A stretch of DNA of 64,000 nt from Octopus sinensis (taxonomy: Eukaryota), in NCBI RefSeq assembly GCF_006345805.1, contig NC_042998.1, positions 193,936,001 to 194,000,000 on the forward strand, in the 5' to 3' direction. The translations under genes and the position numbers were made by a program. The notes under the pieces are model-generated. The model saw only the letters and a list, made by a program, of their open reading frames with translations, did no database searches and was not told where the DNA came from. Shown piece after piece: positions 1-64,000 of this stretch. Every line of letters begins with the position of its first letter. Position 1 is the first letter of the stretch.

Positions 1-144
1 TAACCTGTAAGCTTAAATATTTAACATCATCTTCTTATAGAAGATTTTAACATTAATAACTTTACAGATTATTTAGATGATTTCTTATTTAAAGAGTTTG
101 TAATTAAATATCTTCAACATGGATGGAGTACTACATTCCATTAA

Positions 145-361
145 CCCTTTCGTTACCAACCCGGCTGAAACCGGCTCTGGCTCTGAGTACAAATGTCTTG
201 TTTTCATAAGTTTTGAATTAAAATCTTTCACCAAACCTAAGTCACAATTTATGTTCCTAACACTAGATTAATGATGAAGTTATTTTGCTAAATTCTTTGT
301 TATATTTAAAGTAATTGAAAGAAACAAAGAACAGCTCAAAATAAATACAGTAACAAAAGGG
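145..361. mobile_element. piggyBac-like MITE, family 1
   Basis: TTAA on both sides (141-144, 362-365); termini CCCTTTCGTTAC / GTAACAAAAGGG; related copies at 18463, 44230 and 60562. Confidence 0.8.
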
Positions 362-496
362 TTAATGGAAGTTTTTGGTGATAAAATCAAATAAACAGGC
401 TAAAATGTTAAGTATAAACAGCCAGAGTAGCTGATGCAACAACACTCTATAAAAAATTCCTCCAGAACAACAAGGAAATTCTTGAGTTTGACTTAC

Positions 497-560
497 CTTG
501 AACCTGTGGATACCTTCCTAATTTTCATCCGCATACAATTAGTTCAGCATAAGGATACAT
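497..560 (-). CDS. SELENOF: Selenoprotein F coding exon 3 containing the Sec (TGA) codon at 527-525
   Basis: Acceptor tatttcaaAG (562-561), donor GTAAGT (496-491); 64 nt = MYPYAELIVCG-TGA-KLGRYPQVQ+1 nt, matching vertebrate Sep15 LEVCGUKLGRFPQVQ. Absent from the ORF track because of the TGA. Confidence 0.95.
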
Positions 561-969
561 CTTTGAAATATAACAAAAAGGTAACAAAATTTTTAAGTAA
601 AGATAATATCAAAAATATTTGATACAGGTTAAATTTATTTATTTTATATCATTCAATGTGTATACATTTTTGAGAGGATACCCTGTATATATAATAATGA
701 TGATGATGATATTTGATATTAAATACTTGTACACTTTTAAGTTATTAAATGGTATTTAAATGGTATATAAAATGTAAGTAAAAAAATATTTGTTCATATA
801 CTGTATAGTCTCTAAGTTGAAATCCCATCAGACTTAGTTTTGTGTTTCACTCTGCTAGAGATGATAAGTAGCAGTAATATAATGAGGTTGATTCAAATAA
901 CAATAACTACTCCATTCAACAATTCATCTTAACTTAGGGAACAAATTAATATGTGTAGATTTTGCCTGT

Positions 970-1330
970 AGGGTGCCAAGAACACCATCCGAGCATGATC
1001 GTTGCCAGAGCAGCCAACTGGCTTCTGTACTCATGGCACGTAACAGACTACATTCGAGTGTTATCGTTACCAACGTCGCTTCACTGGCACCTGTGCTGGT
1101 GGCACGTGTAAAAAGATTCGAACGAGGTCATTGCCAGTACCACCTGAGTGGACCGCATGCCGGTGGCACGTAAAAAGCACCCACTACATTCTCGGAGTGG
1201 TTGGCATTAGGAAAGGCATCAAGACTGGAGCCTGGTGCAACCATCTGGTTGCCAGCCTCAGTCGAAATCGTCCAACCCATGCTAGCATGGAAAACGGACG
1301 ATGATGATGATGATGATAATGATGATGATT
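970..1330 (+). mobile_element. SINE family A (tail CCATGCTAGCATGGAAA..(GAT)n)
   Basis: Matches copies at 6772, 30235, 43450 and 59452. Confidence 0.85.
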
Positions 1331-3029
1331 TACTCTATCTTATATATTAATTGCATGCAAAAACAAAATATTTAATCATTACATGAAATATTAGGGAACA
1401 GTGTATGACTTTGGGAATTATAGTTTGGCCACATTTGTCATGTTGGATTTTACAACTGATATTATCATCATCACAATTTTATATGTGCTTTTCTATGCTG
1501 GCATGAATTGGAGGTTTTCCTGGGGACACAGTTTTACAGCTGGATGCACTTCTTGTTGCCCACCCTTACAATATGCATGGACACTGTGTACCTATTCTAA
1601 AACCACAGTAAGCTATTACTAAACAGACTAATAAAAACTCAAATATAATAAGTCCTTTATAAAAGAATACATTGGCTTGCATCTATTAGTTCAGAAGACA
1701 ATTCCAGGTGTAATCTAGGACGATCTACATTTCATTGATACAGATACAAACAAAAATGTGAACAGTTAGAATATTTTCTGCAGTGTGTCAGTCAGTACAT
1801 CATTACATTAAACACCAAAATAGTTTCTGAATCTCCAGACTAGAAGTTGTGATATCTTAAGCACCCTGGTATCTATTTTAACTAATAATATAATGAAATT
1901 ATTGTATACAGTGCTCCGAAAGTCCTCTCCCCCATTGGTTCATTGGCGCAAAGTCATATTCTTAAGGTTATAAACCTGGAAAAGGACAGGACAAGTTATT
2001 ACACCTGTAAAAGTATTAGGACCCTTTGATTACAGTTTTATTCAGGTAGACACCTACAGCCAATACACTTTTTTTTTTACACCTATTACACTCGTTTTTT
2101 TTTTGTTGTTGTTGTTGTTTTGGTGACCGGGAGTTAAAATAAACATTAACTGAATTTGTTTTTCAGAACCATGTTTTCTGTTTGTATAAAAATCAAAATA
2201 AGTAAATAAAAAAAAAGTTATTCCCAAACTGCTGGTTTATAAATGTGGCGGTCGCTCTATCTATTTGCTAGGAAAAGCAGACAGATGTTAGGTTAAACCT
2301 GGTAGTTTGTAAAGCCTCCAGAATGGTTCAAGATCAAAATACATATGGCATCGTTGAGTTAGATTTAATGAATATTGAATAGAGAACTATTTAATGGCAG
2401 TGCCCCAGCATGGCCACAGCTCGTGAGATGAAACTAAATGAAACGAAATGAACTGAATAAGAACAAAGAAATAATAGAGAACTGACGCAAGAACTAAGAA
2501 AAGGGAAATAAATTAACAGTTAGAGTCTTTTCTTTGAATATTTAGGAATATTTCTCAAATTGAGAATTTCCAAAAATTGCACCTATCCTGTACCCTCCGG
2601 GTACAGTGATGCGTTTAAGTATTAATTGCAGGTGTTAGCAGTCTTGCCCTCAGTAAACCCTCCTTGAGCAAGCTCCCAACCCCCTGACGAGGACGGTTAG
2701 CGGTAAGTGGTCGTATTTTAATATATACATTGAGCAAAATGTACATTTGTAGGTATTGACTAACGGAGAAGTCATCGCCATTAATGTACAGCGAAATACT
2801 GCGCTTAACAAATTATATTAACTTAATTTAAGGATCATAATTAATCATTTTCGTGGATGTAATTCTTTGAATTAAACTGAAAAATAAGTATTTAAGATTT
2901 TTTTCTGAAAGTTTGCTTGAAAATATTACTATTACTTCCCTTGACACAACACTTCCGCTTAATATGGGTTTCCTCCCTTGGCTTAGAATTTCTAAGAAAT
3001 ATTTATTCCACGTATTAATGTCGTCATAT

Positions 3030-3320
3030 TCATTCTCTCTATATATATCTCTTTCTTTCTTTTTTTCTCTCTCTCTCTTTCTTTCTTTTTCTCTCTCTCA
3101 CTCTCTTTCTTTCTTTCTTTCTTTTTTCTTTTTCTCTCTCTCTCTTTTTCTCTCTATCTCTCACTCTTTCTTTCTCTCTCTATCTCTCACTCTTTCTTTC
3201 TTTCTCTCTCTATCTCTCACTCTTTCTTTCTTTCTCTCTCTATCTCTCACTCTTTCTTTCTCTCTCTATCTCTCACTCTTTCTTTCTTCTCTCTCTCTCC
3301 CTCTCCCTCCCTCTCTCTCC
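3030..3320. repeat. Polypyrimidine (CT/CTTT) tract with a ~26-30-bp minisatellite unit
   Basis: About 5 copies of TATCTCTCACTCTTTCTTTC(TTTC)TCTCTC; explains spurious ORF 2913-3494. Confidence 0.9.
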
Positions 3321-4203
3321 ACGCTTAACACATTCCTTCACACTTACTCTATCCCTCCTGCTAAAAATCATAGAAATATTTTTCGAGTGTTATATGAATG
3401 TACGTCACTCGGAAATTTGGCAGCCGCATTACATGTTGCATATTCATACACCCCACCGCGATTCATTACATATCTTCTTAGTCAAATCACTTAACTCTAC
3501 ATGCCTTACTAATAAACTCAGTTGTCGTTGTTTAGTCCAATTTCGGCTCTGATCAAAAAGCATTCCAGCCGTGACAACCACATTATGTTTTTCACCTCCG
3601 TCGGACAAAATGTATTGCAATATTTGTTCTAGTTCGATACGTTCCGAAATCAACTTCATCCTTACGGAGACCGGGGCAATAAAATAGAGTACCTGTTAAG
3701 TACAGGAGCTGAAGGTATTGATTAACCCCTCATTTCAAAACTGATGGTGCCTAAAATAGAAACACTGAAGACGGCAGGGGGTGATCTAAGGGTTATCTGT
3801 CTGCTTTTCCTAGCAAATAGATAGAGCGACCGCCACATTTATAAACCAGCAGTTTGGGGAATAACTTTTTTTATATTTTTATTTTTTATAATTTTTTTTA
3901 CTTATTTTGATTTTCCTGATTTTCATACAAACAGAAAACATGGTTCTGAAAAAAAATTTAGTTAATGGTTACTTTAACTCCCGGTCATAAAAAAAAAAAA
4001 AAGTGTAATAGGTGTAAAAAAAAATGTGTATAAAAACGAGCGCCAACGGATCGGGAGAGGACTTTCGGAAAATTCGCAAGATCCGATTTTTCCCCTCATA
4101 ACTTTTAGGAAAAGGGATATCTTTTGATGAAATTTTATATAAATACCTTTCAAACGGCATAGATTACGATTATAAAGAACGGGATTCTACAAAACAATAT
4201 GAC

Positions 4204-4234
<31 letters not shown>

Positions 4235-5194
4235 ATATATATAAATTGCGAGGTTGATCCGGTTCTTGACTGAGGATAGAAAGCTTCGAATGACACGTCC
4301 TTGTTTTTTTTGTATCACCTATCTGGATGTTTTGTTGTCCCTTTTTGTATCACCTAGTTGTCCGGATGTTTTACGTTCTTGTCCCATTTTATATTATATA
4401 TATAGCGACGTACGTGCACTTTGTTCTCTTATATATGGCAGAGGTAAAGAATACGAACACCACCCGCTTTCGGCGTAACCCTAACCCTAAACACCCTGTG
4501 TACGTATTCTTTACTTTCGCTAAAAAATGTTAGTGGCAAGATATTTTGTGGGGATGAACGTTGTGTAAATAAACGTGCAAGTAGTCTATTATATTTTATT
4601 TTATCAAAAAAACTTCTCAATGAAGCAGTTCACAGATGTAAAAATTTGTAGTAATTTACAAAATGGTAGCTTGAGAGAATGAAATTTCTATTATGTGAAC
4701 ATATTATTATGTAGGTCCGCAAGTAAAATACCTGTAGTTATAACTTGTTGAAGTTATTTACTATATGCTTATTCTCTGCAAAATTACACATACGACTGGT
4801 GATAAGAAACCAATACATGTATTTAAGGGAAATTTTTTTTTAAATCCATAAAATACTAATAATATACTGATTAAAACTGAGGCGCTTAGTTTAGTTGAAT
4901 TGATGTTTTTTTTACCTCTTTTTTCTTTTTCACTATATATTTAATAATTTTTATATCAAGATAAAAGTATATATATATATAAATTAAAGTAGAGATAAAA
5001 CCACTATTAGGCAAATCAAACAATGAAAAACATAAACCAAACATAAAAATAAAAATAAATATAATATACAAAATATATAAAATATAAAATTTTAAAATTT
5101 AAATAGAGAGAGAGAGAGATTTGCATCATGAAAATGCTGTCACTCTTTAAAAATCTGGCCTTATAATAAATGAAAATAAATTAATACTCTATAA

Positions 5195-5540
5195 CAATGG
5201 TTCTCAACCATTTCTTACCTGTAGGACCCTTTGATTACAGTTTTACTCAGGTAGACCCCTCCAGCCAATTAATGTTTAAAAACTAAGTTTTATAGATGCT
5301 TCTTTCAAAATTCCTATTTTGTTTACCACATGTTCACTTGTGCAGGTTTGCAGTAGCACTCTCCAAGGGACCATGTTGAACTTTGTGGAGCGTTAAAAAA
5401 AGAAACCTAATTGGGTTTTTTTTTGGGGGGGGGGTTGTAATAAATACATGTAAAGCAAAATTTTTTTTCCTTGATCCCTAAAATACAACTGCAAACCCCA
5501 AAAAATATTATATGAACCCTCAGGGCTTATATGGTGCCTG
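5195..5540. mobile_element. Degenerate hAT-like MITE
   Basis: Begins caatGGTTCTCAACC, a hAT-type TIR start; right end decayed; no clear TSD. Confidence 0.45.
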
Positions 5541-6082
5541 GTTAGGGCCACAGCTCTGAGTTCAAATCCTGCTAGGATCAACTTTTCCTTTCATTCTTCT
5601 AGGGTACAAATAAGCATAAATGAAGTACTATGATCGATTCAATCAACTTTTCCTTTGCCTCTTAATTTGCAGCCTCAACATGATAAAGAGCTACAGAATA
5701 ACTGCTTATAGTATCTTCAGAGAAGTAGTTTAGTAATCAGACTAGTAAAAAATGACAGCTGCATCAAAAATTTAGCTAAGGGAGCACTCTCGTAAATAGT
5801 TGCACATCCTTGTAAAAATAACCGCCAATCTCCTCAAATGCCACCTTACTGTGTTAAAAAAATGAAAGGGCATACTGCACGATATAGGAAGGTCATGGAT
5901 GAAATGCCTTGGATAACAGATCTACTCAATGATCAGGAGTTGGTACAGAAAATTTCAACTCTAAACCCTCTATTTGTAATTAAGCTTATATTTCTTATTA
6001 ACTAAGAGCATACAACATACATGGCCAATGTGAATCATCGGGGAATTTTTTAGCAGCATGATATATTTGAGTTGGGGTTTAA

Positions 6083-6301
6083 CCCTTTAGTATTTAAACC
6101 GGCCATATCCGGCCAAAATAGCTAATCTGTTTTATGTTCAAACTGACTAGATCCAGGCTCTCACACCTACCCTACAATGTTATTCTACATTAGGTAATTA
6201 CACCATCAAGATCTTGAAGGTATGAGATAATGCATGATTAATTCAAATCAATGGGAATCAATAGGCATTATGTTTAATAGAATAATCTGAACACTAAAGG
6301 G
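6083..6301. mobile_element. piggyBac-like MITE, family 2
   Basis: TTAA flanks (6079-6082, 6302-6305); termini CCCTTTAGT / ACTAAAGGG; interior differs from family 1. Confidence 0.75.
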
Positions 6302-6771
6302 TTAAATGCTGTATAGCTTGTCACTAAATTTTTCTGTAATATTTATTGAAGAAGTTACAAACAATTAATTACATGGAAAAATGCGAGCATGAAAAGTCAT
6401 ATTCTTAAGATTATAAACATGGAAAAGGAGAGGAAAATTTATTACACCTGTAAAAGTATAGGACAAGCTATTACTTCTAGCAAAGTAAAGAATAAGAAAC
6501 TTTTTACTTAAAATATTGCAGCAAAGAATGTCAGTTCTAATTTATCACTCTTTACAGCTCTCATCTTTGAAATTTATTGTACAAAACTGTTCGGCTAATT
6601 TCTAAGTTTGTCTAATTAGTCACTTTTTTCTGTATTTAAGGTAATAAATTAGCCAAATTCTACTTAAATAAGTATAGTGCTATTTGTAAATTATAATAAA
6701 ATAAGTTTTAATATTCAAATTTTAATTTTAGCTGCAATAAAAATATTGCAGCTAAAATTAAAATTTGCAAG

Positions 6772-7153
6772 TAGGGTGCCAAGAGCACCATCCGAGCATG
6801 ATCATTGCCAGAGCAGCCAACTGGCTTCTGTGCTGGTGGCATGTAAAAGGGCACCATTCGAGCATGATCATTACCTGTGTCGCCTTACTGGCAACTGTGC
6901 CGGTGGCATGTGTAAAAAGATTCGAGCGGGGTCGTTGCCAGTACTACCTGACTGGCCCCGTGCTGGTGGTACGTAAAAGGCACCCACTACACTCTCGGAG
7001 TGGTTGGCATTAGGAAGGACATCCAGCTGTAGAAACTCTGCCAGATCAAGATTGGAGCCTGGTGCAACCATCTGGTTCGCCAGCCCTCGGTCAAAATCGT
7101 CCAACCCATGCCATCATGGAAAGCGGATGTTAAACAACGATGATGATGATGAT
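6772..7153 (+). mobile_element. SINE family A
   Basis: Collinear with 970-1330; (GAT)n tail. Confidence 0.85.
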
Positions 7154-7624
7154 CTTGTTAAAAAATATACATTTGCAACAGAGACAGTATTAATATCAAA
7201 AGGTAATATTCCTCCCCTCTTAAACATGGATGTTCTATTAGAACAAACTATACGGCAATAGTTCCCATGAAAGAAATCTCAAAGGCCTTTTGGTGCAATA
7301 TGAACAAGAATGTGTTTTGCCCCAAAAAACCAATATGAAAGTTTCTCTCATGGTAACTACCGTGGTATAGTTTGTTCTAACAGAACATCCACATTATAGT
7401 GAGGATAAATATTACCTGATAAACATCTTGTTCTTATAAATGGAATGGCTTTTACCAAATCTTCCTTCATAGAATCCCTTGATTATTTTCAATGTAGAAA
7501 ACAGTCAAATTAGTATTTGTGAAACTGGAAATTTTAATGCATTATATTACAATTTATATTTAGTTGGAGCTGGTACATTTTTCCTAACTCTTGCTCCAAT
7601 AAACCCAATAATTGCTTCTAACTC

Positions 7625-8017
7625 TGCCCACAAGGGGCTAAACATAGAGGAGACAAACGGATTAAGTCGATTACATCGACCCCCAGTGCATAACTGGTAC
7701 TTAATTTATCAACCCCGAAAGGATGAAAGGCAAAGTCGACCTTGGCGGAATTTGAACTCAGAACGTAGCGGCAGACAAAATACTTATTTCTTTATTACTC
7801 ACAAGGGGCGAAACATAGAGGGGACAAACAAGGACAGACATAGGTGTTAAGTCGATTACATCGACCCCAGTGCGTAACTGGTACTTAATTTATCGACCTC
7901 GAAAGGATGAAAGGCAAAGTTGACCTCGGAGGAATTTGAACTCAGAGCGTAACAACAGACAAAATACCACTAAGCATTTCACCTGGCGTGCTAACGTTTC
8001 TGCCAGCTCACCGCCTT
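7625..8017 (-). mobile_element. tRNA-derived SINE family C, internally duplicated
   Basis: Core CCTTTCATCCTTTCG(G/A)GGTCGATAAATTAAGTACCAG present twice; resembles the Nin-type central SINE domain as I recall it. Confidence 0.8.
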
Positions 8018-8419
8018 AAAACTTTATAACTCTGAATCAGGACTGACTAGGCTAAATAATAAGAAACTTAGTATAAGGTCTATTAATTATATAAGCTAGA
8101 AAAATATTGTCTTCATTTATCAGAAAAGTATGGGGAACAATTACATACATTTTGTCTTTATTCTGATGTCATCAGCAAAGCAAACCCTTTACTTGCCAAA
8201 GTAGCAAAAGAATCAATATGTAATTGCATAAGATCATACATTTATTAGAAAATATAAAAAAAAGAAATATTTAGAAATTACACTCAACACATTATATCTT
8301 GCTAGTATTTTGATGGTCCTTGCATTAAATATATTAAAATTTACTATTAAGAGTTGGGTTTTTTTCAGTTTTTGCCAGGGATACTATGGAAAACTGATGA
8401 GTTTATACATCCAACACCC

Positions 8420-10510
8420 TCTTGAGGCACTTTTCCTCAAACAGAATAACACCCTTTTGGATGGCTGGACACCAGGCACCGTGGTCAGAGGCAAGTGATT
8501 CCCAGCCACAGGCATCAAGGGAAGTTTTCAGGCTGTCCTTGTATCACCTCAGTAGCCTTCCAGGGTTTCTTGTGCCAGAAGCCAGCTCAGAGAAGAAGAT
8601 CGTCTTTGGTAGACACACGTTGTTCATTCAGACTACATGTCCGACCCACTGGAGCTGAGCCTTCATGATGAGGGCTTTGATCCCAGGCATTTCGGCTCTG
8701 CGAAGCACGTCAGTGTTGGAGACTCTGTCCTCCCAGGAAATTGCCAAGATTTGTTGCAAACAGCAGAAGTGGAACTGGTCAAGTACTCGCATTTGCCTCC
8801 TATATAACGTCCACGTCCCACAGCCGTAGAGCAGAGAGGTGATGATGACTGCCCTATAGACTGCCAGCTTGGTGGAAAGTCTGATGCCTCGTTCGGCCCA
8901 CACACATGTCCAAAGTCTGCCAAATGAAGCTCCTGCTTTTGCAAGCCTCATGGGGACATCTTTGTCCATGCTGCAGTTTGAGGACAGGCAGCTTCCCAGG
9001 TATGTAAAGCTCTCTACATTGTTCAGAGTTTTGCCCTCAATCTCAATCTGAGGCTCAGGAGGTGTCAGGCCAGGTGCAGGCTGAAGCATCACTTCAGTTT
9101 TCCGCAGGCTAATAGTCAGTCCGTAGGCCTTTGCTGTTTCTGCGAGACAAGTGGCAAGTTCTTGCAGGTCTGGTGCATTCAATGCTGTAAGCGCACAATC
9201 ATCTACAAACAGGAAGTCTCTCACTAGGGTGTCCAGAACTTTGGTTTTTTGCCTTCAGACATCTGAGGTCAAAGAATCGGCTGTCACATCTGTAGCGAAT
9301 AGTGACACCAGCATCAGACTTTGACAGGGCACAGAAGAGCATGGTGGCAAACATGAGGCTGAAGAGTATGGGAGCCATTATGCAGCATTGCTTCATGCTA
9401 TTGGAGACCGGGAATGGATCAGAGACATCTCCGTTTTCCACGATGCGAGCCATCATGCCATCATGCAATGACTGGATGATCCTGACGAGCTTTGGTGGGC
9501 AGCCCAGATTGGACAAAATATCCCACAGGACCTCTCGGCTGACAGTGCTAAAAGCCTTCGTCGGGTTCACGAAGAGGATGCAGAGGTTCTGGTTTCATTT
9601 ACAGCACTTCTCTTGTATCTGCCATACTGCAAAGACCATGTCTATTGTCCCCCTGTTGCTCCTAAATCCACACTGCCTCTCTGAGACCACGTCGTCCTGC
9701 AGGTGGTGTGTGATGCGGTTCAGAAAAACACAGGCCATGATCTTTCCTGCGATGCTCAGCAATGAGATGCCTCTTTGGTTGTCACATGAAGCTCTGTCCT
9801 CCTTGTTCTTGTACAGATGCACTATGTTGGCATCCTTGAAGTCCTGTGGCACTGACCCTTCGTCCCAGAACTGCTGTATCAACTCAGTCAACTCGTATTC
9901 TTTCGTATTTCTTTCATGTTTCGACTGCGTGGTAGATGACCAGTCAGCTGCGGTATGCTGACAGGATGAGATGAAGCAAGCTTTCTTTAGATCACCTTTT
10001 CTAGACCCTTCCTCCTAAGCGGCGGAGCAGTGCTATCCCTGAAGAGGGCTGCTCTGTCGTCAGAGTGGCTGCCAAACTATGCCCTTGCTCTGGTAGGCTG
10101 CAGAACAACCATCCTGCCCTGACTGCTCAAGTGCAGGTCCATGGGCCATCCTGCACTTGCCACCGTCACCACTTGCCCATCGCCTCAGGACTTGGAAAAA
10201 GAAGAAGTAGAGTGGGTAAAGTCACTGAATCCTGGGCATGAGAACTGTGAAGGCCTTGGGTTGCCCAAGCCCAGGAACCCACTCTCGGTCCAGCCGATCT
10301 AGCCAGGAGGGACACAGGACAACACATTCTAGCCACGAATGGACTGCAAGCACTGCCAGAGAGATGATGGACTTCTCCAGATTTGGATACGGTTTACTCC
10401 CCAGCCTTTGACTAACCAAAAAAACCTACCCACAAGGCAGTGGGAGACTCTTGGAGGGTGGGGACGTCTCACTACCCGTACAGGGCCAGAATGACCTGCC
10501 CACTGCTCAT
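8420..10510 (-). mobile_element. RTE-clade LINE: 5' region plus frameshifted RT, endonuclease deleted
   Basis: ORF pieces 9891-9595 (FWDEGSVPQDFKDANIVHLYKNK..CDNQRGISLLS), 9570-9199 and 9224-8628 (RDFLFVDDCAL, FTYLGS, LLYGCGTW); the N-terminal stub joins directly to the pre-RT region near 9900. Confidence 0.9.
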
Positions 10511-10926
10511 ATGATATTTACAATTTAAAAAAAAGAACACAGTATATACAATAGTCACACAGTCCAAAATGCAACATACACAATACACACACACACAAAC
10601 ACACACATAGTTGAATGGCCATTGACTACGTTGTAGTTCCTCCGCCCTTTGACAGGTCTTATTTTTTGTCCCGCAGGGTTTTCAACAAGCACCCACCTCA
10701 CCAAGCAAGCCTGGTGGGGTTGCCAGTTTAGTCGCCGATGACCCGACCATGGAACAGGTTGTACTGGGCTACATGGTACCAGTAGCACTCGAGAGCGACC
10801 TGACATACAAGTGCAGGGCCTAAAGGAAGTAACAATTTTTCTCAATGCACCAATGATCCTGGCAGCTTGCTGCCTAATGCAACAGATTAATGATAAAGAA
10901 ATTGTTTGTTTATCAAACCACCTCAC

Positions 10927-11100
10927 CTTTAATGCTTTCTCTCCCTCTTGGTCCATTTGACAACATTTCGAACAGCTGTCTTTGAGAGGTGTTAGCTGAA
11001 ATTTGTCTAATTCATTACACGAACTACATAACAAACTATTGTACATGCCCAGATGTTCACACTGTAACGGTGTCAGCTCTTGGCTGTCTGCCAAGCATAT
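10927..11100 (-). CDS. SELENOF: Selenoprotein F coding exon 2, Cys-rich domain
   Basis: Acceptor ttttattatttctattccAG (11102-11101), donor GTGAGG (10926-10921); 174 nt = ICLADSQELTPLQCEHLGMYNSLLCSSCNELDKFQLTPLKDSCSKCCQMDQEGEKALK, matching the Sep15 pattern C..LG...LLCSSC..L.KF.L..L...C..CCQ with the six conserved Cys. Confidence 0.95.
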
Positions 11101-11431
11101 CTGGAATAGAAATAATAAAAAGACTTAAGTGATATTAAATTTTTGAAGGTGTTCAAATGTGTGTGTGTGTGTGTCTATATACATATACATACATATATAA
11201 GTTCAGCAAAAATTTAGATTCAGATGAATATGGTACTTAAGTTAAAGGCACCAGAATTTGGTATGGTATTATCCATATAAATCAAATTGGGTGATTATTG
11301 TCAATTTAATTTTTAAAATTCCATATGTGGCTGAAGAGTCCTCTACATTTTAAAACTTACATTGTTTAATTAAATGAAGTAGCATGAAACGATTGTACTA
11401 CACTACCTTTGGATATCCTTGTTGCTTATTT

Positions 11432-11473
<42 letters not shown>

Positions 11474-11630
11474 GCATACAATTGCAGTGTGGAAGATGTT
11501 TATAAATCATTTAAGAACACACAAAAACCATTAAATTCACTTCAACATTTAAATTAATTTGTCAAAATACTTTCGTCGCTTTGAGACCGCACCTGTTCAC
11601 TGACAAAACTCCGTATATATATATAAACTC

Positions 11631-11680
<50 letters not shown>

Positions 11681-11741
11681 CCGTATAAATATGTATATAT
11701 ATACATATATATACATACATACAAATATATACATACATATA

Positions 11742-12246
11742 CAGGGTTATTAAAAAAGAGAGAGCAGATTTTAAGTTTATTTTTGAAACAAACAGTAATT
11801 TCTTGATAGGGGAAGGTTTGAAGATTATTTTTAGGTAGTATGCACTCAACATGAGCACCGTGGGCACCAGTGCTTTTTCCTTTACAAATGTAACCTTTTT
11901 CTTTGAAATTTTTATGCCATTCATAGATTTGCTTGTGACAAGGTGGATTTTTATCGAATTGGCAGCAAAATTCATGTTGCACTTGCACAATTGTTTCGCA
12001 TTTCTCAAACTGCAGAACACAAAAGGGATTACACAAATGAAAAGAATACAACTTTAAATAAATTGAACAAAATGAAACATTAAAACAAAATTAAAATATA
12101 TTATTTCAGGCTTAATTCAATTGATCATGGTCAGCTATAAACTTTAAACCTTCCCCTATAAAGAAATATGTAGAATGTGTTTGTGTCTCTTACCATTTGG
12201 TTTAAAAATAAATTTGAAATCTGCTCTTTCCTTTTGAATAACCCCG
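11742..12246 (-). mobile_element. Internally deleted Tc1/mariner element with an N-terminal transposase HTH relic
   Basis: TA flanks; ~50-bp imperfect TIRs (CAGGGTTATTAAAAAAGAGAGAGCAGATTT vs the reverse complement at the right end); minus frame FCVLQFEKCETIVQVQHEFCCQFDKNPPCHKQIYEWHKNFKEKGYICKGKSTG resembles Tc1/mariner N-termini. Confidence 0.75.
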
Positions 12247-12339
12247 TATATATACATACATATATACCTATGTATACATATATATACATACATAAACATA
12301 TATAAATATATGTATATGATGTATAAACATATATACATA

Positions 12340-15160
12340 TCATCATCATTTAACATCCACTGTCCGTGCTCTCATGGACTGGATGGTTTGACCAGATCTG
12401 GCAAGCTGGAGTCCTGCACCAGACTCCAGTCCAATTTGGCATGGCTTCTACAGATGGATGCCCTTCCTAACATCAACCACTTTACAGGGTGTGCTGGGTG
12501 TTTTTACATGGCACCATATGGACACTATTATGTGGCACAACACAGTCACTTTTACATGACACCACATGGGTGCTTTTACGTGTAATTGCCATGAGTGCTT
12601 TTTACATGGCACCAGCACAGGACTCTTGCAAGTCAAACCTCACCACCAAGGGAACCATTCTTAACAAGTATGCTGTGGAGTACAGGTCTTCTTGAGTACA
12701 GCAAGGCACCAGACTTCTCAGTCCTTTATCATCTTGAATGAAATATTCAGCATCCTTAAGTCATTCTTCAGTACTTCGTCATATATCTTCCTGGGTTTCC
12801 CACTTCCACATGTTCCATCTACTTTGAGAGATTGGTATTTCTTTATGGAGCCTTCAGCATCCATCCACATCACATAACCAAACCAGTGCAGTGTTCTCTA
12901 TTAGTTGCTGTGTGCAACTAATTCCTCTTATGCCTAACTTCTCTCTCAAAACACTAGCACTCTGTCAAACACATACACTTACATTGCACATCCAGCTTTT
13001 TGCATGTCCATAGCTTACACTGGGTACACTGCAATGGAGTTCTACCTACACCTTTCCTACAAATCGAACAGAACCTGTCAGTTTCTTGCTTATTAGGACC
13101 TTTGCTAAGTTAACCTTAAGGCCCTTAGATCCAATGTTTTGCTTCCACAGCTGGAATTTCTCTTCTAGCTCTGATATGGAATCTGCTATGAGGGTAAGAT
13201 CATCAGCATATAGTAGTTCACAGAAGATACCAGTGTTGAATTCCTCTGTTATGTCCTGGAGGATAATGATGAAATGGAGGGGACTAAGGACTGAGCCTTG
13301 ATGAACCCCTACCTGTACACCAAATTCTTTGTTGCACTCATGTTTAACTCTCATCTTACAGACAGTGTCTTTGTACATGGCTTGTACAGCTTTCACCAGC
13401 CACTCATCTATCCCTAGCCTTTTCAGCACTCACCGTATCACACAGCAAGGTATTCTATCAAAGGCTTTCTCTATAGATCAACAAATGCCAAGTATAATGG
13501 TTTATTCTTAGCTAAGTACTTCTTTTACAGTTGCCTGACTATGAAAATTGCAGCAGTAGTGCTTCTTCTATGGACAAAGTTGAACTTTATTTCATCTAGC
13601 TTAATTCTGCTCCTAATTAATTGGGCTATAACACTCTCAGTAATTTTCATCACCCGGTTCAAGAGTTTGGTTCTTTTATGATTGCTTCTATCTAAAGTAT
13701 AACCCTTACCCTTGTAGGAGCTAACAATAATGCTGTTACACCAGTCCTTGGGTATTACACCTTCCTGAATCACCTGGTTGTCTATGTGGGTGACTAGCCC
13801 ACATACCAGATTTTTTGAGCATCATAGCCTTGATTCCATGATTCTGGATGGATCAGGGGCTTTCCCAGTCTTCATGGTTTCAATTGCCTTATCTACCACA
13901 CTGCTGTCCACTTGGATAGCTGGTCCCTCTGTTGGATTCACATGAGGGAGACTTTCTTTGTCCCATTCATTCTCTACATACAACAGTCCCACATAGTAAC
14001 TTTTCCATGCCTCTTTCTGTCCACATCACTAAGTGCAAGCATACCATTATCCATCCGCACACACTTCTTTCCTACAATATCTCGATTCTCATTGAACACT
14101 TCAAGTCTTTGATCTTCACACTGTAGGACTTTGGCAACCTCTTCTTTTCTGATTCTACCCAAGCCAGATAATCCTGATGTTTAGCCTCCCTTTTAGCCTT
14201 TTGATATGATTCCTTGCTAGCCCCTCTTTTCCACCCTTTCCAGACCCATCTCTTCTCTTTTATGGCCCTGTCAACAGTATTGCTCAACCATCACATCACC
14301 CTTGGTCTGGCAGAGACTTTGCTCTAACTAGAAATTTGATTCATTACCCTTAGTAGAGTGTCTCATAGGAACTTCCAGTTGTCATCTACGTCATGTTTCT
14401 ATTTCTTTCTCCTTCTCATCAAAGCCCTCATTAAGAACATTGGATTACATTTCAGGATCTTTCTGGCCCTAAGCCTGAAGTCACTAACCACTAACTTACA
14501 TTAAGATGAACATTCTTCACCTTGGAAATCTTTGCATTTTCAAGCATATATCTATTCCTGTCTGGTGAAGATGCAGTCAATTTGACTAGTTTGTCCCCCA
14601 GGTTGATAAGTGATCAGATGGTTGACAAGTTTTTTGAAGTTTGTGTTGCAGACCAGTAAGCCATGAGCATCACAAAACACCAGCAGCCTTGCTCCCTCCT
14701 CATTTCTGGAGCCAAAGCCATAGCCACCATGCGTACCCTGAAATCCATTAAAGTCTTTTCCAACATGTCCGTTGAAATTTCCTGCCATAAGAAGAATGTC
14801 ATCGTCTTTTGTCGTTGATGTAGTCCTCAGAAGGGATTCGTAGAAGTGGACCTTCTGAGTATCTGCGAGTCTGGTGTGCAGAGCATATGCAGAGATAACT
14901 GACACAGTTATCAAACAAGGCTATTCTTAGCTTAATAATCCTATCACATACTCTAACTACCTCAATCACATTATCCACCAATTTCTCTGCTAGTAGAATA
15001 CCTAGCCACCCTGGCTCTCATTGTTGCCTAGCCAAAAGTTTGTATCTATGCCCTTTGCCCATAAGCAGTCTAGCTTATACCTCTTGGACACGGCATACAT
15101 CTACATGTCTCCGCTCAAGCATTTCAGCTATCTCTCCAGACCTTTCATAATGCCAACAAT
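12340..15160 (-). mobile_element. Degenerate RTE-like LINE (APE endonuclease + RT) with 3' tail
   Basis: 14914-14552 VISAYA..GNFNGHVG..GYGFGSRNEEG..IDCIF; 13773-13525 IPKDWCNSIIV..YKGKG; 13429-13046 GVHQGSVLSP..LLYADDL; many stops and frameshifts. Confidence 0.9.
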
Positions 15161-15639
15161 GATTGTGTCAACTCTCTATTGATAGATAAATTAATTTCAG
15201 CTTAGATCATTAAACTTTGTAGTGAGATATGCCTCCGTCATGGGAAGATGTGAATGGTGCACCCACTGCTCCTAAGAGGAAACAAAATGTGGATGCAGAG
15301 CAGACAGCAGCTGCTGAACAACAGTCTTTTTTTGGAAATGGCACAGTAGGTTGTAAGACAGTTGACTTGGTTCCATCGGACACTGGGTTTGAGAAACATG
15401 TACCAACACTCAAGGCCACCTCAAGCAACAAAAGATCCAAGGTAGCCACCTCTGACACCTCTACATATGCCAGACCAGTGGTCACTATCAACACACTATA
15501 TGTTGCACCAGTAGTTCTGCTGAACATCTGGGGCCTTGTAATTTCCCACCAATGCAAAAACCCAATATGTGAAAGACTTAGTGACATGCAATCAAGCAAT
15601 ATGCATGGCACTGACAGAAACACATCTGAGCACTGAGAT

Positions 15640-16610
15640 ATCAGATGTTGAGATACACATGCCAAAGCATGTTGGATTGTGAACCGACAGGAGAGAAAAG
15701 ACTCATGGTGAAGTTGCAGTGTACATCCAGGAAGATGCCACACCTGTAATCCTGCTGTCAGACTCAAACTCAGTCTGTGACACTCTGGTGGTACATATTA
15801 AACAGATGAAAATGGTAATATTTTCTACATGTCACCTACGAGATTCTCCAAATCATGGGGACTCATTCAAAGAGAGTCTTACAAAGATGGAAGAAGTGTT
15901 AACCAACATTGATGACCACCTTCACACACTTCTTTTAGAAGCCTTCAACCTAAATAATATCAAATAGCCTGGGTACCACCTTCTCTTGGGTATGTCACTG
16001 CATGAAGAGGCAAGCAGAGGGTCTGTTTGACCTCACAAACATGCTCTTTATGGAGCGAATAGTGCTCCACCCAACAAGGGGTAAAAATGTTTTGGACCTC
16101 TGTTTCACAAATAACATGGTACTCATCCATAATGTTAAGGTAACACTGACGATTCTTTCAGATCATAACTTAATAGAAGTAACAATGTATGGTCTGCAGA
16201 AAACTGCAGGCATGCAAGCTACAAGAAGCAGCCGATTCCTCTCCAGCCTGAACTTTCATAAAGCTGATTGGAAGGATATTGAGAACGAGGTCATGAAATA
16301 AAGCTACATAAAGCACTTTATGGCAGCCATGCATAACATGCACAGTAAGTTTGCTCCAGAGAGAATGCCAAACCAACAGTAAAATATAATTCCCAGGAAT
16401 CGAATTCTTATGAGATGATGAGCAAAGATCTCAAACCGTTTAAAGGGGCCACTAAAGGATCCTATCTCAAACAAACATTGCTCAAGATCAAAAATGACCT
16501 CATAGGAAGGGCAGAGAAAGAAGGTAGGGCTGTCAAAAATATAAAGACAAATCCCAAATCTTTCAATAGATTTGCAAAAGATTCTACTTCAGTTCAATAC
16601 AAGATAGGGC
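15640..16610 (+). mobile_element. CR1/L2-group LINE endonuclease fragment
   Basis: Frames 15719-15967 and 16002-16301 contain HPTRGKNVLDLCFTN..LSDHNLIEV..LNFHKADW; interrupted; no RT. Confidence 0.65.
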
Positions 16611-18042
16611 TATATATATTATTGTGCCTGGGGAGAGTTGTTCTGTTTTAATGCCTTATTAATTAAAGCACTCACCAGTTCGATTTCCACTCTGGACTGG
16701 ATTGCCTATGTTCAGTCTACTGCAGAATGAAGGTCTCAGCATGTTCTCTCCACCAACCACAATCTGATGTGGAGGCCATGAATTTGAGTTTGAGATGATG
16801 CTGGTTTAGTGAACCGACTCTGCCACACTGGCTTGACAAGGTTTGGAGGGTGACCTGAAGGTGCTATATCAGAACATGATGGGTGCTGTAGAACTCCCCA
16901 GCCAAGCTCTCAAATGGCATTTTTAGTCAAATTAGTGACATAGGAGCAAGTGTTGTGTTGAAGCATGCCATGTCACTGGTGGGGGTCATTTCTTCACATA
17001 ACTTTATTGAAAGAGGAATTAAGAACAAACAGATTACGAGCTTAAGTGGCCTTCAATTTTATTTAACCAGTGGTAATAACAGTGTATGTATGAGACATTT
17101 TATTTCACGTGGATGTAGGCTTCTTTTACTCAGCAAAATAAGAAAGCTGTACATATCATCGCGAAAAAGTCTATAAGATACAAAATCTATGATTTAAATA
17201 AATGTACATTGGATAATAGATACACTACGACTGGAAAAAAATAGACTCGATGGACTGTCCGATCCTCCCAACCTGGGCAAAACAACAACAAATTTGAAGT
17301 ATAGGAACAGACAAGATTAGCTACGCTGAGTTAGATCGAACACAATTCCTAATAAGTAGAATTATAGCCATATTGAAAGGTGTTAAATAAGAGTGGTCAG
17401 CAAAAGTTATCACAAGTAAAACGAAATACAAACTTCAGGTTAAAAAAAGAAGAAAAAAGAGGCAGTGCCTACGAGAACCAAACTCCTTAAATAAAAATAT
17501 AATTGAATTTAGAAGACAGCACATGAAAAGAATCGGAAAAGGGGATAACTGAAATGTCCACGGGTTACATTCTTCACACAAGATATAAAAGTTAATTCAA
17601 AATCACTTTTGCGACAAGAGACACAAATAAATATTTAAGTTAAGTTTACGTGTCACAACCAGAACAGCAGACGAGACGAGTGCGTGTGTGAGTTGCCTCC
17701 GTTGATCGCTTGGCCGGTAACAAATAGCAGCCGAGTCTTCAAATTACGCCTTACTGTCTTAAATAAAGGGCAAATTTTGGCAATATGGGCCCTAATAGAT
17801 TCAAAATATTTTTTTAAAGGCTGATGGTTACGACTGGAATATTTTTGACCATTGATTTGCTCGTTAAGGGTTTCAATATCGAAACGTGGTATTGTGAGGG
17901 AGTGATGCTTGGAGGAACAAAACGAGAGGAATGTTCCGCTGCTAAACGAAAAGAATGAAATCATGATGAGATATTTATGTCTGCTTTTCAAATTGGTGAT
18001 CAGAGGGGGAAGAAAATGTGTAAAATGTTGTAAAATACTTAC

Positions 18043-18087
18043 ATATAACAACACCAACAGGGAAATAATTCCCGGTAGGTCAGCCAT
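18043..18087 (-). CDS. SELENOF: Selenoprotein F (Sep15) coding exon 1, signal peptide start MADLPGIISLLVLLY
   Basis: ATG at 18087 in AAGATGGC context; 45 nt, hydrophobic; followed by a GTAAGT donor (18042-18037); phase 0 joins exon 2 in frame and completes a signal-peptide-like N-terminus. Assigned by fit rather than by homology. Confidence 0.8.
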
Positions 18088-18120
18088 CTTCGTGGTCTGT
18101 CTACAACCGGAAGTGACGTA
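18083..18120 (-). promoter_or_regulatory. SELENOF proximal promoter/start region: ETS-CRE composite (CCGGAAGTGACGTA) and YY1-like AAGATGGC
   Basis: CCGGAAGT at 18107-18114 overlapping TGACGTA at 18114-18120, 20-33 nt upstream of the ATG; GCCATCTT at 18083-18090; locally CpG-rich flank. Confidence 0.6.
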
Positions 18121-18462
18121 GAACATTTGTACGTTGCATTTAGTTTATTGCACTTATAGACATTGGCTTGGCATTGTATATATTTTTGCTGCTTCTACAC
18201 CAGATGTTATTCCTTACATACATACAAACACACACATACATGAACACTCACACACGTGTGTGTTCAAAACAGTCCAGTGATGGCCATCCTTTCTTTTTAG
18301 TGAATATAGGATTACATTGGCACTGTCATGCTTTTAGTTGTCAGAAGTGAAAGTAGAAAATGGAATGTACGCCACACATTCTTTAATACACTTCCCTTTT
18401 GATTACCAACTCTGAGATCACCTTGATTCTTTGATACAAAATTACCGTTTAAAATTATTCAA

Positions 18463-18682
18463 CCCTTTCGTTACTGTATTTATTTTGAGATGCTCTGTCT
18501 TTTTCAATTAATTTTAAATATAACAAAGAATTTATTAAAATAACTTCGTTATCATTCTCCTAGTGTTAGGCACATATATTGTGACTAAGGTTTGGTGGAA
18601 GATTTTAATTCAAAAATTATGAAAACAAGACATTTGTATTACAGATCCAGAGGCTGTTTCAGGCAGGTTGGTATCGAAAAGG
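18463..18682. mobile_element. piggyBac-like MITE, family 1 (opposite orientation to the 145-361 copy)
   Basis: Similar to the reverse complement of 145-361; degenerate TTAA flanks (TCAA/TTAT). Confidence 0.75.
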
Positions 18683-19819
18683 TTATATTAAAAGCTTCCA
18701 GTTTCCATGTTAATTTAATACACTTCCCTTTTGATACCAACTCATGAGATCACCTTGATTCTTTGATACAAACTTACCGTTTAAAATTATTTAAATCAAA
18801 AGCTTCCAGTTTCCATGTCATTTTATGTTACAAACACTAGCTTAATAATGACAGTTATTTTACCAAATTCTTTATTTTCAAAATCAATTGAAATAAAGGT
18901 ATTCTATTTCAGAGGTTTGACTGTTGTTTCTAACAGATCAAGTGACCATGTATAACAACGGTTCTCAAATTTTATTTTATTTTTCGCTACACATAAATCA
19001 ACTAATTTCTTTTGCATTACACATAGAAATTTTTTTGTTATTATTTTGGAAACTATTACGGCGGAGTTTCGAATCAGGACGCCTACATCAGTTAGATTTT
19101 CTCTGTTTTGATGGGATTTTTCCAATTTTTTTCACCACATCCTTCGGAATGGTGGGAAGCATCTTTTTATGAAAAACAATTTTAAGATTTTTGTCGCCAC
19201 CCTCCTCCGGACCGATTTGACTAATTTAGAGAACACTACGCCCCCAAAAAATCACGGGAGAATCTTTTATGGCATGTTGCACGACCACCTCGTTTCGTTT
19301 TTGTTTTTTTCATTCTCACAAGTATTGATGTTTTTCATTTATGCTATTAAAAAATGTGAAAATATATGATTTTTTTTTTCAAAGCAATGGAAGTTAGTGC
19401 TAATTACAATTGCTCAGCCAGGCCTGACCTTAATAATAATATCAATATATCTGTAACGGGAGAAATTGATTTATAAACAATAAGATGAAATGTCGGACTC
19501 AGCAGTTGTGACGATAAAAATTTGTTGTTATTATTGCATACTGTAGGATGTGAAAGATAGACAATGCATGAAGTTTTAAGGAAATATTTATTTACCGTTA
19601 CGTTACAATACCTTGCCTCGACGAGCAGGTTATGATAAATACAAAAGCATGCGAAGTAAAGTTTGGTTGTGGTAGAATTTTTTTTTTTTTCTTTTTGCAT
19701 AGTTTGGCGTACACAAATTGTTAGTAGTAGTCCACAGATAACGATAGATGATGTAGTGAGAGAACAGAATTAGAGCTAGTGAGAGTTGTAGGGTGTGGGA
19801 CGTTGTCTCACAGTTGCTG

Positions 19820-20168
19820 ACAGTAAAACTCCCTTTTGCCGAACCGCTAAGTTATGGGGACGTAAACACACCAGCATCAGTTGTCAAGCGATGTTGGGGG
19901 GACAAACATATATACACACACACACCCCATGCTAGCACGGAAAACGGACGTTAAACGATGGTGATGATTATATATATATATTATATATATATATATACAC
20001 ATATATGACGAGCTTCTTTCAGTTTCCGTCTACCAAATCCACTCACAAGGCTTTGGTCGGCTCGAGGCTATAGTAGAAGACACTTGCCCAAGGTGCCACG
20101 CAGTGGGACTGAACCCAGAACCATGTGGTTAGTAAGCAAGCTACTTACCACACAGCCACTCCTACGCC
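19820..20168 (-). mobile_element. tRNA-derived SINE family B
   Basis: Reverse complement of the 63615 type. Confidence 0.85.
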
Positions 20169-20520
20169 TATACTTGCAAAAACTACAATTAAATTGGCCC
20201 ACTCATACATATTCTGGAGACAGACATAGCTGGGTGGTTAAGAAGTTTACTTCACAACTAATGTGGCTTCAGATTTTATCTCGGGCATGTGTCTTCTACC
20301 TCAGCATCAAGTTACCAAAACTTTGTGAGTAAAATTTTGACAGGCAGAAACTTTGTGCCAAGCCCAATGGATGAACCTTTACTCTTCTTGGATGGTGCAC
20401 TTAATCTGTTCCCTTGTTTAACACCACCACCAGCATCAACACCCAACACCAACATCTGATACTTGGGTACATTTATTGATATTCCTTTTATTACAAGCAA
20501 TTTCAAATACTTACACAGGT

Positions 20521-20674
20521 GCACGCATGGCTGTGTGGTAAGAAGCTAGCTTCCCAACAACATGGTTCTGGGTTCAGTTCCACTGCATGGCACCTTGGGT
20601 AAGTGTCTTTACTATAGCCTCAGGATAACCAAAGCCTTGTGAGTGGATTTGGTGGACAGAAATTGAAAGAAGCT

Positions 20675-20680
<6 letters not shown>
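20521..20680 (+). mobile_element. tRNA-derived SINE family B, 5' part (tail resumes ~20960-21180)
   Basis: Head matches 63615; interrupted by (TA)n and the 20785-20940 palindrome element. Confidence 0.75.
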
Positions 20681-20715
<35 letters not shown>

Positions 20716-20784
20716 GGAGTAAACACATAAATGTGAAACAAGGTGGAAAAAAGAGTACTCAAATACCAGTGGTAGAGTAATATG

Positions 20785-20940
20785 CTTTATTTTAAGCAGC
20801 AGAAAATTCAACAAAATCTGTTACTCTGAGTTTCTCGTTGCTGTTCATCAGACAGTTTTCTAGCAAAAACTGTCTGATGAACGGCAACGAGAAACTCAGA
20901 GTAACAGATTTTGTTGAATTTTCTGCTGCTTAAAATAAAG
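20785..20940. repeat. Near-perfect palindrome (75-bp arms, 6-nt spacer) carrying hammerhead-like motifs; probable inverted Penelope pseudo-LTR
   Basis: 20785-20859 is the reverse complement of 20866-20940 with one mismatch; the right arm reads ctgt-CTGATGA-acggcaacga-GAAA-ctcaga-GTA-acag. Confidence 0.85.
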
Positions 20941-22794
20941 TATATATATATATATACATATGTATGTATGATGTGTGTGTGTCTATTTATCACCCCATCA
21001 CCATTTGTCAACAAGTGTTAGTGTGTTTACATCCCCATAACTTAGCAGTTTGGCAAGAGACCAATAGAATAAGCACTAAGCTTCAAAAAATAAGTCCTGG
21101 GGTTCATTTGTTCAACTAAAATCCTTCAAAGTGGTGCTCAAGCATGGCCACAGTCAAATGACTGAAACAAATAAAAGAATATATATATATAGATATCATT
21201 ATCATCATCATCAACATTTTTTATATAAAATTTAGCTGCTATACATAACTGTTGCCCTTGTCAAAACCTTCATATTACAAGAGTTTACTATGTACTACCT
21301 CAATTTGTTTGTGTCCCTGTCAATAATCTGCTTTCAATACAATCTGACTTCATGTTAGTATACCAATGATTGTGTCTATATATATATAGATACACAGATA
21401 TGTATATGTATCATTCCTCCTCCTTATCATCTAAAGCATCATCACCAACAACAATCTGCATACACTTTTCCATGCTGTCATGGGTTGGATGGGTCATCCT
21501 AGTTCAAGTTAATCTTTATTTGAAGTTACTGCATTTCTAATCAGCAACCATGTCTCACTCATACATTCCATTTTTAGCATTGTTTCAATGGTTGGATGAT
21601 CTTACCACCAACCTCATCAGAGAGTGTTCTAGATATATTTTATTGTGATACAACACTGAAGATAATGCCATGTTCACAGCAAGACGAAAGAGGTAGTCTT
21701 TGTTCTTTTGCTTACCTGCACAAGAAGGCTGTATTTCCTCCATATATTCATTCCTTTCTTTCAGACACTACTGGGTGGGAAGAGGCCCAGAGTAAGAAGG
21801 TGATAGAAGATTAACAGATGGGAAGAGCCTGAATTATAAAAGCAAGAGGGTATTAGAAAAGCATCATGGGAGAGAAAATGAAGGAGTTGGTGGACTGTGG
21901 ATAGAGGTAAGACAGAAATGGTGATAGAAGATAGAGTTATGTAAAAGGACCAGAGTAAGAAAGTGATAGCAGAGAGAATAATGGAAGAGAACTAGAGAGA
22001 TGGAAGCAAGGCAATAGAGGAGAGAATAAAGAAAGAGAGTAGGTGATAGACAGCTATATGGGGATAGTTGGTAATGAAGCTGAATAAAAACAATATGAAT
22101 GATATGGCAGGAACAATAGAGTGATTAAAAATGCATTGGAAATGAGAGAGAAGTGGAGAGTGAGTGATGGGTGTCAAAATTGTGTAATAGAGAATGGAGT
22201 AGTGTAAAAATAAAAGGAATGACAGATAACAATGAAGATGGATGGTGGCAACGGGATAGGAATGATGAATGTCAATAATGAGTGACAAGGAGAAGGAATA
22301 ATGAAAGAGAGTGGTGGCTAGCAGTAAAGAATAGTGATGGTAAGGTGAGGGTTGAATACAGACAGATGCAGTGCGAGACAATCACTTGATACACATGTGC
22401 CATAATGGGAGAGAGTTACCGTGGTAGTAGAGAAGCACATATGAAAAGGCATGAGTGACAGAGAAGAGGACATTGGACACTTAATATGAACATAATGATC
22501 ACGAGAGACCCAAACGTAGATTTTAAAATTCTTAATTTCCATCACTTATCACTACCATCCTTTTTACATCCATCTTTATTTCATGCCTGCCACAAGTTGC
22601 AGACAATTTTCATCCCTTTTGAGAAGCTCAGTCTCCTGCAGTCAATCTTCACAACTTCATCCCATCTCTTACTTGCATTCATCTCCCAAAGGTTCCATCC
22701 ACACATATTTTATATACATACAGATCATCATCATCATCATCATCATCGCTTAATGTCTGTTTTCCATGCTAGCATCTCAAAAAATTTGGTTTTT

Positions 22795-22945
22795 GGTTGG
22801 CGTTAGGAAGGGCATCCAGCTGTAGAATCCCTGCCAGATCAAGACTGGAGCCTGGTGCAGCCATCTGGTTTGCCAGCCCACAGTCAAACCATCCAACCCA
22901 TGCTAGCATGGAAAGCGGATGTTAAACGACGACGATGATGATGAT
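22795..22945 (+). mobile_element. SINE family A, 3' fragment
   Basis: GGCGTTAGGAAGGGCATCC..CCATGCTAGCATGG tail. Confidence 0.8.
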
Positions 22946-22959
22946 ATATATACAGGTGC

Positions 22960-24111
22960 AGACATAACTTGCTTCCGCGCTTGCGTCAGTGTATTCAGTG
23001 TGTTGATTTTTGACGAGATGGATGGATTATTTTGAGATGCTTGGCAGCGGTTTGTCAGTGAGTGTTGTACCAGTGGAAAGGAATGTATTCAAGCCTTAGT
23101 GATTATAAACTGTCTTCAGCAGAGGAGGAGCTCGTTAAGGCAGTAAATAGAATGAACAAGCATTTGGAAAGAGTAAAGAGTTTTGCTGAGGCTACAGAGG
23201 TGAAGAAAAGGGAAGTGGACCTAGCAGGACTGAAGGAGCTGAGTAAGATGACACAGAAGGTGGGCGGTGACATAAAGTTATTACCCCCAAAAAGGGTTAT
23301 AGTAAATATGGAAAAGAAGACCATTACCTACAAGGTGTACTCAGTGGAGCGGATGGAGATGAAAAAAGTAGAAAAAACTCTGAAGGGGCTTTTGAAGGAA
23401 GTGACATATATAGCGAAAAGAAATGGTATGGGACGGTGGTTGTCCAGTTTAGGACAGCGGAGGAGGCAAAGAGGCTGGCAAGTACAACAGTGAGAACAGA
23501 GGAAGTAGTACTTGTACCCACGTACCTTGGAAGAAAGACTTCTAAGGTGAGGGCAGAAGGAACCCCACCTAATATAGAAGTGGCTTGGGTTGCAGCAGCC
23601 GTCCTCATGGGTTGTGAGGAGGAGGTGGATGTCCTCCAAGCCAGAGACGGAGGAAGGAGGATATAAAGAAAAAACATTGGAAATCATCATTCAAGCAGAG
23701 GTGAAGCAACTGGAAAATTTGGTGGACACGGTGACATTGGGAGAAATAGTATTGAGAGTATGGGTAGAGGGCAGAGTTCCGCGATGCTTTAAATGTGGCC
23801 AAGAAGGCCACATTAGAGCTCACTGCCCTCTACAGAGGAAAACGACAGAAGAAGTGGTGCTGGAGACGGAGGAGAAAAAGAAAGAAGTACAGATAGATAG
23901 AAGGAACAAGGAGGATGAATGGACATTGACAGAGAATAAAAGGAAAAAGAGAAAGAGGAGGAAGAACAGTCAGTTCTCCATCCCACCCAAGACCACTCAG
24001 ACCCACCCTCCCCATAAAGACACCAAACTCATCCACCCCTCCTCTACCCACAGGAAAAAAAAAGAAGAAAGAACAGACACCGCAAAATTTACAAGACCTC
24101 TCCCTCGGTGA
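22960..24111 (+). mobile_element. L1/Tx1-like ORF1 (gag-like) relic with CCHC zinc knuckle
   Basis: Overlapping frames 23062-23493, 23436-23666 and 23590-24111 give a basic N-terminus, then VVQFRTAEEAKRL.., then RVWVEGRVPRCFKCGQEGHIRAHC and a Lys/Arg-rich tail; at least 2 frameshifts. Confidence 0.7.
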
Positions 24112-25384
24112 AAAGGGTTACGTGTACATGGAGGAGAGAGTGTTGTCACTCAGCGAAGGGGAAAATGGAAAGCGAAAGACTAGATCAAAGACTAAAGAGG
24201 ACTCAGGACTCAGAGGTGGTGAGTGGTGTTAGTCACCAGATTTCTGTGACTGTTTTGGCAGGCTTTTTACAGCTGGACTCCCTTCCTAACACCAACCACT
24301 CAGTAAAGTGGACTTAGTGCTTTTTATGTGGAACAAGCACAGGCAAGGGCAGTTTTGGCAAGGTTTTTACAGCTGGATGCCCTTCAAAACACCAACCACT
24401 TTACAGTGTGAACTGGGTGCTTTTAAGTGGCATGGCACCTGCACTGACAGGATCATCAAGTACTTGCAAGACAAAAACTTTTAAAAGGGGAGGAGGTGAT
24501 GATGAAAAGGTTATAGAGAGACGGATATAGGTATCTTGCTGTAGAGGAAGTACAAAGTTACCTGGCCAGAGAGAGAAAGATCAGGAATGAAGACAGAAAC
24601 AGGTGTGCTACCACAAAGAAAATACACAGTTGCTCAACCTGAGAAAGATGCAGGAGAGAGAGAGAGTGAGAGACCACAGGATGGAGATGGTGGCAAAATG
24701 CCAGGCATACTCACAAGGAATGGGGATCAGAGTATAAATGAGATGGTTGAGTAAAGGAAGAGAGAGATATAGATAGTGGCAAGTACCAGGGCATACTCCT
24801 GAGGTTCAAATGCCATAATATAAGTGACAGGATATTGCGAAGAGAGTGCAATTAAAGAATGCGAGTAATGACAAAAGACCTGGGTATACATATAGAGTTG
24901 GAGGGGTACCGGATAGCAATGATATAGAGGAACAGGGGTGTGAGGACAGGATTAGGGAGTGAGAGCTAGGTATAGTGAATGAAGGAGGAAATGCAAGAAA
25001 GAGAAGAGATGTACATTGGTTTGTTGGGGTAGAGTGAGGGAGAAGTTTTCTTGTTACATGTGGGTGGAACACCCAGGTCGGGGGGCTACCAGATGGTAAT
25101 TATAGGGTGAGACAAGGCATGTGGATAGAACGTACAGGTCAAAGGCAAGCAGAGAGCAATGATACAGTGGCACTGGCCCAGGAGGACAAGATTGGGGAGT
25201 GGGAAGTAATCATAGTACATGAAGCAGAAATGTGAGGAAGAGAAGGGATGTAGAGATGTGGTTTGATTCGTTGTGGTAGAGTGTGTGAGAAGTTTTCTTG
25301 TTAAGTATGGGTGGGACATACAGCGCTCCTAGAACTCAGTTTCGCTGATGTGGACAGATATCATATCACCAGACATTTCACTCC

Positions 25385-26555
25385 ATGGTCATTTCCTCCG
25401 TGAGATCCAACCTCCTGATATCAGTCCTGCCACTTCATCCCATATCTTTCTGGGTCTCCCACTTCCACAAGTACCATCCACTTTCAGTGATCAGCACTTC
25501 TTCATGCAGCTATCCTCATTCATATGCATCACATGTCCAAACCAACATAGTCTTCTCTCTTGCTCACTACATTTGATCCTTCTTATGCCCAACTTTTCTC
25601 TCAATGCATTTTGCATTTTGTCGTACATGTGCACTGATGTTGCACATCCAACAGAGCATACTACCTTCGTTTCTCTCTAGTCTATGCATGTCTTCTGCAT
25701 TCAGAGCCCATGTCTCACTACCATGGAGTATAACCATTCACACACAAGCATCATATAGTCTACCTTTCATTCTGAGAGAGAGTCCTTTTGTTGCCAACAG
25801 AGGTAATAGCTCTCTGAACTTCCTCCAACCAATTCTTATTCTAGAAACAATATTTTCAGAGCATCCGCCACCATTGCTAATTTGGTTACCTAGGTACCAA
25901 AAACTATTTACAACCTCAAGAGAGCCTCTTGGACATTTGAGAGACTCTAAGTCCTGTGTGCTCTTAGTGCTTATTGTTCCTGCACATCTGCCACATACAA
26001 AGATGACTTTATCTGTTAATCTACCTGTGATACCACTGCATCTTTTATGAGTCCATACTTTACACTGGGTGTAGCGAATGGAATTTCTTCCAACTCCTTT
26101 CCTATATATGGAGCAGGGCCATTTACCTGACAGAAAGAAAGTTTTATCTTCTTTCTTACTAACAACCACTTTTGTCTTAGCTAGGTAAACTTTAAGGTCC
26201 TTTGATTCCAGGTTTTCTTTCCATATCTGGAATTGCTTCTCCAATTCTGCTTAAGATTCTGCAATAAGAGCAAGGTTATCAGCATATAGTAGTTCCCACA
26301 GGCACCCAGTTTTGAATTTTTTTTATGGCCTGGAAGATTATAATGAATAAGAGTGGGCTGAGAACTGAGTCTGGTGAACCCCTACCTGAATACTAAATTC
26401 ATCACTGTATTCATAGCCAGCCCTCACCTTACTGACAGCACCACTGTCAGTAAGGACTTGGACAGCTCTAACAAGCTACTCCTCTACTCCTAACTTCCTT
26501 AGAGACCACCATATAACAGAGCGAGGAACTCTGTCGAAAGCTTTCTCCAGGTCAA
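25385..26555 (-). mobile_element. 5'-truncated RTE-like LINE RT fragment, same family as 12340-15160
   Basis: FVDLEKAFDRVPR near 26555-26520; LLYADNL near 26290; ORF 26244-25738 KWPCSIYRKGVGRNSI..CKVWTHKRCSGI..GWRKFRELLPLL. Confidence 0.9.
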
Positions 26556-26961
26556 CAAATATATATATATATATCACCATTTTAACATCCTTTTTTACCA
26601 TGGGTGATGATGACAATGATAAAGGATGAAATGACTGAGTAAGTAGAAAAATAATTAGTTGCAGAATGATCGCAGAGGAATGAGTTTTCCCAGCAGATCA
26701 ATAAATCTATTTTCAGGAATAATAAAGCCCTTTTTGAAGATTATGTTAGTTTTTGGGTTAACAATCAACTCCAAGAGAAAAACGTTTTGCCTAAGGTCTG
26801 ATGCAAGACATGAAGATGAAACAAATTTAAAGAATTTGAAATTTATTTTCATAAAATATAATTTTACAAGAGTAGTCTGAAGTATAATCACAAATACATG
26901 CAGCCAAAATGGGGTTGCTCTAAAGGGTTTGGAGAGTAATGATACTCAACAATGATACTTA

Positions 26962-27352
26962 AGGTGGCGAGTTGGCAGAAACATTAGCACACTGGGCGAA
27001 ATGCTTAGTAGTATTTCATCTGCTGTTACGTTCTGAGTTCAAATTCCAAATTTCAGGGTCGATAAATTAAGTACCAGTTACGCGCTGGGATCGATATAAT
27101 AGACTTAATACCTATGTCTGTCCTTGTTTGTCCCCTCTATGTTTAGCTCCTAGTGGATAATAAAGAAATAGGTATTTTGTCTGCCGTTACGTTGTGAGTT
27201 CAAATTCCACTGAGGTCGACTTTGCCTTTCATCCTTTCGAGGTCAATAAATTAAGTACCAGTTACGCACTGGGGTCGATATAATCGACTTAATCCCTTTG
27301 TCTGTCCTTGTTTGTCCTCTCTGTGTTTAGCCCCTTGTTGTTAGTAAAGAAA
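26962..27352 (+). mobile_element. tRNA-derived SINE family C, internally duplicated
   Basis: GGTGGCGAGTTGGCAGAAACATTAGCAC head; same core as 7625-8017. Confidence 0.85.
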
Positions 27353-27439
27353 TAGATACTCAACAAGGGGTGTAACTTGGAGAGTCTGTCCCGGTCAAGC
27401 CACTACTTGTCCAATACTACTGAGGTTATAGCTCTGTGT

Positions 27440-27690
27440 ATTATAGACACATGTATGATTAGAATGTCACGGGAGAGAATTGTAAGACAGATTCTTCAAG
27501 CTGCGCCAATGAGCAGGAGACCTAGTGGGTAGATCAAGAACGAGATGGTTGGATTATACCCACAGTCTTAGTTTGGTCACACTTGGGAATCCAGCTGGAA
27601 AGTGTAATAATGACAGCTTCTGACAGGATCTTATGGAAGAGGTACCTGAGGATTCTACCCCCACGTATAGTGGGTAGAGAAGATGGAGGG
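27440..27690 (+). mobile_element. RTE-like LINE 3' fragment
   Basis: Decayed ERIVRQILQA..RRP..SRTRWLDY-type C-terminal motif. Confidence 0.45.
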
Positions 27691-27883
27691 ATGGACTACA
27701 AAACACTTAATATACTACAGCAGTGATGAATTGCAATCCTTAATTATATATAACATGCTTTTTTACTTTGTAAAGCTGTGGCTATCACAGTTTTTTAAGT
27801 GGCCACAAAAGAATCGGGCACCCTACTACAGCCTACTTATTTAAGGATATTTGAGGGAACAATTAAGATTTCTCTTTTACTCT

Positions 27884-28262
27884 TTTACTTGTTTCAGTCA
27901 TTTGACTGCGGCCATGCTGGGGCACCAACTTTAGTTGAGCAAATCAACCCCAGGACTTATTCTTTGGAAGCCTAGTGGAACCGCTAAGTGAAGGGGACAT
28001 AAACACACCAGCATCGGTTGTCAAGCAATGCTAGGGGGACAAACACAGACACACAAACATACACACGCATATATATATATATATATATACATATATACGA
28101 CGGGCTTCTTTCAGTTTCCGTCTACCAAATCCACTCACAAGGATTTGGTCGGCCCGAGGCTATAGTAGAAGACACTTCTCCCAAGGTGCCACGCAGTGGG
28201 ACTGAACCCGGAACCATGTGGTTGGTAAGCAAGCTACTTACCACACAGCCACTCCTCCGCCT
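27884..28262 (-). mobile_element. tRNA-derived SINE family B
   Basis: Reverse complement of the 63615 type. Confidence 0.9.
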
Positions 28263-28389
28263 ATATTTCTGCTGATTTTCATTTTACTCCACATCAATTC
28301 TCATCTGTCCATTGGTCTTTTTGACATGACTAAAAACATATATTAGAGTATAATTGTAAATATACATACGTATATGTGTATATATTTAT

Positions 28390-30715
28390 TTGATCGTGGC
28401 CGTTCGCCAGCCTCATCCGGCACCTGTGTCGGTGGCACATAAAAACACCATCCGAAGACCCGGCAAGACTAGTCAGGCCATAATCCGTGGCCCCAACCTG
28501 GGACGTAGTCAGTCCACCTGTGCATACCTTCCTTCTTGTGACACTTGTGAAGACCTTTTGAGGCAAGTGAAAGTGAAAATCAAAATAAAATAGATGAACA
28601 TCAATGGAATTTGTATCTTTATAGTACCAGTGCCGGTGGCACACAAGAAAACCATCCGAACGTGGCCGTAGCCAGTACCGCATCGACTGGCCTCCGTGCT
28701 GTGGGCACGTAACAAACACCATCCGATCATGTCCGTTCGCCAGCCTCATCAGGCACCTGTGTCGGTGGCACATAAAAACACCATCTGAAGACCCGGCAAG
28801 ATTAGTCAGGCCATAACCCGTGGCCCCTACCTGGGACGTAGTCAGTCCGCCTGTGCATACCTTCCTTCTTGTGACACTTGTGAAGACCTGTTGAGGCAAG
28901 TGATCAAATCAAAACAAATCAAAATAGATGAGCATCAATGGAATTTGTATCTTTGTGGTACCAGGGCCGGTGGCACACAAGATAACCATCCGAACATGGC
29001 CGTAGCCAGTACCGCATCGACTGGCCTCTGTGCTGTGGGCTCATAACAAACACCATCCGATCGTGGCCGTTCGCCAGCCTCATCTGGCACCTGTGTCGGT
29101 GGCACATAAAAACACCATCCGAAGACCCGGCAAGACTAGTCAGGCCATAACCCGTGGCCTCTACTTGGGACGTAATCAGTCCACCTGTGCATACCTTCCT
29201 TCTTGTGACACTTGTGAAGACCTGTTGAGACAAGTGATCAAATCAAATCAAAATAGATGAACATCAATGGAATTTGTATCTTTGTGGTACCAGTGCCGGT
29301 GGCACACAAGAAAACCATCCGAACGTGGCCGTAGCCAGTACCGCATCGACTGGCCTCCGTGCTGTGGGCACGTAACAAACACCATCCGATCATGTCCGTT
29401 CGCCAGCCTCATCAGGCACCTGTGTCGGTGGCACATAAAAACACCATCTGAAGACCCGGCAAGACTAGTCAGGCCATAACCCGTGGCCCCTACCTGGGAC
29501 GTAGTCAGTCCGCCTGTGCATACCTTCCTTCTTGTGACACTTGTGAAGACCTGTTGAGGCAAGTGATCAAATCAAAACAAATCAAAATAGATGAGCATCA
29601 ATGGAATTTGTATCTTTGTGGTACCAGGGCCGGTGGCACACAAGATAACCATCCGAACATGGCCGTAGCCAGTACCGCATCGACTGGCCTCTGTGCTGTG
29701 GGCTCATAACAAACACCATCCGATCGTGGCCGTTCGCCAGCCTCATCTGGCACCTGTGTCGGTGGCACATAAAAACACCATCCGAAGACCCGGCAAGACT
29801 AGTCAGGCCATAACCCGTGGCCTCTACTTGGGACGTAATCAGTCCACCTGTGCATACCTTCCTTCTTGTGACACTTGTGAAGACCTGTTGAGACAAGTGA
29901 TCAAATCAAATCAAAATAGATGAACATCAATGGAATTTGTATCTTTGTGGTACCAGTGCCGGTGGCACACAAGAAAACCATCCGAACGTGGCCGTAGCCA
30001 GTACTGCATCGACTGGCCTCCGTGCTGTGGGCACGTAACAAACACCATCCATCTGGCACCTGTGTCGGAGACACATAAAAACATCATCCGAAGACCCGGC
30101 AAGACTAGTCAGGCCATAACCCGTGGCCCCTACCTGGGACGTTGTCAGTTCACCTGTGCATGCCTTCCTTCCTTCTTGTGACACTTGTGAAGACCTGTTG
30201 AGGCAAGTGAAAATCAAATCAAATCAAATCAAAATAGATGAACATCAATGGAATTTGTATCTTTGTGGTACCAGTGCCGGTGGCACAAGAAAACCATCCG
30301 AACGTGGCCATAGCCAGTACCGCATCGACTGGCCTCCATGCTGTGGGCACGTAAGAAACACCATCCGATCGTGGCCGTTCGTCAGCCTCGTCTGGCACCT
30401 GTGTCGGTGGCACATAAAAACACCATCCGAGCGTGGCCGTTCGCCAGCCTCGTCTGGCACCTGTGTCGGTGGCACATAAAAACACCATCCGAGCGTGGCC
30501 GTTCGCCAGCCTCGTCTGGCACCTGTGTCGGTGGCACATAAAATCACCCACTACACTCTCGGAGTGGTTGGCGTTAGGAAGGGCATCCAGCTGTAGAAAC
30601 ACTGCCAGATCTGACTGGACTGGCCTGGTGCAGCCTTCGGGCTCCCCAGACCCCAGTTGAATGTCCAACCCATGCTAGCATGGAAAGCGGACGTTAAACG
30701 ATGATGATGATGATG
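28390..30715 (+). repeat. Tandem array of ~330-bp SINE/LINE-end units with a 663-bp higher-order period, ending in a tailed SINE
   Basis: Anchor TAGATGA(A/G)CATCAATGG at 28591, 28925, 29254, 29588, 29917 and 30235 (spacings 334/329/334/329/318); three 62-bp subrepeats at 30370, 30432 and 30494. Confidence 0.95.
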
Positions 30716-30929
30716 TAACAGGTACTCTTTACACTTTTACTTGTTTCAGTCATTTGGCACACACACACAGACATATATATATATATATATATGGCGTTAG
30801 GAAGGGCATCCAGCTGTAGAAACATTGCCAAATTAGACTGGAGCCTGGTGCAGCCTTCTGGCTTCCCAGAACCCCGGTCGAACCGTCCAACCCATGCTAG
30901 CATGGAGAACGGACGTTAAACGACGATAT

Positions 30930-31115
30930 ATATATATATTCATATATATACAACGGGCTTCTTTCAGTTTCCGTCTACCAAATCCACTCACAAGGCTTTG
31001 GTCGGCCCGAGGCTATAGTAGTAGAAGACACTTGCCCAAGGTGCCACGCAGTGGGACTGAACCCGGAACCACGTGGTTGGTAAGCAAGCTACTTACCACA
31101 CAGCCACTCCTACGC
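30930..31115 (-). mobile_element. tRNA-derived SINE family B, 5' half
   Basis: Head and core present. Confidence 0.85.
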
Positions 31116-31554
31116 ATATGTATAAATAAATAAATAAATAAATAAATATATAAATAAACGGAGATTACACAAAATTACTAAATGAAGCTAAATTAATGAA
31201 GTATATTTTTTTACAGAAGGATATGAGAAAACCCACAGCCATCGCTTGCAAGCGGGAATGAACCAGAAGCATTTATCATGCTTTCTGTTTTGAGTGCCTC
31301 TGTGGTCGCGAGCAGACAGACACTCTCTCAGTCCAACCATCCTTCATCCATTGAGTATGTGATACCTGGTGGAAGGATGAACTGCATCAGAACTCAACTG
31401 GTACACATTTACAGCTGGCAATATGAAATGAAATGTCTCACTCAAAGACATAATGCACCACCTGGTCCAGGAATTGAACCCACGAGCGTATGATAGTCAT
31501 CCCAACACCCTAATCACTAGGCCATGTGTTTTTTGTTTCATTTCGCATTAGATA

Positions 31555-32106
31555 TACTCTCTTTACACTTTACTCTTTTACTTGTTTCAGTCATTTGACT
31601 GCGACCATGCTGGAGCACCGCCTTTAGTTGAGCAAATCGACCCCGGGGCTTATTCTTTGTAAGCCCAGTACTTATTCTATCGGTCTTTTTTGCTGAACCA
31701 CTAAGTTACGGGGACGTAAACACACCAGCATCGGTTGTCAAGCGATGTTGGGGGGACAAACACAGACACACACACACACATATATACATATATACGATGG
31801 GCTTTGTAAGCCCAGTACTTATTCTATCGGTCTCTTTTGCCAAACCGCTAAGTGACGGGGACGTAAACACACTATCGGTTGTCAAGCAATGCTAGGGGGA
31901 CAAACACATACACACACACACATATATATATATGCATATATACGACGGGTTTCTTTTCAGTTTCCGTCTACCAAATCCACTCACAAGGCATTGGTCGGCC
32001 CGGGGCTATAGCAGAAGACACTTGCCCAAGATGCCACGCAGTGGGACTGAACCCGGAACCATGTGGTTGGTTAGCAAGCTACTTACCACACAGCCACTCC
32101 TGCGCC
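31555..32106 (-). mobile_element. tRNA-derived SINE family B with internal duplication
   Basis: Segment TTTGTAAGCCCAGTACTTATTCTATCGG..CACAC occurs twice (~31657 and ~31803). Confidence 0.85.
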
Positions 32107-34839
32107 TATATATATATATGAAACAAAATAACCGAAAAACAAACATATCTGAACTTGATGTGAGTAATAACATAAAGCCCGCTTGTGAATGTCGTGTCGA
32201 CGGTTTATTGTTTGTTATTTACCTCACGACAGTCTCGATGATATTCATTCGACCTACTAGAAATAGCAGCCAAATCTCTATGGTGCAGTTCTGATCGGAA
32301 CATCATCTCACCAACCGTAATTTTTTCGGTTTTTCGATATTTTCAGAAAAGTTATTTGTTTCATCGTACGAAATAGAGTTTGTAGAAACACAAATTCGAA
32401 AAAAAGTTTTCTGAAAATACCAAAAAGTTAAAAAGTTATACAACCTGTGAAATGGTGTAAGTTCGATCAGAACTCTGTGTGATCACTTCCTATTTCCTTA
32501 AAGATAAAACAAAAAATTTAAATGATCTGATACATACTCTCAAAGTTAGCAACGACAAAAAAAGGGGGGGGTCAATAAAATACGGCAAAATACAAAATAA
32601 TTAAACAATTCAAAATAATTAAAATGAACCCCCAAAAAATAGGGTGGCTCCAGCATGGCGTCTAAAGAAAATAAAATTGTTTCTAATTTGATTTGACTAT
32701 CGATTTATGATTTGCTTCAAGGCTGTCTCACAAACTACTACCACTCTAAAATATGATAAAAAAAGGAAGGGATATATTATCAGCTAGGCAGGGCAAATGT
32801 TCTCACTTGTCGTTTTTTTCACCCGCACAAAAGTTGCAGGACCCATATCGATATTTCACAGACATCTGTCACCCTAATTTCAAATAAGATTTATTGGTTT
32901 AAACACATGACCTACTAATTTCAATGGTAAATATTTTAGTTTTTATAACAATCTTCTATCATAAGGGACACCTTATCCGAAACATAAAACTTTCAAAACA
33001 AGTACTACATTCCAATTTATTTTAGTTATCACGTACGCACTGTGCTATGCACATGCACAGATGATTATAATTTTCCAACCGTGACCATTCCGTTTTATTT
33101 TTTAAGGAATTAGTTTTGGGTTGTTGTTTTTTTTAATTAGTAACAAGGATAATCCAACCATGACTATGCCATCTTTTTTTTTTTAATGAATCTTCAGTTA
33201 TATTCGACATACTTCAAAAGTATTCCCCGTAGGAAGGATCCAACCATAATACAAGATAATGAATATTTGTCGCCGGTTGACACTGAAAATGAGAAGTGTT
33301 TTTTTTCATTCTCTCAACTGGAGTACATTAACTTTAGGTCTTAACCCAGGCAGTAATCATAATCCCTAAAGCCAAATACGAAACCAAACTCCTAATCCAA
33401 ACCATAACCAATAACACCTATCATAAATTGTACTAAAATTTTATAGCATGCCACTACATCCATTTACAAGCGTGCACAAAAGAGCCGATTCGGACTGTAA
33501 AATTCGGGATTTTGGTTATTTAAATTAAAAGGCGGAAGTATTGCGGTTCAAAAGAGGGCCATGGATCCCCTAACCTTCGATAAACACATTGTTATAATCG
33601 ATCGATTATACCTTAACATTTGATAAGCGAGTCAATGGTGCAGCCTTTATGTGGTCATTAGACTTGCAAGAAATAGCAGCCAAATTTTCTTCAAAGTACA
33701 CTTTGCAATCTTAAATAAAAGGATACATTGAATAAGTTTTTTTTTTTAAAAGCACAGGTCATGGTTAGAACGCTTTTAGGCATAGGTCTGCTCGATCAGG
33801 GTCGAAATTGAATATTTACTTCATGGATTTACTTCAATGGGTAACAAGCAAAAATAAACTCGTCAGTATTCTAACCGAAAACGTTAAAATATGGTATTAA
33901 CTTGGCATAAATAAAAGCAATGGGGTATTTTATTTCTCTCCGATACTTTATTTTCATTAAGGCGGGAAATCGATATACAAAACATACGCATGCTCCTCTT
34001 CAGTTTTCATTTGAGTTAATGCCCCTTGATTGTAAATGGGGGAGTTTTTATGCTATTATAGAATACCTGTCTGGGAGAGATTAAAGTATCTCAAAATAAA
34101 TTTAAATTTCACTGTATGCCGTTCGTTTTATTCACTTGCATCACAGAGATAATGACATTAAAGAGCAATAAATCTATTCTAAATTTATCTAGCCTATAAA
34201 ATCTTATACAATACTAATGTCTTAAGAAATAAAACGTACGTCCAAATGAACGATATATAACGTTTCAATGGAGATATTCATCTTTAATTTGGCAGGTTCT
34301 GTCAGTAAGATTCTGAGTTAGAGGTAAAAGCCTACTTATAGTGGAACCGATTGCGAAATTATTGTACCTATCTATTCAAGGCGTAATAAAAGCAGGAATC
34401 AATTTTAGGTCGAAATGTTCAAGGGAGGTAATCTACATACCAGTTCTATATGGAAGCATCTTTTCTGTATTATTCATCATTTGTTTAAACCATTCGTGTG
34501 CTTTTATGTAATTGTTTAATCCCGGGTCAGACTCGATCCAGCAAACCTATGATCAAAGTTAAGGACATCCCATCTTTTATTCAAACACTGTGCACACATG
34601 TCTCATTATCCGCTGTAGAGTATCATTTCCAGGAGATTTGGCTGATATTTCCCAAACAAACGAGCGTCCCAGTCTATCCCATAAGTGCTCTTACCATCGC
34701 TACGTTCAGGTCAATGGGCTCCTAGATCGTTGATATGTCTGGGACCATTTGATTATATTACTATTTCCAGTTCTAAAACAACATGATAGTGCATCCCATC
34801 CTTTCGAATTGATTCATTGACAACATAAGTCAGAACATT

Positions 34840-34945
34840 TGGTACATGTCCAAATTCATGCAATGTTGTATTGTAGCGAGACATGGGCCTTGAATGTGAA
34901 AGTTTTGGAAGGCTGCAAAGAAACGTGGCAAACATAATCCCCTAC
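34840..34945 (+). mobile_element. Short RTE-like RT C-terminal relic
   Basis: MLYCSETWALNVKVLE reading, similar to the 25385-26555 family. Confidence 0.5.
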
Positions 34946-35396
34946 TATGTTAATGTATATGAATGCAAATGAACTGATTGAAAACTGAATTGAAAAGGAG
35001 TCAGGTATAATATACAAGAGAGAAGATTGCGCAAGTGTAGGGATATGATGCCTATAAAAGATATTAGTTTCATAACGAAATGCTGGGGATTCCAGTTGAG
35101 TGGAACCGGCGGAGAGAGAGGCCAACAAAAACAGGAATAACGAGTGAAGATTGATCTCAGAAGACTAAATTCTATAAACAAGACGACAAATGACCATGGT
35201 TAATACTATTGGAAAAGACATGCAGTTCCAATAGTGGTTCATGTTTAGTCATTTCTAAGTATAGAGCCGTGACTTCGGTGTTGCTCATTTCCACTTTCAT
35301 TCTCTTATTTCCCTCTATATTCCCTATCTCCTCCTTTTCCACAATAATTCCTTATTTCGAACTTAAACATTTACCTCTATTTAACCATCTCACATC

Positions 35397-35444
35397 GTCT
35401 CTGATGAAGGGATATCGACAATATCACAGAAACAGCTGTAAGAC
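35397..35444 (+). ncRNA. Minimal type I hammerhead ribozyme motif (Penelope-like element type)
   Basis: GTCT-CTGATGA-[stem II GATAT/ATATC, loop CGACA]-GAAA-C(AGCT)G-TA-AGAC; stem I GTCT/AGAC; palindromic stem III; base of stem II is mismatched. Confidence 0.7.
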
Positions 35445-35470
35445 TATATCTATATCTCTTTCCTTATAAA

Positions 35471-36131
35471 TGTCTGAAAACTCCTCGCAGCCTTGGATTT
35501 ATCTCTTTTTGTCTAAGTGTTGATGTTCGTGCGCTTACTTATGTATATATGTACTAGTTCGTAGTCAATTGTACACGGAAGTTGAAATACTGTATCAAGA
35601 AATTGCGGCGATGATACAGAGCTGAAGTTGCGGTACGTGTCGTGCGTGAAGTTGTGGCTGTAATGCTGCTGCCTGGGTCACTAGGTACAGGAGTTCTCGC
35701 AGGTTGTATATTCGCTGTTAACCATGGTGAAGTAATTCACAAACAGTGCTATGTTAGAACCTGTGCAGTGTAGAGAGATGATGTTGACGTTAAGAAGATG
35801 ATGGTGGTTGCCGTAATGCTGTTGGACAGGTCGTCTGGCATTGTCGCTGGAACTGGCTGTGTCTTGTGTGGTCAGTGGTTAGACCTTAAACGCTCTGGAA
35901 CCAAAGACCTCAAGACGTGGAGAAGGCGAATTTTTATAAGGAACAGTAGGTTCAAATGGGATTGAGAACAGGCTGTCTCACGTGAGCTTATATAGGGGCT
36001 TCGACTGGTTATACGCTGCATATTAGCGCGACAGAGTAAGAGACAAATTGCGCCAATACCAACCAATCAGAGCAGTGGACACAACGGGGTCCGTCCAAAT
36101 AGCGGCCAAAGGCTAGCTGTTATCTGCTACG
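35471..36131 (-). mobile_element. Possible solo LTR / Pol II promoter-like segment
   Basis: Minus-strand TATATAAG (35994-35987) with two CCAAT boxes (36053-36057, 36063-36067); CpG-rich; no TSD found. Confidence 0.35.
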
Positions 36132-36180
36132 TTTGAATGCCCGTATATATAAATATATAATAAAGGTGAGAGGAATTTCC

Positions 36181-36278
<98 letters not shown>

Positions 36279-37139
36279 ATACGGAGGGAAAATCCAGGAG
36301 TTCTTACACTTAACTAATCAACCGCCGAACTAGATGATACTTCTTGGTGCCAAAGGCTCTACCCTCTCTATCTAAAGTAAGGACCCAATATTTTAAAACC
36401 TTGGGTGATCAAGATCCCACAACCTTTCAATACCTTGCTCCCAAATCCTGTGATATACGAGGCGTATATATATATTTATCCTAGATATCAAATAAATTCA
36501 TATCGCTACATAAAATGCAAAAGAGATACACAAAAGAACAAAAGAGATACACACTCACACACACATATACAGACATACATATCCGTGTTGTAGTTGGTTT
36601 CTGTTCATTTTAATTTCAATGACGCTATAATACAACTAGTTTAACTCGCAACGGTTCAGTTCACCCATGCATGAATTAGTAACGTGGAGTTTAAATCCGA
36701 TAAACACTTTGTAAGCAGAGTGAACTGAATTAAGAAAGGCTATCTTATTAGTTTTAGCAAACATAAGTCTACTCGATCAGAGACGACCTGGAGCTAAACA
36801 ACATTTGAAAACATGATTATTAGTAGTGGTATTCGAAGAGTTTGAAGCCCCATTATCATATATATAATTACCATAGAACTGTTGTTGAAAAAGCATGGAT
36901 ATGAAATCGCTCAAAGAGAATACATAGCTTAACAAAGTATTTGAAAATAAATGAGATCTATTCAAACTGTTTAGTTAAAAAAAAAATTATTAAAAGATCT
37001 GTAAATGAGATGGAATAGATCCAACGTGAGAAATTCTACTAGTGTTCGAAGCTTCAAACTGTATAGTTAAAACAAAAAATTAAAAAGTCTGTGATTGAGA
37101 TGGAATAAATCCAACAATGTAAACCACCAAATATAAATA

Positions 37140-37300
37140 TGAACAAACTCAAATTCCGCCGAGGTCGACTTTGCCTTTCATCCTTTCGGAGTCGATAAAA
37201 GAAAGTACCAGTTTCGCACTGGGGTCGATGTAATCGACTTAATCCCTTTGTTTGTCCTTGTTTGTCCCCTCTATGTTTAGCCCCTTGTGGGTAATAAAGA
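37140..37300 (+). mobile_element. SINE family C fragment
   Basis: Core and tail present. Confidence 0.75.
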
Positions 37301-38164
37301 AAAATAAATAAATAAATAAATATGAACAAACCACGAGATATCAACGACCACTCTACTTGCTAGAAATAGTAACCAAATTTTTTTTTCAGATCGTACCCTA
37401 CTGTCTAATTAGAACGTATTGTCTAAAAAGTACAGTATTAGAGAGAGGGGGGGAGAAAGAGAGAGAGGGAGGGAGAGGGAGAAAGAGAGAGAGGGAGGGA
37501 GAGGGAGAGAGAGAGGAGGCGGAATGATCTTTAATCTGGGTCTGTTCGATCAAAGCTCATTCGAAGCTTAGCCGATTGTTACTCTCTCACACCGACTTTG
37601 TTCCTTGAAAACTTTCTGAAAAATTACATATTTTATTTTAATGAAACTTTGCAGAGATACATTTTAAAGCGCGAAGATTACAATTATATTGATACAATTT
37701 AGAAATAAAAATTGGAGAGCTTTCAAAACTGTTCTGGCTACCCCTTGCTCCGATTTTGTTACCGCCATTTTTCACTTTCTCTTTTTCAGATTTATGTGTT
37801 TCAAACGTCAAACGTTCAAACGTCAACACTGCATAATCTGTTCTATCTAAAACGTATTTCTGCTAAAGGTTATTTCAAAATATGCATTTTAGAAAGAGAT
37901 ATTTTTTTTAAAATCGAAGTGTAGAGAAAGAATGGAAGAAAGATCCCAGACACTGTCAAGAATTTTAATTTTTTTCGGTTATCCACATAATTATAATCTA
38001 CGTTTTCGAGAACTCGTCTCTGCAAAATTTAATGAAAAAATATGGCTTTTTCAGAAATTATATGGTTATGCGGAAACAACGGTAGGAGCGGATGAGGTGG
38101 GGGGAACACATATTTAGTTAGGCTTTCAACAACATACAGAGTGAATATACATGCATGTATATAT

Positions 38165-38460
38165 CATCATCATCATCGTCGTTTAACGTCCGTTTTCCAT
38201 GCACCAGGCTCCAGTCTGATCTGGCAGTGTTTCCACAGCTGGATGCCCTTCCTAACGCCAACCAGTCCGTGAGTGTAGTGGGCACTTATGTGCCACCGGC
38301 ACAGGTGCCAGGTGAGGCTGGCAACAGCCACGATCAGTTGGTGCTTTTTACGTGCCACTGGCACGGAAGCCAGTCAAGGTGGTGCTGGCATCGGTCACGT
38401 TCGGATGGTGCTTTTTACATGCCACCAGCACAGGGATCACAACTACAATTTCCATTGATT
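38165..38460 (-). mobile_element. SINE family A
   Basis: Reverse-complement copy; RTE-end-like sequence continues to ~38745. Confidence 0.8.
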
Positions 38461-39079
38461 TTTGATGTTGATGTACTTGACTCAATAGGCCTCCTCAAGC
38501 ACAGGATTGAAACAGTGTTTCTTTACTTACCACCTGTACAGAAGTCAGTCCAGCGGCACTGGCAACGGCCGGGTGTCAGTCATAGGATTTGGTTCAATTT
38601 CAATTTCACTTGCCCCATCAGGTCTTCACAAGCAGAGTTTAGTGTCCAATGAAGGGAGGTTGGCATGGGTGCCAGTCGTCAGATGTGGTTCGATTTCGAA
38701 TTCAATTTCGACTTCACTTGCCTCAACAGGTCTTTGCAAGCAGAGTTCTGTTAGATAAGGTGATATCCAAGCTATGTCTTCTAGAAGCACACTGTTTATT
38801 CCAGTAATGCAAACCAGTATGTTGCTGTTGTAGTTGTAAGTTACATAGAGTTGAAGATTCTGGAAATATTACTTGCAGAGTTATTTTATAATAAACCAAA
38901 AAGGTTGGAAAATTTTGTGGGGTATTATTCTTTCATCATTACACATGTTTCATTTGCTAATAGGAATCACAAAGTTGTACATGTTGGATAAACATGTGTA
39001 ACTTTCTGATTCATAATAGGGAATGAAAGATGTGTAATGGTAAATAAATAGTACCTATAAATTTTTCGAACTGCCTGTT

Positions 39080-39318
39080 TTGTCGGTGACACGTAAAAGC
39101 ACCAAACGATCGTGACCGTTTGCCAGCCTGCTCTGGCCCCTGTAAAAAACACCCACTACACTCACAGAGTGGTTGACGTTAGGAGGGGCATCCAGCAGTA
39201 GAAACACTGCCAAATCAGACTAGAGCCTGGTGCAGCCACCATGGCTTACCAGTCCCCAGTCAAACTGTCCAACCCATGCTAGCATGGAAAACGGACGTTA
39301 AATGATGATAATGATGAA
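39080..39318 (+). mobile_element. SINE family A
   Basis: Conserved body and tail. Confidence 0.8.
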
Positions 39319-39376
39319 ATAATTATTAACTTCCCAGTCTCCATTTTCTTCTTTTAAATGTGTGTATGTATGTATG

Positions 39377-39414
<38 letters not shown>

Positions 39415-39455
39415 TGGAGAATTATGCATCCTCAAAAACTTGTTTACTACACTAT

Positions 39456-39825
39456 TATATACAATACATTCACTATATCTTTGTCCGACATGTGTGTCTA
39501 CTGCATAGATATCTTAAGATATGGCATTTAATTGCATCCTGTTGGTTCAACTGCATTATATTTTCATCCTGGGTAAATGTATTTATTCAAGGTATTACCA
39601 CTGTTGGTTTTTGAAGCACAAAGATCCTCTACCCCCAGATTATATTTAGAATCAAGCACTGGATTTTTCAGTTTACTTCAAAAGCCAGTAGTGGTAATAC
39701 TTTCAATAAATCAGTATGGATAAACGTTTGATGAATTTATAATGCAACTGAATGCCACATATTAGGATATCTATGCAGTAGAAACACGTGTCGGATTGGG
39801 ATTTAAAGTGAATGTATTGTATATA
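39456..39825. repeat. Diverged fold-back (arms ~39456-39616 and ~39677-39825)
   Basis: Arms are reverse-complement similar, e.g. TCCGACATGTGTGTCTACTGCATAGATATC vs GATATCTATGCAGTAGAAACACGTGTCGGA. Confidence 0.8.
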
Positions 39826-40449
39826 GTACTGTAATAAACAAGTTTTTGAGGATTTTTAATGTGTTGAATATACACATTGTCTACTATTAATCAATTTCTC
39901 ATTGTTCCATATCATCTTATATGGTTAGCCCAAGGTGCCATGCAGTGGGACTGAACCCAGAACTACTTACCATGCAGCCACTCCTGCACCTATGTGTGTA
40001 TATAATTAATTAATTAATTAAATAAATAAATAATTAATTGATCAATCAAGGATAAAACCATTTAATGATTCTATCAAGTGGCTCACATGTTAACTCCACT
40101 TAGGAAAGTATGTGTATATATATATATATCAGCTATAATGTATATGTTATATTTATTTAGTTATATCTCATTATATTGATTGTAATTATTGTACTGTATT
40201 AATGTCTAATCTTAATGCTCTTGTGTAGTGTTTTAATAAAGTATATGATTCGGTATTATCTGATAGTTGATGAATGATTTAGATATATTTCTCCATTTTC
40301 TCATTTTGTATATATATATATAATTATACAGATATAATTATAGCACAAGGGTATGTTTATACACACCAATATTAGAGTAATTGTAAGGCACCTGCCCAAA
40401 TTAAAAATTCTTGTTCTTTTGTGTTATATGAATGTGTATATATATATAT

Positions 40450-40835
40450 ATATTCTTTTATCTGTTTCAGTCATTTGACTGCAGCCATGCTGGAGCACCA
40501 ACTTTAGTAAAACAAATCAACCCCAGGACTTATTCTTTGTAAGCCCAGGAATTATTCTATCAGTCTCTTTTGCCGAACCGCTATGATATGGGGTCATGAA
40601 CATCATCAAGCAATGGTGGAGGGGAATAAACAGCCACACAAACATATATGTACACACACACACATATGTATATATATGGCAGGCTTCTTTCAGTTTCCGT
40701 CTACCAAATCCACTCACAAGGCTTTGGCTGGCCCGAGGCTGTAGTAGAAGACACTTGGCCAAGGTGCCACGCAGTGGAACTCTCAACCTGGAACCATGTG
40801 GTTGGTAAGCAAGCTACTTAGCCTCTCCTGCGCCT
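40450..40835 (-). mobile_element. tRNA-derived SINE family B
   Basis: Reverse complement of the 63615 type. Confidence 0.85.
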
Positions 40836-41227
40836 ATATATATATATATATAATAAATCAGTGACGGCTAAAACTATGTAACGATTCTATCAAGTGGCTT
40901 GCATGTTAACTCCACTTAGGAAAGTATATATACTGATATATAATTATATAGATATATTTATAGCACAAGGGTATGTTTATACACACCAACATACTTGAAA
41001 AATAGACGCTAAAAGCTCTATAAGCCAATTATTATTTAATCTGTTGTCACAGGCTGGAAGCAGGCCTAGTGAATCAGATATCAAAAGAACCAAACCCCCG
41101 TGCTTTACGTGTAAGTGTGTGTGACACACTATAGTTTTGCTAAACGGACAATTTAGCCAGTAGATTTTAACCTCAACCGGGGTCCATATAAGATTTTGTT
41201 GTTAAAATTTATCTGCAATATATTGGC

Positions 41228-41375
41228 TATACTTCTCACGAAGCTTTGTCAGTGAACAGGTCGCGGTCTCAAAGCGACGAAAATATTTTGACAAATTAAA
41301 TTTAAATGTTGAAGTGAATCTAACGGTTTTGTGTGTTTCTTAAATGGCTTATAAACACCTTCCACGCTGCTGCAA
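41228..41375 (+). repeat. ~150-bp interspersed repeat, probably a DNA-transposon end
   Basis: Aligns with 48905-49050 (+) and ~11490-11622 (-): TTTGTCAGTGAACAGGTCGCGGTCTCAAAGCGACGAAAATATTTTGACAAATT. Confidence 0.65.
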
Positions 41376-43449
41376 TTATTTTAAAAAATTATTTTATACA
41401 ATTCCTAATAAATATTTAATTAAGAAAATATAATAGGATTTATTTTTAAACATCGAATGTCTAGGAGGGTTCATCCGTGTCAAATATGAATGAAAGAGGT
41501 CATAGGTAAATGATGGGTGAGAAACACTGGCTTACAGTGTAAACGAAACGGCGTTGAGTACTTTTAAGGAAACTGCTTAGCAATTAGTATGGGTGATTTA
41601 AAACTGAGGGGAAATATACCACACAAAAGGCTTCAATGATTAATAAATGGCCGTATCTGCTGTCTCAGTAGAGTAGCAAGCCTTGATATTATAGAGAATA
41701 TGGTGTAATTAATTAATTAATTTGCCAAATTTATTTACAGCTAAAAAATTGTAGTAAGGAAGAGGAAATGGTAGCTTGTTGACGGCAGTTATTAATTGTA
41801 AATAAGAGTGCGACTTTAATATTCAAGGGTAGTAACTCTGTTGACATCATATTCATTTTTACGTGTCCCGTCCTGGGTTCGATCCAGAAATAATTTTTCC
41901 TGGGCCGATCGAATTTACAATCGAAATATTAGAAACATAGCAACAAATATAGGGGAAAAAACAAAACAAAGCTGCTAGTTGCTAACCTCTTAATTATATC
42001 TATAAATACATATTTACTTTCCTTCGGACTTATATTTAAAGACAGTCCGTGGAAATTAATTTTTTATAAAGGTCTTCGTAAATTTTTTACCTTACTACAT
42101 ACGAACGTTCTTTCATATTCTAACTAATTAGTATAATATTTAGAAGCAACTAGAAGGCTACATAGCGGGCAAAGGGAACCGCCAAGACTATAACTGGTCG
42201 GGAAGAGATCGATCAAATCGGGTACGAAAAGTGCTCGTAATGATTATAGTCACTTGCACGTACACCTAATATTCAATTTACTGCAGTTTGTGAGATGTTA
42301 CAGGTGTAGTCAAGAAAATATGGCGTGATTCAAGATCAGATTTTTTTTCCATGGTAGTCACTTATAACTTTCAATATTAATCGCTTCGATGATGATAATA
42401 ATGATATATGTATGTGTGCGCATAAATACACCCTGGTTATGTCTCCGTACATACATACATGCAGACACATTGTGTGTGTGTTTCAATAATACTTTTATAT
42501 TAGTTAACATGATTACTTTATAATTGTAATTATTTCATATCTATTTATTATCGTTGTCACCTATCTTTCTGTTACAAAAGCAATCAAATTTTCGCTGATT
42601 GTATATAATTACAAATTTCATTGAATTATTTTTTTCTAATAAAGTGAAACCAATCAATTCTCTTCCAAATAAAAGAATATTTATTTCAAATATTGAAAAC
42701 AAACGGAAAACTTAGGAAAATTTTCTAGTTAAAAACATCAGCACATCAAGAATTTCTTGGCTATAAGTTTCTCATATGAAGTGTTAAAAAGTTACATATG
42801 TAAGAAAATATTTCTGTTTTACAAAGATATCTCCCTTTTTAAAGTGGCTAATGTTGAGGACACCCACCACCACCACCAATAAAATGGAAAGACACCTAAA
42901 GTTTAAGGAAACTAGTGATTGTCTGAATTGGCACAAATTCACACATAAATTTCACAAACTGGAATGCTATACCAAGATAAGAGGGGAATTCTAATGTGTT
43001 AAGCTGGAGTCCACATCAAAGAATAAAGACCGTACCAAACACAGAATTCACCACTTCATGCAACACACAAACTTATTCTTTTTTGCAAATTTTATGGAAC
43101 CCTTTTCTTTTTTTACTGGTCTTGTGGAAGAGGCTATACCTAGAGCTTTTGTAGACCCTAAATGAGACCAGCATGGTTAAATTTCCTCTTGAACAGTTGC
43201 AAGAAATGTACAATGTTTTAGAGGACCGACTTTTAGGGGTGAAAGGAGTAGGCTTAGTGTCCACTCTGGAGAGAGAGAGTAAACAGAATATAGATGATGA
43301 GAGGAGGAGATAGTCCATATAACAGCATACATTCTTATAAGGTATGTAGATAATAAAATTGAATTCATGTGGTTTTGTGGTTTGAGTGTCACAATATTAT
43401 AAGATCCATTATAATAAGTTATATTATAATAGGGGGCATTATAATCTAT

Positions 43450-43690
43450 TATAAAAAGCACCATCCGATCGTGGCCGTTTGCCAGCCTCGTCTGGCACCT
43501 GTGCCGGTGGCATGTAAAAAGTACCCACTACACTCACGGAGTGGTTGGCGTTAGCAAGGGCATCCAGCTGTAGAAACACTGCCAGATCAGACTGGAGCCT
43601 GGTGCAGCCTTCTGGCTTCCCAGACCCCAGTTGAACCATCCAACCCATGCTAGCATGGAAAGCGGACATTCAACAATGATGATGATGATA
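43450..43690 (+). mobile_element. SINE family A
   Basis: Conserved body and tail. Confidence 0.85.
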
Positions 43691-44229
43691 CAAGGCCTGG
43701 AATTTGGTTGGGAGGGATTAGTTGATTAAATTAACCTGAGTATTTAACTGGTATTTTATAGTATTGACTCCCAGCAGATGAAAGGTATATTTGACCTCAG
43801 TTACATTTGAACACTAAACATAAAGGGCCAGAAGAAATACCTCAGGGAATTTTGTTTAGTATGCTAATGATTATTCTAATCTACTGCATAAGGTACATCA
43901 TGGAAACAAAAGGAGTTGAGAGAAAATATTTAAAGGGGTCAGTAGCATGGATTAGGATTACAAAATCTGCCAAAGGAGTATAGTTGGATGTATTGAATGC
44001 CATTCACGATAAATCCTTTAACTTATAATAATTTCACTCAGATGTAAAAAGAAAAATTAAACTTTAGCAATGATCGTTAGGAACACTAAATGAGGAAGGG
44101 AGATAATTTCAAGAAATTAAAAATAATTTCACAGTTGAATTGACATGCTCAGAGAGGAAAAAAACAAGCTTTCCCTCTTTTGCCTTTGAAACAAAAAGCA
44201 ATTTTGGTTTTGTTTCTCCTAAGCATGTT

Positions 44230-44464
44230 AAACCTTTTGGTATCATGTTTCTCTTGAAATAAACTGCCATTATTTCAATTAAATTTTTAAATTATTAAGA
44301 ATTTAATAAAAATAACTTTGTTATTATTAAACTGATTTTTGGGACATAACATGAAAATATTGTGGGAAGTACGAATATAGATTACATTGAAACATGAAGA
44401 TTGTATCATAGACCTATGCCTCAGGCATTTTGGTAACAAAAGGGTTAATTCAAAAATTATTCTT
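44230..44464. mobile_element. Degenerate piggyBac-like MITE, family 1
   Basis: Ends GGTAACAAAAGGG-TTAA; interior resembles the 60562 copy. Confidence 0.55.
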
Positions 44465-44799
44465 AATGTTCTGAAATTTTAAGTGCAGTGAGTCAGCACT
44501 GGGAAAAATGCTTAATGGCATTTTGTTCATCTTTACGTTCTGAGATCAAATACTGCCATGGTCAACTTTGCCATTCAGAGTCAATAAAATGAGTACCAGT
44601 TGAGCACTGGGGTCGATGTAATCAACCTTCTCCCTCCCCCGAATTTGCTGGCCCTGTGTGTTTAGAGTTGCTAAGAATTATTACTAAGTTTTTGTTTATC
44701 CTCTCTCTCCGCAGGGCCATCTCCCTGAAGGGATTAGTGATTTGTCTGTTTTCCTACATATTAGGACTTTAGTCTTTGTTACATTAACTCTTAGGCCCT

Positions 44800-45900
44800 T
44801 TGATTCCAGACCTCAGACTTATAAAAGTAATCTAATAATTGATTTTATATATAACAAATTAAGCCATAAATACTTTATGTTTGTTGTCAAATCAATTAAA
44901 CAGTTATACATGTAGTGATATGAAACCCTGTTCTAAACATTTCTCCACTTTGAATCACAATTGTATTATGGTTATATAGATTTGTACAGTAAGACAGAAA
45001 ATTTATGTTATTATTGTGTGTAAGATATCCTTATTATACTTATTTGTCTTATGGGCATTAGAGAATTCTATAATATCTATTAGATTAGGTGTTGTAGAGT
45101 AAGATAGTTTTACTGTATATTTATTTAAAATGTATTGATATTTGTGGTTTAGGGGAAGTTTCTATTTAATATATTAAAAAATTTTTGGTTATTTTGTTTT
45201 AACATTATTTATGTAAGGCATGTTACACCACTTTACATAGATTTTTCTTGTTTTAAAATTAAAAATTTTTCATGAGTATTTATAGTCTTTCACTACCCAT
45301 ATTGGCTTTTCCTGAAGATGCAAAGTTGGAGAATTTGGTTTAAAAAATGTTAGAATGGTTTGTTAATTCATATCTTACCTTGTAGGTTAGATTTACAATT
45401 TGTATTAGGTGTGCAGCTGCTCATTTCATCTTTATTTCTAGATTTGACTATATGTTTGCTTTTATTATAGTTTTACCTCTATGTTTGGCTAGGTACTCAC
45501 ACTCAAGATTTATAGATTGGTCATTTTAGTTTTTATTAGTTTAGTTAAATTATTCAGAATATTCATAGATTTATCAGTTTTGTCTCTAAGCATATCAGTG
45601 ATTTTATCATTTTTATTCTCAGAGCCACCACTCTTTATATTGTTACTATGGTCGTTAGTTTTATCTCTGATTAAATTACCATTAGCTATTCCACTTATTT
45701 ACTATGTTTAGACAGCTTAGTAAAAAGATTTCATTGCTTTTAAATATGCTTTGCATGTTTATGTGCAGTACATACTTTAAAATTAGAGTTGTTTGTATTA
45801 CAGGAAGAGATAAATTAAGTCTTACCCATAAAGCCAACTTTCAATAGAGCACCATTATAATATTCCTATATACTTCTATGTTTGAAGAAAGTTTAGATGT
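44800..45900 (-). mobile_element. Highly decayed Penelope-like element (RT C-terminus/GIY-YIG region)
   Basis: Minus-strand fragments KWCNMPYINNVKTK and NKYTVKLSYSTTPNL resemble the PLE motifs WFNPPYS.NVKT and FNRNTVKISYSCMPN; boundaries uncertain. Confidence 0.5.
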
Positions 45901-46489
45901 TCTAAGGAAAATGTTCTTCATAATATTATATATTGATTTGGGATGATTAGAATTTTTGTTTATGTAGTTAAGATTTTTGCTGGGTTTGTGGAATGGAAAG
46001 TACAGGCCACTGTGCAAATTAAAGTCTGAAAATTTACCTTTTTGTAGTTTGAGCTGAACCAGAGTGACAGATTATAGTCTATGCTACAACAGTTAATGTT
46101 TTTAACTATTAATAGTGTGTCAACTCAGAAATAGGATCTCCTCTTATTCAATAAAAGGAGTGTGACTAGATCCAGATCAATAACCTGTGCAATGTCAGAC
46201 GAGCCCATCAAAATACCGAATCATCCTGAGTGTTACAGACTTGTATGTCTCTGTTTAAATCGATTAAACCTTTTGTCTCTGAAATTGTAATATTAATTTC
46301 CTCTTTATTAATCTATAAAAATCTATACTATTTAGGAAGAATATGTGATATCCAAGCAAAAAACTATTGATATCAAATTGTATGAAGGGTGTACATTTTT
46401 TGTTTCCTAGTGTACTTAACCAATTGAGGAGGATGAATGGCTTTGTATGAAAGTATTTATATATGCATATATATAAAGCACTGTTCAAA

Positions 46490-46850
46490 CGTTGGGCTTC
46501 ATGGAGGTAGTGACAAGTGATCAACACCTTTGGCGATACACTGTGCTTGAGAAGACCTGTCAAGCCAAGTGAGATCTTAGTTGTGGCCGATGTTAGTGTT
46601 TTGTAACTGGCTCCCATGACAGTGGCATGTAAAAAGCTCCCACTACACTCTTGGAGTAGTTGGCCTTAGGAAGGACATCCAACCATAGAAACCATGCCAA
46701 ATCAGATTGGAACCTGGTGCAGCTGCCCAGCTTACCAGTTTTCAGTCAAACCATCCTGCTGTAGGAAATTTACCACACTAAATTCTATCCAACCCATGTG
46801 ACCATGTAAAAGAGAAAATTAAAATGATGATGACGATGATGATGATGGTG
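46490..46850 (+). mobile_element. SINE family A / RTE 3' end, diverged
   Basis: Diverged body with (GAT)n tail. Confidence 0.7.
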
Positions 46851-48024
46851 ATATGTGTATGTATGCGTGTATGTGTGTGTGTGTGTGTGTGCAGTAAAAT
46901 TTCTTATAGGGTTAAACTTCCTAAGCAAGTTTAACTCTACGAGAACTAAACGTTCAATAAAGGATAACTTAGAACCACAAGAATACAAGAGACAAAAGGT
47001 TCACTGTCAGGAAGCACATAAAATACATCATCAGCTGCCTAACAAATATCATCATGGTTTCAACACCTTGGCTATGCTATTCAATCTGACAGAGTCAACA
47101 GCATTAAGGAGAACATGTGATGAAATGGTGAAAATGACTTCTAGATGTTGAACTTCATAAAGGAGATGGTAAAGGACTGAGATGACTTGTATTGTAACCA
47201 ACTCCCATGTATTAGGAATGTATTAGTTTGACACTCAGTAACAAGAGAGAGTTTGACGTTTTGAGCATAGCTCTTCTTTGGAAAAGAGAAAGAGAAAAGT
47301 CCAAAGAAAGAAAAGAGATTACCATCACCATGTAGAGGTGTACTTGTCTGTTAAGTGATTTCATTTGAGACAGTTTATTTAAACTAAAACAGTTACACTG
47401 TGGAACGTACATTAGTCATTAAAAACACGCTGCATTTAAACATTTATTATTTGGTGTCAAAATTTTTGTTGCACCAATTTTAAACCTGGTCACTGACACA
47501 ATTCTAATGCGATGCAGTAGAATCTTGTCAGTGACCATGCCACAGTTGGTGTGACAAAAATATTGATATCAAATAATGTGTTTTAGTGAAGTTAGCAGCC
47601 TTTTGTGCTTTGAATGGCTATATGTGCCTCCCATAGTATCAAAACCAACATCTCCAAAATCTTTTTCCAGATCTTCAGAAAAGCCTTTCATATGCAACAT
47701 AGCTATCATAACATCTTCAACTTAGCAGAGGAATGAAAGCACACAAGGTCATTTTGTAATCTCCTACACTGATAGGAGGGAGAGGATTGGAAATCTTGTC
47801 TGAATTCATGCAACAGAATTAACACTGTCAAGAAGGGAGTGGTAGTATGGAACTAAAGTGGATGATTGACTGGTCGTGCACACACACACACATATATTTA
47901 TTTGATATATTCTGTTTTTAATTTTATTTGATATATTCTCTCTCACCTCTGCCACTATCTGGCATATACAGGTGCTTACACTTATCAAGTATTCACTCTA
48001 AACTTACAGTACCTACTATATATA

Positions 48025-48340
48025 TCATCATCATCATCGTTTAACATCTGTTTTCCATGTTAGCATATGTTGGATGGTTCGACCGGGGTCTGAGAAGCCA
48101 GGAGGCTGCACCAGGCTCTAGTCTGATCTGGCAGTGTTTCTACAGCTGGATGCCCTTCCTAGCGCCAACCACTCCGTGAGTGTAGTGGGTGCTTTTTACA
48201 TGCCAGGCGAGGCTGGCAACGGGCACGATCAGTTGGTGCTTTTCACGTGCCCCTGGCATGGAGGCCAGTCAAGGCGGCACTGGCAACGGCCATGTTCAGA
48301 TGGATCTTTTTACGTGCCACCGGCACTGGTATCACAACTA
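48025..48340 (-). mobile_element. SINE family A
   Basis: Reverse-complement copy. Confidence 0.8.
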
Positions 48341-50665
48341 CAAATTTATAATAAGGGGTACAAGATAGTACCAGTGTTGCTAGAAATAAGAGTCTAAAAA
48401 TACTCAAATAAGCCACAGTATCACTAGAAAGTTAACAAGCTGACAAAATCAAGGAGTGATTAAAAGGCCAACCTTCAATTGTGGTGGAAATATGCAAATG
48501 AATTTGTAGATATACTCACATCATGTGATTTTGAACTCTGAGATAAAACTCTTAATTCACTTCAGTGGGTATTGCTACCTGGGGTTAAATTAATACCCGT
48601 TTCATCATGTGAATGAAAAACCCTGGTACTATCTTGTACCCTTGTTTATATATTTATAAATTTTACCATTTTGGTTTTTATGCTTGCTAGCCACCTATAC
48701 TATTATTATTTATTTATAATAATATCTTTATTTATGTATAATTATCATTTGAATTTGGTGCTAGTCTTTCAACGATTTTAACAAGCATGACGAAGTGGGT
48801 GTTAATTTAACCCCAGGCAGTGAGACCCACTAAAGAGAACTAAGAGTAATATCTCAGGGTTCAAAATCATGTGATATGAGTATATCTGAAAATTCATTTG
48901 CAGCACGGATTTTTGTCAGTGAACAGGTCGCGGTCTTAAAGCGACGAAAATATTTTGACAAATTAAACTTAAATGTTGAAGTGAATCGAACGGCTTTTGT
49001 GTATTTTTTAAATGGCTTACAAACACCTTCCAATCTGCAATTGTTTTCGTTTCAGCACACGATCTCAGATCAAATCACTTGCTATGCAAGTACATCTCCG
49101 TAATTCATTTACATATTTCCCCTGCAATGGTAGGTTGGCTTTTTACTTGCTCCTCGATTCTGTCAGCTTGTTAAATTTTCAGTGATATTGTGGCTCATTT
49201 GAGTAGTTTTCAACTCAATTTCTAGCAATGCTGGTACTATCTTGTACCCTTGATTACAAATTTATAAATTTACCATTTTGGTTTTTATGGTTGCTAGCTA
49301 CTTATATTATCATTATTATTATATGTTTGACTTTTGCTTTACATTTGCACAAGCTGGCTCCAAGTCTCACCCAGAGATCTCAAGAGACAACAAGTTGGAA
49401 GTTCATGTTGGTGTTATGCCTAGGGTGCCATATATTTGGTTTTGTACTTAGTGTTGTACTAGTGAATGCCTAAAAAAACCATTATTATTGTTGTTGTTAT
49501 TATTATTATTTATTAATAATAATATATATATATAAATAATAGCTATACAATGAGCAATGCTCAATGTAGCTAATCATCAAGCTGAGATTACCTTGATGAT
49601 ATGAAGGTTATGGTGTTGCTCCAAATTTCCAAGTCAGCTCTACCACAGTGGAACAGTGAACTGAATGGAGAGGCCAGAAATACAAAAAAATTTTAAAAAC
49701 AAAACAGTTAAGAAGGGAAAGGATGAGATCAAAGTATACAAGTGTGGGAGTGATTTACAGTTGAAGAGTAGCAAGAAATGGTAAAAGAAAGGGAGAAAAG
49801 GAAGAAGAGAAAATAATTGCTATAATTAAGGGGAAAATTTGTGGTCATAAACTTTTATCTAAGAGAGGTAACAACAAAAATTGCTGATTACTAGAATCTT
49901 ATTATCCAAATAAGTAAGGGTGAAGGGGTGGTTTTCACTCTAAAGAAATACAAGGGGCCAGTACAACCAGCATGCCCATTGCTGTTCAAGAATTTGGACC
50001 TGGAGATCTCTATTTCCAGTGACTTCGAGGGCCACCTCCCAGTGGTGTTGGGTGTCAACGAAGAGCCCTCGACTACAACAAGATGACCAGATGACCAGAG
50101 TTTTTTTTTCTTTTCAAGGTCTGGGGTCTCCTGCCCCTAAGCCCTAGACCATCACCTAATCACCCTTAACAACAACAACAACAACAGTATGCCCACTTGC
50201 ATCACAGTGTATGCACCCATCCAAATGCATGTTCACACATGCCATTTGTGTGCATGGACCCAATATGTAAACACCCATTCACATGTGAATACCTACAGAA
50301 ACGTATAAGTCTGCCTAAGGCATACACACACCCATAGGTACACGCACACACACACACACGTACACATATATGCACCTATACATATAATAGGTATATGTAC
50401 AGTAGATATATATACACCCACCTGCATCTGAGTAGAGAAAAAAATAAGGTGGGGGGGATTTATAAATCAAGGTTGGAAAAGGTGAAAAGAATAAAAGAAA
50501 TATAAGGTGACAATTAAAGGTTGCACAACCTATCATGAGCATAATCATTGCCTTAGTTGGAATAAGGGTTGGTGGCAGGAAGGGCACCTGGCTGTAAAAT
50601 AATTCATCAAGACTCTGTCAACCCATGCCAAGTGGAAAAAATGAATTTTAAAAAATGACAATGAT

Positions 50666-50721
<56 letters not shown>

Positions 50722-51199
50722 TCAAACGTACACACACGCATGTATAAAATATGGATATATCTAAATTTGAAAATTTATCAATTTTCAAGAAAATATTTCC
50801 CCATCCACTTAATAAAACCAATAAAAACCAAAAAAATATATTAAACTTAAGCTGCAGCTAATATATTACTGATGTAATATCTTTTTATGCCATTTTGTAA
50901 AAAAAAAAAAAATATTTTTTTTCTCAAATAAAAGAAATTTATTTTTTATTTCAGTTCGTTCTTTGCTATACTATTCAAATATCTTATTTCTTCGGCTTTT
51001 TTTTGTTTTTTTTTCTACTTTGTATTTATCTTTTTTTTTAAATTTCGGAAATATCAAACTCTCCACTTTTAATATATTATATCATTATGCATGTTTGAAA
51101 TTAAGCTGACAGTGTTATGTCCCTGTAAGAAGAGTAAAGCTTTTAACAGTAAATCTTTGACGAAGTCAATCTGTGGCAGCAGCACTTGTACTCAAGAGT

Positions 51200-51950
51200 A
51201 GGTAACTCCTGCCTGTCCTCGAGCGACATTTTGGTGCAAGGAGCCATAACCTGTGAACGTACGGCTGTTTACGCCCGTATAAAGAATCACCAATTGTGGC
51301 GATCCAAGGTATTTATTCGACCTCACGTATTTTTAATTTGATTTTTAAGCGTCCCCTTTTCGGTTCTGTTGCTGCTGTTTTCCGTGAAAACGCCCGAATT
51401 TCGCGTGATGTTCGTAGAAATTTGTCGTCGATCCGTCCAAGTTCTACTACTCCTACCTGCCCAGCGCACCTGTCCCACAATGCTTTGCGTTTATGCGTTA
51501 AAAAAAATATTATTTTCTGGTGGCCATCCCTCTTCTTTTCTCATCTATGTCATTTGTTATTTATTTGTTTAACCGATTCGATAGCTGCATTGCATAATTC
51601 CACCTCGGTCGGCTCGAAAACCCGTCTACGCCTGACGAGCCGACCCTTTTTTTCATAACGTAATTATTACAATACGTTGAAATTGACTCTTTACCCATGA
51701 TGCAATGCGCAATGAGTGTTTGATTCTCTCTTTTTCCCCCTTCTTCTCCTCCTCTACCTCCACCTCCTTCGCCACACACACACACACAAGCAAGGCATTG
51801 CACTCACTCACGTAGACAACTACTGTTTTTTCTTCGTCGTGGCTCTCTATGCGTGGCGATCACTACCTCTCATCATTTTTACGAACATAGGACAGGGGTT
51901 TCTGTTCTGTCCTTTTTTTTTAAAAAAAAAAGGTAGCTAACTGGCTGCCC
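51200..51950. promoter_or_regulatory. CpG-enriched, promoter-like region with no assigned gene
   Basis: Visibly higher CpG density than its flanks; not explained by the recognised repeat families; bounded by microsatellites. Confidence 0.3.
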
Positions 51951-54722
51951 GGGTTTAAATGTTTTCTGCAATTTATGTATTAAAAGTTTTTGAAGTGGTG
52001 AGTAAATTTATCACCCACATTACGAAATATTGATGACATTATATTACTTTAGCAACTGAAAACACACAAAAAAAAAGATCATTATCTCAATAACTATTCG
52101 TATGTATGCATGTGTGTGTTTATCTATCTATCTATCTATCTATATATATATATATATATACACACACATATATAAACATATATATATATGGTGTATGTAT
52201 GTATATTAAGGGCATTAAATGTAAGTATATATATATATATAAGTATATATATTAAATGTAAATATATATATATGTATGCACACACACACACATATATATA
52301 CTTTAGCAACTGAAAACAAAAAAAAAATATCAAAATCTCAATAACTATTCGTATGTATGCATGTGTGTGTTTATATATATATATCTCTCTCTCTGTATAT
52401 ATATATATATATATCTGTATATATATATATATACATATATATAAACATATGTATATTAGGGGCATTAGATGTAAGTAATGATCAAAAAGGTGTAGTGCAA
52501 TTAACTAGCTTCTAATGAAATGTACGATTTAATGTGAAAGTTGTTTAGGCCGAGTTGTTTTCTGTTGGAAAACCGTTATACCCCGATGAATACAAACACG
52601 CTCTATTTATTTGCCTTGCAGAATTTATTTCTTTTTAGTTGATTTGCTTCTTTACTTCATTTCGCTTATATATATATATTATTACCATTCGTCGTTAATT
52701 TAATAAACTTGGTTAAAACGCTTACATATTTACCGACCAGAGCCTCAATATGTTTTATCCGTTTTAACAGTCGAGGAAAGTTGGCGGGTTTTCTGCTATC
52801 CTGCTTCCGGCTTTGATCTTTATTACCTTTTTTGTATAATTTCGTTTTATTTCTCATAACTTTTTATCCTTAATTCACTCTAAGAAAAGTGATTTTGATG
52901 AGGATTTGCGTATCTTTTACGTTTATTAACAATTGTGGGACAGACAGAATCCTAAAGTTGTTATTTTTTGTGCTTTATAATTTGAATATTAGTCTTACGA
53001 GCTGTGGTCTTGTTGTGTGTCATTAGATATATTATGAATAATATTTGAAATTAATTTACTTTTATAATTCAGTTGCTTTTAAAATATATCCTTTTTGAGT
53101 TACATGCGATTTCAGTTGAATTCAGTTTATCATTGCATGTACTAATATAATAAAAGCTATTCAAAATTCGTTAGATTCCCTCAACAATTAAAGCCAGCTT
53201 TAATTTCAATCTAAGAATGTTTATCATTCTTAGGGAGGCAGTGACGAATTTGTTTTATTTTCGCAAGTAACAAAAAGCAATATATCAAGGATGTATATTA
53301 TCCTAACAGGAATTTTGTATTTGTTTAGCCACTATCGGGCGCATCTATGATAAAAGCGTTCTAGGCGTGCCCATCTCGTCTATTTGTATACCATACGTGT
53401 GTTTTCAGGAAAATTTTGGTTGCAATTTCTAGCACGTTGAGCGATCACTATAGACATTACTAATTAGTTCATCTTTTAGATTTTTCTTCATTTAATATTT
53501 TAAATACATATCTATAAATTGAATGCATTTTAAAAATTAGTATGATTGAATGGTGTGCATTAGTGATCCATTTGAATGAACATCTTTCGGCCGTTCAGTG
53601 TGTGTGTGTGTATATATAAATATATATATATGTATTTATATATATTATATGGTCTTGTTCCCGAGTATCGAGCTCGGTCTCCTTCACTTATCCATATCTA
53701 AAAATCAAGCGTATTACACGCACCACGCTACTTCTCTGTCACGTCAGATTTGGAAATTCAAAATTAAACGGAAACGTTACATTACGATTTTATGTAATAA
53801 TTTTGATATTTAGTTTTTAATGTTTGTGATATTACATTTTGTGAATTGATTTTAGGTTCAGGGGAGGTAATGAGACATTGTTTGGAGTCCTCCAGTATTC
53901 GATCTTATACTTAGTTTATTGATATTTGATTTGATTAATTTATATACTATCGTTGTTTTTCAGCTGATTTTTTTTAATGTCTTAAAAAAACAATTAAAAA
54001 AGGGGCGAAAACAAGCTTTTCATTAATATGTACATCAAGCTAGCTACAAGCGTGATGTTAGATTAACTGCCAAGCTATGACCTAAATACGTTTTCTTTTT
54101 ATTAGCTCGGGCCAACCTAAAGCGGAATAGAATGTTTACTAGCAATCCACTCATTTAATATCCTCAAAATAGTTACGTGATGGCCTCTACATGATCACTC
54201 GACTTGCTCGAAACAGCAGATCAGTCTTTTCTCATCTCACGCTGTCGCCTCGGGAAAGGAAGCGACTCATTATAATTTACTCCAATAATATAAATGTATT
54301 TATACACTTCAAATGCAAACGGAATATATTTTATATTTAAAAAAAAAAAAAAGTTCTTAATTCTCTAACCTTAATCAGTTTCTGTTTTTAAAAGGAGTTT
54401 CTTTTTTTTTAAATTTTTATTTCGTAAGTTAAAAAAAATATTTTTTGTAAATTCTGAATCTTTAACGTCAAAACATACCGCAGCCCATTAAAAAAAAAAG
54501 GTTCGGTTTTGACGAGAAGGCCTTTAATCATAGCTCAACCAGTCCCGAAGTATCCCAAGGAATGTTTAATCCGAGATCCTAGATTTCAAACAAAACAGTA
54601 ATTAAACTATAATCATCAGCATTTAAATATTTTTGAAGCCGGATTTTTAACAGTCCCATCTTATAACTTTTATACTCTTTGTTTTATTAAGCTGATGATT
54701 ACTCAGGGAATATGCAACTGCC

Positions 54723-54754
<32 letters not shown>

Positions 54755-55599
54755 ATGGAATCCCTGTCGAAGACGGCTTGAGTGTTCAGTTTTTGCTGAA
54801 GGACCTGCACAAAACGATTTGTTTATAGTGATCAAGTGTATGTGCTATCACTCTCCACCCAACGAATCGGCGTTACCTGCACAGGTGTTCCGAGTGTCAG
54901 GTGTCTAAATGATCACAGAGGATCGTGAACTGCAGTGTTTTCCTCAAGAACACAATGCGTCACTCGGTCTAGGAATCGAACACACGGTCTTAGCGCTCAT
55001 GACTGCAACACCCTAGCCACTAAGCGACGCGCCTACAACATTTGAAATGTATATCATATGTCTTGTTTACATGTGAAAGCGTTAGATGTTTTACTTCCTG
55101 AAAATTTGAAATGTTTTGTCATTTAAAAACTTTCGAAGGGAAGGGGGTGGTATTTAGTCAATACTATCGACCTCGAAATGATGTAGGTAAACTTGATCTC
55201 AGTAGAATTTGAACTCAGAACATAAAGACATAAGAGCTAGAACAAATACCACAAGGCATTTTTTCTCGGCGCTCTAGCGATTCTACAAACTATCATCAAA
55301 CTTTACTTTTTCCTCAAGTAAAGTAATATTTTCCTAAGACCAGACGGGTTTTCTCAGAAGATTTAAAACAAAGGACACTGTTTGCATGATAGTGATGCAG
55401 GTTCTGTCTACCAATGCACTCACACGACTTTAGTCATCCTGGGACTATAGTAGAAGATACTTGCCCAAGGTACCACACAGTGGGTCTGAACCTAGATCCC
55501 ATGTGTTGGGAAGCAAATATGCCACATAGCCATGCCTCTTCCTAATAGTAATAATAATAATAATTATTATTATCGTCATCCTTTCTACTATAGGCACAA

Positions 55600-55793
55600 G
55601 TCCTGAAATTTTTTAAGGGAGGGAGCTAGTTAAGTTCATCAACCCCAGTGCCCAACTGGTGCTCATTTCATTGACCCCCATAAGGATGAAAGGTAAAGTT
55701 GACCTTGGCAGAATTTGAACTCTGATCACAAAGAGATGAAATGCTGCTATGGATTTGGTCCAGTATGGTAATGATTCTACCTGCTCACCACCT
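55600..55793 (-). mobile_element. SINE family C, diverged
   Basis: Reverse-complement core. Confidence 0.7.
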
Positions 55794-57207
55794 TAATAAT
55801 TATAATAATAATAATAATAATAGTAGTATTTATTATAAGGTATGACATTGTGATTACATTGATCTGCAGTTGGCTTCTGCAACCCAAACATCAATTATTA
55901 TGACTACTTCTGAGATAGTTCTAATAACAGTGGCATGAATTGATTATGGATACTGCTTAAGTTAATATCAATTATCTGTGAAAGCTGTGTAAACAGTGAC
56001 TTAAATCAATCAAGCTGTTGGTGAAACAGTGGCTGGTGTGAATTATATATATCTCAAATGTAAGTATTGCTTAGATCGTGGGCCAAACATCAACACTATG
56101 TGACCTCGGGTCAGCCTCGATCTAACAGATTTAAAATATCTTAACCATAACCATCTTAGTCTTAGGGGTATGTATATAGGACTATAATGTCTAATGTGCT
56201 CTTTTCCTATTTAAGTCGGTAGAGTGTCTTCTCTTGAGTGTTTTTAGCATTGGTTATCCTTAGTCAGATCTCCTGCCTAAGGATAACCAATGTTGGAGAC
56301 CCTGAAAAGAGTCATGGCATTGCTCTTTCACTTCTGACTAAGCAGTGAAGAAGTAGTTGAGTAACCATGTAGAGACCCCTTCCATAATATTATTTAAGTT
56401 ACAGCATCTGTCGGTTGTAGTAAGGATGTGTTTCAATATAAACTTTATGCTAATAAAATTATCAATGTTTATAACATGCATTGCCATGCTGACATGGGTT
56501 GCACATGGATACCTGGTAGCATATTGTCATTGTCTTTAAACTTGTTATGCTTGTTTTCATTACTAGTGTAGTGGAAGTAGTAGCAGATTATTTAGGTAGT
56601 TAAGTATCAGTTATCTTTCTTTGATATATTTCAGTTTTGTGTAATCTCTGCTGTCCCTCTGTAGTGTGGAGAAATATTAGTCTCTGAAAATGATGTAATC
56701 TATACCTTTTGTAAAGGAGATTTAACAGTTGTTGTTATCTGTAGATCATCTCTGATTGAGCAGTCTTGGGTTTCAATGGCTTTCTAACTGTGACCATTTC
56801 CATCTTTTTGTATCATTAGAACTACACTGGCCTTTAGGGGAATAGTACTCAATTTTTTTTTAATTGTCGCATATCTTACAACATAACAAAAGTATTTTGA
56901 AGCATTGTACATAGAGTAAAAAGAATATAATTTTAACTGATAAATGTAAAAAGTTTAAACTACAGAATATAAACAAACTTCTTGATTTAATAAATGTAAC
57001 TATTTAGAATTTCAGTTTGTATTTTTCACATTTTTTAAGAATATGATTCTATTTATTTGTGGTTTATTATTTTGAAGAAGCCATTGCACTAGTGTGTGTT
57101 TGAGGAATTTGGTTGTTATTTGTAACAGGCCTACATAGAAGCTCCATTTCTTGCTCAATGAATTAAATAGTTGAATGATCGTGTGGCAACATTTCAAATG
57201 TTTAAAT

Positions 57208-57536
57208 TAGCGTTTCTCAACTGGGGTTCCCTGGAACCCTATGATTCCGCAAAAGGTTCCATGGGAAAGAGTGAGGTAAGCTAATGCTAATTTCACGATC
57301 GTAATATTACTAAACATGCACAACGTATTGGTTATTGTAATATTGTAATATAGACATCATCCTATCTAACCTTTTAAGTTATCAAAAAAATATAACAAAT
57401 ATATGATACTTACCACATGAACTGTAATGAAAAAATATGAGAAAGATATGGTATATAATTTTTTTGTGCAAGGGTTCCTTGAGATATGTAATTTATTTTA
57501 AGGGTTACGCAAGGGTAAAAAGGTGGAGAAACACTG
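57208..57536. mobile_element. hAT-type MITE with 8-bp target-site duplication
   Basis: TSD GTTTAAAT at 57200-57207 and 57537-57544; imperfect TIRs TAGCGTTTCTCAAC / GGTGGAGAAACACTG. Confidence 0.85.
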
Positions 57537-57777
57537 GTTTAAATGTTTAGATTTGTAAAGCGTGCAGTCAACTAAAGCTGTTTGATTTTGTCAGACGTTA
57601 ATAGAAAATCTTTTGGTAGAAGCTCAATGAACATTGTGCCTCAAGTCATATTAATTTCTCAATGACAGAATAAAATTTGCTGAATATATGAGTAAATTGT
57701 ATGAAGACAGCTGCAAGTAAGTTCCCATAAAAATGGTAGATCACCAAGAAGTAAGGGTTAGTATTGTAGACCTGATA

Positions 57778-58124
57778 TCTCTATATATAAATGGCAAAAT
57801 GTCTGCGTGTGTGTCCTTTATATAAATCCACAATTTTTCAGTTAGAGGGCTCGCACTTGCTATGGTCATTCAAAACCGTCCAAGGGTGGTCGTGCACATC
57901 TTTACATTTCCCCAGTCACCCCGCAAAGCCATTAAAAAAATCAATAGAAGTGACTTTTTTGTGAATTTTCTATTCAAAACCCAATCAAAATGCCCGAAAC
58001 TTGATACGCCAATTGAATGCCTGCTAGCTGTATGTGATTGGTCGGAGATTTGGACAGTACTCGCGTGTAAGTGCGCATGCACACAGCTGTATATAAGCAT
58101 GCACTAGCATGGTCATAGTGCTAG
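57778..58124 (+). mobile_element. Non-autonomous Helitron
   Basis: Inserted between A (57777) and T (58125); 5' TCTCTATATATAAA; 3' subterminal hairpin GCACTA/TAGTGC and terminal CTAG (58121-58124). Confidence 0.75.
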
Positions 58125-59451
58125 TATTTAATAAAAGTAAACAGAAAGTTCTATTATTTCTACGTTGAACTTGTTTTAATCTCAGCTAATTTGTGTAACA
58201 TTGAAGAGTGAATGTTATTTTACAATAGTTCACCAATGCCATCATGCATTACTTAAATTGTTTAAATTTTAATATGGAATTGTATTTTAAAACACATCAC
58301 ATTAGTTAATTGGCATTTGTCTGCATGAAAATGTTAAATGTGCTTTATAAGAATGTTGACAATTATCCTACAATATTAGAAATATACTTCCTAATGTAAC
58401 AAACTAACAAAGGAACCTTTACATGGTTGTGTGACCTGCTAGATTGTATCCAAATCTCTAAGAAAAAATAATTAATAAAAGGGAAGGACATATTAGATAG
58501 TTAAGGCCTACATCTATTATGTGTGCAAAAGATAATTCTGCAATCATATACTTTTGACCATCGATAGAGTTGATAAGGGTTGATCTGAGGCTCAAGAAGA
58601 AAAATTTATATAGACATGTTCTGGCATGTTTGTGTATGTGTATACACACACATAGCCTAGTAGCTAGGGTGTTTAGCTCACAGTTATATAGTCATGGGTT
58701 CAATTTCTGCACAAGGTGGTGCATTATGTCCTTGAGCAAGGCACTTCATTTCATGTTGCTTCAGTCTACTCAGTTGAAAATGAGTACCAGCTGACTACTG
58801 GTGCAGTCCTGTCTCCCTGCAACTGTCGCATTCTCAATGTTATACTGGGTCATGGATGGGAGGTCTCCGAGTGTGCCCGTGTCTGCTTGTGACTACATAG
58901 GCATCTAAAACTATTAGTGGAAGCATGATACAAGCTAACAGGTTATATTCGCTTGTGAGTGATGGCTAAAGTTTTCATATGCATGCATGTATATGGGCTT
59001 CCTATGGTTTCTATCAACCACATAACCCATGGGTATCTTTAGCATAATCCACTCTATTGCAAGTATTCAAGGCAGACTTCCAGGTTGAGGAGAATTTCTT
59101 CCTACAAGTCTTAGACACCCTAAAATTTGGTTAAAAGAAACTGTGCAGAAGCCCATTGTTTCTGTGTGTTTATATCTTTTAGCAGAGGCTGTAGTAAACA
59201 CCAGTGAAAACTATGTTCTTTGAACAAGGAGGGTCCTTAGTAGTGAATTAGAGATATTTCGTTGTCACCCTTCCTGCTGGAAATGCAATAATCCAGTGAT
59301 ATAAAATGTGAAAAAATAAAAATCTCAAAAAAACTTTTGTGTAACCACCAATTCCTCATTGTAATTTTATGTTAATTTATAGGAAGTGAGTAAAGAATTA
59401 CTGTCAGTACCTATTGTAAACACTAAAATTTTAAATTTATATAGTTGATTC

Positions 59452-59780
59452 ATCATCATCGTTTAACGTCCGCTTTCCATGCTAGCATGGGTTGGACGAT
59501 TTTGACTGAGGGCTGGCGAACCAGATGGCTGCACCAGGCTCCAATCTTGATCTGGCAGAGTTTCTACAGCTGGGTGCCCTTCCTAACGCCAACCACTCCG
59601 AGAGTGTAGTGGGTGCTTTTAAAGTGCCACCGGCACGAGGGCCAGTCAGGCAGTACTGGCAATGACCTCGCTTGAATCTTTTTTACACGTACCACCGGCA
59701 CAGGTGCCAGTAAGGCGATGTTGGTAATGATCACACTCAAATGGTGCCCTTTTGTGTGCCACAGCACGGGGGCCAGTCTT
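59452..59780 (-). mobile_element. SINE family A
   Basis: Reverse complement of the 6772-7153 type. Confidence 0.85.
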
Positions 59781-60561
59781 TATTAAAACTATGTATAGTA
59801 AATTTAGAGCAAATTCAGCCACATTTGTCTAGATACAGGAAATAATTTGTGAGTTAAAGTTTTATTTAGGAAAATGATCGCCTTCATTGACACTGGTAAG
59901 AAATAGACGTGGAAGTGTTGCTAGAATATGCAAACTATTTAGGAATTAGAAGTTGTTAGCGGAATATCAGAGGGAATTGATAGGGATATTAGGTCAGACC
60001 AACAAGAGTACATCTCTATGGTCACAAAATCTCCTAGTAATAACAGCCAAGTCTGTAAACCACATCTTGCTATCTTCAAGAAGGATACATCGAACTAACA
60101 AAAACTTCTACTGGCTAAGTTGATCTACTAGAAACAACACCTTATCTTGTCTTGTTAAGAAAATTAAAGGCATAGATACATTGAACGATGTAGTTTTTGA
60201 CATACAAAGTAAAAACAGGGAGAAGGGCATGGCTGGAACCTCATTGATCATAGGTCTGCTTATTCTGGACAAGCCTAGGGCTAAATGACAACAGTATAAA
60301 GATTAGATTATAGGGCAATTAAAAGTGTACAAACAAAAGATACTGCATGTTGAGAGATAATTTCTGAGATGCTGTATGTATCAGGTTTGATTGTTATTAC
60401 AGTAGCTGTTCACTTAGCTAATCAGGCTCTGCTGAATGCTGTCAGTGGAAATTAATGAGGTAGCAGATATTAAAAACATAATGAGGGAACACTTATGCAG
60501 TCACTCCACTTGCTAGAAATAGGCAGCAAAATTACATTGTAGTTAGTTTTTGGAGTCTTAA

Positions 60562-60781
60562 CCCTTTATTACCGTATTTGTTTTGAGATGCTCTGTGTTT
60601 CTTTCAATTGTTTTAAATATAACAGAGAATTTAGTAAAATAAATTAGTTACCATTAAGCTAGTGATAGGAACATAAATTGTGACTAAGGTTTGGTGGAAG
60701 ATTTTAATTCAAAACTTAAGAAAACAAGACATTTGTACTAGAGAGCCAGTGGCGGTTTTGGCCAGGTTGGTAATGAAAGGG
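60562..60781. mobile_element. piggyBac-like MITE, family 1
   Basis: TTAA flanks (60558-60561, 60782-60785); CCCTTT...AAAGGG termini; aligns with 18463-18682. Confidence 0.8.
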
Positions 60782-60953
60782 TTAAATGACTAGAGCACAT
60801 TAGAGAGTATTATTGTGGATACTTCTAAATAAATGGCTTGTTGTAGCTAGAATACCTTTCACCATACTGTTCGGTATGGTTGATATGTGGCTAAGCAACA
60901 ATGGGAAAGATGAAGATTCATTAAATAATGGATTGACTTGTATGCATTTGTTA

Positions 60954-61398
60954 GAAATTTCGGATCTTTTCGGTTTGAATGGCAGTTTTTTAAAATAATT
61001 TCCACATAACTAAACACTTTTAAACTTCGTATACTGGTAGAATGTGTTTATAAAACATCTTTTTCTCTTGGCTTTATTGAGAAAATTCTATAATTTGTAA
61101 GATATTTGTTGTTTTTTTTTTTTCAATTTCTGCAATTTCAACCAATCAATGACGTCTATTGAGGTGAAAACATTCTGTGCCGTATGAATATGTCCCTCGT
61201 TTAAGAAACAGATTGGGTTTATTTACATTTGTGAAGAAAAAAAGATACCCTTCCCCCACCCCTAACCCTAACTCTAACCCTAACCCTAAAACAGATTGAA
61301 ATGCAATAGATCGATACTAGGGTCATAATTATGGGTGACAATTTCATATGACACTGCTAGAAAAAACTGCTGGTTAAACTGAAAGGACCTGAAATTTC
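60954..61398. mobile_element. MITE-like element with ~37-bp imperfect TIRs and an internal (CCCTAA)n tract
   Basis: GAAATTTCGGATCTTTTCGGTTTGAATGGCAGTTTTT at the left matches the reverse complement of AAAAACTGCTGGTTAAACTGAAAGGACCTGAAATTTC at the right; CCTAACCCTAACTCTAACCCTAACCCTAA near 61261-61289. Confidence 0.6.
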
Positions 61399-61589
61399 AA
61401 TTGTTAGGTGAACAAAGTTGGTTTGGACAAATAACTGTCCGAGTAGTGAACCATAGATGCTATGTTTGTGTGTGTATCTCTTTCATCATCTACACTATTA
61501 AGTTACATTTGTCAACCCAAAGAAAGTTTTTAACAGTTCCATGCTCTGTAATTTGATAATCAATGAGAAATCTAAATGCTGATGAATTC

Positions 61590-61748
61590 ATCATCATCAT
61601 CATCATTGTTTAACGTCCGCTTTCCATGCTAGCATGGGTTGGACGGTTCGACTGGGGTCTGGGAAGCCAGGAGGTTGCACCAGGCCCAGTCTGATCTGGC
61701 AGTGTTTCTACATCTGGATGCCCTTCCTAACGCCAACCACTCTGTGAG
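61590..61748 (-). mobile_element. SINE family A, 3' fragment
   Basis: (CAT)n-CGTTTAACGTCCGCTTTCCATGCTAGCATGG. Confidence 0.85.
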
Positions 61749-62384
61749 TTATAGTAACTATTCAGGGATGTGTATGAAGCTAAATTTTGGTTAAGAATGG
61801 ATAACAAATTTAATATATAAGTCGTATGTGTTTCTTGGCCACCTTCTTTCAATTTCAACTTAGATTTGGCATTTAGAAGAGTGGATTTGAGTTAAAAGAC
61901 CTGAAAATATGTAAATACCAGTTAGTAACTGGGTCAGCTTGAGTCAATACCATTTAGAAAAGTGGCTTGGATAGAAAAAAACTGAAGTGTGTTGTTTAAA
62001 AACAATGTGAATACAGATGGTACAACAGGATCTCTTAGCAGACTAAACAAGGACCAGAATTTTGCATACAACTAGATGTACTAGAGTAGCTAGCAACAAA
62101 TTATTAACTTTGTGAGTTCTAAGGACTGTTCAAATGCTTCATTCCAAATAGTTGTGTAATAGTTTTGAAGTGATAGCTAAATTTTGTTATCTTGAAAGAA
62201 GTTTGGAAAAGTGCCATCCATGTTGGTAGCAGGGTTTTCTCTCCATCCAAAAAAATAAGACTGAATCATCTGTGAGAATGTGACAGTGTGATAAAGCAAC
62301 TCTGAAATTACTGATAATGTATGAGTCGTTATTATTGCTTAAGAAGTGAAGAAAGTAGATGGTGTCATAGGCAGAGATGGGAAT

Positions 62385-62745
62385 ATTAGCATGCTGGGTA
62401 AAATGCTTCGCAGTATTTCATCTGTCTTTACGTTCTGAGTTCAAATTCCGCTGAGGTCGACTTTGCCTTTCATCCTTTCGGGGTCGATAAATTAAGTACC
62501 AGTTATGCACTGGGGTCGATATAATCGACTTAATCTGTTTGTCTGTTCTTGTTTGTCCTCTCTCTTTTTAGCCCCTTGTGGGTAGTAAAGAAATAGGTAT
62601 TTCATCTGCCTTTACGTTCTGAGTTCAAATTCCGCCTAGGTTGACTTTGCTTTCATCCTTTCAGGGTTGATAAATTAAGTACCAGTTGCATACTGAGGTC
62701 TATTTAATCGATTGGCCCACCCTCCCCCAAAATTTTGGTCCTTGT
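62385..62745 (+). mobile_element. SINE family C, internally duplicated
   Basis: Core repeated at ~62440 and ~62620. Confidence 0.8.
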
Positions 62746-63614
62746 GCCTTGAATAGAAAAGAATATTTTTGTGACTTCATACCAATCAGCCAGGTGGCGC
62801 TTCCTTCAATACAAGCTATGTATATATGTAGCAGTAACCCTGACTCAACAGGAGTGGAAACAATTACTCTGTTGTGATTTTCACCTGAACTCCGAAAAGG
62901 ATTAGTCGTTCTTTGGAGTTGAAGTGTTTTCTAGCTCAGGAAAGTAAGGCTAGCCTTTGTGATACAGTCTTTGCTATGTTGCAAGAATGGGCATGAAATA
63001 TGATAACAGGGTTCAATAAACGTTAGCAATAAGAATATGGCTTTAAAAAATCACTAGAGATATGTGCTCAAGATTTTCCTTACTGTATTTCATATTTCGA
63101 ATGTTGAGGGCAGATGTTAGAATGGATAGAACATTGGACAAAATGTTGCATTTAATTACACTCTTTAGTGCTGGTGCCGTGATTAAACACGCACTACTAG
63201 AGAGTAATAACTCTGAATTTGTGCTGACACAGACCATGATAGGCTGTCCTCTCATTGTGGATATATGGCGATCATGTTGGTAAAGGATGGTGGTAATTTA
63301 ACCTGATGTTAACTTTGCCTTTTATTCCTTTGAAATAAGTAACTCCCAAGTATGAGGGTCACTTTAATTGATTATACTTTCTCCCAATATTTTCAAAAAG
63401 TTCTGTTTGTGAACTCCTTCCATCCCTTTTTTTTTTATTGTCATTACTGCATTCTTAATGATTTCTTTCTGTGGTGGGTTGGGTTAGGGGTTTGTAAAAA
63501 AGTGTGCTGTGTTTGATTTAATTAACTTCAATACACCACTGGTGCTTATTGTATCAACCTGGGAGTGATAAAATAACTTAACTTCTGGATTTAAAAAAAA
63601 AAAAGAATATAGCT

Positions 63615-64000
63615 GTAGGAGTGGCTGTGTGGTAAGTAGCCTGTTTACCAACCACATGGTTACGGGTTCAGTCCCACTGCGTGGCACCTTGGGCAAGTGT
63701 CTTCTGCTATAGCCTCGGGCCGACCAAAGCCTTGTGAGTGGATTTGGTAGACGGAAACTGAAAGAAGCCTGTCGTATATATGTGTGCATGTTTATATGTT
63801 TGTGTTTGCCCCCCCCCGCCCCCAATATCGCTTGACAACCGATGCTGGTGTGTTTACGTCCCCGTAACTTAGCGGTTCGGCAAAAGAGACCGATAGAATA
63901 AGTACTAGGCTTACAAAGAGTAAGTCCCGGGGTCGATTTGATCAACTAAAGGCGGTGCTCCAGCATGGCCGCAGTCAAATGACTGAAACAAGTAAAAGAG
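63615..64000 (+). mobile_element. tRNA-derived SINE family B, near full length
   Basis: A-box-like TGGCTGTGTGGTAAG and B-box-like GGGTTCAGTCCC; central microsatellite; tail GCAGTCAAATGACTGAAACAAGTAAAAGAG. Confidence 0.9.

What the first reader, a model, noticed from the sequence alone, without database searches (positions are those of the whole stretch)
497..560. Hidden selenoprotein: in-frame TGA in the CxU redox motif of a spliced SELENOF gene
Seen: three minus-strand exons (45, 174 and 64 nt; introns of 6942 and 10366 nt) splice in frame and place TGA (527-525) as codon 85 in ...IVCG-TGA-KLGRYPQVQ; the sequence beyond the TGA stays Sep15-like up to a perfect GTAAGT donor. Established: Sep15/SELENOF is an ER thioredoxin-like selenoprotein with a CxU motif and a Cys-rich UGGT-binding domain, and it needs a 3'UTR SECIS. 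Inference: this is an intact Sec-coding gene that automated annotation would truncate or miss. The family is known, but this is the main functional signal in the window.
Basis: partly seen in the sequence, partly recalled or inferred. Interest (0 to 1): 0.7.

Follow-up and report, generated by a model that had tools for sequence, protein, structure and literature searches.

The report
Octopus selenoprotein F gene, first three exons
The window holds the first three exons of an ordinary octopus selenoprotein F (Sep15) gene whose in-frame TGA encodes selenocysteine; the family is well known, and the only practical point is that the public Octopus vulgaris annotation wrongly ends the protein at that TGA.

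Summary
Three minus-strand exons (18087-18043, 11100-10927, 560-497) have AG/GT boundaries and splice in frame. TGA 527-525 is codon 85, in IVCG-TGA-KLGRYPQVQ. The 94-residue product has the six-cysteine pattern of the human SEP15 UGGT-binding domain, followed by a CxU motif. Four distant invertebrate mRNAs carry TGA at the same position and stay conserved beyond it (25 synonymous against 1 non-synonymous codon change). The window is about 95% identical to an Octopus vulgaris chromosome. There the same three exons are annotated as a 97-aa "hypothetical protein" that stops exactly at the TGA. In that locus a fourth, last exon lies 937 nt downstream and completes the Sep15/SelM domain (Pfam 93.8 bits). 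A SECIS element (Rfam SECIS_1, 35.3 bits against a gathering score of 35) follows 165 nt after the TAA. Exon 4 and the SECIS fall about 0.7 and 1.0 kb beyond the window's left edge, so they could not be checked for the window's own genome. This is a known gene family working by a known mechanism. It is an annotation correction, not a discovery.

The parts
18043..18087 (-). Exon 1 coding part (45 nt). It encodes MADLPGIISLLVLLY, the start of a hydrophobic signal-peptide-like N-terminus. The ATG at 18087-18085 has A at -3 and G at +4. The donor is GTAAGT at 18042-18037.
   Evidence: 100% identical to O. vulgaris L001. The same junction is used in O. vulgaris protein P0001.
18124..18126 (-). Alternative in-frame upstream ATG. 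It would add MFYVTSGCRQTTK and is the start used in the O. vulgaris annotation. Its context is weak (C at -3, T at +4).
11101..18042 (-). Intron 1 (6942 nt, GT...AG).
   Evidence: It holds stretches with no counterpart in O. vulgaris (about 11185-12360 and 14635-17142).
10927..11100 (-). Exon 2 (174 nt). It encodes the end of the signal peptide and the cysteine-rich domain, with Cys at residues 29, 40, 43, 58, 61 and 62 (spacing C-x10-C-x2-C-x14-C-x2-CC).
   Evidence: tblastn with human SELENOF gives E = 6e-7. The spacing equals human mature C10, C21, C24, C39, C42, C43 (PMC12363830). 174/174 identical to O. vulgaris.
561..10926 (-). Intron 2 (10366 nt, GT...AG). It contains a U4atac snRNA gene and a reverse-transcriptase fragment.
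497..560 (-). Exon 3 (64 nt, ends in phase 1). It encodes MYPYAELIVCG-U-KLGRYPQVQ, the start of the thioredoxin-like Sep15/SelM domain with the CxU redox motif. The donor is GTAAGT at 496-491.
   Evidence: Pfam PF08806 positions 4-18 match residues 80-94. 64/64 identical to O. vulgaris.
525..527 (-). TGA, the selenocysteine codon (codon 85 counted from ATG 18087).
   Evidence: TGA sits at the aligned position in L002-L007. The synonymous-change pattern continues after it.
1..496 (-). First 496 nt of intron 3, cut by the window edge. It includes a 217-nt piggyBac-like MITE (145-361) that is absent from O. vulgaris. Exon 4 and the SECIS are expected about 0.7 and 1.0 kb beyond position 1.

Best explanation
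Window 497-18087 (minus strand) is the 5' three-quarters of an intact SELENOF (Sep15, 15-kDa selenoprotein) gene of an Octopus species closely related to O. vulgaris. Exon 1 and the start of exon 2 give a signal peptide. Exon 2 gives the six-cysteine domain that in mammals tethers SEP15 to the ER folding sensor UGGT. Exon 3 opens the thioredoxin-like domain with a Cys-Gly-Sec (CxU) redox centre. The UGA is decoded as selenocysteine because a SECIS stem-loop in the 3'UTR recruits the Sec insertion machinery (SBP2, eEFSec, Sec-tRNA). The last exon and the SECIS lie just beyond the left edge of the window.

Shown here: exon structure, reading frame, homology, conservation beyond the UGA, and exon 4 plus SECIS in the O. 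vulgaris orthologue.

Inferred: that the window's own genome has the same exon 4 and SECIS; that Sec is really inserted; and that the protein is an ER-resident, UGGT-associated oxidoreductase as in mammals.
For: - Exon and frame anatomy.
- The only close database protein is O. vulgaris CAI9717026.1, which UniRef names Selenoprotein F. It is 100% identical and ends at the TGA.
- The window is 91-97% identical to that locus, but 100% over 343 exonic and 5'UTR bases. The chance of no difference at 3% divergence is about 3e-5 (my calculation).
- Exon 4 in O. vulgaris has acceptor TTTCAG and the right phase.
- The composite 153-aa protein scores 93.8 bits on Pfam PF08806 (cut-off 26) and E = 2e-23 to the Drosophila Sep15 structure 2A4H.
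- Rfam SECIS_1 scores 35.3 bits (gathering 35, E = 1.9e-5) 165 nt after the TAA. It has AUGA, a 10-bp helix II, an AAA apical bulge and a GA quartet.
- Homologous intron-less mRNAs from metatranscriptomes all carry TGA at the CxU position and end at TAA or TAG.
- My own pattern scan finds SECIS-like elements in three of the four distinct mRNAs.
- After the TGA there are 25 synonymous against 1 non-synonymous codon differences.
- The cysteine spacing is identical to the human cysteine-rich domain.
Against: - Exon 4 and the SECIS are not in the window, so the window's own copy could in principle be broken downstream.
- The window-only fragment scores below the Pfam cut-off (16.8 against 26 bits), because only 15 residues of the domain are present.
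- The SECIS score in O. vulgaris is only just at the gathering threshold.
- My scan found no SECIS in L006.
- There is no transcript or protein evidence for this species.
- The start codon is ambiguous (18087 or 18126).
Confidence: 0.93

Rival explanations
1. The TGA is a genuine stop codon. The gene would then make only a short secreted or ER protein of 84-97 residues, consisting of the cysteine-rich domain, exactly as the O. vulgaris annotation says.
For: The public gene model ends there. The UGA lies 28 nt upstream of the last exon junction, so an mRNA terminated there would probably escape nonsense-mediated decay (inference).
Against: The nine codons after the TGA are conserved at the protein level, with almost only synonymous changes, in four distant species. 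The reading frame continues through a correctly phased exon 4 that completes a 93.8-bit Sep15/SelM domain. A SECIS lies in the 3'UTR. Ending a CDS at the Sec UGA is a documented annotation error class (PMC12822975).
Confidence: 0.03
2. The window's copy is a decaying or truncated gene, a unitary pseudogene or one that has lost exon 4 or the SECIS, even though the O. vulgaris orthologue is intact.
For: The downstream quarter of the gene cannot be seen. Intron 3 has acquired a MITE insertion relative to O. vulgaris.
Against: All three visible exons, their splice sites and the start context are intact. They are 100% identical to O. vulgaris while introns differ by 3-9%, which indicates continuing purifying selection. 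The MITE is intronic, 136 nt from the donor.
Confidence: 0.03
3. It belongs to a sister family, SELENOM or SELENOE/Fep15, rather than SELENOF.
For: The Pfam domain PF08806 is shared by Sep15 and SelM. The mouse SelM structure 2A2P is also hit (E = 2.7e-5).
Against: The N-terminal six-cysteine domain with human SEP15 spacing is present. The motif is CxU, not the CxxU of SelM. The match to Drosophila Sep15 is far stronger (E = 2e-23 against 2.7e-5). From my own knowledge, SelM and Fep15 lack the cysteine-rich domain.
Confidence: 0.01

Closest known systems
Human/mouse SELENOF (SEP15, 15-kDa selenoprotein)
   Same: Same domain order: signal peptide, then a six-cysteine domain with identical spacing (C-x10-C-x2-C-x14-C-x2-CC), then a thioredoxin-like domain with a CGU redox motif followed by KLGR[FY]PQVQAF. 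In the orthologous locus the SECIS is in the 3'UTR and there is no KDEL-type C-terminus. tblastn hits across exons 2-4.
   Different: The octopus gene has four coding exons, whereas I recall five in human. The linker between the CC pair and Sec is one residue longer. The Sec codon is in the penultimate exon, 28 nt from the last junction. Identity to human is only about 35% in the cysteine-rich domain and about 54-65% in the redox domain.
Octopus vulgaris CAI9717026.1 / UniRef100_A0AA36AKD6 ('Hypothetical predicted protein'; UniRef name Selenoprotein F)
   Same: Orthologous locus with the same three exons. The protein is 100% identical over the 84 residues before Sec.
   Different: The deposited model stops at the Sec TGA and starts 13 codons further upstream. 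It lacks the 68 C-terminal residues, including most of the redox domain. The genomic DNA differs from the window by about 5% and by several transposon insertions.
Drosophila melanogaster Sep15 (PDB 2A4H)
   Same: Thioredoxin-like Sep15 domain. E = 2e-23 over residues 65-152 of the composite protein.
   Different: The solved fly chain reads ...CTCKF... at the redox motif, with Cys where the octopus gene has the TGA. From my own knowledge the native fly protein is a Cys homologue, so it needs no SECIS.
SELENOM (PDB 2A2P)
   Same: Shares Pfam PF08806 and the fold (E = 2.7e-5).
   Different: From my own knowledge SELENOM has a CxxU motif, no cysteine-rich UGGT-binding domain and its own ER-retention tail. 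The octopus protein has CxU plus the cysteine-rich domain.

Membership tests
SELENOF / Sep15 | Thioredoxin-like Sep15/SelM redox domain (Pfam PF08806). | tested here: met
   The window fragment alone scores 16.8 bits over profile positions 4-18. That is below the 26-bit cut-off because the domain is cut by the window edge. With the orthologous exon 4 from O. vulgaris it scores 93.8 bits over positions 4-74 of 75, and E = 2e-23 to 2A4H.
SELENOF / Sep15 | In-frame UGA at the second redox position of a C-x-U motif, aligned with the family's Sec. | tested here: met
   TGA 527-525 sits in VCG-TGA-KLGR. It is in the same column as the TGA of L002-L007 and matches human ...VCGUKLGRFPQVQ (human sequence from memory).
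SELENOF / Sep15 | Coding conservation continues 3' of the UGA. | tested here: met
   25 synonymous against 1 non-synonymous codon differences in the nine codons after the TGA, compared with four distant homologues.
SELENOF / Sep15 | N-terminal cysteine-rich (UGGT-binding) domain with six conserved Cys forming three disulfides. | tested here: met
   Cys 29, 40, 43, 58, 61 and 62 have the same spacing as human mature C10, C21, C24, C39, C42 and C43 (PMC12363830). Binding to UGGT itself was not tested.
SELENOF / Sep15 | SECIS element in the 3'UTR of the same mRNA (this window's gene). | not testable with these tools
   The 3'UTR lies beyond window position 1. blastn with the O. vulgaris exon 4 and 3'UTR finds no counterpart in the window. 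The source genome could not be extended.
SELENOF / Sep15 | SECIS element in the 3'UTR of the orthologue. | tested here: met
   Rfam SECIS_1 scores 35.3 bits (gathering 35) at L001 27568-27632, 165 nt after the stop. Its AUGA, AA and GA features were confirmed by my own scan. SECIS-like elements occur in L002, L003 and L004.
SELENOF / Sep15 | ER targeting: N-terminal signal peptide and no KDEL-type retention signal (retention is through UGGT). | tested here: inconclusive
   A hydrophobic stretch IISLLVLLYICLA follows MADLPG. The O. vulgaris C-terminus is ...HERLMK, without KDEL or HDEL. No signal-peptide predictor was available.
SELENOF / Sep15 | Actual selenocysteine incorporation and oxidoreductase activity. 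| not testable with these tools
   This needs 75Se labelling, mass spectrometry or an enzymatic assay.
SELENOM | CxxU motif and absence of the cysteine-rich domain. | tested here: not met
   The motif is C-G-U and the cysteine-rich domain is present. The match to SelM is much weaker than to Sep15.

The most novel reading that the evidence does not exclude
In octopus the Sec UGA sits only 28 nt upstream of the last exon junction, so an mRNA read as 'stop' there should escape nonsense-mediated decay. The gene might therefore have two outputs that depend on selenium supply. One is full-length SELENOF. The other is an 84-residue protein made of the cysteine-rich domain only, which could still bind UGGT and so modulate or compete with the full-length co-chaperone. 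Nothing here tests this idea. It rests on the exon geometry and on the general 50-55-nt rule for nonsense-mediated decay.
Probability: 0.08. Interest if true: 0.4.

Novelty: already known. Interest (0 to 1): 0.15.

Why it matters
The value is mainly for annotation quality. The public O. vulgaris model, and probably those of related cephalopods, ends at the Sec codon and loses the redox domain. This is the "Stop codon" class of selenoprotein misannotation described for vertebrates in PMC12822975. Related errors appear in Paralvinella (Sec-exon sequence replaced by unrelated residues) and Tegillarca (Sec exon skipped). A corrected 153-residue model with U at position 85 would be useful for cephalopod selenoproteome inventories and proteomics search databases. 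It does not change the understanding of SELENOF or of Sec decoding.

Tried and rejected
- **Rfam on the whole window at gathering threshold.** It found no SECIS. This is uninformative for two reasons. The 3'UTR is outside the window. The same filters also missed the real O. vulgaris SECIS in a 10-kb scan and found it only in a 451-nt scan.
- **Rfam on six homologous mRNAs at E <= 0.1.** No hits. My own pattern scan then found SECIS-like elements in L002, L003 and L004 but none in L006. That scan is not a validated SECIS predictor.
- **PDB sequence search with the 94-aa window fragment.** It returned only chance hits, because just 15 residues of the solved domain are present. The composite protein hits 2A4H and 2A2P.
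- **Look-up of contigs encoding the 84-aa spliced product.** I hoped for octopus transcript contigs. The tool turned the look-up away and I did not try it any other way.
- **Search of the window beyond 18.2 kb for further genes.** It turned up only retroelement debris (a reverse-transcriptase fragment and a zinc-knuckle ORF) and no tRNA. No eukaryotic gene finder was available, so other spliced genes cannot be excluded.
- **Steps not run.** I ran neither structure prediction nor the large representative search. Family membership was already clear, so the shared compute was not justified.
- **Species of origin.** It was not determined. The window differs from O. vulgaris GCA_951406725.2 by about 5%, so it is a close congener, possibly O. 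sinensis. That name is a guess.

Full report
**1. Observation**

| Exon | Coordinates | Length | Boundaries |
|---|---|---|---|
| 1 | 18087-18043 | 45 nt | starts at an ATG with A at -3 and G at +4; donor GTAAGT |
| 2 | 11100-10927 | 174 nt | acceptor TTCCAG; donor GTGAGG |
| 3 | 560-497 | 64 nt | acceptor TTCAAAG; donor GTAAGT |

- The introns are 6942 and 10366 nt.
- The 283 spliced bases give MADLPGIISLLVLLYICLADSQELTPLQCEHLGMYNSLLCSSCNELDKFQLTPLKDSCSKCCQMDQEGEKALKMYPYAELIVCG*KLGRYPQVQ.
- TGA 527-525 is codon 85, and one base is left over (phase 1).
- The window is 37% G+C and looks eukaryotic, with microsatellites and retroelement fragments.

**2. Origin of the window**

- A search of 5.8 billion protein clusters returned one close hit. 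It is Octopus vulgaris CAI9717026.1, 97 aa, deposited as "Hypothetical predicted protein" and named Selenoprotein F by UniRef.
- That protein is 100% identical to the window's product over the first 84 of its 94 residues (89% of the query) and ends at ...IVCG, exactly at the TGA. It starts at an in-frame ATG 13 codons upstream (window 18126-18124).
- The encoding locus was fetched as L001 (O. vulgaris chromosome OX597815.1, 16622517-16658774).
- The window aligns collinearly with L001 at 91-97% identity, with several insertions and deletions. The window therefore comes from a close Octopus relative, not from that assembly.
- The 343 exonic and 5'UTR bases compared are 100% identical, while adjacent intron is about 97% identical. 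At 3% divergence the chance of no difference in 343 bases is about 3e-5 (my calculation), so the exons are under purifying selection.

**3. Is the TGA read through?**

Three lines of evidence say that it is.

(a) The rest of the gene in O. vulgaris.
- A fourth exon starts 937 nt after the exon 3 donor, at L001 27224, behind a TTTCAG acceptor.
- The leftover G joins CT to give Ala. The frame then runs AFVKSARTQQFPGLKIKYTRGADPTIHLLNENREIVETLGIEKWNTDSVEAFFHERLMK to a TAA.
- The composite 153-residue protein scores 93.8 bits on Pfam PF08806 (Sep15/SelM redox domain; cut-off 26) across 71 of 75 profile positions.
- It also matches the Drosophila Sep15 NMR structure 2A4H at E = 2e-23.

(b) The SECIS element.
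- It lies 165 nt after that TAA. Rfam SECIS_1 matches L001 27568-27632 at 35.3 bits (gathering 35; E = 1.9e-5 for the 451 nt searched).
- It has the AUGA core, a 10-bp helix II, unpaired As 11 nt after the core, a small apical stem (form 2) and the 3' GA.

(c) Distant homologues.
- Metatranscriptome gene calls P0002-P0007 show W at the Sec position.
- Reading the four of them that were fetched shows that the W is a TGA in each. These are intron-less, mRNA-like contigs of 1.1-1.5 kb (L002-L007; P0004 and P0006 were not looked up). The frame continues from the TGA to a TAA or TAG.
- In the nine codons after the TGA, four distinct homologues differ from the window by 25 synonymous and only 1 non-synonymous codon change. 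That is the signature of translated sequence.
- My simple pattern scan also finds SECIS-like hairpins in the 3'UTRs of L002, L003 and L004 but not L006.

**4. Family assignment**

- The six cysteines of exon 2 (residues 29, 40, 43, 58, 61, 62) have exactly the spacing of the human SEP15 cysteine-rich domain. In human these are mature C10, C21, C24, C39, C42 and C43, and they form three disulfides in the UGGT-binding domain (PMC12363830).
- The redox motif is CxU, not the CxxU of SelM.
- The match to Sep15 is far stronger than to SelM.
- The sequence is therefore SELENOF, not SELENOM and not the fish-specific SELENOE.
- The mechanism is taken from the literature on the mammalian protein (PMC9183203, PMC11348098, listed). 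It is an ER-lumenal thiol/selenol oxidoreductase held on UGGT by its cysteine-rich domain, and it assists quality control of disulfide-rich glycoproteins. For octopus this is inferred, not shown.

**5. What cannot be shown from the window**

- Window position 1 corresponds to about L001 26558. Exon 4 should therefore lie about 0.7 kb, and the SECIS about 1.0 kb, beyond the left edge.
- blastn with that O. vulgaris stretch finds only an unrelated repeat in the window.
- Intactness of the window's own 3' end is thus an inference from the orthologue and from the perfect conservation of the visible exons.
- Junction usage rests on the independent O. vulgaris gene model (same junctions) and on the contiguous alignment to intron-less homologues. 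No RNA-seq was available.
I did not pursue it another way.
- The start codon is unresolved. ATG 18087 has the better context and aligns with the N-termini of homologues. The deposited model uses ATG 18126.

**6. Novelty**

- SELENOF and its decoding mechanism are textbook knowledge, and UniRef already labels the octopus locus Selenoprotein F.
- The new element is only the corrected gene model. No full-length octopus SELENOF was found among the clusters searched.
- The deposited model belongs to the "Stop codon" misannotation class described in PMC12822975.
- Genome annotations of Paralvinella palmiformis and Tegillarca granosa also mishandle the Sec exon.
- I rate this as already known, with low interest (0.15).

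**7. Seen in passing**

- A full-length U4atac minor-spliceosome snRNA gene lies in intron 2 on the same strand. It is perfectly conserved with O. vulgaris.
- A piggyBac-like MITE with TTAA duplications sits in intron 3 and is absent from O. vulgaris.
- There is retroelement debris elsewhere in the window.
- The Sec UGA is only 28 nt from the last exon junction. By the usual rule, termination there would not trigger nonsense-mediated decay. This is the basis of the only mildly novel, and untested, reading offered.

Noticed in passing
window 2566-2697 (-): Full-length U4atac minor-spliceosomal snRNA gene (Rfam RF00618, 83.8 bits against gathering 53, model positions 1-132 of 132, Sm-like AATTTTTGG near the 3' end). 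It lies inside SELENOF intron 2 on the same strand. It is 132/132 identical to O. vulgaris, and its 200-nt flanks are 98.5-100% identical. As I recall, human RNU4ATAC is also intronic (in CLASP1), so the arrangement is not unusual.
   Followed up: partly
window 145-361 (TTAA at 141-144 and 362-365): A 217-nt piggyBac-like MITE with terminal inverted repeats CCCTTTYGTTAC and a TTAA target duplication, in SELENOF intron 3. The stretch 143-364 has no counterpart at the orthologous O. vulgaris site, so the insertion is lineage-specific. Further termini of the same family lie at 18459, 44433 and 60770.
   Followed up: partly
The O. vulgaris annotation uses it (MFYVTSGCRQTTK-MADLPG...). Its context is weak (C at -3, T at +4), against A at -3 and G at +4 for ATG 18087. 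Which one is used depends on the transcription start site, which is unknown.
   Followed up: partly
window 8628-9224 (-); 23590-24111 (+): Retroelement debris. One ORF has the C-terminal part of a reverse-transcriptase domain (PF00078, 24.9 bits, below cut-off) inside intron 2. Another has a CCHC zinc knuckle upstream of the gene.
   Followed up: partly
window about 11185-12360 and 14635-17142: Stretches of intron 1 with no collinear match in O. vulgaris. They account for the longer gene in the window: 17.6 kb against 16.3 kb from the upstream ATG to the TGA. They are probably transposon insertions, but I did not examine them.
   Followed up: no
L002-L007 (metatranscriptome contigs); proteins P0002-P0007: The gene calls in the protein collection show W at the Sec position. 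In the four that were fetched (P0002, P0003, P0005, P0007) the codon is TGA. The W therefore hides that these are selenoproteins.
   Followed up: yes
P0008 (Paralvinella palmiformis), P0009 (Tegillarca granosa): The annotated SELENOF homologues in these two genomes replace or skip the Sec-containing exon. P0008 reads ...LSVISICRARAFVKSD, and P0009 jumps from ...DDDQA to LKSDRVKQF. These are further selenoprotein misannotations.
   Followed up: partly
L001 27568-27632: Method note. The O. vulgaris SECIS (35.3 bits) was not reported when 10 kb were scanned at E <= 1. It appeared only when 451 nt were scanned. Negative SECIS results from long Rfam scans should not be trusted.
   Followed up: yes
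L001 28791-28925: A near-perfect palindromic hairpin downstream of the O. vulgaris gene matches several unrelated miRNA families on both strands, all far below their gathering scores. It is most likely a repeat-derived hairpin and not a miRNA.
   Followed up: no
window 525-527 relative to the donor at 497: The Sec UGA lies 28 nt upstream of what is the last exon junction in O. vulgaris. That is less than the usual 50-55 nt, so termination at the UGA would be predicted to escape nonsense-mediated decay. This is inference only.
   Followed up: no
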